A stretch of 64,000 nucleotides of DNA from Alphaproteobacteria bacterium (GCA_040220875.1 JAVJVX010000003.1:136969-200968); one strand, 5' to 3'; counted from the stretch's first letter, positions 1-64,000 are shown. Notes: generated by a model not told the origin, from the letters alone. Made by a program: numbers and translations.

Positions 1-781
1 TCAGACATCGCCCTGGGAGCATGCCTGGCCGGAAAATCGCATTCGGGCGGCCGAGCGCGTCTGGGGCCCCGGCTTCATTTCGCCTGGCGGCGCCGAATAC
101 ATACTGGAACTGACCACGCCGCTCGCCCTCATGCCCGAGCATAGCATCCTCGATCTTCACGCGGGGCTGGGCGGGCCGGCGCGCACGCTTGTCGAAGCCT
201 TTGGCGCCTGGGTCACGGGGAAGGAAATGACCCCCGATCTTGCGACCCGCGGCAACGCGGAGAGCCGTGATCTGGGAATGTTCAAGCGCGCGCCGATCTC
301 TTCCTTCGACGCCGAGGCGCCGCTCCTCAAGAAAAAGGGCTTCGACCGCGCTTTTTCAAAGGAACTCCTGTTTCAGGTGCGAAAAAAGGAAGATCTGATG
401 AAGGCCGTCGCCCAGGCCTTGAAGCCCGACGGCCAGATCGTGATGACGGACTACGTAAAGGGCGATGGTGCAAACGAGGATGAACTCGCCGCCTGGGAGA
501 AGGGTGAGCCGATCCCTCCTCACCTGTCCACCGCCGGCGAGCTCGAAAAATTGGCGACAGCGGCGGGGCTCAATTGCCGCACGGTCGAAGATGTGACCGG
601 CCCCCATCTCGAGCAGATCACGAGCGCGTGGAAAAACGCCATTGCCGGCCTCAAGCCGCGGGAAATGGATCCCGAGCTTACGCTTGCTGTCCTGACCGAG
701 GCGGAGCTCTGGGCGCGCCGGGCCGATGTGCTGGCCTCTGGGTCGCTGCGGCTCTTCCGGATTTTTGCCATCAGGACCTAG
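1..781 (+). CDS. class I SAM-dependent methyltransferase (5' end lies upstream of the window)
   Basis: Frame 2 is open from position 2. The translation WGPGFISPGGAEYILELTTPLAL...ILDLHAGLGGPARTL carries a methyltransferase motif I-like LDLGxGxG and a later acidic motif II region. The track ORF 131..781 is only the part downstream of an internal Met. Confidence 0.65.
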   Translation, partial: QTSPWEHAWPENRIRAAERVWGPGFISPGGAEYILELTTPLALMPEHSILDLHAGLGGPARTLVEAFGAWVTGKEMTPDLATRGNAESRDLGMFKRAPISSFDAEAPLLKKKGFDRAFSKELLFQVRKKEDLMKAVAQALKPDGQIVMTDYVKGDGANEDELAAWEKGEPIPPHLSTAGELEKLATAAGLNCRTVEDVTGPHLEQITSAWKNAIAGLKPREMDPELTLAVLTEAELWARRADVLASGSLRLFRIFAIRT

Positions 782-924
782 GAAAAGGAGCCGTTTTCCG
801 GCGGGTTTGGCCGGCTTGACAGGACCGGGCCCCCTCACTAAGGTCCGCCCGCCTCGAGGCGCCGGGCGGGGCAGTGGCAAAGCCGCAAACAGGTCGGCCG
901 CAGCACAACCAGGGACTGAAGATC

Positions 925-1050
925 ATGAAGGTGGTGAATTCTCTCAAATCCGCCAAGAAGCGCGACAAGAACTGCCGCATCGTGCGCCGCGGCGGCCGCG
1001 TCTTCGTGATCAACAAGCGCAATCCCCGCTTCAAGGCGCGCCAAGGCTGA
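925..1050 (+). CDS. rpmJ: 50S ribosomal protein L36
   Basis: The 41-aa translation [41 protein letters not shown] matches the L36 family along its whole length (zinc-ribbon type, conserved C/RRxGRVxVIxK/NPRFKARQG). It is missing from the ORF track because it is under 60 aa. Confidence 0.85.
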
Positions 1051-1090
1051 CACCGGGCTGACCCGGGCTGACTCCGGGCTGACCCGGGCA
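1051..1090. repeat. about 4 tandem copies of a 10-nt unit (ccgggctgac), just after the rpmJ stop
   Basis: The sequence is caccgggctgacccgggctgactccgggctgacccgggca. Each unit can form a CCGGG-CTGA-CCCGG hairpin. There is no following T-run. Confidence 0.5.
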
Positions 1091-1199
1091 GTCCCCGACC
1101 GCACGACGAGGGCGCCAATGGCGCCCTTTTCTGTGACCGGCACGCCCGTCCGGGCATTCTCGGTCTGGACTGATCGCCAAGTGCACGCCAAGATTTCCC

Positions 1200-1781
1200 A
1201 TGATCTATCGTTTCCCCCGCGCCGCCCGCCTTGCCGCAGGTCTCCTGATCTCGCTGGTTCTGGGAACGGTCGCGCCGCCCGTCGGGTGGGCCGATCAGAC
1301 GGATCCCCGGCTCGACCGCCTTTTCGGCGAATTGCAGCGCACGACGGGGGACCGCGAAATCGCCATTCTCGAGGCGGCGATCTGGCGCATCTGGCTCGAA
1401 ACCGGCAGCGCTACCGTCGATCTGCTGATGCAGCGCGGGCTGGATGGGATGGCAGCGGCGGAATATGACCAGGCGGAAGCGGCCTTCACCAAAGTGACAG
1501 AGCTGGCGCCCGATTTCGCCGAAGCCTGGAACAAGCGCGCAACGGTGCGCTACCTGGCCGGCGAGTATGAAGGGGCGATCTCCGACGTCGAACGAACGCT
1601 CGAACTGGAGCCGCGTCATTTCGGCGCCTTGTCCGGCCTGGCCATGGTGCATCACGAAATGGGTGACGACGTGGCCGCTCTGGCGGCGATCCGCCGGACG
1701 CTCGAGGTGCATCCCCATCTCGAGGCGATGATCGCGCTTGAGGAAAAGCTGACCCTGCAGATCGAGGGACGCGGCATTTGA
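1200..1781 (+). CDS. secreted tetratricopeptide-repeat (TPR) protein
   Basis: The N-terminus has a signal-peptide-like hydrophobic stretch (LAAGLLISLVLGTVAPPVGWA). The body carries TPR-like AEYDQAEAAFTKVTELAPDFAEAWNKRA and GEYEGAISDVERTLELEP repeats. Confidence 0.65.
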   Translation: MIYRFPRAARLAAGLLISLVLGTVAPPVGWADQTDPRLDRLFGELQRTTGDREIAILEAAIWRIWLETGSATVDLLMQRGLDGMAAAEYDQAEAAFTKVTELAPDFAEAWNKRATVRYLAGEYEGAISDVERTLELEPRHFGALSGLAMVHHEMGDDVAALAAIRRTLEVHPHLEAMIALEEKLTLQIEGRGI

Positions 1782-2638
1782 CGGGACTGCCCGAGGACTT
1801 GGCACGCCGGGACGACGACGCGGGGACCGTAACCGCAACACCACTGCTCTTGCCGGGTGACGGCCCGGCGGTGCATCGGATCCGGGAAGCGGGTCGCGTC
1901 GGCGGGCAGGCCAGCGTGCTGTTCGTCTGCGACCACGCCAGTAACGCCATCCCGATGCGCCTGGACCATCTTGGCCTGACAACGGCCGACCGTGAGCGAC
2001 ATATCGCCTTCGATCCGGGCGCGGCGCCGGTCACGGAATACCTCGCCCGGCGCTTCGGCGCGCCCGCGCTGATGGCCGGGTTTTCGCGCCTCGTGATCGA
2101 CCCCAACCGGGCGCTCGATCAGGCGGGGCTCGTGCCGCTGGAGAGCGACGGCACGGTCATTCCCGGCAACCGGAACCTGAGCACGGCCGAAATCCGGGCC
2201 CGGATCGAAACCCTCTGGCAGCCCTATCACGACGCCATCGAGGAAACGCTCGCGGAAATGGCCGGATCGGGCGACATACCTGTGCTCATCTCGATCCACA
2301 GTTTTACCCCGGAACTTCGGGCGGGGCCGGCCGCGGAACGTCCCTGGCAGGTGAGCGTGCTTTGGAATCGCGATGACCGGCTGGCGCGTCCGCTGATCCG
2401 GGCCCTGGCCGCGGCGGGCCTGATCGTGGGGGATAACGAGCCTTATTCGGGCTTCGAGGGCTTGACCCATACCAACGATATCCATGCGCTCATCCGGGGC
2501 TATCCCCATGTGGAACTGGAAATCCGCCAGGACGTCATCGCGGATGCAGCAGGTCAGGCGGCTTATGCGACCCTGATCGGTGATGCGCTGGCGCCGCTTC
2601 TGGCGGAACCGGAATTGCGCCGGATCGCCGTCGTCTAG
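1778..2638 (+). CDS. N-formylglutamate amidohydrolase family protein
   Basis: The VLFVCDHASNAIP, IDPNR and ISIHSF motifs are typical of the FGase/HutG-like zinc hydrolase family. The start overlaps the preceding stop by 4 nt. Confidence 0.7.
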   Translation: MTGLPEDLARRDDDAGTVTATPLLLPGDGPAVHRIREAGRVGGQASVLFVCDHASNAIPMRLDHLGLTTADRERHIAFDPGAAPVTEYLARRFGAPALMAGFSRLVIDPNRALDQAGLVPLESDGTVIPGNRNLSTAEIRARIETLWQPYHDAIEETLAEMAGSGDIPVLISIHSFTPELRAGPAAERPWQVSVLWNRDDRLARPLIRALAAAGLIVGDNEPYSGFEGLTHTNDIHALIRGYPHVELEIRQDVIADAAGQAAYATLIGDALAPLLAEPELRRIAVV

Positions 2639-2676
2639 GCGGAGATTTGTTTGTTCTGAAAAAAGGAGAGGCTTTC

Positions 2677-2985
2677 ATGGCACTCGACGACGCTACCCGC
2701 ACCGAAATCGAAGCGGCGGCCTTTCGCGGGCTGGTCGCGCATCTTCAGGCTCGCAGCGACGTGCAGAACATCGATCTGATGAATCTGGCGGGGTTCTGCC
2801 GGAACTGCCTCGCCAAATGGTATATGGGCGCCGCGCGCACGCTGGGCATCGAGATGGACTACGACGCCGCGCGTGAAATCGTCTACGGCATGCCGTATGG
2901 CGAATGGAAGGCGAAGTACCAGACCGAGGCGACGGCGGAACAGCTCGAGAAATTCGAGGCAACGAAAGGCCGGCACGCGTTTTAG
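2677..2985 (+). CDS. DUF1244 family protein
   Basis: The translation MALDDATRTEIEAAAFRGLVAHLQ...FCRNCLAKWY matches the small alphaproteobacterial DUF1244 family as I recall it. An AAGGAGAG ribosome-binding site lies 6 nt upstream of the ATG at 2677. The track ORF starts at an earlier TTG. Confidence 0.6.
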   Translation: MALDDATRTEIEAAAFRGLVAHLQARSDVQNIDLMNLAGFCRNCLAKWYMGAARTLGIEMDYDAAREIVYGMPYGEWKAKYQTEATAEQLEKFEATKGRHAF

Positions 2986-2998
2986 ATGTAGGCCCGGC

Positions 2999-3709
2999 TC
3001 AGAATTTCTCCAACCACGGCCGGACATCGACATCGAGCGTCCAGGCACTGCGGTGCTGACGTGTCAGGTGGTGGTACGTCTCGGCGATAGCGTCCGGGTC
3101 GAGAAGGGCGTCCGGGCCGCGCTCGTCCGCCAGATGGGCGTAGCGCTCGGACAGCACCTGGCCGTCCACGACGACCTGGCAGACATGGATGCCTTTGGGG
3201 CCCAATTCGCGCGCCATGCTCTGGCAGACCGCCTTGAGTCCGAATTTGGGCATGGCGAGATTGACGAAATTGGCGCTCCCGCGATTGGCGGCGGTCGCGC
3301 TCGTGAAGATGATCGTGCCCTTGACCTCGTCCGTGCGCCTGAGCATCGCCCGGGCCGCGCTGCGCCCGACGAGGAACCCACCGAAACAGCCGACCCGCCA
3401 GCAGCGCTCGAAATCTTCCGCCGCAATGTCCACGACCGCAGCCCGCTCGAAGGCGCCAGCGTTGAAGACGACGACATCGGGAATACCGAAATCCTTCTCC
3501 ACCGCGTCGAAAAGGCCAAGCACATCGGCTTCCTGGCCAGCGTCCACCGCATATGCCCTGGCCCTGTCGCCGAGCGTCGCCATCAAATCGGCGATGCTTT
3601 CCGGATTCCGGCAGGCTGCGGCCACATTGTAGCCGTCGGCCGCGAAGCGGCGGCAGACGGAGGCCCCGATCCCGGGGCCGACGCCCACGACGACAATTGT
3701 TCCAGGCAT
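2999..3709 (-). CDS. SDR-family oxidoreductase (short-chain dehydrogenase/reductase)
   Basis: The N-terminal VVGVGPGIGASV sequence is a TGxxxGxG-type Rossmann motif, and the length is about 236 aa. Confidence 0.75.
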   Translation of the reverse strand: MPGTIVVVGVGPGIGASVCRRFAADGYNVAAACRNPESIADLMATLGDRARAYAVDAGQEADVLGLFDAVEKDFGIPDVVVFNAGAFERAAVVDIAAEDFERCWRVGCFGGFLVGRSAARAMLRRTDEVKGTIIFTSATAANRGSANFVNLAMPKFGLKAVCQSMARELGPKGIHVCQVVVDGQVLSERYAHLADERGPDALLDPDAIAETYHHLTRQHRSAWTLDVDVRPWLEKF

Positions 3710-3742
3710 GACGGTCTCCTTCTCGATTGAGTGCGCTGGCGT

Positions 3743-6700
3743 TTATTCGGCGGCGGTGCTGGCTGGCCGCTGCGTCTCGAAGGCTCGGCGCAATTCCGCC
3801 TCGCGCTGTTTCGCCTCAGTCAAGTGACGGATCTTGACGTGGCCGAAGCCGCGAATGTGCTCCGGTACGCTGGCGATTTCCAGCGCCAAGGCATGATTGT
3901 CATGATCGAGACGCGAGAGCAGCCAATCCGTGGTCTCCTCGTAATCCTCGATGAGCCGTCTTTCGGCCTGCCGCTCGGCCGTATAGCCAAATGGATCAAA
4001 CGGCGTCCCGCGCAACCGCCTCATGCGGGCCAGGAGTTTGAGGGCCGGTAGCAGCCATGCGCCAAATTCCCGCTTTTGCGGCGTGCCGTTGGCATCGCGC
4101 TTCGCCAGCAGTGGCGGTGCCATGTGAAACCGCAATCGATAGTTTCCGACAAAACGGCCGGCCAGGGAACCGGCGAAGTCGGTCTCGCTGAAGAGGCGCG
4201 CCACTTCGTACTCATCCTTGTAGGCCAGCAATTTGTAGAAATATTTTGCGACTGCCTCGGCCAGGCCCTTGCGGCCCGGGGTGCGCTCCTTCTCTGCCGT
4301 CCTTACCCGATCGACGAGTCTGCGATAGCGCGCGCCATAGGCGGCATCCTGATAGGCCGTGAGATCGGCCTCGCGCCGGGCCACCAGCTCGTCCAGGTCG
4401 TGCGAGAAACGCTGGCTGTCGGGCGTGAAACTGTGGCCGCGTGCTTCGGCGGCGACGAAATCCGGATCGATGGCGACAAGCCGGCCCCAGCGGAAGGCCG
4501 TGCGATTGAACTCGACCGCGACGCCATTGAACTCGATCGCCCTGAACAGGGCGTCCTCGCTGACCGGCACCAGACCTTTTTGATAGGCCAGGCCCAAAAG
4601 CAGCATGTTGGCGCCGATCGCATCACCCATGAGCGCGACCGCGAGGCCTGTCGCATCGGTGGTATGAACACGCCCGTCATCGCAGCCCGCGCGCACCGCC
4701 TCGAGGAGGCTGTCCGAGGGTACGCGCAAGTCCTCGTTCCGGGTGAAGTCTCCGGTGACCTGGGCATACTCGTTGAGAATGGCCGCTGTGACGCCCGGCC
4801 GACAGGAAGCCAGGACATCGTCCGAAGCGCTGGTCACGAGATCAGGGCCAAACAGCAGCCGCGCGCCCAGTTCGGGGATTCGCGTGGCATGCAGATCCGA
4901 CTGCCGGTCGGCCACCCAGATGTGGCTCAGGACGGAGCCGAATTTTTGCGCCATGCCCGTAAGGTCGAGTTGGCTGACACCCTTGCCGTCCAGATAGGCG
5001 GCGACGGCCACGAGGCTGCTGACCGTGACCACGCCGGTGCCGCCGATGCCGGCAAGGATGATGCCGTAAGGGGCCGACGTGCCGGGCCGTTCCGGATCGG
5101 GCAGGGACTCGAACCTGTCAACCGGTGGGGCCACGCCCTCCTTCTGGCGCAATTCCCCGCCCTCGACGGTGACGAAGCTGGGGCAGAACCCCTTGAGGCA
5201 GGAATAATCCTTGTTGCAGGCGGATTGATCGATGGCGCGCTTGCGCCCGAATTCGGTCTCGAGCGGCACGACGGACAGGCAGTTTGATTGCACGCCGCAA
5301 TCCCCGCAGCCTTCGCATACGCGATCATTTATGATGACCCGCTTATCGGGATCCGCCATCAGGCCGCGCTTGCGCCGCCGGCGTTTTTCAGTCGCGCAGG
5401 TCTGCACGTAGACGAGGGCGCTCACGCCCTTGTGGGTGCGGAGTTCCTTCTGCACGCGGTCGAGATCGTCGCGGTGATCGAAAGTGGCGCCCTCTGCAAA
5501 GAGATGGCGCGGCGGCAGGTCTTCGAGCTCGTCGGTGACGATGGCGATCCGTTGCACGCCTTCGGCCGCGATCTGGCGGGAAATCTGCTGTGGGCTGAGG
5601 GGGCCGTCCATGGGCTGACCGCCGGTCATGGCCACCGCATCGTTGTAAAGAATCTTGTAAGTGACGTTCACGCCCGCCGCCACGGCCGCGCGGATCGCAA
5701 GGTAGCCCGAATGATAGTACGTGCCGTCCCCGAGATTCACGAAGGCGTGCTCGGTCCTGGAAAAGGGTGCGAGACCACACCACGTCATGCCTTCGCCGCC
5801 CATCTGAGTCCAGGTGCGCGTCGATCGGTCCATGTTGAGCGCCATCACATGACACCCGATCCCGGCAAAGGCCTGGCTGCCCTCGGGCACCCGGGTCGAG
5901 GTGTTATGCGGGCAGCCCGAACAGAAATAAGGTGTGCGGGCCATTTTCTCGCGGGGGGATGCGATCTGGGCCTCGCGTCGGGCCAACGCCTCAAGATAAG
6001 CGCCGGCGGTGTCGGAAGTGCCGTTCCCCAGGATGCCCTGGAGGATACGTGCGATCCTGGCCGGGCTTAACTCGCCCAGGATGGGGACCGGCCCCGATGC
6101 CTCGGGCGCGCCGGGCTGGCGCTTGCCCAGGACGCGCGGGCGACGGGCGTCGGGCAGATCATAGAGCGCCTCGCGCACTTGCGCCTCGAGCGAGCCCATC
6201 CCCTCGTCGACCACGAGGACAGCCTCGAAGCCATCCGCGAAGGCGCGCAGACCTGCCGCGTCGAGGGGCCAGATGAGCCCCGGCTTGTAGACGGCTATTC
6301 CCTGCTGGCGGGCGGTCTGTTCGCCAAGCCCCATTGCCTGGAGCGCGCTCAGCACATCCTGATGTGCCTTGCCGGCGGCGATGATGCCGAGCCGCCCGCC
6401 GCCGCCTGTGCCAAGACTGGTCCGGTCCACGCCATTAGCGCGGAAAAAGGCGCTCAGGGCCGGCATGCGCGCCTGCCAGAGCCGGTCCTGCTGGGCGAGC
6501 GGCGGATCCGGCCAGCGCATCCCGAAGCCGGCCTCGGGGCGCGCGATCTCTTCCGGCAGCCGCGGGGGACGCATCTGGTCGAGTTCGACCGGCTGGGCCG
6601 CATCCGCGAGATCGGCCACCAGCTTCATCGCGACCCAAAGCCCGGCGAAACGCGAGGCCGCCCATCCCAAAAGCCCGTAGGAAATCATCTCGGCCACGGT

Positions 6701-7222
6701 TGCCGGGTAAAGGATCGGGATGTGGAAGGCGCGCAAGGCGTGTTCGGAATATTGCGGCAGGGTCGACGAACTGCATCCCTGGTCATCGCCGACCGCCATC
6801 AGCACCCCGCCATGGTTACTTGTCCCGGCGAATTGCGCGTGGCGGAGCGCGTCGCCCGCCCGGTCCACGCCGGGCCCCTTGCCGTACCAGAGGGCGAACA
6901 CGCCGTCATACTTGGCGTTGCCGAAAATCTGGGTTTGCTGGGTGCCCGAAATCGCCGTGGCGGCGAGGTCCTCGTTGACACCCGGCTGGAAGATTACATG
7001 ATGCGCGCGCAGGTAGCGGTCCGCCTGCCAGAGTGTTGTGTCGAACCGCCCCAGCGGAGAGCCGCGATAGCCCGATATATAGCCCGCGGTATTGAGGCCG
7101 GCAGCGAGATCGCGACGGCGCTGCATGAGCGGCAGACGTGTGAGCGCCTCCATGGCGGTCAGGTAGACGCGGCCTTCATCGACGAGAAACTTGTCCTCGT
7201 AACTGATGTTATCGAGCGGCAT
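3743..7222 (-). CDS. indolepyruvate ferredoxin oxidoreductase family protein (fused alpha and beta, 1159 aa)
   Basis: The N-terminus MPLDNISYEDKFLVDEGRVYLTAMEALTRLPLMQ and a TPP-binding GDG region are present. CxxCxxC ferredoxin-like Cys clusters are present (CEGCGDCGVQSNC). The size is typical of fused IOR proteins. Confidence 0.85.
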   Translation of the reverse strand: MPLDNISYEDKFLVDEGRVYLTAMEALTRLPLMQRRRDLAAGLNTAGYISGYRGSPLGRFDTTLWQADRYLRAHHVIFQPGVNEDLAATAISGTQQTQIFGNAKYDGVFALWYGKGPGVDRAGDALRHAQFAGTSNHGGVLMAVGDDQGCSSSTLPQYSEHALRAFHIPILYPATVAEMISYGLLGWAASRFAGLWVAMKLVADLADAAQPVELDQMRPPRLPEEIARPEAGFGMRWPDPPLAQQDRLWQARMPALSAFFRANGVDRTSLGTGGGGRLGIIAAGKAHQDVLSALQAMGLGEQTARQQGIAVYKPGLIWPLDAAGLRAFADGFEAVLVVDEGMGSLEAQVREALYDLPDARRPRVLGKRQPGAPEASGPVPILGELSPARIARILQGILGNGTSDTAGAYLEALARREAQIASPREKMARTPYFCSGCPHNTSTRVPEGSQAFAGIGCHVMALNMDRSTRTWTQMGGEGMTWCGLAPFSRTEHAFVNLGDGTYYHSGYLAIRAAVAAGVNVTYKILYNDAVAMTGGQPMDGPLSPQQISRQIAAEGVQRIAIVTDELEDLPPRHLFAEGATFDHRDDLDRVQKELRTHKGVSALVYVQTCATEKRRRRKRGLMADPDKRVIINDRVCEGCGDCGVQSNCLSVVPLETEFGRKRAIDQSACNKDYSCLKGFCPSFVTVEGGELRQKEGVAPPVDRFESLPDPERPGTSAPYGIILAGIGGTGVVTVSSLVAVAAYLDGKGVSQLDLTGMAQKFGSVLSHIWVADRQSDLHATRIPELGARLLFGPDLVTSASDDVLASCRPGVTAAILNEYAQVTGDFTRNEDLRVPSDSLLEAVRAGCDDGRVHTTDATGLAVALMGDAIGANMLLLGLAYQKGLVPVSEDALFRAIEFNGVAVEFNRTAFRWGRLVAIDPDFVAAEARGHSFTPDSQRFSHDLDELVARREADLTAYQDAAYGARYRRLVDRVRTAEKERTPGRKGLAEAVAKYFYKLLAYKDEYEVARLFSETDFAGSLAGRFVGNYRLRFHMAPPLLAKRDANGTPQKREFGAWLLPALKLLARMRRLRGTPFDPFGYTAERQAERRLIEDYEETTDWLLSRLDHDNHALALEIASVPEHIRGFGHVKIRHLTEAKQREAELRRAFETQRPASTAAE

Positions 7223-7459
7223 GAATGTATCCGAGCTTGTCTCGGGCCTACCCTAGCCGTGGCAAAGCCCGCTGGAAACCGGTATTCCGCCTGCCCGGGA
7301 CGGGTGCGCGCCTGGGGCCCGGGGCGGGCCGGAGCGGGCCGCGCCGGCGATGGCCCTGGCGACGGAAGGGGATGATTTACGGCCCGATTGCCGCTATGAC
7401 CATGGCATGATCAAGAGCGGCAAGATTGAGAACCGGTCCAGGCCGGCGCCGAGGCGCCC

Positions 7460-8440
7460 GTGACGATTCTCGTGACCGGGGCGGCCGGGTTCATCGGCGC
7501 TCATGTGTGCAGGGCACTGCAGGAGCGGGGCGCCGATGTCGTGGGGATCGACAACCTCAACCCCTATTACGATGTCGGGCTGAAGAAGGCGCGGCTCGAA
7601 AAACTGGCCGCCGGGCCGCATTTTCGCTTCCTGGAACGCGATATTTCGGACCGGGCGCTGATCGACGAACTGGCACGTGAGCATCCGGCCGTTCATACGA
7701 TCGTTCATCTTGCCGCTCAGGCGGGCGTGCGCTACTCGCTTCAGAATCCGTTTTCCTATGTCGACAGCAATGTCACGGGCCATCTCGTCCTGCTCGAGCT
7801 CGCCCGACGGCTCGACCGGCTCGACCACCTGATCTACGCGAGCTCGTCCTCGGTCTATGGCGGCAACACCAAGATCCCGTTCTCGGTCGAGGATCGGGTC
7901 GATACTCCGGTCTCGATGTATGCCGCGACCAAGCGCATGACCGAGTTGATGAGCCACACTTACGCCCATCTGTTCGATATTCCGGCCACGGGGTTCCGGT
8001 TTTTTACCGTCTATGGTCCCTGGGGCCGGCCCGACATGGCTGCCTTCCTTTTCACGCGCGCCATTCTCGCAGGCGAGCCGATCCGGGTTTTCAACCACGG
8101 GCGGATGAAGCGCGATTTCACTTATATCGACGATATTGTCGCGGGCGTGCTGGCGGTCCTTGACAAGCCGCCACAAAGCATCGACGGAGGCGCGCCGCAA
8201 CGGGTCTACAATCTGGGCAACCACCGCAGCGAGGACCTCATGCACTTCATCGAGGTGCTGGAGAGTGCGCTCGGCCGCAAGGCCGAAAAGATTTTCGAGC
8301 CGCTCCAGCCGGGCGACGTGCCCGAAACCTTCGCCGATATCGAGGCCAGCCGGCGCGATTTCGGGTTTGATCCCCGAACCACGATCGAGGACGGATTGCC
8401 GCGCTTCGTCGCGTGGTATCGCGATTATTACGGCGTTTAG
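7460..8440 (+). CDS. NAD-dependent epimerase/dehydratase (nucleotide-sugar 4-epimerase family)
   Basis: The translation MTILVTGAAGFIGAHVCRAL carries GxxGxxG. A YxxxK catalytic region and the WYRDYYG C-terminus are typical of the UDP-glucuronate/GalNAc epimerase family. Confidence 0.8.
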   Translation: MTILVTGAAGFIGAHVCRALQERGADVVGIDNLNPYYDVGLKKARLEKLAAGPHFRFLERDISDRALIDELAREHPAVHTIVHLAAQAGVRYSLQNPFSYVDSNVTGHLVLLELARRLDRLDHLIYASSSSVYGGNTKIPFSVEDRVDTPVSMYAATKRMTELMSHTYAHLFDIPATGFRFFTVYGPWGRPDMAAFLFTRAILAGEPIRVFNHGRMKRDFTYIDDIVAGVLAVLDKPPQSIDGGAPQRVYNLGNHRSEDLMHFIEVLESALGRKAEKIFEPLQPGDVPETFADIEASRRDFGFDPRTTIEDGLPRFVAWYRDYYGV

Positions 8441-8458
8441 AAGGGTCCCCGATCCTCG

Positions 8459-10261
8459 TTAGTACAGGCCGTCGAGCTCCGCGCCATAAAGGCGTTTCAG
8501 TTCGTTGCGGCGGATTTTCATGCTCGGCGTCATCAGGCTGTTCTCGATGGTGAAGGGCTCCTTTGCGATCATGAACCGCCGCACGCGCTCAACCTGGGAA
8601 AGTGTCTTGTTGACCTCCTCGATGGCCGTGCCGATGGCCTTGCGGAACTCCGCATCCTCGGCCAGTGCCGCCAGATCGGCCTCACCCGTTCGGCCTTTTT
8701 CCTCGAGCCACGACGCGATGAAATCCTCGTCCGGCACGATCAGTCCCACGAGATAGGGGCGCTTGTCTCCATAGACCATGGCCTGACTGATCTCGGCCCG
8801 CAGCGTAAGGAAGCCCTCGACCCGTTGGGGTGAGACGTTGTCGCCCCCCGAATTGACGATGATGTCCTTCTTGCGGTCGGTAATCTCGAGGTAGCCGTCT
8901 TCGTCCAGCGCCCCGACATCGCCGGTATGAAGCCAGCCGTCCCGGATGGTCTCGGCCGTGGCTTCCGGGTTCTGCCAGTAGCCCTGCATCACGAGCTCGC
9001 CACGGACGAGAATTTCACCGTCCTCGGCGATCCGCAGATCGACCCCGTCGAGCGGCCGGCCTACCGTGTGCATCTTGACCGCGAAAGGCGGATTGCAACT
9101 GATGACCGGCGCGGCCTCGGTCTGGCCGTAGCCCTGCAGCAGACGCAGCCCCAAAGCCTCGAAAAACTCGCCGACCTCGACATTGAGGGGCGCGCCGCCC
9201 GAGACCAGCGCCTTCAGTCGCCCGCCGAACCGCGCCTTGACCTTTCGGCGCACGAGCCGGTTGAGCAGCTTGTCGAGTATGCGCTCGCCCAGGTTCAGGC
9301 TTTCGGGCTCGTGCTTACGCTTGAGCCCCAGCTCGACGGCCTTGAAAAACAGCCGCTGCCGGCTCGCGGGCTGCTGCTCCAGCCCGCGCAGGATACGCGC
9401 GCGCATCGATTCGTAGAGACGCGGGACGGCCGTCATGATGGTGGGGCGCACTTCCTGCATGTTGGTCGCCAGCGTCTCGACCCCCTCGGCATAATAAATC
9501 TGGGCGCCGATCGAGATCGGGAAAAACTGGCCGGCCGTGTGCTCGTAGGAATGCGAAAGCGGCAGGAATGAGAGAAATATCTCATTGCCGAGCCCCATTT
9601 CCCGAAGCAGCCCGTAAGCACCCATGCAATTGCAGATGATCGCCCCGTGGCTGAGCATCACACCCTTGGGCGCGCCGCCGGTGCCGGATGTGTAAATGAG
9701 ACAGGCCAGATCGTCGCGCGCCGTCTGGCTCACGCGCGCCGCGACGAAATCCTCGATGCCTTCGCCGGCCTCAAGCGTGTCCTGCCAGCCATAGACCGGG
9801 ACATCACCCTGCTGGTCAACATCGGCATCGTCCATCGTGACGACAAAACGGGTCTGCGAAGATTTGTAGGCGGCCGGCAGCAGGTGGCGCGATATCCGGC
9901 GCGAGGAGACGATCGCCGCCTTGGCGTGGGCATCGTCCAGAACGTGCAGATGGTCGGTCAGCGTGTTGGTCGTGTACGCCGGCACAGTGACGCCACCCGC
10001 CGCCATGATGGCGAGATCGGCGATCAGCCATTCGGGCCGGTTTTCCGAACAGAGCACCACCCGGTCGCCGTCGCGCACCCCGCGCTGGCGCAACCCGCGC
10101 GCCATGGCCGTGGCCTGGGCGGCGGTTTCCTGCCAGGTGACCGGATGGTACTTTCCCGACCGCCTGGTCCAGAGGAAGGGCTTGTCGCCAAGTTCCGCCG
10201 CGCGGTCGAAAAACATTTGGGTCAATGAGGTAATCTGGCTGTAATCGGGCGGTTTCGCCAT
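8459..10261 (-). CDS. long-chain-fatty-acid--CoA ligase (AMP-dependent synthetase)
   Basis: The translation has the YTSGTGGAPKGVMLSH AMP-binding motif, GYGQTE and GWLHTGDVG. The most plausible start is ATG 10261 (MAKPPDYSQITSL...). The 297 codons of track ORF upstream of it are R/G/P-rich and overlap the divergent pepF gene. Confidence 0.8.
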   Translation of the reverse strand: MAKPPDYSQITSLTQMFFDRAAELGDKPFLWTRRSGKYHPVTWQETAAQATAMARGLRQRGVRDGDRVVLCSENRPEWLIADLAIMAAGGVTVPAYTTNTLTDHLHVLDDAHAKAAIVSSRRISRHLLPAAYKSSQTRFVVTMDDADVDQQGDVPVYGWQDTLEAGEGIEDFVAARVSQTARDDLACLIYTSGTGGAPKGVMLSHGAIICNCMGAYGLLREMGLGNEIFLSFLPLSHSYEHTAGQFFPISIGAQIYYAEGVETLATNMQEVRPTIMTAVPRLYESMRARILRGLEQQPASRQRLFFKAVELGLKRKHEPESLNLGERILDKLLNRLVRRKVKARFGGRLKALVSGGAPLNVEVGEFFEALGLRLLQGYGQTEAAPVISCNPPFAVKMHTVGRPLDGVDLRIAEDGEILVRGELVMQGYWQNPEATAETIRDGWLHTGDVGALDEDGYLEITDRKKDIIVNSGGDNVSPQRVEGFLTLRAEISQAMVYGDKRPYLVGLIVPDEDFIASWLEEKGRTGEADLAALAEDAEFRKAIGTAIEEVNKTLSQVERVRRFMIAKEPFTIENSLMTPSMKIRRNELKRLYGAELDGLY

Positions 10262-10435
10262 GACGCTCCCCGGTCGTTGTGCTGCTCGCGGCCCGGTCTG
10301 GTCCGGCGCCTTCCTCCGTGCCAATTCCGCCTGATGCGCCGGAGATTGCCGCCTTGCAGCGCTCTCGCCCTCCGGCACCGCTTCTTGGCGGCAGGCGGCT
10401 GCCATCTTATATGAGTTATCGTGAAGGAGTAACCA

Positions 10436-12283
10436 ATGACCGCCAAACCGCCCGTTGAGAAGATGACGACCGAAACCGCGACCCCGGAGGCCCCTGAGGC
10501 CCCTGAGGCGTCGGAGGCCCTGCCCTTGTGGGACCTTACGGATCTCTATCGCAGCCCGAACGCGCCGGAGCTTGTGGACGATCTGGCCGGGGCCGAGGCG
10601 GCGGCGCGCGATTTTGAGACGGAATACAAGGGCTGCCTCGCCAGGCTGGATGCCCGGGGCTTGGAGGCTGCAATCAGCGCCTACGAGACTATCGCGGAGA
10701 CGCTCTCGCGCGTCCTGGGCTACGCCTATCTGCGATATGCCGGCGATGTCAGCCTGGCGGAGAACGGCCGCTTCCTCCAGTCCATGCAGGAGCGGGCCAA
10801 CGACATCTCGAGCCACACGCTGTTCTTTGAGCTCGAGCTCAACTGTCTTGCGGAAGATCACCTGGCAGGCCTGCTGGCCGAGCCCGGCCTCGCACATTAT
10901 CGGCCATGGATCGAGAATACGCGCATTCACAAGCCCCATCAGCTTTCCGACGAGATCGAGCGGCTGCTGCACGACAAATCCGTTGCGGGGGCGAATGCCT
11001 GGATCCGGTTGTTCGATGAAACCATGGCCGCCCTCCGCTTCCGGCTCGACGGCAGGGACCTTACGATCGCGGAAACACTGGACCGTCTCTCTCATCCGGA
11101 TGTTGCGGTTCGCCGCGAGGCTGCTCATGCGGTCGGAGATGTGCTGGCCCAAAATGTGCGGGTCTTCACGCTCATTACCAATACGCTCGCAAAGGACAAG
11201 GAGGTGGAGGACCGCTGGCGTAAATATCCTACCCCCATGTCACCTCGCCATCTCTCGAATCTCGTGGAGGATGAGGTGGTCGAGGCGTTGCGGTCTGCCG
11301 TGCGCGGTGCCTATCCGCGATTGTCTCACCGCTATTACACCCTGAAGGCCAAATGGTTCGGCGGGGATCGGCTGGATTATTGGGACCGCAACGCCCCCCT
11401 GCCGGACGAGGATCACCGGGTCATTCCCTGGGCCGAAGCGCAAGCCACCGTGCTCGATGCCTACGGCCGGTTTTCGCCCGTGATGCAGGACACTGCAGCA
11501 ACCTTCTTCGCCCGGAACTGGATCGACGCGCAAGTCCGGCCCGGTAAGGAATCGGGTGCCTTTTCCCATCCCACGGTACCAACGGTGCATCCCTATATCC
11601 TTCTCAACTACCAGGGCAAGACACGCGATGTGATGACGCTCGCCCACGAACTGGGCCACGGTGTCCATCAGATGCTGGCCGGACCCAAGGGATATCTCCT
11701 GGCGGATACACCGCTGACCCTGGCCGAAACCGCCTCCGTTTTCGGCGAAATGCTTACCTTCCGTTCCATGCTGGATAAGGAAAGTGAGCCCCGCCGGCGA
11801 CGCGCGATGCTGGCGCAGAAGGTGGAGGACATGCTCAACACGGTCGTCCGCCAGATCGCGTTCTACGAGTTCGAGATCCGCGTTCATGCGGAGCGCAGGA
11901 AGGCTGAGCTGCTCCCGGAGGATCTCGGCCGGATCTGGATGGAGGTTCAGGGCGAAAGCCTCGGGCCGGCGCTCAGGTTCGACGACCAGTACAGGCACTT
12001 CTGGGCCTATATCCCGCACTTCATCCATTCTCCGTTTTACGTCTACGCCTACGCGTTTGGCGATTGTCTGGTAAACGCGCTCTACGCCGTCTTCGAAAAA
12101 GGCGAGCCGGGTTTCGCCGAACGCTATCTCGACATGCTCCGCGCGGGTGGCGCCAAGCGCCATCGGGAATTGCTGGCACCCTTCGGCCTCGATGCCTCCG
12201 ACCCTGATTTCTGGGCCTTGGGGCTCGGCGTCCTCGAGGGCTTCATCGACGAGCTCGAGGCGGCCGACCAGGAGGTGGATTAG
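10436..12283 (+). CDS. M3-family oligoendopeptidase (PepF-like)
   Basis: It has the HELGHGVH zinc-binding HExxH and a length of 615 aa. A divergent promoter region is shared with the acyl-CoA ligase. Confidence 0.8.
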   Translation: MTAKPPVEKMTTETATPEAPEAPEASEALPLWDLTDLYRSPNAPELVDDLAGAEAAARDFETEYKGCLARLDARGLEAAISAYETIAETLSRVLGYAYLRYAGDVSLAENGRFLQSMQERANDISSHTLFFELELNCLAEDHLAGLLAEPGLAHYRPWIENTRIHKPHQLSDEIERLLHDKSVAGANAWIRLFDETMAALRFRLDGRDLTIAETLDRLSHPDVAVRREAAHAVGDVLAQNVRVFTLITNTLAKDKEVEDRWRKYPTPMSPRHLSNLVEDEVVEALRSAVRGAYPRLSHRYYTLKAKWFGGDRLDYWDRNAPLPDEDHRVIPWAEAQATVLDAYGRFSPVMQDTAATFFARNWIDAQVRPGKESGAFSHPTVPTVHPYILLNYQGKTRDVMTLAHELGHGVHQMLAGPKGYLLADTPLTLAETASVFGEMLTFRSMLDKESEPRRRRAMLAQKVEDMLNTVVRQIAFYEFEIRVHAERRKAELLPEDLGRIWMEVQGESLGPALRFDDQYRHFWAYIPHFIHSPFYVYAYAFGDCLVNALYAVFEKGEPGFAERYLDMLRAGGAKRHRELLAPFGLDASDPDFWALGLGVLEGFIDELEAADQEVD

Positions 12284-12458
12284 GCATCCAGTGGAAAGGC
12301 CTTGAAGCGGGGCCGGGCTTCGCGCATGTTTGCGCTGCCGCACCTGACCGCGTGCTCGCCTCGGCCCCGGCGACGTCCTTCGGCACCTTTTCCGGGCTGC
12401 CGAAGGCTCCGGATACGCGAGTCAGGAGATCAAGAGTTTCGGGGGATCAGGATAAAGC

Positions 12459-13616
12459 ATGCGGATAGCGATACCGAAAGAACGCCGCGCCGGCGAAACC
12501 CGTGTGGCGGTGACGCCCGATTCGATCAAGAAATACATCGCGCTCGGTGCGGAGGTTGTCGTGGAAGCGGGCGCCGGCGCCGGCGCCGCGATCCCGGACG
12601 ACGCGATGACCCAGGCCGGTGCCACCATGGCGCCCGATCTCGAGGCCTGTTTGCGTGACGCCGACATCGTGCTCAAGGTGCAGCGGCCCCTCAAGGCGGG
12701 CGAGGGCGAGGTCGACGAACTGGCACTTATTCCGAAGGGCGCGCTGCTTGTCGGCAATTTGCAGCCCTTTGGCGATCGCGAGGCGGCCGAGGCCTATGCG
12801 CGAGCCGGGCTGACGGCGTTTGCCATGGAGCTGATGCCGCGCATCAGCCGGGCGCAATCCCTCGACACGCTCTCCTCGCAAAGCAATCTGGCCGGCTACA
12901 AGGCGGTCGTCGATGCGGCCGCCATGCTGCCGCGCGCCTTTCCGCTCATGATGACGGCCGCCGGCACCGTGCCGCCGGCAAGGGTGCTGGTGCTGGGGGC
13001 CGGCGTGGCCGGACTTCAGGCGATCGCCACCGCCAAGCGCCTGGGCGCGGTCGTCTCCGCCTTCGATGTGAGGCCCGCGGTAAAAGAGCAGGTGCAGAGC
13101 CTGGGCGGTAAATTCATCGAAGTGCCGGTGGAGGAAGGCGAGGAGGGCGAGACCGCGGGCGGCTACGCATCGGAAATGAGCGAGGACTACAAGCGCCGGC
13201 AGGGCGAACTGGTGGCGGAGACCGTCAAAAGCCAGGATGTCGTGATTTCGACGGCGCTCATTCCGGGCAAGCCGGCGCCGCGGCTCGTGTCGGCGGCAAT
13301 GGTCGAAAGCATGAAGCCGGGTGCGATCATCATGGATCTGGCGGCCGAGACCGGGGGAAACTGCGAACTGACACGACCGGGGGAGATCATCGAGGCCCAC
13401 GGCGTGACCATTGTCGGCCACCTCAACGTTCCGGCGCGCATTCCGGCTGATGCGAGTTCTCTTTTCGCGCGAAACCTTGCCAATTTCGTCACCCTCATGG
13501 TCAAGCCCGAGGAGGACCAGCCGGTCATCGACTGGGAGGATGACGTCTTCAAGGGCACGGCCCTGACCCGGGATGACAAGGTCGTCCATCCGATTCTCAT
13601 TGGCGGGGAGAGCTAG
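12459..13616 (+). CDS. pntAA: NAD(P) transhydrogenase subunit alpha part 1 (dI)
   Basis: The translation MRIAIPKERRAGETRVAVTPDSIKKYIALG matches alanine-dehydrogenase/PNT N-terminal and NAD-binding GAGVAG domains. Confidence 0.9.
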   Translation: MRIAIPKERRAGETRVAVTPDSIKKYIALGAEVVVEAGAGAGAAIPDDAMTQAGATMAPDLEACLRDADIVLKVQRPLKAGEGEVDELALIPKGALLVGNLQPFGDREAAEAYARAGLTAFAMELMPRISRAQSLDTLSSQSNLAGYKAVVDAAAMLPRAFPLMMTAAGTVPPARVLVLGAGVAGLQAIATAKRLGAVVSAFDVRPAVKEQVQSLGGKFIEVPVEEGEEGETAGGYASEMSEDYKRRQGELVAETVKSQDVVISTALIPGKPAPRLVSAAMVESMKPGAIIMDLAAETGGNCELTRPGEIIEAHGVTIVGHLNVPARIPADASSLFARNLANFVTLMVKPEEDQPVIDWEDDVFKGTALTRDDKVVHPILIGGES

Positions 13617-13619
13617 GTC

Positions 13620-13964
13620 ATGGAATTCCAATCCCTCTCGAAAGTCGCGGATGCCACTGCCACCTCGGTCCATGCCGGGGCTGATCCGATCGTGCTCGCC
13701 TTCACGGTCTTCGTGCTGGCCATTTTCGTCGGCTATTACGTTGTCTGGAGTGTTACGCCGGCCCTTCATTCGCCCCTGATGTCGGTGACCAACGCCATTT
13801 CCAGCGTCATCATCGTGGGCGCCCTTATCGCCGCGGGTCCGAATGACGTCAGCCTGTCGTCCGTCATGGGGCTGATCGCGGTGGTGCTGGCCTCGGTCAA
13901 TATCTTCGGGGGCTTTATCGTCAGTCAGCGCATGCTGTCCATGTTCAAAAAGAAAAAGAAGTAG
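13620..13964 (+). CDS. pntAB: NAD(P) transhydrogenase subunit alpha part 2 (membrane dII-a)
   Basis: It is a 114-aa, very hydrophobic protein, 4 nt after the pntAA stop. Split alpha subunits are as in Rhodospirillum-type PntAA/AB/B. Confidence 0.85.
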
Positions 13965-13974
13965 GGGAAGCGCC

Positions 13975-15363
13975 ATGTCGGAGAATCTTACGGCCTTCGC
14001 CTATCTGCTGGCCTCGATCTGCTTCATCCTCGCGCTGCGCGGACTGTCCTCGCCCGAAACCGCGCGCCAGGGCAATTTTCTGGGCATCGCGGGCATGGCC
14101 ATCGCCGTGGCAGCCACGCTGGCCAGCAACGAAGTACTGAACTACACCTACATCGCCATCGCTGTTCTGATCGGCGGGACGATCGGCACGATTATCGCAC
14201 GCCGGATTTCGATGACGGCGCTGCCCCAACTCGTCGCCGCCTTTCACTCCCTGGTCGGGCTGGCGGCCGTTCTGGTGGCAGCCGCCGCGTTTTACGCGCC
14301 GGAAGCCTACGGCATCGGCGTCGCGGGCAATATCAAGACGGTCAGCCTTGTGGAGATGAGCATCGGCGTGGCCATCGGCGCGGTCACCTTTACCGGCTCC
14401 ATCATCGCCTTTGGCAAGCTGCAGGGGCTGATCACCTCGGCCCCGCTCGTGTTTCCGCTGCAGCATCCGCTTAACGCTGCCCTCGGTCTCGGGCTGGTGG
14501 CACTTGTGGTGCTGTTCTGCCTCGGCCAATCGGTGGAGCTGTTCTGGGCGATCGCCTTCCTGGCGCTGGTCATCGGCGTGCTGCTCATCGTGCCGATCGG
14601 CGGCGCCGACATGCCGGTCGTGATCTCGATGCTGAACTCATACTCGGGCTGGGCCGCGAGTGGCATCGGCTTCACCCTGGGCAACAATCTCCTGATCGTC
14701 ACCGGCGCGCTGGTGGGCGCCAGCGGCGCCATCCTGTCCTACATCATGTGCAAGGGGATGAACCGCTCCTTTTTCAACGTGATCCTGGGGGGCTTCGGCG
14801 CGGAAGGGTCGGCCGGGGCCGTGGACATGGGGGACCGGACCGTTAAATCGGGTAGTGCGGAGGACGCGCGTTTCCTGATGGAGAATGCCGAAAGCGTCAT
14901 CGTCGTGCCAGGCTACGGCATGGCGGTCGCCCAGGCGCAGCACGCGTTGCGCGAAATGGTGGATCTGCTCAAAGGCGCCGGGGTAGAGGTGCGCTATGCC
15001 ATCCATCCCGTCGCGGGCCGCATGCCAGGACACATGAACGTCCTGCTGGCCGAGGCGAGTGTCCCTTATGACGAGGTTTTCGAGCTTGAAGATATCAACC
15101 GGGATTTTTCCTCGACCGACGTGGTGTTCGTGATCGGCGCGAACGACGTGACGAATCCGGCCGCGCGCGATGACCCCACCAGTCCGATCTATGGCATGCC
15201 CATCCTGGATGTGGACAAGGCCAAATCGGTCCTGTTCGTCAAGCGTTCGCTGTCGCCGGGCTATGCCGGGATCGACAACACGCTCTTCTATAACGACAAG
15301 ACGATGATGCTTTTCGGTGACGCCAAGAAAATGTGCGAGGACATCGTCAAGGCGTTTGAATAG
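13975..15363 (+). CDS. pntB: NAD(P) transhydrogenase subunit beta
   Basis: It has a multi-TM N-terminal half, then the dIII NADP-binding domain (GYGMAVAQAQH, VIGANDV). Confidence 0.9.
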   Translation: MSENLTAFAYLLASICFILALRGLSSPETARQGNFLGIAGMAIAVAATLASNEVLNYTYIAIAVLIGGTIGTIIARRISMTALPQLVAAFHSLVGLAAVLVAAAAFYAPEAYGIGVAGNIKTVSLVEMSIGVAIGAVTFTGSIIAFGKLQGLITSAPLVFPLQHPLNAALGLGLVALVVLFCLGQSVELFWAIAFLALVIGVLLIVPIGGADMPVVISMLNSYSGWAASGIGFTLGNNLLIVTGALVGASGAILSYIMCKGMNRSFFNVILGGFGAEGSAGAVDMGDRTVKSGSAEDARFLMENAESVIVVPGYGMAVAQAQHALREMVDLLKGAGVEVRYAIHPVAGRMPGHMNVLLAEASVPYDEVFELEDINRDFSSTDVVFVIGANDVTNPAARDDPTSPIYGMPILDVDKAKSVLFVKRSLSPGYAGIDNTLFYNDKTMMLFGDAKKMCEDIVKAFE

Positions 15364-15390
15364 ACGGCCGGCGAATGGCCTGGAATGATA

Positions 15391-15427
15391 AAAGCCGCGC
15401 CGGCTATGCCGGGGCGGCTTTTTTGTT
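15391..15427 (+). terminator. rho-independent terminator after pntB (could also serve convergent rpsU)
   Basis: AAAGCCGCGCCGGC-tat-GCCGGGGCGGCTTT forms a stem with one mismatch, followed by TTTTTTGTT. On the other strand it is flanked by an A/T-rich run. Confidence 0.6.
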
Positions 15428-15466
15428 CTGGATGAGGCGGGTGGCGGGGCGTGCCGCCCTGGCGAT

Positions 15467-15703
15467 CTAGTAGCCTTCCCGCTCCAGGCGTTTGCGCATC
15501 AGCTTGCGGTGCCGACGCAGGGCTTCGGCCCGCTCGCGGGCGCGTCGCTCCGACGGCTTCTCGTAATTCCGGCGCAGCTTCATTTCGCGGAAGATGCCCT
15601 CGCGCTGCATTTTCTTCTTCAGCGCGCGCAGGGCCTGATCGACATTGTTATCGCGAACGACGACGTTAACGATGGTTCTCACTCCAGTCTGCGCCCGGAT
15701 CAT
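15467..15703 (-). CDS. rpsU: 30S ribosomal protein S21
   Basis: The C-terminal 70 aa ([65 protein letters not shown]) match S21. The track ORF is extended 120 codons upstream into non-protein-like sequence. The start is uncertain (ATG 15703 or GTG 15682), and no clear SD precedes either. Confidence 0.75.
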
Positions 15704-16056
15704 GTCCGGGCATTTTCGGATCCCGTTTGCGCCCGTCTTTTCCCCGGGCCGTTCCCCCTGCGCTGGCCCGCCGGCCCACTCCATGATTCCATGGCAGCCG
15801 ATGGGCAGGTTTGTCCCGCGCCGGGGCCGGCTTTCTAACACACTCCCACAGACCATGGAAGAGGCGGCGACGAAAGTGCAAAAAGCGCCTGGTGCCGAGC
15901 GTTTCCCCGGGATTTCCGCCCGATTCGGACCCTGCGCCGTCTGGTCCGTTGCAGCGACCCCCCTGGCTCGGGCAAGATTGTCCCGGGGCGAATATCCCGC
16001 CCGCCGCGTAAAATACCGATACAGGCGTCCCCGGGCGCCTGGTCGAAAGGAGAGCC

Positions 16057-16752
16057 ATGACACCGCCGTCCGATACCGAGACGCCGAGCGCGCTGGATGC
16101 CCTTAGGGGGAAATTGATGATGGCGGCCCTGCCCCACGTCACCTTCGAAGGTTGGAGCCGGGCGGCGCTCGAGATGGCGGCGGCGGATCTCGGCCTCGAA
16201 GGCGCTGACGTGGACCGCGCCTTTCCGGAGGGACCGATCGGCACCCTCGACTGCTTCAGCGCCTGGGCGGATCGTCAGCTTGAAGCGGAGGCCGCCGGCT
16301 GGGGTGGCGATCCGGAATGGGCGGAAAAAGGATTGCGCGAGCGGGTATCGGCACTGGTGCGCCGGCGGATCGAGATCGTCTCCCCCTACAAGGAAGCCGT
16401 CTCGCGCGGCGCGTCCTTTCAGGCATTGCCGCAAAACGCGCCCACCGCTCTAAAATGCCTCAGCCGCACCGTGGACACGATCTGGCAGGCGGCCGGCGAC
16501 CGGTCGGCTGATTTCAGCTATTACACGAAACGCATGACCCTGGCCGGCATATACGGGGCCACGCTGCTCTACTGGCTTACCGATAATTCTGAGGGCAATG
16601 CCGAGACGTGGCGTTTCCTCGATCGCCGATTGGCCGGCCTCCGGGCATTCGGGGAACTGACCCGCCAGTGCAAGAGCGCGCTGGCTCACATGCCGGATCC
16701 GTTTCGCATCCTCGGCAGTTTTCGCCGCCCACCGGGTCCATCCGGACGCTGA
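16057..16752 (+). CDS. COQ9-family protein (rpsU-divergently transcribed protein)
   Basis: It lies divergent to rpsU, with AAAGGAGAG 5 nt before the ATG. The length and helical composition fit the bacterial COQ9 homolog family that is conserved next to rpsU in alphaproteobacteria. Confidence 0.65.
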
Positions 16753-16761
16753 CTTCGGGAC

Positions 16762-17883
16762 TCAGCCCTTCGATAACGGCTTCAGTCGGGTGATGTGTCC
16801 CATCTTGCGGCCTGGCCGAGGGGCGTCCTTACCGTAAATGTGAAGCTTGACGCCAGGCGTGCCGGCATGGCGTTGCCAGTCGCGCACCTCATCGCCGATC
16901 AGATTTTTCATTTCGGCGTCGGCCAGCCGGCGCGGCGAGCCAAGCGGCCAGCCGGCGACGGCCCGGACGTGTTGCTCGAACTGGCTGGTCTCGGCCGCCT
17001 CGATGGTCCAATGCCCCGAATTGTGTGGCCGCGGGGCGATTTCGTTGACCAGCACCCGGTCGTCGCGGGTTACGAACATTTCCACGGCGAGGAGCCCCAC
17101 CAGATCGAGCCCGTCGGCGATGGCATCCGCGATGCGCTCCGCCTCCCGCGCGACCCTGGCCGGGACGATGGTCGGGTCCGCCGGCGCGATGGTGGTATCC
17201 AGGGTGTGGTTGACGTGGCGGTTCTCGACCGTATCGAAATGCGCTTCGCTGCCGTCCAGCCCGCGCGCCACGATGACGGAAATCTCGCACTTGAAATCGA
17301 CGAAGGCTTCGAGCACCGCGGCCTCTGTATTCAGTGCCCGCCAGGCGGCATCAAGATCGCTGGCGGGTTCGAGGCGCTGCTGGCCCTTGCCGTCATAGCC
17401 GAAGCGGCTGGTCTTCAGGATGCCTGGCAGACCGATTTGCCTGGCTGCGGTGTGGAGAGCATCCGGCGAGGTAATTTCGGCATACGGGGCTGTGGCGATT
17501 CCGAGGCCCTTGATGAAGGATTTTTCCAGCGCCCGGTCCTGGGAAATCCTGAGCACATTCCAGCCCGGCCGGACCGGTACGTGGTCCGCCAGCAGCTTGA
17601 CCGATTCGTGCGGGATATTCTCGAATTCGAACGTCACGACATCGACCGCGCGGGCGAAGGCGTCGAGCGCCGCCCGGTCATCATAAGCGGCTCGCGTCGC
17701 GCGATCCGTGACCTGCGTCGCCGGCGCGTCGCCGGGCGGACAGAAAACATGGCTGCGAAACCCGAGGCGGGCGGCCGCCAGCGCCGTCATGCGGCCGAGC
17801 TGGCCACCGCCGATAATGCCGATCACGGCACCCGGGGCGAGCGCGGCTGATCGTTTCGGGTCGCGCCCTGTCGCCACGGTCAA
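16762..17883 (-). CDS. purK: 5-(carboxyamino)imidazole ribonucleotide synthase
   Basis: It has an ATP-grasp fold with [11 protein letters not shown] at the N-terminus. It overlaps the purE stop by 4 nt. Confidence 0.9.
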
Positions 17884-18392
17884 TCCCGTTTCCGGGGGTC
17901 GAGGCCGACCGCCTCCGTCTGGGCGCGCCGCCAGGCTTCCAGCCTGTCCGACAAGGCCGGATCGTCGAGCGCCACGATCGATGCCGCCAGCAATCCGGCA
18001 TTCCTGGCCCCGGCCTTGCCGATGGCGAGGGTGCCGACCGGGACGCCGCCGGGCATTTGGGCGATCGAAAGCAGACTGTCCAGGCCCTTGAGGGCCGCGC
18101 TTTCCACCGGCACGCCCAGAACCGGCAGGATGGTCATGGCGGCGGCCATGCCCGGGAGATGGGCCGCGCCGCCGGCGCCCGCCACGATGACCCGGATTCC
18201 CCGATCGCGCGCCTTGGTTGCATAGGCATATAGGCGGTCTGGCGTGCGGTGGGCCGAGACGATCCGCGTTTCATGGACAACGCCAAGCTCGTCGAGGATG
18301 TCGGCCGTGTGCTTCATGGTCGCCCAGTCGGACTGGCTTCCCATGATAATGCCGATCCTGGGCGTCGCCGGCGCGTCGGCGCTGTCCGCCAT
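17880..18392 (-). CDS. purE: 5-(carboxyamino)imidazole ribonucleotide mutase
   Basis: [13 protein letters not shown]...[15 protein letters not shown] is the classic PurE signature. Confidence 0.9.
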
Positions 18393-18434
18393 CTTGGATC
18401 TCCCCTTGCCCGGCCGGGGCCGGAAAAAGTGCGG

Positions 18435-18462
18435 ATTATAGGGTGAGGGGCGGCCGCCGCAA
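18435..18462 (-). promoter_or_regulatory. candidate sigma70 promoter for purEK (TTGCGG-16-TATAAT)
   Basis: On the minus strand, a perfect TATAAT (18440..18435) sits 16 nt after TTGCGG (18462..18457). It is about 45 nt upstream of the purE ATG, which carries an AAGGGGAG ribosome-binding site. Confidence 0.35.
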
Positions 18463-18634
18463 GCGCTGAGATAAGGCCGGAAGCCGGGCCCTGATCACGA
18501 AACGGCCGTCGGCGTGCGCCAGGCCGCCCCGTTTCCCGGAAAGATTTCCTTAAGCATCCCCCCTTAGGGTCCGTCTGGACCCGGCCGCGAGATGTCGGCC
18601 GCAATCCGCCCAAGTGGGGAGGGTGCGCCAGAAC

Positions 18635-19372
18635 ATGAAGATTTCCAGCCGACAGCCCGTCTCGCCGGGCCGACCGGCCGCCGGTGCGGGAGGTGCTGCG
18701 CCCGCGCCGTCCGCGCAGCCGGCAGGGGGTCAGCCCGCCCTCCGTCCGGTCAGCGATACGGCCTCGATCATGAACATTCCCTCGGCCGAACTGACGCCCA
18801 AGGTACAGGCGGCCATTCAGGGGCTGATGCGCGAAGTTGCCAATCTTCGCGAGGAACTGAAGAAAAGTCAGGCGCGGATTTCGTTTCTGGAAAAACTTGC
18901 GGATGAGGACACGCTGGTGCCCGCGCTCAACCGCCGGGCCTTCATCCGCGAGCTCACCCGCACGATCGCGTACACTCAGCGCTACGAGACGAAAAGCAGC
19001 CTGATTTACTTCGATATCAATCGCATGAAGCAGTTGAACGACACTTACGGGCACGGCGCCGGTGATGCGGCTTTGACGTGGGTCGTGGATGTGGTTTCCC
19101 GCAACGTTCGGGAGTTCGATGTTATCGGCCGGCTGGGAGGCGATGAGTTCGGCGTCATCCTGGTGAATGCCGATGAGGAGACCGCGCTCGAGAAAATGCA
19201 GAGCCTCGTCGCCCGGATCGAGGCCGAGCCCTTCGCCTGGAACGGCGATACGATCCTGCTCAAGGTCTCGGCCGGCTCGTTTACTTTTGCGGGTGGTGAT
19301 CAGAGCGCCGATTCGGCCATCGCCGCCGCCGACCGCGCAATGTACGAGAACAAGCGCCCCAACGGGGAATGA
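18635..19372 (+). CDS. GGDEF-domain diguanylate cyclase with N-terminal coiled coil
   Basis: It has RLGGDEFGVIL (GGDEF active-site motif) and NDTYGHGAGD (RxxD-like region). The start is ambiguous: GTG 18614 or ATG 18635, the latter 11 nt after GGGGAGGG. Confidence 0.75.
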   Translation: MKISSRQPVSPGRPAAGAGGAAPAPSAQPAGGQPALRPVSDTASIMNIPSAELTPKVQAAIQGLMREVANLREELKKSQARISFLEKLADEDTLVPALNRRAFIRELTRTIAYTQRYETKSSLIYFDINRMKQLNDTYGHGAGDAALTWVVDVVSRNVREFDVIGRLGGDEFGVILVNADEETALEKMQSLVARIEAEPFAWNGDTILLKVSAGSFTFAGGDQSADSAIAAADRAMYENKRPNGE

Positions 19373-19503
19373 TTCGCCCCATTCGGGCTTCGCGCTGCCC
19401 ATCCCACCTCATTTCATGTTGCCTGAATTGGCGTTAGGCTAGCGTCTTTCGCCCCGGGCCCGCGGGCACCGGATTTTCGGGAATCGGAAAGGAGAGGGCG
19501 CGC

Positions 19504-20631
19504 GTGCCAGGCAAGCGAATCGGTATTCTCACGAGTGGCGGGGATTGCGCCGGCCTCAACGCCATTATCCGGGCCGTCACCCGGCGCGCCCTTCACGGCT
19601 ACGACTGGGAGGTTGTCGGCATCCGCGAGGGCATAACCGGGCTGCTCTCACGCCCCGTGGAGCATGAGGTCCTCACCCTCAACCGCGTTTCGGGTCCGGT
19701 CATGCGCCAGGGCGGCACCATTCTGGGGACGACCAATCGCGGCAACCCGTTTTCCTATCCCGGCGCCGACGGCACCACGACCGACCGGTCGGCCGAGGTG
19801 ATCGAGGGCTTCCGCTCGCTTGGCCTCGAGGCCTTGATCGGGGTTGGCGGGGACGGCAGCTTGCGGATTCTTCAGCGCCTCGCCTGCCAGGGTGGAATCA
19901 ACTTTGTCGGTATTCCCAAGACCATTGATAACGATATCGGGCCGACCGAGTTGGCGGTGGGTTACATGACGGCGGTCAATGTCGGCACCGAGGCGCTCGA
20001 CCGGCTGCAGCCCACGGCCGCCAGCCACAGCCGGGTCATGGTGCTCGAAGTGATGGGCCGCGACGCCGGCCATATTGCCATCGCGGCCGGTATCGCGGGA
20101 GGCGCCGACGTTATTCTGATTCCGGAAATTCCTTATGAGATCGGGGAGATCGCCGACCATATCCGCGAAATCCGCCGCCGCGGGCGGAATTTCGCCCTTG
20201 TCGTAGTCGCGGAAGCGGTCCGGACCGAGGCCGGCGAGACCGTCTCCCAGACCCAGGCCCACGGGGCTTCCACCTATGGCGGGATCGGCAGCTATCTGGC
20301 CCGGCGTATAGGCGAGACGACGGGCGCCGATACGCGCGTGACGGTCCTCGGCCACGTTCAGCGCGGCGGCGAGCCGACGGCGATCGATCGGCTGATCGCC
20401 TCGGCCTTCGGCGTGCGGGCAGTGGACATGATCGCCGCCGGTCGCTTCGATCGCATGGTCGCCTGGCACCAGCGCCAGGTTATCGAGGTTCCCCTCGAGG
20501 ACGCCACCGCCGGGCCGGCGCTGGTCGACGTGAACGGCACGCTGGTCGGGACGGCCCGCGGGCTCGGTGTGTATATCGGCCGGACGACGGGAGAAACGGC
20601 GGGAGAAACGACGGGAGAAACGGCGGGATGA
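19504..20631 (+). CDS. pfk: 6-phosphofructokinase (family A; ATP- or PPi-dependent not resolved)
   Basis: It has MPGKRIGILTSGGDCAGLNA, GGDGS and PKTIDNDI. The Lys in PKTIDND is the PPi-type residue, but GGDGS rather than GGDDS is ATP-type. It uses a GTG start 8 nt after AAGGAGAG. Confidence 0.85.
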   Translation: MPGKRIGILTSGGDCAGLNAIIRAVTRRALHGYDWEVVGIREGITGLLSRPVEHEVLTLNRVSGPVMRQGGTILGTTNRGNPFSYPGADGTTTDRSAEVIEGFRSLGLEALIGVGGDGSLRILQRLACQGGINFVGIPKTIDNDIGPTELAVGYMTAVNVGTEALDRLQPTAASHSRVMVLEVMGRDAGHIAIAAGIAGGADVILIPEIPYEIGEIADHIREIRRRGRNFALVVVAEAVRTEAGETVSQTQAHGASTYGGIGSYLARRIGETTGADTRVTVLGHVQRGGEPTAIDRLIASAFGVRAVDMIAAGRFDRMVAWHQRQVIEVPLEDATAGPALVDVNGTLVGTARGLGVYIGRTTGETAGETTGETAG

Positions 20632-21197
20632 GCGCGGCAGTGACCGAGGAGTTCTGGGGATTCTCCCTCGAATTTTACGGGCGGGAGGGGATCAGTGACC
20701 TCTGCCTGCGGCTTCAGGACGAGGGCGGCTTCGATGTCGATTACGTTCTGCTGGCGTTCTGGATGGGGCTGTCGGGCCGCGGGCGGCTGAGCGATGCGGA
20801 ACTCGAGGCCGGTCTCAAAGCGACGACGCCGTGGAACGAGGGCGTCGTCAAGGTGCTGCGTCAGGTCCGCCGGACATTGAAACACGCACCCGGCGCAGCG
20901 CCCGCGGAGGCGGCCACCAACTTCCGGAAGGAGATACTCGCGCAGGAACTCGAAGGCGAACGGATCGAGCATATGATCCTTGTGCGCACGCTTGGTGAGA
21001 AGCCGGCCGAGAGCGGGCTGCCGGCCGAGCGCCGTCTCTCCGATGCCGACCATAATTTCCGCCGTTATGCCGCGGTATCTGCTGCGTTTCGCACTGCGGC
21101 ACCGGGCCTTTCCGAAACGGCCCTGGACGATATCCTGACGGCGCTGCTGGCGCGTGCGATGCCGGAGGCGGGCGCCGCGGCCGCGAGTCGGGCCTAG
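20628..21197 (+). CDS. conserved hypothetical protein (TIGR02444/DUF2390-like)
   Basis: Its ATG overlaps the pfk stop. The N-terminus MSxxxxEEFWGFSLEFYGREGISDLCLRLQDEGGFDVDYVLLAFW is, to my recollection, like the TIGR02444 family. Confidence 0.5.
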   Translation: MSAAVTEEFWGFSLEFYGREGISDLCLRLQDEGGFDVDYVLLAFWMGLSGRGRLSDAELEAGLKATTPWNEGVVKVLRQVRRTLKHAPGAAPAEAATNFRKEILAQELEGERIEHMILVRTLGEKPAESGLPAERRLSDADHNFRRYAAVSAAFRTAAPGLSETALDDILTALLARAMPEAGAAAASRA

Positions 21198-21276
21198 GGG
21201 CAGGGGTTTAGTTGTGCCGGCGAGGGGCGTATCATCCCCCGGAAGGTGTCGTGATGGTCAGGAAGGGAGGCTTGCT

Positions 21277-21441
21277 GTGGCTGCAACGGATCGGATCAGG
21301 ACTTTGAAAGCCCGCCACAAGGAAATCGACGATTCTCTCACCCAGGAAAACAACCGACCACACCCCGATGACTCACTGCTAAAAGATCTGAAGCTCCAGA
21401 AGCTCCGCCTCAAGGACGAAATACGCGCTCTCAAGACCTGA
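21277..21441 (+). CDS. DUF465 (YdcH-like) small protein
   Basis: The 54-aa translation VAATDRIRTLKARHKEIDDSLTQENNRPHPDDSLLKDLKLQKLRLKDEIRALKT has a GTG start 7 nt after GGAGG. The pattern RIxxLKxxHxxLDxxI...LKKxKLxLKDEI is typical of DUF465. Confidence 0.6.
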   Translation: MAATDRIRTLKARHKEIDDSLTQENNRPHPDDSLLKDLKLQKLRLKDEIRALKT

Positions 21442-21462
21442 TGGCGCCGGGGGCCCGGCGGG

Positions 21463-23100
21463 CTAAAGCGATTCCGCCTGCTGACGCAGCTTGAATTTCT
21501 GGATCTTGCCGGTCGATGTTTTTGGCAAGGCGGCGAAGACGATCGTCTTGGGCACCTTGAAATGCGCCATATTGTCCCGGCAAAAAGCGATAATCTCTTC
21601 CTCGGTTGCCGTCTTGCCATCCTTCAGGGTGACGAAGGCGCAGGGCGTTTCGCCCCATTTCTCGTCCGGACGCGCAACGATGGCGGCTTCCAGCACGGCC
21701 GGATGGCGGTACAGGATACCTTCCACCTCGATGCTGGATATATTTTCGCCGCCTGAAATGATGATGTCCTTGGACCGGTCGCGCAGCTCGATATACCCGT
21801 CGGGATGCAGGACGCCGAGGTCGCCGCTATGGAACCAGCCGCCCCGGAACGCCTCGTCGGTGGCTTTCGGGTTCTTGAGATAACCCTTCATCACGATGTT
21901 TCCGCGAAACATCACTTCGCCCATGGTCTCGCCATCGGCCGGCACCGGCTCCAGCGTCTCCGGATCGGCCACCATCAGACCCTCGAGCGAGGGATAGCGG
22001 ACCCCCTGGCGTGATTTGAGGCGGGCCCTTTCGCTGGCGTCCAGATCGTCCCATTGCTCCTGCCATTCGGAAATGGTGGCGGGGCCGTAGGTCTCCGTCA
22101 GGCCGTAGAGGTGAATCACCCGGAAGCCCTGGCTTTCCATGCCCTGAATGACGGCGGCTGGTGGCGGGGCGCCGGCGGTCATCACATTGACCGTATGGGG
22201 AAGCGGCTTCTTTGCCGTCTCGGGCGCGTTGTTGATCATGTTCATCACAATGGGCGCGCCGCAGAAATGTGTCACCTTGTGCTGCGCCAGCGCATCGAAG
22301 ACCGGCGCCGCCTCGACCCGGCGCAGGCAGATATTAGTCCCGGCGGCGGCGGCCACGGTCCACGGGAAGCACCAGCCGTTGCAATGGAACATCGGCAGGG
22401 TCCAGAGGTAGACCGGCGACTCCGTCATATTACCTACCACCATGTTCGACAGCGACATGAGATAGGCGCCGCGGTGATGGTAGACGACGCCCTTGGGATT
22501 ACCGGTCGTCCCCGACGTGTAATTCAGCGTGATCGCGTCCCATTCATCCGCGGGCGGCTCCCAGGTAAAATCCGGATCGCCTTCGGCGAGAAACGCCTCG
22601 TATTCGGTGGCGGCGAAATCGGGGCTGGCCTCTCCCTTAAAGAGAGGATCCTCGATGAGGACGATCTCGGGCGGCTCCTCCAGGCGCTGGACGGCATCGT
22701 GGGCGAGGGCCGAAAATTCGCGATCGACGAAAAGCATCCGCGCGGCGCCGTGTTCGAGGATAAAGGCCACGATGGGGGCATCGAGACGGATATTGATTGA
22801 ATTGAGAACCGCGCCCGCCATCGGGACCGCGAAATGCGCCTCGAAATGGGCGGGGGTGTTGGGAGCCAGAATGGCGACCGTCTCGTTCTTGCCGATCCCG
22901 CGTTTGGCGAGAGCCGAGGCAAACCGGCGGCATCGCGTGTAGACCTCGGCCCAGCTCAGCCGCAAATCGCCGTGGACGATCGCCGTCCGCTCGGGGAAAA
23001 CCCGGGCTGACCGGTCGAGATAGGTTAGCGGCGTGAGTTGCTGAAAATTTGCTGCATTCCTGCCGAGATGCTCGTCATAGACGCTGGACTGTGCGGTCAT
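21463..23100 (-). CDS. acyl-CoA synthetase (AMP-forming, medium-chain/AAE-like)
   Basis: It has YTSGTTGNPKGV, YGLTETYG and GWFHSGDLG, and is 545 aa long. Confidence 0.85.
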   Translation of the reverse strand: MTAQSSVYDEHLGRNAANFQQLTPLTYLDRSARVFPERTAIVHGDLRLSWAEVYTRCRRFASALAKRGIGKNETVAILAPNTPAHFEAHFAVPMAGAVLNSINIRLDAPIVAFILEHGAARMLFVDREFSALAHDAVQRLEEPPEIVLIEDPLFKGEASPDFAATEYEAFLAEGDPDFTWEPPADEWDAITLNYTSGTTGNPKGVVYHHRGAYLMSLSNMVVGNMTESPVYLWTLPMFHCNGWCFPWTVAAAAGTNICLRRVEAAPVFDALAQHKVTHFCGAPIVMNMINNAPETAKKPLPHTVNVMTAGAPPPAAVIQGMESQGFRVIHLYGLTETYGPATISEWQEQWDDLDASERARLKSRQGVRYPSLEGLMVADPETLEPVPADGETMGEVMFRGNIVMKGYLKNPKATDEAFRGGWFHSGDLGVLHPDGYIELRDRSKDIIISGGENISSIEVEGILYRHPAVLEAAIVARPDEKWGETPCAFVTLKDGKTATEEEIIAFCRDNMAHFKVPKTIVFAALPKTSTGKIQKFKLRQQAESL

Positions 23101-23178
23101 CTTGCGTTCTGTACCCCCCGATATGCCAATGGAAACCGTGTTCTGCCGTTCCGTGCCGTGCGATCCGGGATGCCCGCC

Positions 23179-23973
23179 TCAGGCGGCGCGAAGATGGGCC
23201 TCGATCCTGGCCCACCCCGGCGCGCCCAGCTCGGCCAGGTTTCGGCGCATCTCGTCGGACAAATCGTCCGCGATCGCCACCTCGTAAGATGGCCGCGCCT
23301 GCACTCGCGCGACCCAGTCGCTGACGCGAGGATGTCCATCCTCGAAAAGTGCCGTCCAGCCGAACTGGATGAGGGTCTGGAAATATGGCGCGAGGCAACA
23401 ATCCGTGATCGAGAACATATCCCCGCTCATCCACGGCCGGTCGCGCAGCACATCCTCCATATCCACGATGGTCTGAGCGTAGACGCCGACGGCGTCGGCG
23501 ACATCGGGCGCATCGAGGCCCATTTTCACCAGGCGTTTCTGGCGCTCGCGGCGCTGCTTTTCCGGCACCCGATCGAGGATCGCCTCGCGCTCGGCTTCAG
23601 GGAGTTCCATCAGCTTCGGGCGCATGACAAGCGGCCATTGCAGGGCGCCACAGGAGGGATGCAGCTTGTTGTCCACATGCTTCATCCAAAGCCGCATGCG
23701 CGCGATTTCGTATGGGTCGGCCGCGCGAAGCGCGGGCTCGGGAAAGCAATCCTCGAGATATTCGCAGATGATAGAGGATTCCACGATTGGGCGGCCATCA
23801 TGCACCAGGGTCGGGACCACGCCGGCCGGGTTCAGCTTCAGGTATTCCGGCCTCAGGTTCTCTTTTTCCGGCAGGTTGACGTGGCGCTTCGTGTAATCGA
23901 CGGCCTTTTCGGCGAGCACCAGTCGCACCTTCTGCGCGCAGGGCGACATCGGGTGCGTATAGAGTTCAAGCAT
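23179..23973 (-). CDS. glutathione S-transferase family protein
   Basis: It has an N-terminal thioredoxin-like GST fold (MLELYTHPMSPCAQKVRLVLAEKAVDY...GVVPTLV...ESSIICEYL) and a helical C-terminal domain. Confidence 0.8.
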   Translation of the reverse strand: MLELYTHPMSPCAQKVRLVLAEKAVDYTKRHVNLPEKENLRPEYLKLNPAGVVPTLVHDGRPIVESSIICEYLEDCFPEPALRAADPYEIARMRLWMKHVDNKLHPSCGALQWPLVMRPKLMELPEAEREAILDRVPEKQRRERQKRLVKMGLDAPDVADAVGVYAQTIVDMEDVLRDRPWMSGDMFSITDCCLAPYFQTLIQFGWTALFEDGHPRVSDWVARVQARPSYEVAIADDLSDEMRRNLAELGAPGWARIEAHLRAA

Positions 23974-24006
23974 GATCCGTCGTTCCCTAATTCGCGCCGC
24001 CCGTTC

Positions 24007-24426
24007 CTATTTCAGCTTGGCCAGCGCAGCCTGAGCGGCCTCCATATCCTCGGTGTAATGGGCGCCGCTGACGCCGATCCCGCCGATGAGCTGCCCGTCC
24101 ACCATGATGGGGTAGCCGCCGCCCAGCACGGACGCCTGCCCCGAGGCCGGCAATCCCACGGTCAGCATCGGGTCGTCCTTGATGAAATCCCAAAGTTCGT
24201 GCGTTGCAATGGGGAAGCCGGCGCAGCTCTTGGCCTTCTGCTGTGCGATCGTGACGCTGAGGAGGGGTGCGCCATCCATGCGCAGGAAGGCCAGCAGGTT
24301 GCCGCCGTCATCGACAATGGCGATGCTGAGCGGCTTTTCCATCTTGTTGGCGGCCTCCTCGGCGGCCGAAATCATGGTGACGGCGACGCTGGCGGTAAGG
24401 ACTTTCTTGCTGGGCAAATCGGCCAT
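24007..24426 (-). CDS. GlcG/DUF336 heme-binding-like protein
   Basis: The sequence GGGYPIMVDGQLIGGIGVSGAHYTEDMEAAQAAL is typical of DUF336/GlcG. Confidence 0.7.
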   Translation of the reverse strand: MADLPSKKVLTASVAVTMISAAEEAANKMEKPLSIAIVDDGGNLLAFLRMDGAPLLSVTIAQQKAKSCAGFPIATHELWDFIKDDPMLTVGLPASGQASVLGGGYPIMVDGQLIGGIGVSGAHYTEDMEAAQAALAKLK

Positions 24427-24566
24427 GGCGTGTCTCCCTGTTCCGGCCCGTCCTCGCGGGCCGTGGTGGTTGGCGGGCTGGCCGCCGGACCGGCAGCCGG
24501 GCGGCGGTGCCCGACTTTACCCGGCTGGCGGCTCGTCGCAAACCCCGCCCGCCGTCCGGGCGAGCC

Positions 24567-25343
24567 TCAAACGAGATGAAATCCGAGGCCGGTGGCGATG
24601 AGGTGAAGCCCGGCAATCACGACGAGGGTATAGCAAAGCCGGTAGAAAAGGGCCTGGTTAACCCGGCTGTGAAGCCAAATGCCGAGATACATGCCGAGCG
24701 GCGCGAGGGGCAGCAGCACTGCGGCGGTTGCCAGGTTGGTGCGGTCGAGCAGCCCGAGGGACCCGTAGGGCACGACCTTGGCGGCATTGATTGACGCAAA
24801 GACCACGACCATCGTGCCGACATAGATGGTCTTATCGAGGCGCCGGGGCAGCATGTAGACCTGGGCCGGCGGCGCGCCGGCATGGGCGACGAAGCTGGTC
24901 AGTCCGGCGACCGCCCCCCAGAAGCCCCCCTTGCGCCAGTCCTGTGGCCGGGCCGGTCTCTCGGCCGCGGCCGAAGCGCCCGACCGCCGGCCGAGCCAAT
25001 AATCAACCGCGAAGGCAAGGGCGATAAGCCCGACGAGAAGCCGGATCAGGTTTTCCGAAAGATAGTCGGCGAGCAGCCACCCCAGGCCGACACCCGCCAG
25101 GCTGGCCGGCAGAAGAATGGCTACGCTGCCGGCGTCCCATTTGCCGCGATAGGCCCAGAGGCCGACACCATCCATGACGATCAGGACGGGCAGCAGGATG
25201 CCGATGGCCTGTAGCGGCGGCACGGCGAGCGAGACGAGGGGAACGGCGACAATTCCGAGACCGCCGGCGAAGCCGCCCTTGGAAATGCCGGTGATGAGGA
25301 TCGCCGGCAGGGCGGCCGCGTAGAACCAGGGGTCGGTCAGCAC
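24567..25343 (-). CDS. TauE/SafE-family anion exporter (DUF81)
   Basis: It is a 258-aa protein with 7-8 TM helices and the duplicated GGG/G-rich TM motif of DUF81. Confidence 0.75.
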   Translation of the reverse strand: MLTDPWFYAAALPAILITGISKGGFAGGLGIVAVPLVSLAVPPLQAIGILLPVLIVMDGVGLWAYRGKWDAGSVAILLPASLAGVGLGWLLADYLSENLIRLLVGLIALAFAVDYWLGRRSGASAAAERPARPQDWRKGGFWGAVAGLTSFVAHAGAPPAQVYMLPRRLDKTIYVGTMVVVFASINAAKVVPYGSLGLLDRTNLATAAVLLPLAPLGMYLGIWLHSRVNQALFYRLCYTLVVIAGLHLIATGLGFHLV

Positions 25344-25379
25344 GGGATCAGTCCACTCCCGCGCTGCGCGGCCCCGCGA

Positions 25380-26153
25380 TCAGGAGGACTGCTCCGGGTC
25401 GTTCTCCTGCGCGTCGCCGTCGCTGGTCGGGGGGTTTTCGGGGTCTTCCGGCCAATGTTGCGCCGCCCCAGGGGCCTCCGTGCTCGCCGGCTTCGGCTGG
25501 TCGGGGTCTTCCGGCCAATGCGCCTCGGCTTTGTCTGCCTCCGAACCGCCGGTCAGCGTGGCCGCCGCGGTCGCCATTTCCTCGGCCTCTTTCTTGCGCT
25601 GGGCCTTGGCCGCCTCCTTCTCGGCGCGGGCCTTGGCCCGGTCCGCCCGGGCCTGCGCCTGGTCCAGCTCGACGACCTTGCAAAGCCCCAGCTCCACCGG
25701 GTCGCGCGGCGTGATATTGGAGGCGTTCCAGTGGGTGCGGTCCCGCACCGCCTGTATCGTGGGCTTGGTCGTGCCGATCAGGCGCGAAATCTGGGCGTCG
25801 GTCAGATCAGGGTAATGCTTGAGCAGCCAGGCGATGGCGTCCGGCTTGTCCTGGCGCTTGGCCACGGGCGTGTAGCGGGCACCCTTGGTCTTCCAGGCAG
25901 GCAGCGGGATGCTCCGTTTAGCCTGGACGAGTTCGGCCGTCGGGTCCTGTTCGCACCGCGCGATCTCCTCCTGGGTGAGCTGCCCGTTCCCGATCGGGTC
26001 CATGCCGCGCATGCTGGTATTGACCTCGCCATCGGCGATAGCCTGCACTTCCAGACGGTGCAGGCCGCAGAAATCCGCGATCTGATCGAAAGTCAGGCCG
26101 GTATTTTCCACCAGCCATACGGCGGTGGCCTTGGGCATCAACAGCTCGCTCAT
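25380..26153 (-). CDS. DUF1013 domain protein with an acidic repeat-containing C-terminal tail
   Basis: From ATG 26153 (GGAGG 8 nt upstream) the N-terminus reads MSELLMPKATAVWLVENTGLTFDQIADFCGLHRLEVQAIADGE. This matches the conserved alphaproteobacterial DUF1013 as I recall it. The C-terminus has a duplicated HWPEDPD/ENPP segment. Confidence 0.65.
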   Translation of the reverse strand: MSELLMPKATAVWLVENTGLTFDQIADFCGLHRLEVQAIADGEVNTSMRGMDPIGNGQLTQEEIARCEQDPTAELVQAKRSIPLPAWKTKGARYTPVAKRQDKPDAIAWLLKHYPDLTDAQISRLIGTTKPTIQAVRDRTHWNASNITPRDPVELGLCKVVELDQAQARADRAKARAEKEAAKAQRKKEAEEMATAAATLTGGSEADKAEAHWPEDPDQPKPASTEAPGAAQHWPEDPENPPTSDGDAQENDPEQSS

Positions 26154-26308
26154 CAGGCCTCCAGAACGTGCGCCACGGTTCCCGGCATCTGCCCGAGCCG
26201 GAATTGAGCCGCACACCATGAACTCTACGGGGATGGCTTATATACACGCGCTCCGGTTCAGGGTTCAAGGATTTAGGCGGGTGGCGGCGCGGCGCGTGTC
26301 CTGGCGCC

Positions 26309-27292
26309 TCAGCCCGCCGGGACGAGCATGATCTTACCGATATGGGCGCTCGATTCCATGAGCTCATGAGCCGCCGCGGCGGCCGTGAGCGGAAAGCTTT
26401 GGTGGATGATCGGACCTACCTCGCCGGCCTCGATCAGGGGCCAGACCCGGGACCGGAGCCGGTCGGCAATGGCGGCCTTGGCGTCGACGGATTGGGGGCG
26501 GAGCGTCGAGCCGGTGATCGTCAGGCGGTTGCGCATCACCGGCATGAAATTGATCTCCGCCCTGGCGCCGCCCAGGAAGGCGATGAAGACGAGCCGGCCC
26601 TCCGGCGCCAGGCATTTCAGGTTCCGCGCGATATAGTCGCCGCCCACCATATCGATGACGACATCCACGCCGGCGCCCTCGGTCTCCTCCTCGATGACCG
26701 CGACGAAATCCTCCTCGCGATAGTTGATGGCGCGGGTGGCGCCGAGTTTCTCGCAGGCCGCGCATTTCTCGGCATTGCCCGCGGTGGTGTAGACGGTGCC
26801 ACCAAATGCGCGGGCAAGCTGAATGGCAGTGGTGCCGATCCCGCTCGAGCCGCCATGCACGAGCAGGCGCTCGCCCTCGGCGAACCGGGCCCGGTCGAAA
26901 AGATTGGTCCAGACCGTGAAGTAGGTCTCGGGCAGGGCAGCCGCTTCCAGCAGGCTTCGGCCGCGGGGCACCGGCAGGCACTGGCGTGCGGGCGCCAGCG
27001 CGTATTCGGCATACCCGCCGCCCGTGACCAGCGCCGCGATCTGATCGCCGACCTGCCAGCCCGTCACCTCGGGCCCAAGTGCCACGATCTCGCCCGCGAA
27101 TTCGAGCCCCGGGATATCGGACGCGCCGGGCGGCGGTGGATAGGCGCCGGCGCGCTGGATCGCGTCGGGCCGGTTGACGCCCGCGGCCGCGATTTTGACC
27201 AGAACGTCTCCGGGACCGGGAACCGGAACAGCCCGTTCCGCCGGTTTCAGCACCTCGGGGCCTCCCGGTTCGGTAATTTCGATGACGGTCAT
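26309..27292 (-). CDS. qor: NADPH:quinone oxidoreductase (zinc-independent MDR family)
   Basis: From ATG 27292 the translation is MTVIEITEPGGPEVLKPAERAVPVPGPGDVLVKIAAAGVNRPD...GGSSGIGTTAIQLA. The track ORF has a 15-codon upstream extension. Confidence 0.85.
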   Translation of the reverse strand: MTVIEITEPGGPEVLKPAERAVPVPGPGDVLVKIAAAGVNRPDAIQRAGAYPPPPGASDIPGLEFAGEIVALGPEVTGWQVGDQIAALVTGGGYAEYALAPARQCLPVPRGRSLLEAAALPETYFTVWTNLFDRARFAEGERLLVHGGSSGIGTTAIQLARAFGGTVYTTAGNAEKCAACEKLGATRAINYREEDFVAVIEEETEGAGVDVVIDMVGGDYIARNLKCLAPEGRLVFIAFLGGARAEINFMPVMRNRLTITGSTLRPQSVDAKAAIADRLRSRVWPLIEAGEVGPIIHQSFPLTAAAAAHELMESSAHIGKIMLVPAG

Positions 27293-27465
27293 GGTGTCAG
27301 GCAGATCGGCCACGGCTCTCGCCTCCCGGGTTCTCAAGACAGGGTTCGAGGTCTAATCTGTCCCCTGAAGCGAGACAAGGGGCGAGACGGGTGTCGAAAC
27401 AAGTGTCGAGACCAGGGGCGTGAAACGGATCGCGCGCGGCGAGGGCAACGGTTTCCGGGGGCGGC

Positions 27466-27645
27466 ATGGAAGACGAGGAACTCGGTTGGCAGTCTCCGCA
27501 CAGTGCGGAGACGTTCGAGAAAATGTCGATCGAGGAGATCGAAGGCTACATCGCCCGGCTCGAGGCCGAGATCGATCGCGCGCGCACCGTGATCGGGAAA
27601 AAACGCGGTCAGGCGGGCGCCGCCGAGGCGCTTTTCCGGAAATAG
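27466..27645 (+). CDS. DUF1192 small protein (59 aa)
   Basis: The translation MEDEELGWQSPHSAETFEKMSIEEIEGYIARLEAEIDRARTVIGKKRGQAGAAEALFRK is missing from the ORF track. Its acidic N-terminus, EIEGYIARLEAEIDRA coiled coil and C-terminal ALFRK match DUF1192 as I recall it. Confidence 0.6.
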   Translation: MEDEELGWQSPHSAETFEKMSIEEIEGYIARLEAEIDRARTVIGKKRGQAGAAEALFRK

Positions 27646-27822
27646 GCCGGAAAAAAAGACAGGTCGCCACCGGCCCACCGGCCCACCGGCCGTTAACCAA
27701 ATCACAAGACTAGGGAGCTAGCCTCAAGGCTCGGTTGAGGTTTCGACCTTTTGGCCCGTCCCCGCTCTGGTGCGGGATGCCGGGCCGGATCCAACCCTCG
27801 ATCACGCCTCCCTGTAAGAACT

Positions 27823-27853
27823 GGGCCGCCCTTCGGGAGCGGCCCATTTTTTT
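27823..27853 (+). terminator. rho-independent terminator (plus strand)
   Basis: GGGCCGC-ccttcggga-GCGGCCC forms a 7-bp GC stem, followed by ATTTTTTT. It is 178 nt downstream of the DUF1192 stop and about 75 nt beyond the convergent hsp20 stop. Confidence 0.55.
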
Positions 27854-27928
27854 GGCCGCTTCCGTGTGGCCAGAAGAGAAACGGGCCGGCCGGGGCCGGC
27901 CCGTTTCACCAGTCTGCGCGCGGCGTGC

Positions 27929-28390
27929 CTACGCGGCTTCGCCGGTGATCGCCTTGCGCCAGGACTTGCCGGACCCGGACTCGATCTTGATGGTCCGGGG
28001 CTTCAGCGCTTCGGGGACCTCATGCACCAGATCCACGTGCAGGAGGCCGTTCTCGAGCGCGGCGCTCTTGACCTGGACATGCTCGGCCAGGTTGAAGCGG
28101 CGCTGGAACGAGCGCCCGGCGATCCCGCGATGGAGATAATGGCGGGTATCGGCGTCGGAATTGGCCTTGCCGGCGATGGTCAGGACATCTCCCTCAACGG
28201 AGATATCGAGGTCCTCGCGACTGAAGCCGGCCACCGCCATGGTGATGCGGTAGCTCTCTTCATCGACCTTCTCGATGTTGTAGGGGGGGTAACTCGGCAT
28301 CTGATCGCGGGACGCGGCGTCGAGAAGTTCCGCGACACGATCGAAGCCGATCACGGACCGGAAAAACGGGCTGAAATCGATATCTTGCAT
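27929..28390 (-). CDS. Hsp20/IbpA-family small heat-shock protein
   Basis: From ATG 28390 the translation is MQDIDFSPFFRSVIGFDRV (IbpA-like N-terminus), with an alpha-crystallin domain and a C-terminal I-x-I-like IKIE. GGAGG lies 8 nt upstream of this ATG. Confidence 0.85.
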   Translation of the reverse strand: MQDIDFSPFFRSVIGFDRVAELLDAASRDQMPSYPPYNIEKVDEESYRITMAVAGFSREDLDISVEGDVLTIAGKANSDADTRHYLHRGIAGRSFQRRFNLAEHVQVKSAALENGLLHVDLVHEVPEALKPRTIKIESGSGKSWRKAITGEAA

Positions 28391-28507
28391 TTCCATATCC
28401 TCCAATGAGCAACATGGTTAATCCGAAAAAAGGGAGGCCGGACACTCCATCGGTTCGGCAGTGGGCCGCCCGGAACGGCCCCCGACGGGACGCCGCTCCG
28501 TTCGACA

Positions 28508-28535
28508 ATCTGGGTAGGGCCGGGAGATTTTCAAG
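28508..28535 (-). promoter_or_regulatory. candidate RpoH (sigma32)-type promoter for hsp20
   Basis: On the minus strand, CTTGAAA (28535..28529) is followed 13 nt later by ACCCAGAT (CCCATNT-like). This is comparable to the alphaproteobacterial RpoH consensus CTTGAA-N16/17-CCANAT. It lies about 115 nt upstream of the hsp20 ATG. Confidence 0.4.
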
Positions 28536-28650
28536 GGGCGGGACGTGCGTCCGCAAGGCAGTCTGCCGCACCCGTTAAGGTTAATGGAAAAGGCCGGAAA
28601 CCCGCGAGTTTTTGCGACAAATCGGGTCCCGATCGTGGTAATCTCAGGCC

Positions 28651-29103
28651 ATGACACACGGCCCGGTTGCTTTCTTCAGTCGAACGTATGACGACGCGTT
28701 CGACCTGCTCCTGGACGCGCGGGACTATCTCTCGGATGGCCTCGCCCGTGATCGGGGCGGCCTGGGTCTGGCGGAACCGGGCGCGGCCGACGGCATCGGC
28801 CGGCTGGCGCTCAGCCGCGAGCTCCACCGCCTGACCAGCCGGATTACCAGCGTCATGGCCTGGTGCCTCGAGCAAAAGGCAGTCGCGCGGGGTGAAATTT
28901 CCGCCGCCCATTACGCCCGGCAGAAAAACCGGTTGGCCGGCCATCGGGTCAATCTCGTCCGGCCCCGCGATCCGGGTGGCGCCATCCCGCCCCGTCTCGG
29001 CCACCTGCTCGAGCGGTCCTACCGGCTTTATCTGAGGGCGCACCGGCTGGACCAGATGATCTATACCCGCGCGCCGAACGCACAGGCGGCGCGGCGGGGC
29101 TGA
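28651..29103 (+). CDS. DUF1465-family protein (RcdA-like)
   Basis: The N-terminus FFSRTYDDAFDLLLDARDYL matches the DUF1465 family. I recall that the Caulobacter proteolysis adaptor RcdA belongs to this family. Confidence 0.65.
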   Translation: MTHGPVAFFSRTYDDAFDLLLDARDYLSDGLARDRGGLGLAEPGAADGIGRLALSRELHRLTSRITSVMAWCLEQKAVARGEISAAHYARQKNRLAGHRVNLVRPRDPGGAIPPRLGHLLERSYRLYLRAHRLDQMIYTRAPNAQAARRG

Positions 29104-29131
29104 GCCGCCGCGCATTGGCCGGCAGGAGCAC

Positions 29132-29157
29132 AAAAAAAGGGCCGCCAGAGGCAGCCC
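29132..29157 (-). terminator. rho-independent terminator for rpmE (minus strand)
   Basis: On the plus strand, AAAAAAA precedes GGGCCGCC-aga-GGCAGCCC. On the minus strand this is a GC hairpin with one mismatch followed by UUUUUUU, 37 nt after the rpmE stop. Confidence 0.55.
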
Positions 29158-29194
29158 TTCGCGCGCATGAGCGCGGAGAATTGGGCGACGACCC

Positions 29195-29419
29195 TCAGCC
29201 GACGCCGAAATCCTTGAACCGGTTCTTGAACCGCGCCAACTGGCCGCCCGTATCGACCAGGTGCTGGAAACCGCCCGTCCAGGCCGGGTGCGTCTTTGCA
29301 TCCACGTCCAGCTTCATCGTGTCGCCGGGCTTGCCCCAGGTAGAGCGCGTCGTGAACGTCGTGCCGTCGGTCATCACCACGTTGATCTCGTGGTAGTTGG
29401 GGTGAATGTCTTTTTTCAT
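29195..29419 (-). CDS. rpmE: 50S ribosomal protein L31
   Basis: The translation [22 protein letters not shown]...KTHPAWTGG matches L31 along its full length. Confidence 0.9.
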
Positions 29420-29568
29420 CCTTTTTTCCTTCCGGCCCCGCTTTCGGGGCCCGCTGCCGCGTTGGACGCGGCGCGCCTCGGCGGCGCAAAACGAGGGGCG
29501 GTTATAGCGAAGCCGGCCGTCCCCTGCAAGACGCCCCGGCAGCCCCGGAATCCGGGCCTTGCGGCTCC

Positions 29569-30579
29569 CTAGCGGTCGGTCAGGCGGAATTCGATGCGCC
29601 GGTTCTGCCGGAGCGCCTCCGGGCTCGTGCCCTCGGCGATGGGCTGATGCTCGCCGAAGCCCGTGGCCGCCAGCCGATTCGGCGGGATGCCGCTGTCAAT
29701 CAGGTGCCGGACGACGGAAATCGCCCGCTCGGTCGAGAGCTCCCAGTTTGATTCGAACCGCTCGTTGTGGATCGGGCGCTGGTCCGTGTGCCCGTCGACG
29801 CGCAGAAGCCAGGACACATTATCGGGGATACGTGCGGATATTTCCTGCAGCGTTTCGGCCAGTTGACGGATCTGCGCCTGGCCGGCCTCGCCCAGCCGCG
29901 CTGAGCCGGTGGCGAAGAGGACCGAGGATTCAAAGACAAAGCGGTCGCCCACGATCCGGACATCGGCGCGCTCGCCCAGGACTTCGCGCAGCCGGCCGAA
30001 AAATTCGGACCGGTAGCGTTCGAGTTCCTGCGACCGCTTGGCCAGCGCGACATTGAGCCGCTTGCCAAGATCCTCGATTTCCAGAGTCTGCGCCGCAACC
30101 GTGGATTCGGACGCGGCCAGCACCTCCTCGAGGGCCGAGAGCTGGCGGCGCAGCGCCTCGATCTGCTGGCCGAGCGTGGCGATGCGTTCCGCCTGGTCTA
30201 TCCGCGCCTCCTCGGAGGCGGCGAGCGCGGTGCTGGCGACCCGCGCGCGCTGGCCCGCCGCTTCGGCGGTGCTGGCCAGGGTGTCCCGTTCGGAAAGGGT
30301 TGCTTCAAGGGAGCTCTTCAACCGGTCACGCTCGGTGGTCAGCGTGGTGACCGCCTTGCGTTCGAGTGCGAGCTGATCGGCCAGCTGCTCGATCTGGGCG
30401 CTCAGCAGGTCGAGTGCGTCTTCCTTGGAGGTGACCTGCTGGGCGAGATAGACCTGGGCCACGGTGAAGATGAGCAGCATGAACACGAGCACGATGAGCA
30501 GCGCCGACAGGGCATCGACAAAGCCGGGCCAGGTGCTCTCGCTGTGGCGGTATCGCCGGGCAACGCTCGGGTAATACAT
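29569..30579 (-). CDS. MotB-like protein: TM with conserved Asp, long coiled-coil linker and OmpA-like peptidoglycan-binding domain
   Basis: The N-terminal TM segment [22 protein letters not shown] has an Asp at the position of MotB D32/ExbD D25. It is followed by about 200 aa of heptad-like Q/E/A/L/R-rich sequence. The C-terminus has OmpA/MotB motifs ([22 protein letters not shown]). Confidence 0.8.
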
Positions 30580-30597
30580 GCTGGCTGCCTTTTTTTC

Positions 30598-31794
30598 TCA
30601 GCCGCTATGGGGCGGCGTCGCGCCGGAGCCGGCCGCATCGTCCCGGATGGTCGCGCCAAGCGTCCGGGCCAGCAGGCGGATTTCGCTCCTGAGATCGGCC
30701 AGCATCCGGTCGCGCCCGATGACCTGATCGTCCACCAGCCGGGTCAGCTGCACGTCGAGATGGCGCAGATGATCCTGGCTGGCTTCATCCAGACCCAGCT
30801 TGCCGGCCTCGGCCAGCTCCGTGAGACGTACGAAGAGGGGCCGGATATCGGCGTGGGATTCGGCCAGTTTCAGCATCAGCTTCTGCTCGGCGCGCATCTG
30901 GTCACTCAGGGTTTCGAGGCGCTCGGCCAGGGTGACGAGGGATCTGTGGGATTCGGTCGCCGCCGCTTCGGACCGCGAGAGGGTGCGCTGAAGGGAATCG
31001 AGATTGTCCGCCGTTTGCTGCATGAGCGCCTCGAGATAGGCGGGCGGCGATATCTCGCCGGAGAAGCCCATCGGGCGCTCGCCCGCCGATACGCCCGCGG
31101 GCAGGGTGTGGCGGGTGATCGAGGACAGCCATTCTTCGAGATTATTGAAAAACCGGTTTTGCGCCTGGCCTGCCGTCAGATCGAGAAAGCCCAGCACGAG
31201 GGAGCCGGCGAGGCCGAAGAGGGAGGAGCTGAAGGCCGTGCCCATGCCGTCGAGCGGCGCGGTCAGGCCCTCGCGCAGATTGGCGAGGAACTGTTCGAGC
31301 GATCGGGGCTGCAGCTCGAGGCCCGTCAGAACGCCCCCGACTGACTGGATCGTCTGCAACAGACCCCAGAAAGTCCCGAGGAGCCCCAGGAAGATCAGGA
31401 GCCCGATGAGGTAGCGGGAGTTTTCCCGCCCTTCGTCGAGGCGCGAGCGGACGCTGACCAGAAGCGTCTGGCTGGTCGGCGCGGCCAACGTCTCGCTGCC
31501 CGCCGAACTGCCCAGTATCGGGGCGAGCTGCGCCAGGAGGGCGGGCGGCGGCCCGGCCTTTCGGGCGTCGCCGGTACGGCGAAAGGTCTCGATCCAGTCG
31601 GCGGCCGGGGCAAGAGACCAGGCCTGGCGCAGGATGTAAAGGATGCCCAGAGCAAGCGCCGATAAGATGATCCCGTTGATGACAACATTCGCCATAAACG
31701 CCGATCTGAGAAACGGGTGAAGGGCCACGATCGCACCGGCCACGAGGGCCAGAAAGGCGATCATGCGCAGGATGTAGGCGGTGGGGCGTGTCAT
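30598..31794 (-). CDS. MotA/TolQ/ExbB-family proton-channel protein with C-terminal coiled-coil tail
   Basis: It has four predicted TM helices. TM3-TM4 (YLIGLLIFLGLLGTFWGLLQTI and GMGTAFSSSLFGLAGSLVLGFLDL) resemble the MotA/TolQ/ExbB channel core. About 170 aa C-terminal to them are helical. Its stop is 18 nt before the MotB-like start. Confidence 0.8.
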   Translation of the reverse strand: MTRPTAYILRMIAFLALVAGAIVALHPFLRSAFMANVVINGIILSALALGILYILRQAWSLAPAADWIETFRRTGDARKAGPPPALLAQLAPILGSSAGSETLAAPTSQTLLVSVRSRLDEGRENSRYLIGLLIFLGLLGTFWGLLQTIQSVGGVLTGLELQPRSLEQFLANLREGLTAPLDGMGTAFSSSLFGLAGSLVLGFLDLTAGQAQNRFFNNLEEWLSSITRHTLPAGVSAGERPMGFSGEISPPAYLEALMQQTADNLDSLQRTLSRSEAAATESHRSLVTLAERLETLSDQMRAEQKLMLKLAESHADIRPLFVRLTELAEAGKLGLDEASQDHLRHLDVQLTRLVDDQVIGRDRMLADLRSEIRLLARTLGATIRDDAAGSGATPPHSG

Positions 31795-31886
31795 GGGTCG
31801 AATTGCTTCCGGCTGGTGGACGAGAAACGGTTCCGTGCCGCGCCGGGCGGTCGGGCGGCGGTTTCTGGCGCCATGACGGACGCCCG

Positions 31887-33131
31887 TCAGGGGGCGGTAA
31901 CGGTGACGTCGACCCTGTCGGCCGGGCCCTGTTCGAATCGGTCTCCCAGCGCGCGCACATCCATCCGCGTGCTGCGCACCCCGTTATCCATCAGATAGGT
32001 TCTCACGGCCAGCGCGCGGGAGAGGGAGAGCCTGCGGGCGTCGCTCGGGTCCTCGTCGATCGCCGCCGCATAGGCGGAGAGTTTCACGCGCCGCTTCTGG
32101 TCCTCGTTGAGCGTGGCCACGATCTCGTCGAGCGCCTCGGCCGCGTCGGCCGGCAGGGCCGCGCTGCCGCCCTTGAAAGTGATCCGCACGCCGCCCTCGA
32201 CCGAGGTGGTGCGCGGCGGCAAGGCGGCCGTTTGCGTGCCCGCGGCCGGTGCAGTCTCTTCCGCCGGCACCGCCAGGGCCGCGCTCTCCACCGGTACCGT
32301 CGGTACGGCCGGCGGTGGCGGGGGCTCGTTCGCCGGTGTCTTGGCCGGCGGCAGCACGTCGGGCACGGTATCATCGCTGGCCGGTATCGCGGCCGTCTCG
32401 GCGGCCACAGGTGGAGCGCTGGCGGGCGCGTCTTCTTCCGCTGTGTCGTCGCCGCGCGCCGCGTCGCTCTCCGCGCTGATCGGCGGTGTGGGTACGAATT
32501 CGGGGTCGGTCGGCGCCTCGTCTGTCATTTCCGGCGCGGGCGCGGGCGCGGGTTCCGCCTCGGGCTCGGGGATCGCGGCCAGTTCCGGTCGCGCGGGCGG
32601 GGCCGTGGGCGGAACGGGCGCAGGCTTTGCGACCTCGGGCTGGGGCGTCAGCCTGGCTGGTGCGGCGGACCCGGACGGTTGTGGCCGCGGACTCGGCTCC
32701 GGCGGCGCTACTTGCGGCCGCGGCGGAACGGTGAGGCCTGGCGAGTCGAACACCGGCGGCTGGCGCAGCCCGGCCGTCGCCGGGCCGTCCGATCCGGGCG
32801 GTCGGAGCACGATCCGTTCGCCGGTCGCCCCGTGTCCGTCCGGAGGGGTCAAAGTGATGGGCTGGTTGCCCTTGGGGCCGACGCCCGGAAAGAGAAGCCG
32901 GGGCGGCCTTTTGGGGTCGGCCTGCTGGTCGATCGCGTCGAGGTTGAGTTCGACCGCGGGTCGCCCGCTGCCACCAATCACAATCGTGGGCGGATCGGCC
33001 AACCCATAGCCGTCCTGCGCCGGCGCGGGCCTGCTTGCCAGGACGAGACTCCCGGCAAGGGCGGAGAGGATGATGAGGCGGGGCAGGGCGGGCGCGCCGT
33101 GACGCGCGGAGCCTGGCGGGCGGGTCGGCAT
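31887..33131 (-). CDS. secreted proline/alanine-rich protein with C-terminal OmpA-like domain
   Basis: From ATG 33131 there is a signal peptide (MPTRPPGSARHGAPALPRLIILSALAGSLVLASRPAPAQD). It is followed by more than 250 aa of P/A/E-rich low-complexity sequence ([22 protein letters not shown]). The C-terminus has an OmpA-like motif (RLSLSRALAVRTYLMDNGV). The track ORF starts 13 codons earlier. Confidence 0.65.
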   Translation of the reverse strand: MPTRPPGSARHGAPALPRLIILSALAGSLVLASRPAPAQDGYGLADPPTIVIGGSGRPAVELNLDAIDQQADPKRPPRLLFPGVGPKGNQPITLTPPDGHGATGERIVLRPPGSDGPATAGLRQPPVFDSPGLTVPPRPQVAPPEPSPRPQPSGSAAPARLTPQPEVAKPAPVPPTAPPARPELAAIPEPEAEPAPAPAPEMTDEAPTDPEFVPTPPISAESDAARGDDTAEEDAPASAPPVAAETAAIPASDDTVPDVLPPAKTPANEPPPPPAVPTVPVESAALAVPAEETAPAAGTQTAALPPRTTSVEGGVRITFKGGSAALPADAAEALDEIVATLNEDQKRRVKLSAYAAAIDEDPSDARRLSLSRALAVRTYLMDNGVRSTRMDVRALGDRFEQGPADRVDVTVTAP

Positions 33132-33330
33132 CGTCCGATCAATGCCTGGCTCAGTGAAAGATGTCGACATGCCGCTCCCCGGGACCCCGGCCGAAAGCCG
33201 CCAGCCCCTCCCATATAGCGCCCCACCTTAGCTCAGACCGGCCCGGCCAAACAACTGGTTTGGCAGGGGCCGAAGCCGAAAAACCGGGGCTTTTCAAAGA
33301 TGTGACGCCGGGTGGCCGATTGGAGCGCGG

Positions 33331-34140
33331 TCAGACGGCGGGTTCCCTGAGCGCTTTCTGCACGAGTGCCAGCAGCGGCGCGTGCAGCTTGTCGTTGCCG
33401 GCCAGGATATCGCCTGAGGCAAGCATGCCGCTCCGGCCCGTCATGTCGGTGACGAAACCGCCGGCCTCCTTTACCAGTACGATGCCGGCGGCCATATCCC
33501 AGGGTTTCAAGCCGAATTCCCAGAAACCATCAAAACGGCCGGCCGCGACCCAGGCGAGATCGAGGGAAGCGGCGCCGAAGCGCCGGATGCCCGTCGAATT
33601 CTGTCCGACGGCTTCAAGGGAGGCATGGTAGCGGGGATGAGTTTCCCGCCCCATGAAGGGGATGCCGGTCGCGAACAATCCGTCCTGCAGGCGGCTACGC
33701 GCCGAGATGCGCAGGCGCCGGTCGTTCAGAAAGGCGCCGATGCCGCGTTCGGCCCAGAACAGTTCATCGCGCACCGGCTCGTAGATGACGCCGGCCACGA
33801 TCTCGCCCCGTTGCTCATAGGCGATCGAAATCGCGAAATGCGGGATGCCGTGCATAAAATTGAGTGTTCCGTCGAGCGGATCGACGATCCAGCGCTCGGT
33901 GGCATCCTTCGGTCCGCTGGCACCGTCCTCTTCCATGAGAAAGGCGAAGTCCGGGCGCGCCTTGCCAAGCTCCTGCTTAAGCGTCCGTTCCGCCGACAGG
34001 TCGGCGTTGGTGACGAAATCGGCAACTCCCTTCCGGGAGACCTGGAGCTGCTCGACCTCGCCAAAATCGCGCACGAGCCGGCGCGCCGCCTTGTAGGCAG
34101 CGCCCGCCATGACATTCACCGTGGCTGATCGCCGGGTCAT
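33331..34140 (-). CDS. suhB: inositol monophosphatase family protein (SuhB)
   Basis: From ATG 34140 the translation is MTRRSATVNVMAGAAYKAARRL. It has the WIVDPLDGT and DxxAG motifs. The track ORF has a 15-codon upstream extension. Confidence 0.85.
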   Translation of the reverse strand: MTRRSATVNVMAGAAYKAARRLVRDFGEVEQLQVSRKGVADFVTNADLSAERTLKQELGKARPDFAFLMEEDGASGPKDATERWIVDPLDGTLNFMHGIPHFAISIAYEQRGEIVAGVIYEPVRDELFWAERGIGAFLNDRRLRISARSRLQDGLFATGIPFMGRETHPRYHASLEAVGQNSTGIRRFGAASLDLAWVAAGRFDGFWEFGLKPWDMAAGIVLVKEAGGFVTDMTGRSGMLASGDILAGNDKLHAPLLALVQKALREPAV

Positions 34141-34162
34141 GAACAGTCCGTTTCCGGCGCGC

Positions 34163-34732
34163 CTAGTTCTTGGCGCGCTCCACATAGGTTTTGTCGGCGG
34201 TATTCACGACGATCCGCGTGCCCGCCTCGATATGAGGCGGCACCATCACGCGCGCGCCATTGTCGAGCACTGCCGGCTTGTAGGAGGACGAGGCCGTCTG
34301 ACCCTTGACCACGGCGTCCGCCTCGACGACCTCGCAGGTCACCGTGTCGGGCAGGCTGACCGAAATAGGTTCTTCCTCGAAACTTTCGATCGTGACCACC
34401 ATGCCTTCCTGCAGGAAGGGCACCTGATCCTCGGCCACGAGGTCCTGGTGCAATTCGATCTGTTCGAAGCTTTCCTGGTTCATGAAGGTCAGCATGTCGC
34501 CTGACTGAAACAGGAACTGGTAAGGGATCTGGTCGAGCCGGACACGTTCCACTTCCTCCGATGCGCGAAAGCGCTCGTTCAGCTTTGTCCCGTCCCGGAT
34601 GTCCTTCATCTCCACCTGTGCATAGGCGCCACCCTTGCCAGGCTGGGTGGCCTGGGTCCGGACCACGCGCCATAACCGGTTCTGGTGCTCAATGACGTTG
34701 CCAGGGCGGATCGCGTTCCCGCTGATCTTCAT
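34163..34732 (-). CDS. efp: elongation factor P
   Basis: The translation [24 protein letters not shown]...[13 protein letters not shown] matches EF-P along its full length (189 aa). Confidence 0.9.
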
Positions 34733-34840
34733 GACCGTATTCCATTTTCAATTTTTGCAGATAGTCCCGGGGGCGGGTCGCGGTCCGGCGGGGTCCGCCC
34801 CCGACCGGTCCCGGATGCGCGCGGGAAGCTAACAGCTTGA

Positions 34841-35530
34841 TCAGGCGCTTTCAATTGCGCTGTTGCCGTCGCTCGCCGCGACCACTGCCGACGCCAGGCG
34901 GCGGATCGCGGCCGCCGGTCCCTCGGGGTGATCCCAGACATAGCTGCACACGGCGATGAAATCCGCGCCGGCCCGGACAAGAGGGGCGCAATTTTCCGCG
35001 CCGATGCCGCCGATCGCGACCGACGGCACCACCGTTGCCTCGCGCCACCAGGCGAGGAGCTCGGGTTCGGGCGCATGAACGCGGGTCTTGGTGGGCGACG
35101 GGTAAAAGGCACCGAAGGCAACGTAATCGGCGCCCGCCTCGCCGGCACGGAAGGCGAGATCGCGCGAGGCATGGCAGGTCACGCCCAATATCGCTTCCTC
35201 GCCCAGGATGTCTCGCGCGTCTTCATACGCCATGTCCTCCTGGCCGATATGCGCCCCGTCGCAACCGGTCGCCTGCGCGATATCCGGCCGGTCGTTGACG
35301 AGGAACGCGACGTCGCGGTCATGGGCCACGGCGCGCAAAGTATCGCAGGCCCGGCGCAGCGTATCGTCGTCCACTCCCTTGAGCCGGAGCTGGACGCTGG
35401 CGACGGCTGCGGCGTCGAGGGCACGGCCGAGATCATCGGCAAAGTCGCGCAGGTCGAGCTCCCCCGTCAAAAGCCGGGGCGGGGTGATGAGGTAAAGGCC
35501 GGTCTGTGCGTCGCTCATTGCGTCGCTCAT
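34841..35530 (-). CDS. thiE: thiamine-phosphate synthase
   Basis: From ATG 35530 (GGAG 7 nt upstream) the translation is MSDAMSDAQTGLYLITPP. It has the ThiE TIM-barrel motifs (VQLRLKG, GADYVAFGAFYPSPTK). The track ORF has an 80-codon spurious extension. Confidence 0.85.
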   Translation of the reverse strand: MSDAMSDAQTGLYLITPPRLLTGELDLRDFADDLGRALDAAAVASVQLRLKGVDDDTLRRACDTLRAVAHDRDVAFLVNDRPDIAQATGCDGAHIGQEDMAYEDARDILGEEAILGVTCHASRDLAFRAGEAGADYVAFGAFYPSPTKTRVHAPEPELLAWWREATVVPSVAIGGIGAENCAPLVRAGADFIAVCSYVWDHPEGPAAAIRRLASAVVAASDGNSAIESA

Positions 35531-35558
35531 GAGGGAGCTCCGCTTCTCCGGTATGGTG

Positions 35559-36479
35559 CTAGAGCTTGCCCTGGTAGATTTTGATGATGCTGTCGAGCAG
35601 GGCGAGCGCCTCCTCGCGCGGGCGCTGGAAGGTATTGCGGCCGATAATGGAACCGGTGGCACCGCCGTCGCGAAGGCTCCTGATCTCGTCCAGAATACCA
35701 TCCGTGTCCTTGGCGGCACCGCCCGAGAAAACGACAAGCCTGCGGCCGTTGAAGCAGCTCTGCACCACATGGCGGATTCGCGCGTCCAGCGTGCTCACGT
35801 CAATTTCGTGCTTCTCGTAGACCTTGCGCGCGTCCTCGAGCTCAAGCACTTCGGTCGGCGGCTTGACCTTGATGATGTGTGCGCCCAGAAGGGCAGCCAT
35901 GTGCGCCGCATAGGCGCAAATATCTATGGCTGTTTCACCAGCCTTGGAAAGGCCGCCGCCGCGCGGGTAGGACCAGATCACGACCGCCAGCCCGACGGCC
36001 TTGGCCTCCTCGGCAAGCTCGCGGATCTCTTCCATCATCTCGAACTGGTCATCGGCGCCGGGATAAATCGTGAAGCCGATGGCCGCGCAGCCCAGTCGCA
36101 AGGCATCGCCCACGGAACCGGTGACCGCCTGATCCTTGGCGCTGGCAAGCGAGTTCGAAGAATTCAGCTTCAGGATGGTCGGGATCGCGCCGGCGAAACT
36201 GTCAGCGCCCGCCTCAAGCATGCCGAGCGGTGCGGCATAGGCGGACAGCCCCGCGTCGATTGCGAGTTGAAAGTGGTAATGTGGGTCGTAGCCCGGCGGG
36301 TTGGGCGCAAAGCTCCGTGCCGGGCCGTGCTCGAACCCCTGGTCGACGGGCAGGATTACCAGCCGGCCCGACCCGCCCAACCGGCCCTGCATCAGTATGC
36401 GCGCCAGGTTCGCCTTCGTGCCCGGGTTGTCACTTTCGTAATTGGTCAGGATTTTGCGGACGCGCTGCGGGACCTTCAT
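35559..36479 (-). CDS. fba: class I fructose-bisphosphate aldolase (DhnA/FbaB type)
   Basis: From ATG 36479 the translation is MKVPQRVRKILTNYESDNPGTKANLARIL...LVILPVDQGFEHG, as in the archaeal-type class I aldolase family. It has a Lys in the IIKVK region. It is 306 aa. Confidence 0.8.
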   Translation of the reverse strand: MKVPQRVRKILTNYESDNPGTKANLARILMQGRLGGSGRLVILPVDQGFEHGPARSFAPNPPGYDPHYHFQLAIDAGLSAYAAPLGMLEAGADSFAGAIPTILKLNSSNSLASAKDQAVTGSVGDALRLGCAAIGFTIYPGADDQFEMMEEIRELAEEAKAVGLAVVIWSYPRGGGLSKAGETAIDICAYAAHMAALLGAHIIKVKPPTEVLELEDARKVYEKHEIDVSTLDARIRHVVQSCFNGRRLVVFSGGAAKDTDGILDEIRSLRDGGATGSIIGRNTFQRPREEALALLDSIIKIYQGKL

Positions 36480-36653
36480 GGGTCGCTTTCCCGGATTAGA
36501 GGGGTCGAAAGTTGACGAGACGGACGCGCGGCCCATCCGATTGCGGCTCTGTCGCCCACACGGTTTCTGAATAGCTCAGCCCCGGAGGCAATGCAAACGG
36601 CCTCTCATGTTTCCGCCGCTCTCGCCTCTCCCGGCAGATGGGCATGGCCGCAC

Positions 36654-37112
36654 CTAACCGTCGCCCCGACAGCACGATACCAGTGCCTCGACCAGGGCGG
36701 CGTCATCCGCTCGGGTCCTGATATCGGCCACGACAAGGGGGCTCTCCTCATCGCTGCCCGCCGCGTCGGCGGGCAGGAGGCTGGCACCCGTCGCACGGGC
36801 CATGCTGGCGAGTTTCTCTTGAATATCCGCGCGACCCGTGAACCGCACGGCCCTGGCGCCCGCGCGAAGGCAGGCCATGGCGAGCCCGGCATCTCCGGCG
36901 GCATCGATAACGCCCGAGAAGCGGGCCTCGGGCACCGCCTCGCCCGCCTGGCGGAAGACCTCGATCCAGTAGAGCGCGCCGCCGGCGCCGGCGCCCCCCG
37001 GTGGGGTTTCGAGGGAGACCGGCCGGTCCAGCCGCCGCGCCGCCCGAAGCGCCGCCTCGGCCTCCTCGCGGCCCTGAACGATGATCCGGCGCGGTGCGTC
37101 CTTCTGCGCCAC
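36654..37112 (-). CDS. hypothetical protein (152 aa, Ala/Arg-rich)
   Basis: It is co-directional with gap, and its start is 3 nt after the gap stop. It has no recognisable motifs. It could be a GC-driven spurious ORF. Confidence 0.35.
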   Translation of the reverse strand: MAQKDAPRRIIVQGREEAEAALRAARRLDRPVSLETPPGGAGAGGALYWIEVFRQAGEAVPEARFSGVIDAAGDAGLAMACLRAGARAVRFTGRADIQEKLASMARATGASLLPADAAGSDEESPLVVADIRTRADDAALVEALVSCCRGDG

Positions 37113-37115
37113 GGT

Positions 37116-38123
37116 CTAGCCCAGCCGGCCTACCGCGACGGCGGCATCGGCCATGCGATTGGCGAAACCCCATTCGTTATCATACCATGACAGCACGCGG
37201 ACGAACGTGCCGTCGATGACCTCGGTCTGGGTGACGTCGAAGGTGGAGCTGTTGGGATTGTGGTTGAAGTCGCTTGAGACCAGCGGCACATCCACGATGC
37301 CGAGAATCCCCTTCAGGCGTCCGTTGGCGGCCTCGACCATGGCGGCGTTCACTTCCTCGGCGCTGGTCGCGCGGCCGGCCGTGATCTTGAAATCGACCAT
37401 CGAAACATTCGGCACCGGCACGCGAATGGCCGAGCCATCAAGCCGGCCCTTCAGTTCCGGCAGGACCAGGCCGACGGCGCGGGCCGCGCCGGTCGAGGTG
37501 GGAATCATGTTGTTGGCCGCCGCGCGTGCCCGGCGCAAATCCTTGTGCAGCGTGTCGACGATTCGTTGATCACCAGTAAATGCATGCACGGTCGTCATGA
37601 ATCCCTGCCGGATTCCGAATGTCTTGTGCAGCACGTCGGCGACGGGGGCCAGGCAGTTGGTCGTGCACGACGCGTTTGAAATCACGGTATGGGACTTTTC
37701 GAGCTTGTCGTGATTGACGCCGTAAACAATCGTGAGGTCGGCGCCGTCGGCCGGCGCGGAAACGAGGACCCGCGTTGCCCCTGCACTCAGATGCTGGGCG
37801 GCCGCGTCGCGCTTGGTGAAGAGGCCGGTGCATTCGAGCGCGACATCAACGCCAATGTCCTTCCACGGCAGTTTGCCGGGCTCACGCTCGGCCACCACCC
37901 TGATCGGGCCGCGTCCGAGATCCATCTTGTCGCCATCCACCGTGATATCGGCGTTGAGTGTGCCGTGCACGGTATCGTACTTCAGAAGGTGCGCGTTGCT
38001 TTCAGCGTCGCCCAGATCGTTGATCGCCACGACCTCGATATCATCGCGCCCGGATTCGAAGATGCCTCTGAGGACAAGCCGTCCGATCCGCCCGAATCCG
38101 TTAATGGCCACCCTGATCGCCAT
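37116..38123 (-). CDS. gap: type I glyceraldehyde-3-phosphate dehydrogenase
   Basis: It has MAIRVAINGFGRIGR and ASCTTNCLAP (active-site Cys), and is 335 aa. Confidence 0.9.
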   Translation of the reverse strand: MAIRVAINGFGRIGRLVLRGIFESGRDDIEVVAINDLGDAESNAHLLKYDTVHGTLNADITVDGDKMDLGRGPIRVVAEREPGKLPWKDIGVDVALECTGLFTKRDAAAQHLSAGATRVLVSAPADGADLTIVYGVNHDKLEKSHTVISNASCTTNCLAPVADVLHKTFGIRQGFMTTVHAFTGDQRIVDTLHKDLRRARAAANNMIPTSTGAARAVGLVLPELKGRLDGSAIRVPVPNVSMVDFKITAGRATSAEEVNAAMVEAANGRLKGILGIVDVPLVSSDFNHNPNSSTFDVTQTEVIDGTFVRVLSWYDNEWGFANRMADAAVAVGRLG

Positions 38124-38157
38124 TGCCGTCTCCCTAGTTATTGTGCCGCGCCGCCGG

Positions 38158-40176
38158 TCAGCCGCGCAGCTTTCTCTTTACAAGCTGCACCACCGCCTCG
38201 GCGGTGATGCCGAAATGTGCGTACAATTCCTCGGCCGGCGCCGAGGCGCCGAAGCCCCGCATGCCGATGACATCGTCCTCGCTCTCGACATAGCGGCTCC
38301 AGCCGAACACGGCCGCTGCCTCGATCGCCACCCGCGAGGCACGCGGGCCCAGAACGCTCGCCCGGTAGCTTTCTGATTCCGTCTCGAAGAGTTCCCAAGA
38401 CACCATCGAGACCACTGCTGTCGGAATGCCCGCTGCCTCGAGGTTGCGCCGTGCCTCCAGGGCGAGGGGGATTTCCGTGCCCGTGGACAGGATCGTCGCC
38501 TGACGCTCGCCCGAGGCCGGGGCCAGGACGTAGCCGCCGCGCGACGAGAGGTTCTCCGTCGTCGCCTCGCGCACCACCGGCGTGCCCTGACGCGAGAGGG
38601 CGAGAACCGACGGGCCCGTCCGATTGGACAGGGCCAGCGCCCAGCATTCCGCCGTCTCGATCGGATCGGCCGGGCGGAACACGGAAAGATTGGGGATCGC
38701 GCGGAGACTGGCGAGGTGCTCGACCGGCTGGTGTGTCGGCCCGTCCTCGCCCAGCCCGATCGAATCGTGGGTCATGACATAGACCACCGGCAGGCCCATC
38801 AGGGCGGAGAGGCGAATGGACGCCCGGCAGTAATCGGTGAAAACCAGGAAGGTGCCGCCGTAGGGGATCAGTCCGCCATGAAGCGCCATGCCGTTCATGG
38901 CCGCCGCCATGGCATGTTCGCGCACCCCGTAATGGATATAGCTGCCGGAAAAATCATCGGGGGTAACGGTTGCCTGTCCCGCACCCCTGGTCAGGTTCGA
39001 GCCGGTGAGATCCGCCGAACCGCCGATCAGCTCCGGCACGACCGGCCCGAGATGGCTCAACACCTCGCCCGACGCCTTGCGGGTGGCCCAAATCGGCTTT
39101 TCCGCGCCGATTTTCTCCTTGAAGGCCTGAATGGCCTGGGCGAGCCCGTCCGGTGCATCGCCTCGCATGACCCGCTCGAACTCGGCGCGCCGGTCATATC
39201 CGTCAAGGGCGCGTTGCCATTCCCGGTATGCCTCGGTGCCCCGCCTTCCAGCCTCCCGCCAGGCCCGGAGCACGTCGTCCGGCACCTCGAAGGGCGGGTA
39301 GGGCCAGCCGAGTTCTTCCCGCGCGCCGGCGATTTCCTCCTCGCCAAGGGGTGCGCCATGGGTCGCCGCTGTGCCTGCCTTGCTGGGCGCTCCGAAACCG
39401 ATGACCGTCTTGCAGGCGATGAGCGAAGGGGCGTCGCTCGCCCGGGCAGCCTCGATCGCTTTCAGCACCGCGTCCTGGTCGTGCCCGTCCACGCTCTGGA
39501 CGTGCCAGCCGCTGGCCCGGAACCGCCCCAACTGATCGTCCGAGACGGTCATGTCGGTTGGGCCGTCGATTGAAATTCCGTTGTCGTCGAACAGCACGAT
39601 CAGCCGGTCCAGCTTGAGGTGGCCTGCAAGCGAAATCGCCTCGTGGCTGATTCCTTCCATCAGACACCCGTCGCCCGCAATGACATAGGTAAAGTGGTCC
39701 ACCATCCCGCGCCCGTAGCGGGCGGCCAGAAGCTTCTCGGCCATGGCCATGCCGACACCATTGGCCAGACCCTGCCCGAGCGGGCCCGTCGTCGTCTCGA
39801 TGCCGCCGGCGTGGCCGTATTCAGGGTGGCCGGCGGTTCGCGCGCCGAGCTGGCGGAAATTCTTGATCTCCTCGATCGTCATATCCGCGTAGCCGGTCAG
39901 GTAAAGCGCCGCATAGAGCAGCATTGACCCATGCCCGGCAGAGAGGACAAACCGGTCCCGGTCTGGCCATTCGGGATGGGCCGGATCGTATTTCATGACC
40001 CGGGTAAAGAGCACGGTCGCGACATCGGCCATGCCCATGGGCATGCCGGGATGGCCCGATTTGGCCTTCTGGACGGCATCCATTGCGAGCGCGCGGATCG
40101 CATTCGCCATCTGCCTCGAAAAACCGGAGGTCCGGTTATTTTCAGAAGAGGTGGCGGCGTGCTTCACGGCGGGCAT
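38158..40176 (-). CDS. tkt: transketolase
   Basis: It has [43 protein letters not shown] and the TPP-binding fold. The start is taken at ATG 40176 (MPAVKH...), with an alternative at ATG 40110 (MANAIR). The track ORF start at 40389 adds R/P/G-rich non-protein-like sequence. Confidence 0.9.
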
Positions 40177-40405
40177 CGGGATTTCCAGATTGCGGCCGTT
40201 TAGGCCGGATTTTCGGAGTTGTTCGGACGATCCGTGCGGATCTTGATATGGATTCTGGGCGAGGTTGGGGGCGGGCGGGCGACGGCAGGGTCGCGCGCCT
40301 GTATTGGGGCGGAATGTGCCGAGCCGGCCCCCGGTCGTCAACCCGATTCCCGCGTGCCGCCGCCATCCGTCACCGCTTTTGGCGCGCATCCATGCACGGG
40401 CGCGG

Positions 40406-40435
40406 TTGACCGTGATTTCGCCGCGATCGTATGGT
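40406..40435 (+). promoter_or_regulatory. candidate sigma70 promoter for DUF4164-zapA (TTGACC-18-TATGGT)
   Basis: TTGACC (40406..40411) and TATGGT (40430..40435) are present, about 65 nt upstream of ATG 40501. Confidence 0.35.
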
Positions 40436-40500
40436 TCAATTCAGTCAGGGCGCGCCTTCGGCCATGCGCCCCCTAATGGCCTTCTCGAAACAGGATCTCG

Positions 40501-40710
40501 ATGGAACGTCTCTTATCGGCGCAGGCGCGGCTGTCAGCCGCGGTGGACCAACTCGAAGCGGCCGCGCGCAACATCGCGAATAAGGGCGGATCGGAGGACG
40601 ATGTCGCGCGGCTCCGGGCCGAGGCGGATCTGGTCCGGGACCGGAACCGGCAGCTCGGCAAGCGCCTGGATGCCGCCATCGCCGAGATCAAATCGCTTTT
40701 GGAGGCATAG
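40501..40710 (+). CDS. DUF4164 small coiled-coil protein (ZapA-associated, ZauP-like)
   Basis: It is a 69-aa helical protein (LEAAARNIANKG...RLRAEADLVRDRNRQLGKRLDAAIAEIKSLLEA). Its stop is 5 nt before the zapA ATG, and GGAGG lies inside its 3' end. Confidence 0.6.
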   Translation: MERLLSAQARLSAAVDQLEAAARNIANKGGSEDDVARLRAEADLVRDRNRQLGKRLDAAIAEIKSLLEA

Positions 40711-40714
40711 GGCG

Positions 40715-41059
40715 ATGGCGCAAGTCACGGTTCAGGTCAACGGGCGGGAATACAAACTCGCGTGCGATGACGGGCAGGAGGGCCATTTGTCGACCCTGGC
40801 TTCCTATGTCGACGAGCGGGTGCGCGAGATCGCCCAAGGCGCCGGCCATCATGTGAGTGACGCCCAGCTTCTCCTGATGGGCGCGCTTCTCGTCGCCGAC
40901 GAACTGGCCGAGACCTATGACGAGCTGGAAACCGTCAGGACCGCTCTCGAGGCGGGGGCATCGGGCGCGGCGGACGAGGCGGCGGCGGCGCTCGACGGGC
41001 TGACGGCGCGCCTGGAGCGGCTGTCAGCCACACTTGCGGACGGGCAGTCGCGCGCCTAG
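40715..41059 (+). CDS. zapA: cell division protein ZapA
   Basis: The translation MAQVTVQVNGREYKLACDDGQEGHLSTLASYVDERVREI is a ZapA N-terminal match, with a coiled-coil C-terminus. It is 114 aa. Confidence 0.8.
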   Translation: MAQVTVQVNGREYKLACDDGQEGHLSTLASYVDERVREIAQGAGHHVSDAQLLLMGALLVADELAETYDELETVRTALEAGASGAADEAAAALDGLTARLERLSATLADGQSRA

Positions 41060-41119
41060 ATTGGGCCTGATCGGCGCTGGTGGATTCGTTAGGCGATTAA
41101 CACCTGGGCCTACTCATAA

Positions 41120-41295
41120 TTCCTAGGGAGCTGTCCCTGCCGGAGCCTTGGTTCCGGTATTCACGGCGCCCACCTGCTTGTGCAGGTCCAAGGGAGTTAT
41201 CAATGCCGACGGTCCGACTGGCCCCGATCACGCCCACTGCCAAAGCCGTCCCGCCTCCGGCGGGCCAGGCCGTCCCGCGTCCCGCGGGTTAGATT
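41120..41295 (+). ncRNA. ssrS: candidate 6S RNA (ssrS)
   Basis: A 245-nt non-coding gap sits between zapA and the 5-formyl-THF cyclo-ligase gene, the conserved ssrS position (zapA-ssrS-ygfA). CATAAT at 41115..41120 precedes GGGAGCUGUCCCUGCCGGAGCC. That segment can pair imperfectly with the 3' segment CUCCGGCGGGCCAGGCCGUCCC as a closing stem. A terminal CCCGCG-uc-CCGCGGG hairpin is present. The ends are approximate. Confidence 0.5.
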
Positions 41296-41304
41296 GGATG
41301 GATC

Positions 41305-41946
41305 TTGGCCGCGTCCGCCTCGCTTCAGGAGCAGAAAGCCGCCCTGCGCGCAGAATGCCGGGCCCGGCGCGACGGGATCCGCGCCGCCGCCGCGGCAGTC
41401 GAGAGCACCGGCGCGGCCAGCGATGGCGCGGGGGCGTCAGCCGCCCGGCATTTCCTTGAACTTCTCCCGGGTCTCGGCCTGACGGGAGCGGGCGTGGCGG
41501 CCGGGTACTGGCCACACGGTAGTGAGATCGATCCCCTGCCATTTATGCGGTCTCTGGCGGCGGACGGCTGGACCACCTGTTTTCCCGCCATCGCCCCCAA
41601 CCGGCTGACTGAAGCGCCCCTTGATTTTCGTGTCTGGTCGCCGGACACACGCCCCCCCTTCAGCCGCTTCCGGATCCCGGCGCCCGACGAAAATGCACCC
41701 TCGCTCCTGCCTGATCTGGTGGTCGTGCCGCTTCTCGCCTTCGATGACGGGTGCCACAGGCTCGGCTATGGCGGCGGCTATTATGACCGGACCCTGGCGG
41801 CCTTGCGGAGGATCTCTCCGGCCAGCCGCGCCGTCGGCCTCGCTTTTGACGGCCAGCGCCGCGACGACCTGCCGGTGGCCGACCACGATGCGCGGCTCGA
41901 TGCGGTGGTCACGGAGAAAACCGTCTATACAGGGCCGGCGGTGTGA
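41305..41946 (+). CDS. ygfA: 5-formyltetrahydrofolate cyclo-ligase
   Basis: The GYGGGYYDRTLA motif and its position after ssrS support the call. It uses a TTG start, with no ATG in frame upstream. Confidence 0.75.
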   Translation: MAASASLQEQKAALRAECRARRDGIRAAAAAVESTGAASDGAGASAARHFLELLPGLGLTGAGVAAGYWPHGSEIDPLPFMRSLAADGWTTCFPAIAPNRLTEAPLDFRVWSPDTRPPFSRFRIPAPDENAPSLLPDLVVVPLLAFDDGCHRLGYGGGYYDRTLAALRRISPASRAVGLAFDGQRRDDLPVADHDARLDAVVTEKTVYTGPAV

Positions 41947-42003
41947 CGGTCCGCCACCTTGGCGCCGGCTCTCCCCTTGATGTGAACAACGGATGGCGAC
42001 GAC

Positions 42004-42816
42004 ATGCGGTTACTGTTTCTTGGCGATATCATGGGACGCGCCGGGCGCGATGCGCTGATGGAGGCCTTGCCGGACCTTCGGGCCGAGTTAAGCCTCGATT
42101 TTGTCGTGGTCAATGGCGAGAACGCCGCCGGCGGGTTCGGCATCACGCCGCAAATCTGCGAGGGCCTGTACCAGACCGGCGTTGATGCCATCACGACGGG
42201 CAATCATGTCTGGGACGCCAAGGAAATCATCGGCTATATCGGTGGCGACGCAAGATTGCTGCGTCCGGTGAATTACCCGAAAGACACGCCCGGCCGCGGG
42301 GCCGCGACATACTCGCTGGCGGACGGGCGCAGGGTCCTGGTGGTCAACGTCATGACACGACTTTTTATGGACCCGCTCGACGATCCATTCCCCGCGCTTG
42401 ACACGGTACTGCAGACGGCCCGGCTGGGGCGAGCCGTGGACGCCGTCATCGTCGATGTGCATGGCGAGGCGACGAGCGAGAAGATGGCGATCGGCCATTA
42501 TCTGGACGGCCGCGCCTCGCTTGTGGTGGGAACCCATTCGCATATACCCACGGCGGATGCGCATGTCCTGCCCGGCGGCACTGCTTATCAGAGCGACGCC
42601 GGCATGTGCGGCGATTACGATTCGGTGATCGGCATGGAGAAGGAGCCGGCCATGAGGCGGTTCATCCGCAAGATGCCCACGGGCCGGGTCCCGCCGGCGA
42701 CCGGCCCGGCGACGCTATGCGGCGTCTTCGTCGAAACCGACGACGCGACCGGGCTCGCCCGGACCGTCGCCCCGTTGCGCCGGGGCGGCATTCTGGCACC
42801 CGCCGGCCCGGCCTAG
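42004..42816 (+). CDS. YmdB-like (TIGR00282) metallophosphoesterase
   Basis: It has MRLLFLGDIMGRAGRDAL...VVNGENAAGGFGIT...GNHVWD and IVDVHGEATSEK, typical of the 2',3'-cyclic-nucleotide phosphodiesterase YmdB family. Confidence 0.8.
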   Translation: MRLLFLGDIMGRAGRDALMEALPDLRAELSLDFVVVNGENAAGGFGITPQICEGLYQTGVDAITTGNHVWDAKEIIGYIGGDARLLRPVNYPKDTPGRGAATYSLADGRRVLVVNVMTRLFMDPLDDPFPALDTVLQTARLGRAVDAVIVDVHGEATSEKMAIGHYLDGRASLVVGTHSHIPTADAHVLPGGTAYQSDAGMCGDYDSVIGMEKEPAMRRFIRKMPTGRVPPATGPATLCGVFVETDDATGLARTVAPLRRGGILAPAGPA

Positions 42817-42924
42817 GGTGGGCAGGCCGAGGAAGCGCTGGGATTTCACCCTATATCTGGTATAAATCCCGCCAATTCTTACAATATCTCTATCTCCGAT
42901 GGGCGGAGCACGGGTCGGACGACT

Positions 42925-43674
42925 ATGGCAGGTCATTCCAAATTCAAGAACATCCAGCACCGCAAGTCGGCGCAGGACAAAAAGCGCGCCAAGATCTTCA
43001 GTCGCCTCATCCGGGAGGTCATCGTGGCCGCCCGTACCGGCCTGCCCGAGCCGGACAAGAATCCACGCCTGCGCGCCGCCGTGGCCGCGGCCCGCACCGC
43101 CAACATGCCAAACGACAACATCGAGCGTGCGATCGCCAAGGTGGCGGGCGGGGACGACGACACGAATTACGAGGAAATCCGCTACGAGGGCTATGGACCG
43201 GGCGGGGTGGCGGTGATCGTCGAGGCGCTGACCGACAACCGTAACCGCACCGCCGGCGAGGTCCGGGCCATTTTCTCCAAGCATGGCGGCAATCTCGGCG
43301 AAACCGGCAGCGTGAGCTTCATGTTCGAGCGCCGGGGGGTGATCCGGTATCCCGCGGAGGCGGGCTCGGCTGAAGATATCCTCGAGGCGGTGATCGAGGC
43401 GGGGGCCGAGGATGTCGCGCACGATCAGGACGGCCACGACGTCATCACCGCGCCCGAAGACCTGCATGCCGCGCGCGACACGCTGGCGGCCCGCTTCGGC
43501 GAGCCGGAAAGCGCCGAACTGGTCTGGCGGCCGGCCAACACGGTCGAGGTGGATGAGGCGGCGGCGGCGACACTTCTCAAGCTGCTGGACGCGCTTGACG
43601 ACAACGACGATGTGCAATCGGTCGCCGCCAATTTCGAGGTGTCCGATGACATCCTCGAACGACTGACGGCATGA
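42925..43674 (+). CDS. yebC: YebC/PmpR-family transcriptional regulator
   Basis: The translation [32 protein letters not shown] is the invariant YebC N-terminus. It is 249 aa. Confidence 0.9.
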
Positions 43675-43676
43675 CC

Positions 43677-43724
43677 GGGGCCCTTCGGTCCTGGCGTGGG
43701 GCCCTTCGGCCCTGGCGTGGGGCC
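43677..43724. repeat. two tandem copies of a 22-nt GC-rich unit (ggggcccttcgg(t/c)cctggcgtg)
   Basis: It lies between the yebC stop and ruvC. Each unit holds a GGGCC-CTTC-GGCCC tetraloop hairpin. There is no T-run. Confidence 0.5.
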
Positions 43725-43760
43725 TGACGGGGCGGCGATGGTGACGGGGAGCGGCGCGCA

Positions 43761-44282
43761 ATGAAACTGATCGGGCTTGATCCCGGCTTGCGGCGCACTG
43801 GCTGGGGCGTGATCGAGGTCACGGGAAACGCGCTCGTCCATGTCGCCAATGGCACGGTCGAAAGCGAGGCGAGCGCGCCACTCGCCCGGCGTCTCGAGGA
43901 GATTTTTACCGGCCTGATGGCAGTGCTGGCGGCGCACCGGCCCAAAAGTGCCGCGGTGGAGGAGACCTTCGTCAACCGGAACCCCAGCTCGACACTCAAG
44001 CTTGGCATGGCGCGCGGGGTCGTGCTGCTGGCGCCGGCCAGGGCTGGCTTGGCGGTGGCGGAGTATTCCGCCAATCAGATCAAGAAATCGGTCGTAGGCA
44101 GCGGGCACGCGACCAAGGATCAGATTGCCATGATGGTGACCACCCTGTTGCCCCGGGCCGAGATCAGCGGTCACGACGCGGCCGACGCGCTGGCCGTGGC
44201 CATCTGCCATGCGCATATGTCGATGACGGCGACGCGCATTGCGGCCGGGCGGACGGATGCGGTTGCGGGACGGTTCGGATGA
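43761..44282 (+). CDS. ruvC: crossover junction endodeoxyribonuclease RuvC
   Basis: It has [19 protein letters not shown] (catalytic Asp in DPG) and an RNase H-like fold. It is 173 aa. Confidence 0.9.
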
Positions 44283-44896
44283 TCGCCAGGCTGAAAGGGC
44301 TTCTGGATTATACGGACGATGGGCGCGTGGTGCTCGATGTGGGCGGTGTCGGCTATCTGGTCTTTTGCTCGAACCGCACCATTGCTGACCTGGCCGCTCC
44401 CGGCAGTCCCGTGACGCTCGAAATCGAGACCCAGGTGCGCGAGGACCAGATTGCCCTTTATGGATTTCGTGACGTGTCCGAGCGCGACTGGTTCCGTCTC
44501 CTGATCACGGTGCAGGGCGTGGGTGCCCGGGTCGCGCTGGCGATTCTCTCGGTCCTCCCGCCGAAGGATCTTGCGCGGGCGATCGCGGCCGGCGACAAGG
44601 CACTGATAACCCGTGCGGACGGCGTCGGCCCCAAGCTGGCGACGCGTATCCTGTCCGAGTTGCGCGACAAGGCCCCGGCGCCGGAGACCGGCCATGGGTT
44701 TTCCGCGGCCGGCGGGGCGGCGGCGGACGATCCGGCGGCACGGACGGTTGAAGGCGACGCGGTATCGGCGCTCGTCAATCTCGGCTATGGACGCAGCGAG
44801 GCCTATGGCGCAGTCGCCCGCGCGGCCAGCCGGCTGGGCGATGGCGCGGGGGTCGAGCTGCTGATCCGGGACGGCCTGAAGGAGCTGAGCACGTGA
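44279..44896 (+). CDS. ruvA: Holliday junction branch migration protein RuvA
   Basis: It has [11 protein letters not shown]...GVGYLVF, HhH motifs and a Gly-rich linker. It overlaps ruvC by 4 nt. Confidence 0.9.
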
Positions 44897-45972
44897 GCAC
44901 GGATCGACTGGTTGCGGGGAAGGCAATGGCCGCCGACGAGGTCCCGGGCGACCCTCTCGACACCTCTCTGCGCCCGACCAGCCTTTCGGCCTTCGTCGGC
45001 CAGGCGAAGCTACGCGAGAATTTGCGGGTCTTCATCGAGGCGGCGAAGAAACGGGGCGACGCGCTGGACCATGTGCTGTTTCACGGACCGCCCGGGCTCG
45101 GCAAGACGACACTCGCCCAGATCGTCGCGCGCGAGCTGGGGGCGGGGTTCCGCGCGACGTCCGGTCCCGTGATCGCCAAGGCGGGCGACCTGGCGGCGCT
45201 GGTGACCAATCTGGAACCGGGCGATGTGCTGTTCATCGACGAAATTCACCGCCTCAATCCGGCGGTCGAGGAAATCCTTTACCCGGCGATGGAGGATTTT
45301 CAGCTCGATCTGATGATCGGGGAGGGGCCAGGGGCGCGCTCCGTCAAGATCGATCTGCCTAAATTCACCCTGATTGGAGCGACGACGCGCTCGGGCCTGA
45401 TCACCACCCCCCTGCGCGAGCGCTTCGGTATTCCCTTGCGGCTCGCATTCTACCAGACGGACGAACTCGAGCGTATCGTCAGCCGCGGGGCGGGGCTGCT
45501 CGATCTTGCCCTGACTCCCGACGGCGCGCGCGAGATTGCCCGGCGCGCCCGCGGGACACCACGCGTCGCCGGCCGGCTGTTGCGTCGGGTCCGCGATTTC
45601 GCCGCCGTTTCGGGCACGAAGGAGGTGGATGCGGCGGCGGCCGATGCGGCGCTTAACCGGCTGGAAGTGGATGGCCGCGGCCTGGATTCGATGGACCGGC
45701 GGTACCTTTCCTGCATCGCTTCCAACTACGGCGGCGGTCCGGTGGGCGTGGAAACGCTTTCGGCTGCGCTGTCCGAGCAGCGCGATGTGCTCGAGGACGT
45801 CGTGGAACCCTTCCTGATCCAGCAGGGCTTTGTGCAACGCACGTCGCGTGGGCGGTTGCTGACCGCGAGCGCGTTCGAGCATCTGGGCCTGCGCATCCCG
45901 GCCGGGCTCGCCCGGCAACTTGATCTCCTGGGCGCGGAAGACGCGACCGGCGAAGGTGAGGCGGATGACTGA
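44893..45972 (+). CDS. ruvB: Holliday junction branch migration DNA helicase RuvB
   Basis: It has [14 protein letters not shown] (Walker A), DEIHRL (Walker B) and an AAA+ fold. It overlaps ruvA by 4 nt. Confidence 0.95.
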
Positions 45973-46450
45973 ACGATCCGGTCGGAGAACGAGCGAGGCA
46001 ACACGTCGCCATACTCATGCCCATATTATGCCGCTTCGTATCTACTTTGAGGATACGGACGCGGGGGGCATCGTTTATCACGCCAATTATTTCCGGCATG
46101 CCGAGCGTGCGCGCGCCGAGATGATGCGTACGGTCGGACTGGAGAGCCGTCATCTCTGGGAAAAGGAGGATCGTATCTTCGCCATCCGCCATGCGGAGAT
46201 TGACTATCTCGCGCCTGCTTATCTGGACGATGCACTCGAGGTCGAGAGTGAAATCCTGGAAATGCGGGGCAGTTCGATGACCGCCCGCCAATGCGTGAAA
46301 CGCGAAGGCCGGATGCTGGTTGAAATGAATATCGTTCTAGTTTGTCTCACGGGCGAGGGAAAGCCGGTCCGGATACCGGATCACGTTCGTGACAGATTGG
46401 GAGCCTTTGTCGCAACGGTCGGGGCCGGCGGGACAGAAGAAAAGGGTTAG
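45965..46450 (+). CDS. ybgC: YbgC/FadM-family acyl-CoA thioesterase (tol-pal associated)
   Basis: It has [26 protein letters not shown], a hot-dog fold. The start is uncertain: ATG 45965 overlaps the ruvB stop, and ATG 46028 is the alternative. Confidence 0.75.
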
Positions 46451-46461
46451 GGGCAACTCAA

Positions 46462-47184
46462 ATGGAAAATGCAGTCGTTGATACCGTGCAGCTCGCCGGG
46501 TCGATGGATAATGCCAGCCTGTCGATCTGGGGCTTGTTTCTCCAGGCCGATTTCATCGTCAAATCCGTCATGATCATTCTCGTCCTGGCCTCGTTCTGGA
46601 GCTGGTCGATCATTTTCGAGAAATCACTCCGCCTGCGCCGTCTGCGCCGGGACACGGACGCCTTCGAGGCCGAATTCTGGTCCGGCACGGCGCTCGAGAG
46701 CCTGTACAAGGATGCCAAAAGCGAGCCTGAGGAACCGATGTCCGCCGTCTTCGTCGCGGCGATGGGCGAGTATGAACGCGCCGCCCGCAAGGGAATCGCG
46801 CCCGCCGGGCGCGCCTGGCTCCAGCAACGTATCGAGCGCGCGATGGACATCACCATCGGTCGCGAAATGGAGCGCCTCGAACGCTACATGCCGTTTCTGG
46901 CCTCGGTCGGATCGACCGCACCCTTTGTCGGCCTGTTCGGCCCGGTCTGGGGCATCATGAACAGTTTTCAGGCGATCGGCATGACCAAGAGCACCAGCCT
47001 GGCAGTCGTCGCGCCCGGCATCGCCGAGGCACTTTTCGCCACAGCGCTTGGCCTTATCGCCGCGATCCCGGCCGTCCTGGCCTACAACAAGCTGTCGGGC
47101 GACCTCGGCCGGTATGCCGGCCGACTCGAAGCCTTCGCCGGCGAGTTCATCGCCATTCTCTCCCGCGAGTTCGAGGAGAAATAG
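46462..47184 (+). CDS. tolQ: Tol-Pal system protein TolQ
   Basis: It has 3 TM helices and a MotA/ExbB/TolQ core (GLFGPVWGIMNSF...AEALFATALGLIAAIPAVLAYN). Confidence 0.9.
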   Translation: MENAVVDTVQLAGSMDNASLSIWGLFLQADFIVKSVMIILVLASFWSWSIIFEKSLRLRRLRRDTDAFEAEFWSGTALESLYKDAKSEPEEPMSAVFVAAMGEYERAARKGIAPAGRAWLQQRIERAMDITIGREMERLERYMPFLASVGSTAPFVGLFGPVWGIMNSFQAIGMTKSTSLAVVAPGIAEALFATALGLIAAIPAVLAYNKLSGDLGRYAGRLEAFAGEFIAILSREFEEK

Positions 47185-47186
47185 AG

Positions 47187-47630
47187 ATGGGCGTGTCAGT
47201 TGGCCAGAACACGGGCCGCCGGGGCCGCGCCCGCAGCCGGCCCGGCATGATGAGTGAGATCAACGTCACCCCGCTGGTTGACGTGATGCTCGTGCTTCTG
47301 ATCGTTTTCATGGTTACAGCGCCGCTCCTGACCGTGGGCGTGCCGGTGGATCTGCCCGAGGCGGATGCGCCCTCGCTCACCCAGCCGGAAGAGCCGCTGG
47401 TGGTTTCGGTCGACGGGGAGGGGCGGATCTTCATCCAGGAAACCGAAACGACGATTGCCGAACTTGCGCCACGATTGGCTGCGATAACCGGGAACAATCC
47501 GGAAACCCGGATATATCTGAGGGGAGATCGTACGCTCAATTACGGGCGGGTCATGGAAGTGATGGGGACGGTCAACGCGGCCGGCTTCAACCGGGTCGCC
47601 CTCGTGGCGGAAGTTCCGCGTCCGAAGTAG
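47187..47630 (+). CDS. tolR: Tol-Pal system protein TolR
   Basis: The sequence INVTPLVDVMLVLLIVFMV has the TM Asp. It is an ExbD/TolR-family protein of 147 aa. Confidence 0.9.
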   Translation: MGVSVGQNTGRRGRARSRPGMMSEINVTPLVDVMLVLLIVFMVTAPLLTVGVPVDLPEADAPSLTQPEEPLVVSVDGEGRIFIQETETTIAELAPRLAAITGNNPETRIYLRGDRTLNYGRVMEVMGTVNAAGFNRVALVAEVPRPK

Positions 47631-47633
47631 GGC

Positions 47634-48647
47634 GTGGCTGACTTGACCAATCGGGCAGGTGAGGCGGGTGATGCGGGTGATGCGCCCGGCGCGGCGGCTC
47701 GCCCGGACGACCATCCCCGACAGGGAAACGGCGCGAGGACCATGCGGCGCGGCGCACTCTTTTCAGCCTTGGTTCATGTCGCGGTACTCCTGGTCGCGGT
47801 CTTCGGGATTCCAAGCGTGCTCGAGGACCGGATCGGCCCGACGCCGCCCATCCCTGTCGAAATGGTGACAATCGACGACGAGACCCGCGCGCCGGTCCCG
47901 ATGGCCGAGCCCGAGCCCGAGCCCCAACCCGAGCCCCAACCCGAGCCCGAGCCGGCACCCGCGCCGGCACCGGCGCCGGAACCGGCGCCGCCGGCCGCAT
48001 CACCCGCCGCGCCGCCCAGCCCGGCCCCGTCACCCGCCCCGCGCGAGGTGGTTCCGGCCGCCCCGCCGCCCGTGCCGCCGCCCGTGCCGAAGCCCGAGGC
48101 CAGGCCGAAGCCGCCGCCCGAGCGGCCGTCTCCGGCCCCCCAAACGGCGGCCGCGCCGCGAAAAAAACCCGCGCCGGAGCGCCAGAAGCCGGCCGCCGAC
48201 GAGTTCATGTCCGTCCTCAGGACGGTGGAGGAGTTGAAATCCCAGGCGCCACACCAGGAAAAACAGCAGGAATCGGCCGATCGCGCCCCAGAACCGCCAC
48301 AGTCCCAGCCCAGTGTTTCGCCCGCCAGGCGACTGACCATGAGCGAACTCGACGCTGTCCGGGCCCAGATCGCCAGGTGCTGGAACATTCCCGCCGGCGC
48401 GCGGGACGCAGAGAACCTCGTAGTGGAGATCTGGGTGGCGATGCTGCCGGATGGCCGGGTGAGCGACGCAAGGATCGTGGACCGGGACCGGGCCGGCCGG
48501 GACCCGTTCTTCCGGGCCGCGGCCGAAAGCGCCCTGCGCGCGGTTCTCAACCCCCAATGTTCGCCCTTGCGGTTGCCGCCGGAAAAATATGAAGTGTGGC
48601 GCACAATGACACTGGCCTTTAATCCCAAGGAAATGTTCGGAAGCTAA
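47634..48647 (+). CDS. tolA: cell envelope integrity protein TolA
   Basis: It has an N-terminal TM ([19 protein letters not shown]) and a long [14 protein letters not shown]-rich domain II. A C-terminal TolA domain follows. The start is uncertain (GTG 47634 versus ATG 47742). Confidence 0.75.
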
Positions 48648-48658
48648 GATTCCATCTC

Positions 48659-49993
48659 GTGATTAGGCACATTCCCCTCCCTTTCGGTCTATCCGTCCTG
48701 CTGCTGGTCATCGTGCTCGGAAACTTTTCCGCCCGGGCCGAGCTCCGCATCGACATCACGCGGGGCAATATTGACCCGCTCCCCATCGCCGTGACGGCGT
48801 TTTCCGGCGGCACGGAAGAGGAGACATCTCTCGCCAGCGATGTGGCGGATGTGGTCTCGGCCGACCTGGAACGCTCCGGCCTGTTTCGCCCGATCGAGCG
48901 CAGCGCCTTCATCGAGCAACTGTCCTCGCTTGCGGTGCGTCCCCGGTTCGGCGACTGGCGGATCATCAATGCCCAGGCCCTGGTGCACGGGCGAGCGCAG
49001 CTCATGCCGGACGGGCGGCTTCGCGTGGAGTTCCGGCTTTGGGATGTTTTCGCCGAGCAGCAAATCAGCGGCTGGGCGTTCCAGACGACACAGGATAACT
49101 GGCGTCAGATTTCGCACAAGATCGCGGACAAGATTTACGAGCGTATCACGGGGGAGAGCGGCTATTTCGACAGCCGGATCGTCTATGTCTCGGAGAGCGG
49201 CTCGGCCATGAATCGCATCAAGCGCCTTGCGATCATGGATCAGGATGGCGCCAATCACCGCTTTCTGACCGACGGTGGCACGCTGGTGCTAACGCCCCGC
49301 TTTTCTCCGACCTCCCAGGAAATCACCTACCTGTCCTACGTCAACGATCAGCCGCGGGTTTACATCTATAATATTGAAAGTGGACGGCAGGAAATCCTGG
49401 GTGATTTTCCGGGCATGACCTTCGCGCCCCGTTTCACGCCCGACGGCAACAAGGTCATCATGAGCTTGGCGACGGGGGGCAATTCGGAAATTTACAGCAT
49501 GGACCTCAGAACCCGTCGGGTCCGTCGCCTGACCAAGAATCCGGCCATCGATACGTCGCCCTCCGCCTCGCCCGACGGGGAATCCATCGCCTTCAATTCG
49601 GACCGGGGCGGCAGCCAGCAGATCTATGTCATGGATTCGGATGGGGGCAATGTGCATCGAATCAGCTTTGGGGAGGGGCGCTATGCCACTCCGGTATGGT
49701 CGCCACGGGGCGATCTGGTCGCCTTTACGAAAATGTTAAAGGGTGAATTTTATATTGGCGTGATGAAATTCGACGGGTCGGGGGAGCGCCTTCTGGCCAA
49801 GGGATTTCTGGTGGAAGGGCCGACCTGGGCGCCAAACGGGCGGGTTCTCGCCTTTTTCCGCCAGGAACCCCAGTCCGGGCCGGATAGCGGCGGGGCCCGG
49901 CTTTTTTCCATCGATCTGACGGGGCATAACGAACGCGAAATACTTACGCCGTTAAATGCTTCTGACCCGGCCTGGTCGCCGCTTTTGCCCTAG
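48659..49993 (+). CDS. tolB: Tol-Pal system beta-propeller protein TolB
   Basis: It has a signal peptide, an N-terminal TolB domain and repeated WD-like propeller blades (SPDG...[12 protein letters not shown]). It uses a GTG start. Confidence 0.9.
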
Positions 49994-50178
49994 GCGGAAG
50001 CGGCCATCGGGTGGGGAAAGAGCGCGTTAAGAGATAGAAAACAAAGAAATTGCCGCTTTTGCTGGGGTGTTGTATGAAAAACACAGCGAAAATGGAATGG
50101 TTAACGGGGCTGGTTTGCGGTAGCCGCCTGCCGTTTCTCGCGCCCGGAGACGGGCGCCATTGTCAGGGGAATTGAACT

Positions 50179-50697
50179 ATGAAACTCAAATTGGCGGCGC
50201 TTTTTTCGGCGCTCCTGTTCGTATCCGGCTGTCAGACGAGTCCCACGCAAACGGGAGGCGCTGGCGGAACGGGTTTCGGCACGTCCGGCGGCGGTGCCGG
50301 CGGCTCGGTCGTTTCGACGCCGCAGCCCGGCAGCCAGGCCGCGCTTGAGCAGGCGGCGGGTGACCGGGTCTTCTTCGACTTCGACCGCTACAATATCGAC
50401 GGCGAGGCGGAGGATACGCTCAAGGCACAAGCAGCCTGGCTCGAAAGCAACCCGTCGGTCACCGTGACCGTCGAGGGCCATGCGGACGAGCGGGGCACGC
50501 GGGAATACAACCTTGCCCTCGGCGAGAGGCGGGCCAACGCGGTCAAGAATTACCTCGTGGCGCTCGGCATCGACGATGGGCGTATCACCACGATCAGCTA
50601 CGGCAAGGAGCGCCCGGCGGTCGAGGGATCGAACGAAGCGGCCTGGGCGAAAAACCGTCGCGCCGTGACGGTCGTCACGTCCTCGCCGCGGAGCTGA
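50179..50697 (+). CDS. pal: peptidoglycan-associated lipoprotein Pal
   Basis: It has the lipobox LLFVSGC and an OmpA-like domain ([27 protein letters not shown]). Confidence 0.9.
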
Positions 50698-50936
50698 CGA
50701 CGGCTTCTGGTCGAGCCGCGATCCCGGCCCGGTCCCGGGCCGGATCGCTCCCATCCGTTACTGGAATTGTTGAACCCCGGCGAGCAGGTTGCCGGGGCTC
50801 ACATCTTTTCGACATATTCGGGTCGATAATTCGGGGTCCGGGCCGGTGATCCCAATGTCCGCCGGTTGCGGAGCGAATGCGGTTGGCGGCCGGGAGCGGA
50901 ACAATTGAGATCGGCATGATGCGAGAACCCGGCGTG

Positions 50937-51992
50937 ATGCAAGAACATGGGGGACGCCGTCGGCGTCGCGGTCCGGCGCGGCGGGCGGTGATGCCTGTGG
51001 CGATCCTCGGGCTGGCCCTGGCGGTCTCGGGCGGAGTTGGCCCGGTGTGCGCCCAGTCGGGCGAACTCGCGCCGGTGGTTACCCGGCTCGAGCGGCTCGA
51101 GGCCGACCTGAACGCGCTCCAGAAACAGGTCTACCGTGGCGAGAAACCGTCCGCCGTATCGCCTGCGAGCGATGGCGCGGGCACTGGCGCGGGCACTGGC
51201 GTGGGCACTGGCGCAGGCACTGGGCTTCAGGCGGGCCCCGTCGCGGCGCGGCTTCAGGTGAAGCTGAGCGATCTCGAGACTCAGATCCAGGAACTGACCG
51301 GTCGTGTCGAGGAAATCGCGCACGGGCTGGAACGCACCGGCCATCGTATCGATACGTTGCAGAGCGACCTCGAGATGCGCCTTTCGGCCCTCGAACGCCA
51401 GGGTGGCCGCGGGGCCGCGGACTTCGCCGACGGAAGCGCCGGCAGCTCCGGCGTTGACCGGCCAGGGTCGGCCGAACGCCCGGCCGGACGCTCGGGGCAG
51501 GTCATGCCCCTTGGTGTCACGCCCAACCCGTCCGTGCCACCGGCAGCGACCGGTGCCGGCGAGACGGCCGATATGGCGGCCTTGCCGGGCGCCGTCCTGC
51601 CGCCCGGGTCGGCGGAAGAGCAGTACAACCACGCCTTTTCTCTCGTCATCCAGGCCGATTACGAGGCGGCCGAAAAGGCGCTGGCGGCGTTTCTCGCCGC
51701 CCATGGCACGCATGACCTTGCGAGCAATGCCGCTTATTGGCGGGCAGAGACTTTTTACGTCCGCAAGAATTTCGCCGAGGCCGCCGTCCGGTTCGCGGAA
51801 AGCTACAAGCAATATCCCGACGGTACGAAGGCGCCTGACAGCCTGCTGAAACTCGGTATGTCGCTCGCGTCGCTCGAAAAAACGGAGGAGGCCTGCAAGT
51901 CCTTCGCCGAACTCGCGCGGCGCTATCCCGAGGCGCCTGCGCGCATTCAGCAACATGCCAGCCGCGAACGCGCGCGACTTGGCTGCCCCTGA
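50937..51992 (+). CDS. cpoB: tol-pal system protein YbgF/CpoB
   Basis: It has a signal peptide and an N-terminal coiled coil (LERLEADLNALQKQV; LSDLETQIQELTGRVEEI). C-terminal TPR repeats follow (YNHAFSLVIQADYEAAEKALAAFL...YWRAETFY). The start is ambiguous between ATG 50916, 50937 and 50991. Confidence 0.75.
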   Translation: MQEHGGRRRRRGPARRAVMPVAILGLALAVSGGVGPVCAQSGELAPVVTRLERLEADLNALQKQVYRGEKPSAVSPASDGAGTGAGTGVGTGAGTGLQAGPVAARLQVKLSDLETQIQELTGRVEEIAHGLERTGHRIDTLQSDLEMRLSALERQGGRGAADFADGSAGSSGVDRPGSAERPAGRSGQVMPLGVTPNPSVPPAATGAGETADMAALPGAVLPPGSAEEQYNHAFSLVIQADYEAAEKALAAFLAAHGTHDLASNAAYWRAETFYVRKNFAEAAVRFAESYKQYPDGTKAPDSLLKLGMSLASLEKTEEACKSFAELARRYPEAPARIQQHASRERARLGCP

Positions 51993-52047
51993 AACCGGGG
52001 ACACGCGGGCCGCGGGTGATATCGGCCCGGCCTGGTTCGAGGGGCGC

Positions 52048-53391
52048 ATGGCTGCGCTCGGCCCGTTCGAAGAGATCCCCCATATTGCCGTTGCCGTCTC
52101 GGGCGGGGCCGACAGCCGGGCGCTCGTCCTGCTGGCGCGGGAGTGGGTGGTCGCGCGCCCCGGCGCGCGGCTAACGGCGCTTACCGTGGATCACGGGCTC
52201 CGGCCCGATTCGGCGGATGAGGCGGCGCGGACTGGCGCCTGGCTCCGCGATCACCGCATCGCTCATGTAATTCTGCGCTGGACCGGCCCGAAGCCCGCGA
52301 GCGGGGTGCAGGCGGCGGCCCGGGCGGCGCGTTACGGGCTGATGGAGGGCTGGTGCCGCCGGGAAGGCGTGTTGCACCTGCTGGTGGCCCATCAGCGCGA
52401 CGATCAGGCGGAGACCGCACTCCTCCGGCGCGAGCGCGGCACCGGTCCGCGCGGCCGGGCGGCCATGCCCGCGATCAGCGAAACGCCCGATTTGCGCTTG
52501 CTGCGCCCCCTGCTTCCGGTCCCCGGCACCGCGGTGCGCGCCTGGCTTGCCGCCCGCGGCGAGAGCTGGATCGAGGACCCGTCAAACCGCGACCGCCGGT
52601 TTACCCGTGTGCGGTTGCGCGCGATTCTGCGCGCCTCACCCGCGCGCGCCGATCGCCTTTATGCCGCAACGATCGCGGCCGGCGCGGCGCGCGCCGAAAG
52701 TGACCGGGGCATGGCCCGGTTCTTCGCCGCGAACGGATATCTCAGTCCTCTCGGATTTGCGGTGCTGTCGCGCGACGGCGTTCGCCGGCTTTCGGGCGAA
52801 ACGCTTGAGACCGTGTTGAGCCGCCTCGTGCAGACCGTTTCGGGAAGCGCCTTTCCCCCACGCCGCCAGCGCGTGCGCAGCCTGGGTAAGGACCTGCTGG
52901 CGACCGGCCTCGGGCACGCACGCACGCTGGGCGGCTGCCGCCTGATGACGGCTCAAAGGGCTGCCACCGGGCTCAAGGCGCGCGCCGACGGTGATCTGCT
53001 TCTGGTCGTCCGCGAGCCGGGGGCAGTCGCGCCCGAACTCGACCTCGTGGTTTCCTCGCGGCCGGAGACGGCGGGCGATCCACACTGGGATGGCCGGTTC
53101 GTCGTGACGCTGGCCGGGGGCGGCGGCGCGGGAATGCAGGTCGGCGCGCTCGGGGCCGAGGGCTGGCGGCAGGTGCGCCAGATGCTGTCGGGGCGGGCGC
53201 CCGATGGTCCCGGCCGGCTGACCGCCTTCGCCCGCGAGGTTCCAGCCCCGGCCCGTGCGGCGCTGCCGGTCATCCGCCGTGACGGCCGGATCGTATCCAT
53301 GGCGGGGCTCGATCTGGATGGGGGCGATTTCGCCCGGTTCCGCTTCCGGCCCCGGGTGCCGCTCGTCGGGGCCCCGTTTTCCAGCGCCTGA
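52048..53391 (+). CDS. tilS: tRNA(Ile)-lysidine synthetase
   Basis: It has the PP-loop [18 protein letters not shown] and the conserved [13 protein letters not shown]. It sits in its usual position upstream of ftsH. Confidence 0.8.
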
Positions 53392-53449
53392 GCCTGCCCT
53401 GGGGCGGAATTGGGTCCCAAGACCGGCGCCGGCCGCAAGTTTCCCGGCC

Positions 53450-53497
53450 GGGGGAGGCCGGGAGAGCCCGGGGGAGCCCGGGGGAGCCCGGGAAAGC
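53450..53497. repeat. about 4 tandem copies of a 10-nt unit (gggggagccc) between tilS and ftsH
   Basis: The sequence is gggggaggccgggagagcccgggggagcccgggggagcccgggaaagc. Confidence 0.5.
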
Positions 53498-53621
53498 ATT
53501 GTTTTTGCGTCCCGAGGCATTATCTGTCTGGGGTAACGGGACCTTCAGGGAACGGCTATACTGTTGCCCGCCCTGGAAACGCCCCCGCGCCGGTCCCGCC
53601 CGCTTTCTGAAAGGTAGATGC

Positions 53622-55544
<1,923 letters not shown>

Positions 55545-55548
55545 ATTC

Positions 55549-56388
55549 GTGACGGCCGTGCGACCCTTCGCCGGGCGCGCCGGCGCGCCGGCCGTCATGG
55601 GCATCGTCAACGTCACGCCCGACAGTTTTTCCGATGGCGGTGAATTCAGTGATCCGGTCCGCGCGATCGCCCACGGGCGGGCGCTGATCGAGGCGGGCGC
55701 CGATATTCTGGACATTGGGGGTGAAAGCACGCGCCCCGGGGCGACAGAGTTATCGCCCGAGGCGGAGGCCGGCCGCGTTCTCCCCGTCATCGCGGGGCTG
55801 GCGCGGGCCGGCGTGCCGCTGTCCATCGATACCCGCCACGCCGCCGTGATGGCCGCCGCCCTCGATGCCGGGGCGGCTATCGTCAACGACGTGACCGCGC
55901 TCACCCATGATCCCGAGGCCTTGGCTCTCGTCGCCCGGCGGCAATCCCCGGTCATCCTGATGCATATGCAGGGGACGCCGGAAACCATGCAGGATGGCCC
56001 CCGGTATGACGATGTCGTGGTCGAGGTGCTGGACTTTCTGGCCGCCCGCGTGCGGGCTTGCGAGACAGTGGGGATCGACCGCGCCCGTATCGCCATCGAC
56101 CCCGGTATCGGGTTCGGCAAGTCGCTCGCGCATAACCTGACCCTGCTCGCTCATCTCGACCGGTTCCGCGCTCTTGGCTGCGCCGTCATGGTGGGCGCCT
56201 CGCGAAAGAGCTTCATCGCCCGCGCCAGCGGGGGCGAGGCGGTGGACAACCGGTTAGGCGGTTCCCTCGCCGCCGCCCTTTTCGCGGCAAACCGTGGCGT
56301 CGATCTGGTGCGCGTGCATGACGTGGCGGAGACCCGCCAGGCGCTCGCCGTCTGGCAGGCGATCGGGAAGGCGCGTTCCTCCGCCTAG
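55549..56388 (+). CDS. folP: dihydropteroate synthase
   Basis: It has VMGIVNVTPDSFSDGG, DIGGESTRPGA and GxSRKSF. A GTG start is taken 5 nt after the ftsH stop; the alternative ATG 55597 would truncate the conserved N-terminus. Confidence 0.8.
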   Translation: MTAVRPFAGRAGAPAVMGIVNVTPDSFSDGGEFSDPVRAIAHGRALIEAGADILDIGGESTRPGATELSPEAEAGRVLPVIAGLARAGVPLSIDTRHAAVMAAALDAGAAIVNDVTALTHDPEALALVARRQSPVILMHMQGTPETMQDGPRYDDVVVEVLDFLAARVRACETVGIDRARIAIDPGIGFGKSLAHNLTLLAHLDRFRALGCAVMVGASRKSFIARASGGEAVDNRLGGSLAAALFAANRGVDLVRVHDVAETRQALAVWQAIGKARSSA

Positions 56389-56449
56389 ACTCCGGCCGCC
56401 GGAGCCGGCGGGACGCTGGAGCCGGGTCCGCAAGGCCGGAATGAGGGCT

Positions 56450-56481
56450 TTGCTGTCGAGCGCGTCCTGGTGTGATATAAT
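56450..56481 (+). promoter_or_regulatory. candidate sigma70 promoter for glmM (TTGCTG ... TGtGaTATAAT)
   Basis: TTGCTG (56450..56455) and TATAAT (56476..56481) have an extended -10-like TG between them. They lie 30 nt upstream of the glmM ATG. Confidence 0.35.
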
Positions 56482-56510
56482 TCTGTCAGCAGCGGGATGT
56501 TGAGGGGCGC

Positions 56511-57866
56511 ATGCGAAAACTATTCGGGACTGACGGGATTCGGGGGACCGCCAACCGTGAGCCCATGACGGCGGAGACGGCGCTTCGGGTCGCCATGGCG
56601 GCGGGCCATCATTTCCGGCGCGGCGATCACAAGCATCTCGTCGTCATTGGCAAGGACACCCGGCTCTCGGGCTACATGCTTGAACCGGCCCTGCAGGCCG
56701 GCTTCATCGCGATGGGCATGGATGTGATGCTGTTGGGCCCATTGCCCACACCGGGCGTCGCCATGCTTACCCGCTCGCTGCGCGCCGATCTCGGCGTCAT
56801 GCTGTCCGCCTCGCATAACCCGTTCGAGGATAACGGAATCAAGCTCTTCGGGCCGGATGGCTGGAAACTCTCTGATGAGGTGGAGATCGAGATCGAACAT
56901 CTGGTCGAGAACGGGCTCGACGATGTGCTGGCGCCGCCGGCCGAACTCGGGCGCGCGCGCCGGCTGGATGATGCGGTGGGACGCTATATCGAGATCGTGA
57001 AGAATACGTTCCCCAAGCAGCTCAGGCTGGACGGACTCAAGATCGTCGTTGATTGCGCCAACGGTGCCGCCTACAAGGCGGCGCCACGCATCCTCTGGGA
57101 ACTCGGAGCCGATGTCGTGACGATGGGGGCCGATCCGGACGGGATGAACATCAACCACGAATGCGGTGCCACCCATCTTGGGGAACTGCAAAAACGCGTT
57201 GTCGCCGAGGGGGCGGATATCGGCCTCGCGCTCGATGGTGATGCCGACAGGCTGATCATCGTGGATGAAACCGGATCGGTGATGAACGGCGATCAGGTGA
57301 TGGCGCTTGTGGCGAAAAACTGGCAGGAAACGGGCCGTCTCATGGGCGGCGGCGTGGTCGCGACGGTGATGTCGAATCTCGGGTTCGAGCGCTATCTCGA
57401 TGGTCTCGGCCTGACGCTGGTGCGAACGCAGGTGGGCGACCGGTATGTCTGCGCCCATATGCGCGACCACGGCTTCAACGTGGGCGGCGAGCAGTCGGGC
57501 CACATCATCCTGTCGGACTATTCCACGACCGGCGACGGGCTGATTGCGGCGCTGCAGGTGCTGGCGGCGCTGGTCAGCAAGGATGACCGGGTAAGTCATG
57601 TCGGCCATATGTTCGATGCCGTGCCGCAACTCCTGAAAAACGTCCCCTATCAGGGACGGCTGCCGCTGGATCGCCCGGATGTGCAGAAGGCGGTCGTGGC
57701 GGCCGAGCGCCGGCTGGGCCGAAGCGGGCGGCTCCTGATTCGTCCGAGCGGGACCGAACCCGTTATCCGCGTCATGGCTGAAGGTGACGACCTCGATCTC
57801 GTGGGCCGCGTCGTCGACGATATCGTCGGGGCGCTCGAAAAGACGGCCCAGACCTCGGCCGCCTGA
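56511..57866 (+). CDS. glmM: phosphoglucosamine mutase
   Basis: It has [12 protein letters not shown] and the active-site SASHNP, and is 451 aa. The order ftsH-folP-glmM is conserved. Confidence 0.9.
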
Positions 57867-57871
57867 GGCCC

Positions 57872-60534
<2,663 letters not shown>

Positions 60535-60644
60535 TCAAACGGCTTGGGGTCAGGCGATCTTCCGGGTGGCTCCGGACCGCAGGGCGCCAGGAAAATCAAG
60601 GAGGAAGCGGCAGGGCGGATGGTCTGTCAGGTGCATGCCCGAAA

Positions 60645-60742
60645 CGCCAGTCCTTTTCCTACGCCGGTGTCAGCCGGATCAGGTTCGAAGGGTCGCCAGA
60701 TCGGTCCTGGCCTCTCAGCCTCTTGTGAGGCTCCCCCAAGGG
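60645..60742 (-). promoter_or_regulatory. TPP riboswitch (THI element) controlling thiC
   Basis: The minus-strand RNA is GGGGAGCC-UCACAAGAG-GCUGAGA-GGCCAGGACCGAUCUGGCG-ACCCUU-CGAACCUGAUC-CGGCUGACACCGGCGUAGGAA. This matches the TPP aptamer consensus (GGGGUGCC...GCUGAGA...ACCCUU.GAACCUGAUC.GG.UAAU.CC.GCGUAGGGAA). It lies about 130 nt upstream of the thiC ATG. Confidence 0.85.
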
Positions 60743-60996
60743 ACCGCCCATGGTCGGACGTCTCGGACGACCGGTCAAGAGGCCTCAACGGAGCGGAAAG
60801 CGGTGTTCGCACCGGGACGCGCGAATGACCAGCCCCTGACGAGGGGTATTGTGCCACTCTGGGACGTTCGGTGTAATTGACCAGGCTGGTCGCTTTGGGA
60901 TAGGGAGAGCTTGTCCCGCCAGGCCGACCGGGCTGAAGCCCGCCCGGTCGCACCCCGTCAACCGCGCTTCGGAACGGCGCTTCTCGAGATTTTCGT

Positions 60997-62829
60997 ATGC
61001 TCGCAGTCGATCCATCCCTGCAGATTTGGGCGACTCTCGCCTTTGTTCTGGGCGCGGTCGCGATTTACGCCTGGGACAAATACCCGATCGAGCTCACAGC
61101 GGGCGGCATCATCGCCGCGCTGTTGATCTATTTCCAGTTCTTCCCTGTGCTCGATGCATCGGGGCAGAATGTGCTGTCACCCGGTGTGATCCTGGCCGGG
61201 TTCGCCAACCCGGCGCTGATCGCGGTGCTGGCGCTCCTCGTGGTCGGCCAGGGACTCGTGCGGACCGGTGCGCTTGACCAGACGGCGGAATGGGCGCTCC
61301 GGCTGGGTGGGGGCAACGCCTTCATCTGCTTCCTCTTGATCCTCATCGCTGTCATGGCGCTGAGCGCATTTCTCAACAACACACCGGTTGTGGTGATTTT
61401 CATTCCGATCATGCAGGCCCTGGCCGAACGTTTCGGGCAATCCGCGTCGCGGTTTATGATTCCGCTCAGCTACGCCGCCATCCTGGGCGGCATGACCACC
61501 CTGATCGGGTCGAGCACCAACCTCCTGGTCTCCGACAGCCTGGCTGCCATGGGTGAGACGCCGCTCGGATTTTTCGAGTTCTCCATCCCGGGGCTGATGC
61601 TTGGCGGGGCGGGGCTCGTCTTCCTGATCGTGATCGGGGTGCGCCTGCTGCCGCCGCGCGCCAGCCTGGCGGGCGCGCTCGTCGGTGAAAGCGGTAAGCA
61701 GTTTATCGCCCAGATCACCGTCACCGCTCATTCCGATCTCATTGGCGAAGAGGCGAAGGCAGGTATATTTCCGGGCCTCAAGGACGTGACCGTGCGCATG
61801 ATCCAGCGCGGCGAGCACGCCGAACTGCCGCCCTTCGACGGGTTCCGCCTGCGCGAAGGTGACGTGATCATCGTGGCCGCGACACGCAAGGCGCTTCTCG
61901 ATGTGCTGTCGCGCGACGTGGGGCTGCTCGGCCCGGATCTGCCCGAGGACGAGGAAGGTGGCCTGGCCGGCAGCGACATGATCCTGATGGAGGGCATGGT
62001 CACGCCCGCCTCGCGGCTGATCGGACAGAACCTGGAGCAGTCCGGTTTTCGCTACAATTATGATTGCATCGTGCTGGGTATTCAGCGCCGATCGCGCATG
62101 ATCCGGGCGCGGATGACGGAAATCCGGCTCGAAGCCGGCGACGTTCTGCTTATTCTCGGCCACCGAGGCGATATCGAGGCGCTTCGCGCGAGCCGCGACG
62201 TGGTGCCGATGGAATGGTCGGCGACGGAAATCGGCGCACCTGAAATGGCCCGGCGCGCCAGCCTGATCTTTCTGGCCGTGGTGGGGGTCGCCGCGGCCGA
62301 ACTCATGCCGATCGTGGTGACGGCCACGGCGGGGGCGGTGGGCATGATCGCGGCTGGCGCGCTCAATGTGCGCCAGGCCGCCCGGGCGATCGACCGCAAG
62401 ATCATGATGCTGGTCGCCTCGGCGCTGGCGCTCGGTGTCGCGATGCAGGAAACCGGCACGGCCGCCTTCCTGGCCAACATCCTGGTGGCCGGGTTTGGCG
62501 ATTTCGGGCCCGAGGTAATGCTGTCGGTGTTTTTCCTTTTCGTGGCGCTGATGACGAACATTCTTTCCAATAATGCCTGTGCGGTTCTGTTCACGCCGAT
62601 CGCCATCAGCCTTGCCGCGGGGCTCGACGTGGACCCGCGGATCTTCGCCATTGCCGTGGTCCTCGCCGCCAACTGTTCCTTCGCCACGCCGATCGGTTAT
62701 CAGACAAATCTGCTGGTGATGGGGCCGGGGCATTACCGGTTCTCCGACTACGCCCGGATCGGCCTGCCCATGACGCTCCTGATGTGGCTGGTCTTCACCC
62801 TGTTCGCCCCAGGATATTTCGGCCTCTGA
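60997..62829 (+). CDS. DASS/SLC13-family anion permease with two central TrkA-C domains
   Basis: It is 610 aa with hydrophobic N- and C-terminal transporter halves (NNTPVVVIF, SNNACAVLFTPIA hairpin-tip-like motifs). A soluble middle section has two RCK_C-like segments (IGEEAKAGIFPGLKDVTV; IGQNLEQSGFRYNYDCIVLGIQR). Confidence 0.75.
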   Translation: MLAVDPSLQIWATLAFVLGAVAIYAWDKYPIELTAGGIIAALLIYFQFFPVLDASGQNVLSPGVILAGFANPALIAVLALLVVGQGLVRTGALDQTAEWALRLGGGNAFICFLLILIAVMALSAFLNNTPVVVIFIPIMQALAERFGQSASRFMIPLSYAAILGGMTTLIGSSTNLLVSDSLAAMGETPLGFFEFSIPGLMLGGAGLVFLIVIGVRLLPPRASLAGALVGESGKQFIAQITVTAHSDLIGEEAKAGIFPGLKDVTVRMIQRGEHAELPPFDGFRLREGDVIIVAATRKALLDVLSRDVGLLGPDLPEDEEGGLAGSDMILMEGMVTPASRLIGQNLEQSGFRYNYDCIVLGIQRRSRMIRARMTEIRLEAGDVLLILGHRGDIEALRASRDVVPMEWSATEIGAPEMARRASLIFLAVVGVAAAELMPIVVTATAGAVGMIAAGALNVRQAARAIDRKIMMLVASALALGVAMQETGTAAFLANILVAGFGDFGPEVMLSVFFLFVALMTNILSNNACAVLFTPIAISLAAGLDVDPRIFAIAVVLAANCSFATPIGYQTNLLVMGPGHYRFSDYARIGLPMTLLMWLVFTLFAPGYFGL

Positions 62830-62916
62830 GGCGGGCCGCCCCTTCGTCGGCGGCTTGCGGGAGAGGCTTGCGACCATTGGCCGCGGAAGCGCCCTGCGGG
62901 GGTATTGTGCACCGCG

Positions 62917-62945
62917 TTGACGGGCGCCGCCACGCCACCTAGTAT
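62917..62945 (+). promoter_or_regulatory. candidate sigma70 promoter for serC (TTGACG-17-TAGTAT)
   Basis: TTGACG (62917..62922) and TAGTAT (62940..62945) are separated by a 17-nt spacer. They lie about 80 nt upstream of the serC ATG. An 8-bp hairpin (CCTTTCCA-acgc-TGGAAAGG, 62960..62979) would sit in the 5' UTR. Confidence 0.45.
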
Positions 62946-63025
62946 CCGCGCCGCCCGCCCCTTTCCAACGCTGGAAAGGCGCAGGAAACAGCACTTTCCT
63001 TGAGGTTCCAGCAAGCGAGGTTTCC

Positions 63026-64000
63026 ATGACAGCCGGCCCCCTGCCCGCTGCCAAGCCGGCCAACCCCTGTTTCTCCTCGGGCCCTTGCGCCAAACGGCCG
63101 GGCTGGGATGTCAGCGCGCTGGCCGGCGCTCTGGTGGGACGCTCGCACCGCTCCAAACCGGGCAAGGCACGACTGGCGGAGGTGATCGATCTTACCCGCG
63201 AGATTCTGGGCGTGCCCGACGGGTACCGGATCGGCATCGTGCCGGCCTCGGATACCGGGGCGGTGGAAATGGCCCTCTGGTCGCTGCTGGGTCCGCGCGG
63301 TGTGGATGTGCTGGCCTGGGAAAGTTTCGGCGCCGGCTGGGCAACTGATGTGGTCAAGCAGCTCAAGCTCGACGACGCGCTGGTGTTCGACGCGCCTTAC
63401 GGCGATTTGCCCAATCTGAGCGACGTCAATTTCGAGCGCGACGTGGTGTTTCCGTGGAACGGAACCACGTCTGGTGTTCGCCTCCCCGATGGGGACTGGA
63501 TTCCCGACGACCGGGGCGGGTTGACCATTTGCGATGCGACCTCGGCCGCCTTCGCAATGCGGCTGCCCTGGGACAAGCTCGATGTCGTCACCTTTTCCTG
63601 GCAGAAAGTGCTGGGGGGTGAGGGGCAGCACGGCATCCTGATCCTCGGCCCGCGCGCGGTCGAACGCCTCGAAAGCTACACGCCGCCCTGGCCGCTCCCC
63701 AAGATTTTCCGCATGACCAAGGGGGGCAAGCTGAACGAGGGCATCTTCAAGGGCGAGACGATCAATACGCCCTCGATGCTTTGCGTTGAGGACGCTCTCG
63801 ACGCGATGAAATGGGCGCGTTCCGTGGGCGGGCTCGACGGCCTTGTTCGGCGGAGCGAATCCAATCTGGAGGCGATCGCCGGCTGGGTGGCCCGATCCGA
63901 CTGGGCCGCCTTCCTCGCTGAAAAACCTCGCGAGCGCTCGTGTACCTCGATCTGCCTCAAGATTGACGACCCCTGGTTCAACGGGCTCGACGAACAGACA
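63026..64000 (+). CDS. serC: phosphoserine aminotransferase (3' end beyond the window)
   Basis: The frame is open from ATG 63026 to the window end. The translation [32 protein letters not shown]...[21 protein letters not shown] matches the alphaproteobacterial/archaeal-type SerC N-terminus. It is absent from the ORF track because it has no stop in the window. Confidence 0.8.

Follow-up and report, generated by a model that had tools for sequence, protein, structure and literature searches.

The window analysed here is a 64,000-nucleotide stretch of alphaproteobacterial DNA. All three ORFs of the original prediction, here called P1, P2 and P3, were present on the minus strand in the positions where they had been placed. 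P1 (31887..33170) encodes 427 aa and has an alternative start at 33131 (414 aa), which was the choice of both the original prediction and an independent gene caller. P2 (30598..31794) encodes an A-subunit-like membrane protein of 398 aa with a MotA/ExbB/TolQ/ZorA fold, and P3 (29569..30579) encodes a B-subunit-like protein of 336 aa. The genes are co-directional and separated by 92 nt (P1-P2) and 18 nt (P2-P3), as claimed. More than 8000 homologue clusters each for P2 and for P3, together with conserved synteny, indicate that these are real genes and not chance ORFs. An antisense ORF over P1 (31788-33218, plus strand), longer than P1 itself, was rejected as a high-GC shadow ORF. The L31 gene, rpmE (29195..29419, minus strand), is co-directional and lies 149 nt 3' of P3. 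The sole strong terminator-like hairpin on the minus strand follows it (29160-29136), and rpmE is possibly the last gene of the transcription unit. Other neighbours in the window are suhB, efp and a DUF1465 gene. A separate tol cluster, in the order tolQ-tolR-(tolA position)-tolB-pal, occupies 46462-50697 and is followed by a cpoB-like gene extending to 51992.

The membrane core of P2 (aa 1-228; 31111..31794, minus strand) contains four helices and a 70-aa cytoplasmic loop, as judged from hydropathy and charge, the helices of the structure model, and motifs. Three of the helices are hydrophobic (aa 7-25, 37-55 and 128-146), and the fourth, at about 186-208, is Ser/Gly-rich and homologous to TM3 of ExbB. 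A helical tail follows, consistent with the 4-TM MotA/TolQ/ExbB-like protein that had been proposed. The distribution of positive charges puts both the tail and loop 57-127 on the cytoplasmic side. The single-chain structure model of P2 had a pLDDT of 87, its top Foldseek matches were all A subunits of 5:2 motors (probability ~1), and its fold resembles those of ExbB, TolQ, ZorA and MotA. P2 thus has the ExbB/MotA-type helical membrane fold of an A subunit. In contrast, sequence similarity to solved motors was very weak when the P2 profile was compared with the PDB, with an E-value of 0.012 for ZorA and of 4.4 for the core alone. An hhalign comparison of P2 with TolQ gave a probability of 45%. 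P2 had no Pfam match at E up to 0.1 and did not reach the PF01618 (MotA_ExbB) threshold, whereas the TolQ of the window scored 120 bits on this model. It also had no passing NCBIfam match, and no MotA model was found there at E up to 0.1.

Alignment of homologues revealed two invariant motifs in the membrane core, LLIFLGLLGTFWGL and GMGTAFSSSLFGL. Two proposed ion-filter residues, Thr141 (codon 31372..31374, minus strand) and Ser191 (codon 31222..31224, minus strand), were invariant across 49 diverse homologues with identities down to 32%, and both codons were checked. In ZorA, Thr147 and Ser184 form the ion filter, and the T147/S184 double mutant abolishes defence (PMC11946911). By motif position, Thr141 and Ser191 of P2 match these residues and are their putative equivalents. 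The cytoplasmic tail (30625..31044, minus strand) consists of helices at aa 251-329 and 337-390, recognised from the structure model, periodicity and conserved motifs. The first helix has a heptad periodicity of 3.5 that only 0.2% of shuffles reach. The tail is strongly conserved and includes the motifs TDQMRAEQ and LLARTI. The linker joining it to the core (aa 229-250) is disordered (pLDDT <50) and rich in indels.

P3 has a single transmembrane helix with a conserved Asp and is encoded beside an A subunit, as expected of a B subunit. The Asp22 codon (30514..30516, minus strand) was checked, and the transmembrane motif WPGFVD22 was invariant in 36 homologues. In the AF2 model, aa 20-201 form one unbroken helix, of which the periplasmic part, a coiled coil at aa 45-201 (29977..30447, minus strand), spans 157 residues. 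Its best periodicity was 3.5, a value that 3.2% of shuffles reach. Homologues carry an insert of variable length in the middle of the coil, adding between 0 and ~300 residues, and the coil reaches up to ~450 aa. At the C-terminus is a MotB-type OmpA-like domain (29572..29967, minus strand), identified by Pfam OmpA (PF00691; 4e-18), Foldseek and motifs. Its best Foldseek matches were the periplasmic domains of MotS, MotB and PomB (E 2e-11, TM 0.75-0.80). The peptidoglycan-binding motifs DGHTD, SNWELSxxRA and NRRIE, which conform to the GHTD/NxxLSxxRA/NRRxE pattern, are invariant, and by sequence this is a canonical MotB-type peptidoglycan-binding domain. The transmembrane Asp and the canonical OmpA domain of the proposed MotB-like protein are therefore both present, but the coil is ~157 aa and not ~200 aa. 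No MotB-like plug segment is evident in P3, as in ZorB. P3 is a member of NCBIfam NF006543 (406.7 bits, cut-off 305), listed as PRK09039.1-2, 'peptidoglycan-binding protein'. The name carries no function, and our literature search found no experimental paper on this family.

P1 has a single N-terminal hydrophobic segment (aa 28-46), a 260-aa linker (residues 61-320; 25% Pro and 17% Ala) and an OmpA-like domain (aa 331-410; 31941..32180, minus strand; PF00691, 5e-13). The domain of P1 is non-canonical. AYA replaces GHTD and ARRLSLSRAL replaces NxxLSxxRA, and both replacements are conserved over 42 homologues; DRVD occupies the NRRxE site, and of the RA motif just the Arg is retained. A secreted, Pro-rich protein with a C-terminal OmpA-like fold had been predicted correctly, but its domain lacks the canonical peptidoglycan residues. 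Directly 5' of P2, 48 of 80 loci encode a P1 homologue. These proteins bear signal peptides that look cleavable, and not the anchored helix of a transducer. There is no P1 homologue at the Sinorhizobium meliloti locus, and P1 matched nothing in PADLOC. RmpM of Neisseria is a periplasmic linker with an OmpA-like domain. The PapS protein of Rhodospirillum rubrum (PMC11369160) is another, and P1 resembles both in architecture. P1 differs from RmpM and PapS in its long linker with 25% Pro and in lacking the canonical DAP-binding Asp motif. Given the 48 of 80 loci and the absence from S. meliloti, the proposed three-gene module reduces to a two-gene core, P2 and P3, to which P1 is a lineage-specific accessory. 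In some lineages P1 may serve as an optional periplasmic linker to the wall or the outer membrane.

The resemblance to ZorAB noted in the original prediction was supported by profile searches. P2 matched 11 PADLOC ZorA models (best 4e-14), and the TolQ of the window matched none. The matches to ZorA1 and ZorA3 (4e-14) span only aa 123-205 of P2, with one model reaching 299. P3 matched ZorB3 at 1e-28, compared to only 2e-8 for the Pal of the window. These results support the view that P2/P3 are probably closer to ZorAB than to TolQR, and the pair is also distinct from the canonical tolQR of the window, as had been stated. Several features nevertheless separate P2/P3 from the ZorAB reference complexes (EcZorAB, PDB 8qyd; Shewanella, 8vvn). 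P2 has four predicted membrane helices and ZorA has three; the spacing from Thr to Ser is 50 residues in P2 and 37 in ZorA; and the ~140-aa tail of P2 follows a flexible, disordered linker, whereas that of EcZorA (507 aa, Gly223-Thr729) is continuous with TM3. The periplasmic coiled coil of P3 has no counterpart in ZorB. P2 did not reach the NCBIfam cut-offs for ZorA_2 (17 bits, cut-off 100) or ZorA_4 (13.5 bits, cut-off 500).

The pair is a conserved part of the alphaproteobacterial genome. Among 80 related genomes, 79 have P3 directly 3' of P2, mostly 3-50 nt away, and the pair is flanked by efp/suhB and rpmE. Fold, conserved Asp/Thr/Ser residues and strict adjacency agree on the stator-like pair that had been proposed. 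The order in Rhodospirillales is (thiE)-efp-suhB-[P1]-P2-P3-rpmE-DUF1465. In S. meliloti, where P2 and P3 are again adjacent, it is thiE-rgsF-suhB-P2-P3-ABC-rpmE-DUF1465, and the orthologues are probably SMc03993/SMc03992. One further lineage has the pair immediately 5' of yebC-ruvCAB-ybgC-tolQRAB, and a distant P2 homologue was found without an adjacent P3. No phage matches and no true plasmid copies of the pair were found. As predicted, no ZorC/D/E-like gene adjoins the pair in the window, at related loci or in S. meliloti, and no TonB-like gene adjoins it; ZorF/G-like genes are likewise missing beside it. None of the conserved neighbours (efp, suhB, thiE, fba, rpmE, hsp20) was recognised as a flagellar or chemotaxis gene; genes of metabolism and translation make up this context. 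No conserved cytoplasmic partner gene was found nearby across the loci compared. The core-genome neighbourhood proposed at the outset thus holds from Rhodospirillales to Rhizobiales. The orthologues in S. meliloti do not figure in the core-essential gene list of that species, which gives no sign of an essential role and suggests that any housekeeping role can be dispensed with in laboratory culture. Within SMc03993 lies a fragment bound by ChvI (PMC3687685); together with the tol neighbourhood in one lineage, this is a weak hint of a link to the envelope.

P2/P3 share features with several other motors. Likeness to MotAB/PomAB/MotPS extends to the four-helix A-subunit topology of P2, the transmembrane Asp near the cytoplasmic end of P3, and the MotB-type OmpA-like domain, the closest structural match. 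In contrast to MotA, P2 lacks a FliG-interaction loop and has an additional tail. TolQR-TolA-Pal and ExbBD-TonB are further removed: PF01618 and PF02472 are unmatched by P2 and P3, respectively, P3 has an OmpA domain and not the ExbD/TolR fold, an anchored transducer like TolA or TonB is lacking, and the window contains a complete canonical tol-pal cluster besides. In GldLM/PorLM, GldM is an elaborated periplasmic B-type subunit, and in SiiAB, SiiA is a peptidoglycan-binding B subunit. GldM is not known to carry a peptidoglycan anchor, which sets it apart from P2/P3, and genes for gliding or for type IX or type I secretion were not found near the pair. Both systems are non-flagellar 5:2 motors (PMC12204202), and the 5:2 ion-driven motors described so far serve motility, import, envelope stabilisation, secretion and phage defence (PMC12204202). 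Our literature search found no paper describing the function of the P2/P3 pair, in agreement with the original prediction, in which it was not recognised as any described system.

Taken together, we think it on balance likely, though not by much, that P2/P3 form an inner-membrane 5:2 ion-driven rotary motor, a core alphaproteobacterial function with a role that is likely envelope-related and with P1 as an optional addition. Such a motor would belong to the MotAB/ExbBD/TolQR/ZorAB superfamily, with ZorAB as its closest described relative. By homology, the transmembrane helices of a P3 dimer would sit inside a ring of five P2 subunits. Protons, probably the driving ion, would pass the Thr141/Ser191 filter of P2 onto Asp22 of P3. 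The P3 dimer would be fixed through its MotB-type domain, bound to peptidoglycan at the end of the long periplasmic coil, and with P3 held still, we propose that the P2 ring turns. The short cytoplasmic helical tail of P2 would then be the output element. The pair appears to have been inherited vertically as a core-genome function, and would be neither a mobile defence island nor part of a flagellum. Its role would most likely be tied to the state of the envelope, in sensing or organising the connection between inner membrane and wall. Several observations sit uneasily with this scheme. The disordered, indel-rich linker between P2 core and tail, where ZorA has a continuous helix, makes transmission of torque doubtful. 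The P3 coil, at least 23 nm if straight and with up to ~300 extra residues in homologues, fits poorly with a simple anchor reaching from inner membrane to wall. The very weak sequence similarity to solved motors, the lack of a conserved cytoplasmic partner gene nearby, the absence from the S. meliloti core-essential list and the distant P2 homologue without an adjacent P3 also count against it.

The length of the coil could instead serve an outward, Tol/Ton-like force transducer, in which the motor moves the P3 coil, as in GldM or TolA, and P1 is the outer partner. The coil could span the periplasm, the gene for the secreted P1 immediately precedes the pair in 48 of 80 loci, one lineage has the pair beside the tol-pal cluster, and known 5:2 motors mostly act on the outer membrane (PMC12204202). 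We consider this unlikely. The C-terminus of P3 is a fully canonical, static anchor to peptidoglycan, suggesting that P3 is the fixed part, as are MotB and ZorB. Moreover, many lineages, S. meliloti among them, do without P1, the length of the P3 coil is unconstrained, and the strongly conserved P2 tail would lack a role.

A domesticated or partial Zorya system, with effectors elsewhere in the genome, is quite improbable. The specific matches to ZorA and ZorB models, the cytoplasmic coiled-coil tail and the plug-less P3 would fit, but no Zorya effector-like gene adjoins the pair in any context, NCBIfam ZorA scores are 13-17 bits against cut-offs of 100-500, and the fixed syntenic position across orders, with no phage or true plasmid copies, is unlike that of defence islands. 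In addition, the tail of EcZorA has ~500 residues and defence is lost when it is truncated, whereas the tail of P2 has ~140. We give similarly little credence to a passive tether or scaffold between inner membrane and wall with a channel that no longer conducts ions. A long coil with a peptidoglycan anchor does resemble a spacer, and no partner or output is evident, but the invariance of D22, T141, S191 and the surrounding Gly-rich helices at overall identities of 32-57% would not be expected without ion-coupled function. That P2/P3 are a flagellar stator (MotAB) paralogue is very improbable: the automatic NCBI and JGI names ('flagellar motor protein MotA', 'chemotaxis protein MotB'), the MotS, MotB and PomB likeness of the P3 domain and the four membrane helices of P2 point that way, but neither Pfam nor NCBIfam gives a MotA match to P2 at E up to 0.1, P3 scores only 44-105 bits on the MotB/MotD/MotS models (cut-offs 250-301) and so is no equivalog match, no flagellar or chemotaxis gene was recognised among the conserved neighbours, the P2 tail and the 157-aa P3 coil are not stator features, and the family is present in Defluviicoccus and Crenalkalicoccus, genera that are not known to be motile.

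Returning to an ion-driven motor as the preferred reading, we tentatively suggest a more specific form of it, in which P2/P3 represent an ancient housekeeping branch of ZorAB. This would be a rotary, proton-driven motor for organisation or for signalling from envelope to cytoplasm, anchored to the wall through an extensible coil, that converts the envelope's state, mechanical or structural, into movement of the cytoplasmic tail, possibly linked with Tol-Pal and the ExoS/ChvI regulon of the envelope.

If the motor reading holds, the pair adds a widespread 5:2 motor without an assigned output, conserved across alphaproteobacterial orders and of unusual architecture, in that the B subunit bears its coiled coil in the periplasm and the A subunit has a short, tethered tail. 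The automatic MotA and MotB names are misleading for this pair. With orthologues in the tractable S. meliloti (probably the apparently non-essential SMc03993/SMc03992) and in Azospirillum, its role is directly testable. No nearer relative of ZorAB outside defence was found here, and the pair, which differs from ZorAB in its vertical, syntenic, core-genome inheritance, bears on the origin of Zorya and on what a ZorA-type tail does without a nuclease. If the housekeeping-branch reading is true, Zorya defence systems would have recruited such a motor later.

ORF coordinates confirmed that P1, a Pro-rich protein with an OmpA-like domain (31887..33170, minus strand, 427 aa), P2, a MotA/ExbB-like protein (30598..31794, minus strand, 398 aa), and P3, a MotB-like protein (29569..30579, minus strand, 336 aa), are encoded by three co-directional ORFs with spacers of 92 and 18 nt. 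An independent gene caller, run on identical metagenomic contigs, chose an alternative P1 start at 33131, giving 414 aa. The housekeeping neighbourhood described in the original prediction was also found. On one flank are the genes for a SuhB-type inositol monophosphatase, EF-P, ThiE and a class I aldolase, and on the other those for L31 (29195..29419), a divergent DUF1465 protein (28651-29103, plus strand), Hsp20 and TrcR (PF06242; 25380-26219), with a DUF1192 gene nearby on matching contigs. The TrcR and DUF1465 families are linked to the alphaproteobacterial cell cycle, and DUF1465 corresponds to RcdA of Caulobacter. On the P1-P2-P3 strand, a single strong terminator-like hairpin is present, 3' of rpmE, and neither a CtrA box near the genes nor a sigma-70-like promoter was found. 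An antisense ORF of 476 aa (31788-33218, plus strand), longer than P1, covers the whole of P1. Only the minus-strand gene is backed by homology, by Pfam and by external gene calls, so the antisense ORF is a high-GC shadow ORF and was rejected as a real gene. Elsewhere in the window, an ORF at 40265-41059 (plus strand) has a ZapA domain at aa 154-254 of 264 only; it is either a ZapA with a long N-terminal extension or its TTG start is wrong.

The arrangement was surveyed in the 80 best genome loci, which come from Azospirillum, Thalassospira, Kiloniella, Defluviicoccus, Niveispirillum, Acetobacteraceae and many MAGs. P3 lies directly 3' of P2 in 79 of them, mostly 3-50 nt away, and in the remaining locus the contig stops after P2. 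The genes 5' of P2 are usually (tkt-gap-fba-thiE)-efp-suhB. Loci with other neighbourhoods were checked for a conserved third gene or a cytoplasmic partner and contained only unrelated metabolic genes; the pair had no phage match. P1 homologues, which have clear signal peptides, are found upstream of P2 in 48/80 loci; a P1 gene has no space where suhB directly adjoins P2. S. meliloti has no P1 either. The conserved unit is therefore two genes rather than the three-gene module originally proposed, and P1 is a lineage-specific accessory. The OmpA-like domain of the P1 homologues (window 31941-32180) is not canonical, consistently carrying AYA for GHTD and ARRLSLSRAL for NxxLSxxRA. Because these replace the canonical motifs, binding of P1 to peptidoglycan is uncertain. 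The domain belongs to a conserved sub-type, and its ligand may differ from the usual diaminopimelate stem peptide.

A tblastn search against a plasmid collection matched an S. meliloti chromosome deposited as a plasmid (CP090106.1, 3.7 Mb, filed as 'plasmid pSymB'). The order there (L089, 4430-9069) is thiE, a Sel1 protein (RgsF/SMc03995), suhB (SMc03994), P2-like and P3-like, that is, thiE2-rgsF-suhB-P2-P3, followed by an ABC gene on the other strand, rpmE, DUF1465 and DUF1192. The P2-like protein, annotated as 'MotA/TolQ/ExbB proton channel family protein' (368 aa), is 40% identical to window P2 (E 6e-60), and the P3-like 'peptidoglycan-binding protein' (342 aa) is 46% identical to P3 over its full length (E 5e-100). 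Given this gene order and these identities, the pair and its neighbourhood are older than the Rhodospirillales/Rhizobiales split. From gene order, the orthologues should be SMc03993 and SMc03992. Essentiality was looked up in the complete core-essential table of S. meliloti, which lists suhB and rgsF but neither of these two genes (PMC5929573). RgsF, a periplasmic Sel1/TPR protein and essential polar-growth factor, is encoded two genes 5' of the pair and is simply a neighbour. SMc03993 and SMc03992 are absent from the Rgs pull-down tables. An initial suspicion that the Rgs polar-growth proteins RgsB/C/D were involved was rejected, these being different proteins without MotA or OmpA domains, RgsC an M15 peptidase (PMC7327166).

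P2 belongs to no Pfam family and to no NCBIfam family above cut-off. Its own family is very large: it comprises 8000 or more clusters at 90% identity, includes 456 representatives with E < 1e-30 at 50% identity, and occurs in at least 595 species genomes. Cluster membership and a profile search started from the most distant homologues yielded nothing but metagenomic or 'Rhodospirillales' proteins. One distant homologue (33% identity; L081, 1394-2521) is encoded on a short low-GC contig without an adjacent P3, next to a HAD hydrolase, a 182-aa ORF and a 441-aa polytopic membrane protein. Hydropathy and charge indicate that P2 crosses the membrane with four helices, its N and C termini and the 57-127 loop all lying in the cytoplasm. 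In the model, a low-confidence linker (aa 229-250) connects the membrane core to two further helices, at aa 251-329 and 337-390; heptad periodicity is significant in the former. Over 49 homologues with identity down to 32%, the invariant positions include G137, L138, T141, F142, G144, L145, P180, M184, F188, S191, G194 and L195. By motif position, T141 (in LLGT-FWG) and S191 (in AFSSS-LFGL) correspond to ZorA Thr147/Ser184, the ion filter that touches ZorB Asp26 and whose double mutant is non-functional (PMC11946911).

P3 is a member of NF006543 (NCBIfam, PRK09039.1-2, 'peptidoglycan-binding protein'), scoring 406.7 bits against a curated cut-off of 305. Among 36 homologues, the motif W17-P-G-F-V-D22 and the OmpA-like domain motifs DGHTD, SNWELSxxRA and NRRIE are invariant. 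The model shows one unbroken helix (residues 20-201) and then the domain, whose closest structures are the MotS, MotB and PomB periplasmic domains (E 2e-11, TM 0.75-0.80). The coil in the window (29977-30447) comprises ~157 residues instead of the ~200 first estimated. The 79 syntenic homologues, leaving out three called ORFs of < 200 residues, are 326-644 residues long (median 432), and this variation is a mid-coil insert of 0 to ~300 residues (L002-L080) between conserved coil flanks. The coil, whose course through the periplasm may be straight, tilted or a hairpin, exceeds any inner membrane-to-wall distance, and its length is unconstrained.

The A/B pair shows the fold, polar filter, Asp and peptidoglycan anchor that define 5:2 motors, in which five A subunits surround two B subunits, and P2-P3 is a member of this superfamily. 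It is not TolQR/ExbBD: neither PF01618 nor PF02472 recognises it. The window has its own complete tolQ-tolR-(tolA position)-tolB-pal-cpoB cluster (46462..51992, plus strand; the tolA-position ORF has 337 aa and no Pfam match). This TolQ matches PF01618 at 120 bits whereas P2 does not match, and hhalign of P2 against it gave a probability of 45% over 34 columns. The pair is also not a flagellar stator, as P3 falls below cut-off for all MotB, MotD and MotS models and the genes lie outside a flagellar context. Zorya comes closest. Eleven PADLOC ZorA models match P2 (best 4.4e-14) compared with none for the control TolQ, and the ZorB3 model matches P3 at 1e-28 but Pal at only 2e-8; when P2 profiles were compared with PDB chains, most matches were coiled-coil noise, and ZorA reached only E 0.012, or 4.4 for the core alone. 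In line with the original suggestion, P2-P3 has a specific sequence affinity to ZorAB. However, the pair is not a member of Zorya, having no neighbouring effector genes, a short P2 tail and scores below the cut-offs; the original description of it as lacking adjacent Zorya effector and flagellar genes was correct.

Collectively, the original interpretation was largely right, but it applies to a two-gene unit. By analogy with known 5:2 motors, five P2 would assemble around two P3. Homology suggests that protons would pass via T141/S191 to D22 and that, with P3 anchored to the wall, the ring of P2 subunits would move together with its tail in the cytoplasm. A straightforward ZorAB or MotAB model does not account for three features: the short, flexibly tethered P2 tail, the longer P2 periplasmic loop between the filter residues (50 residues against 37 in ZorA), and the P3 coil, which exceeds the membrane-wall distance without length constraint. 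An envelope-related sensing or organising role is tentatively favoured because of the wall anchor, a ChvI-bound DNA fragment inside SMc03993 from a binding screen (PMC3687685) and occasional tol-pal linkage, each of which points weakly in this direction. The linkage is seen in MAGs labelled Acidiferrobacterales (L086-L088), where P2-P3 lies directly upstream of yebC-ruvCAB-ybgC-tolQRAB; in the window, the tol-pal cluster is likewise preceded by yebC-ruvCAB-ybgC, and the whole yebC-ruvC-ruvA-ruvB-ybgC-tolQ...cpoB string (42925-51992, plus strand) is 10-13 kb away from P1-P2-P3. Reviews and surveys of 5:2 motors cover MotAB, PomAB, LafTU, AglRQS, ZorAB, SiiAB, TolQR and ExbBD (PMC12204202) and a heterogeneous 'generic ion transporter' group, some members of which have unknown function (PMC12505986). 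We found no description of the P2-P3 pair in either or in the full-text literature. The pair is directly testable in S. meliloti or Azospirillum.
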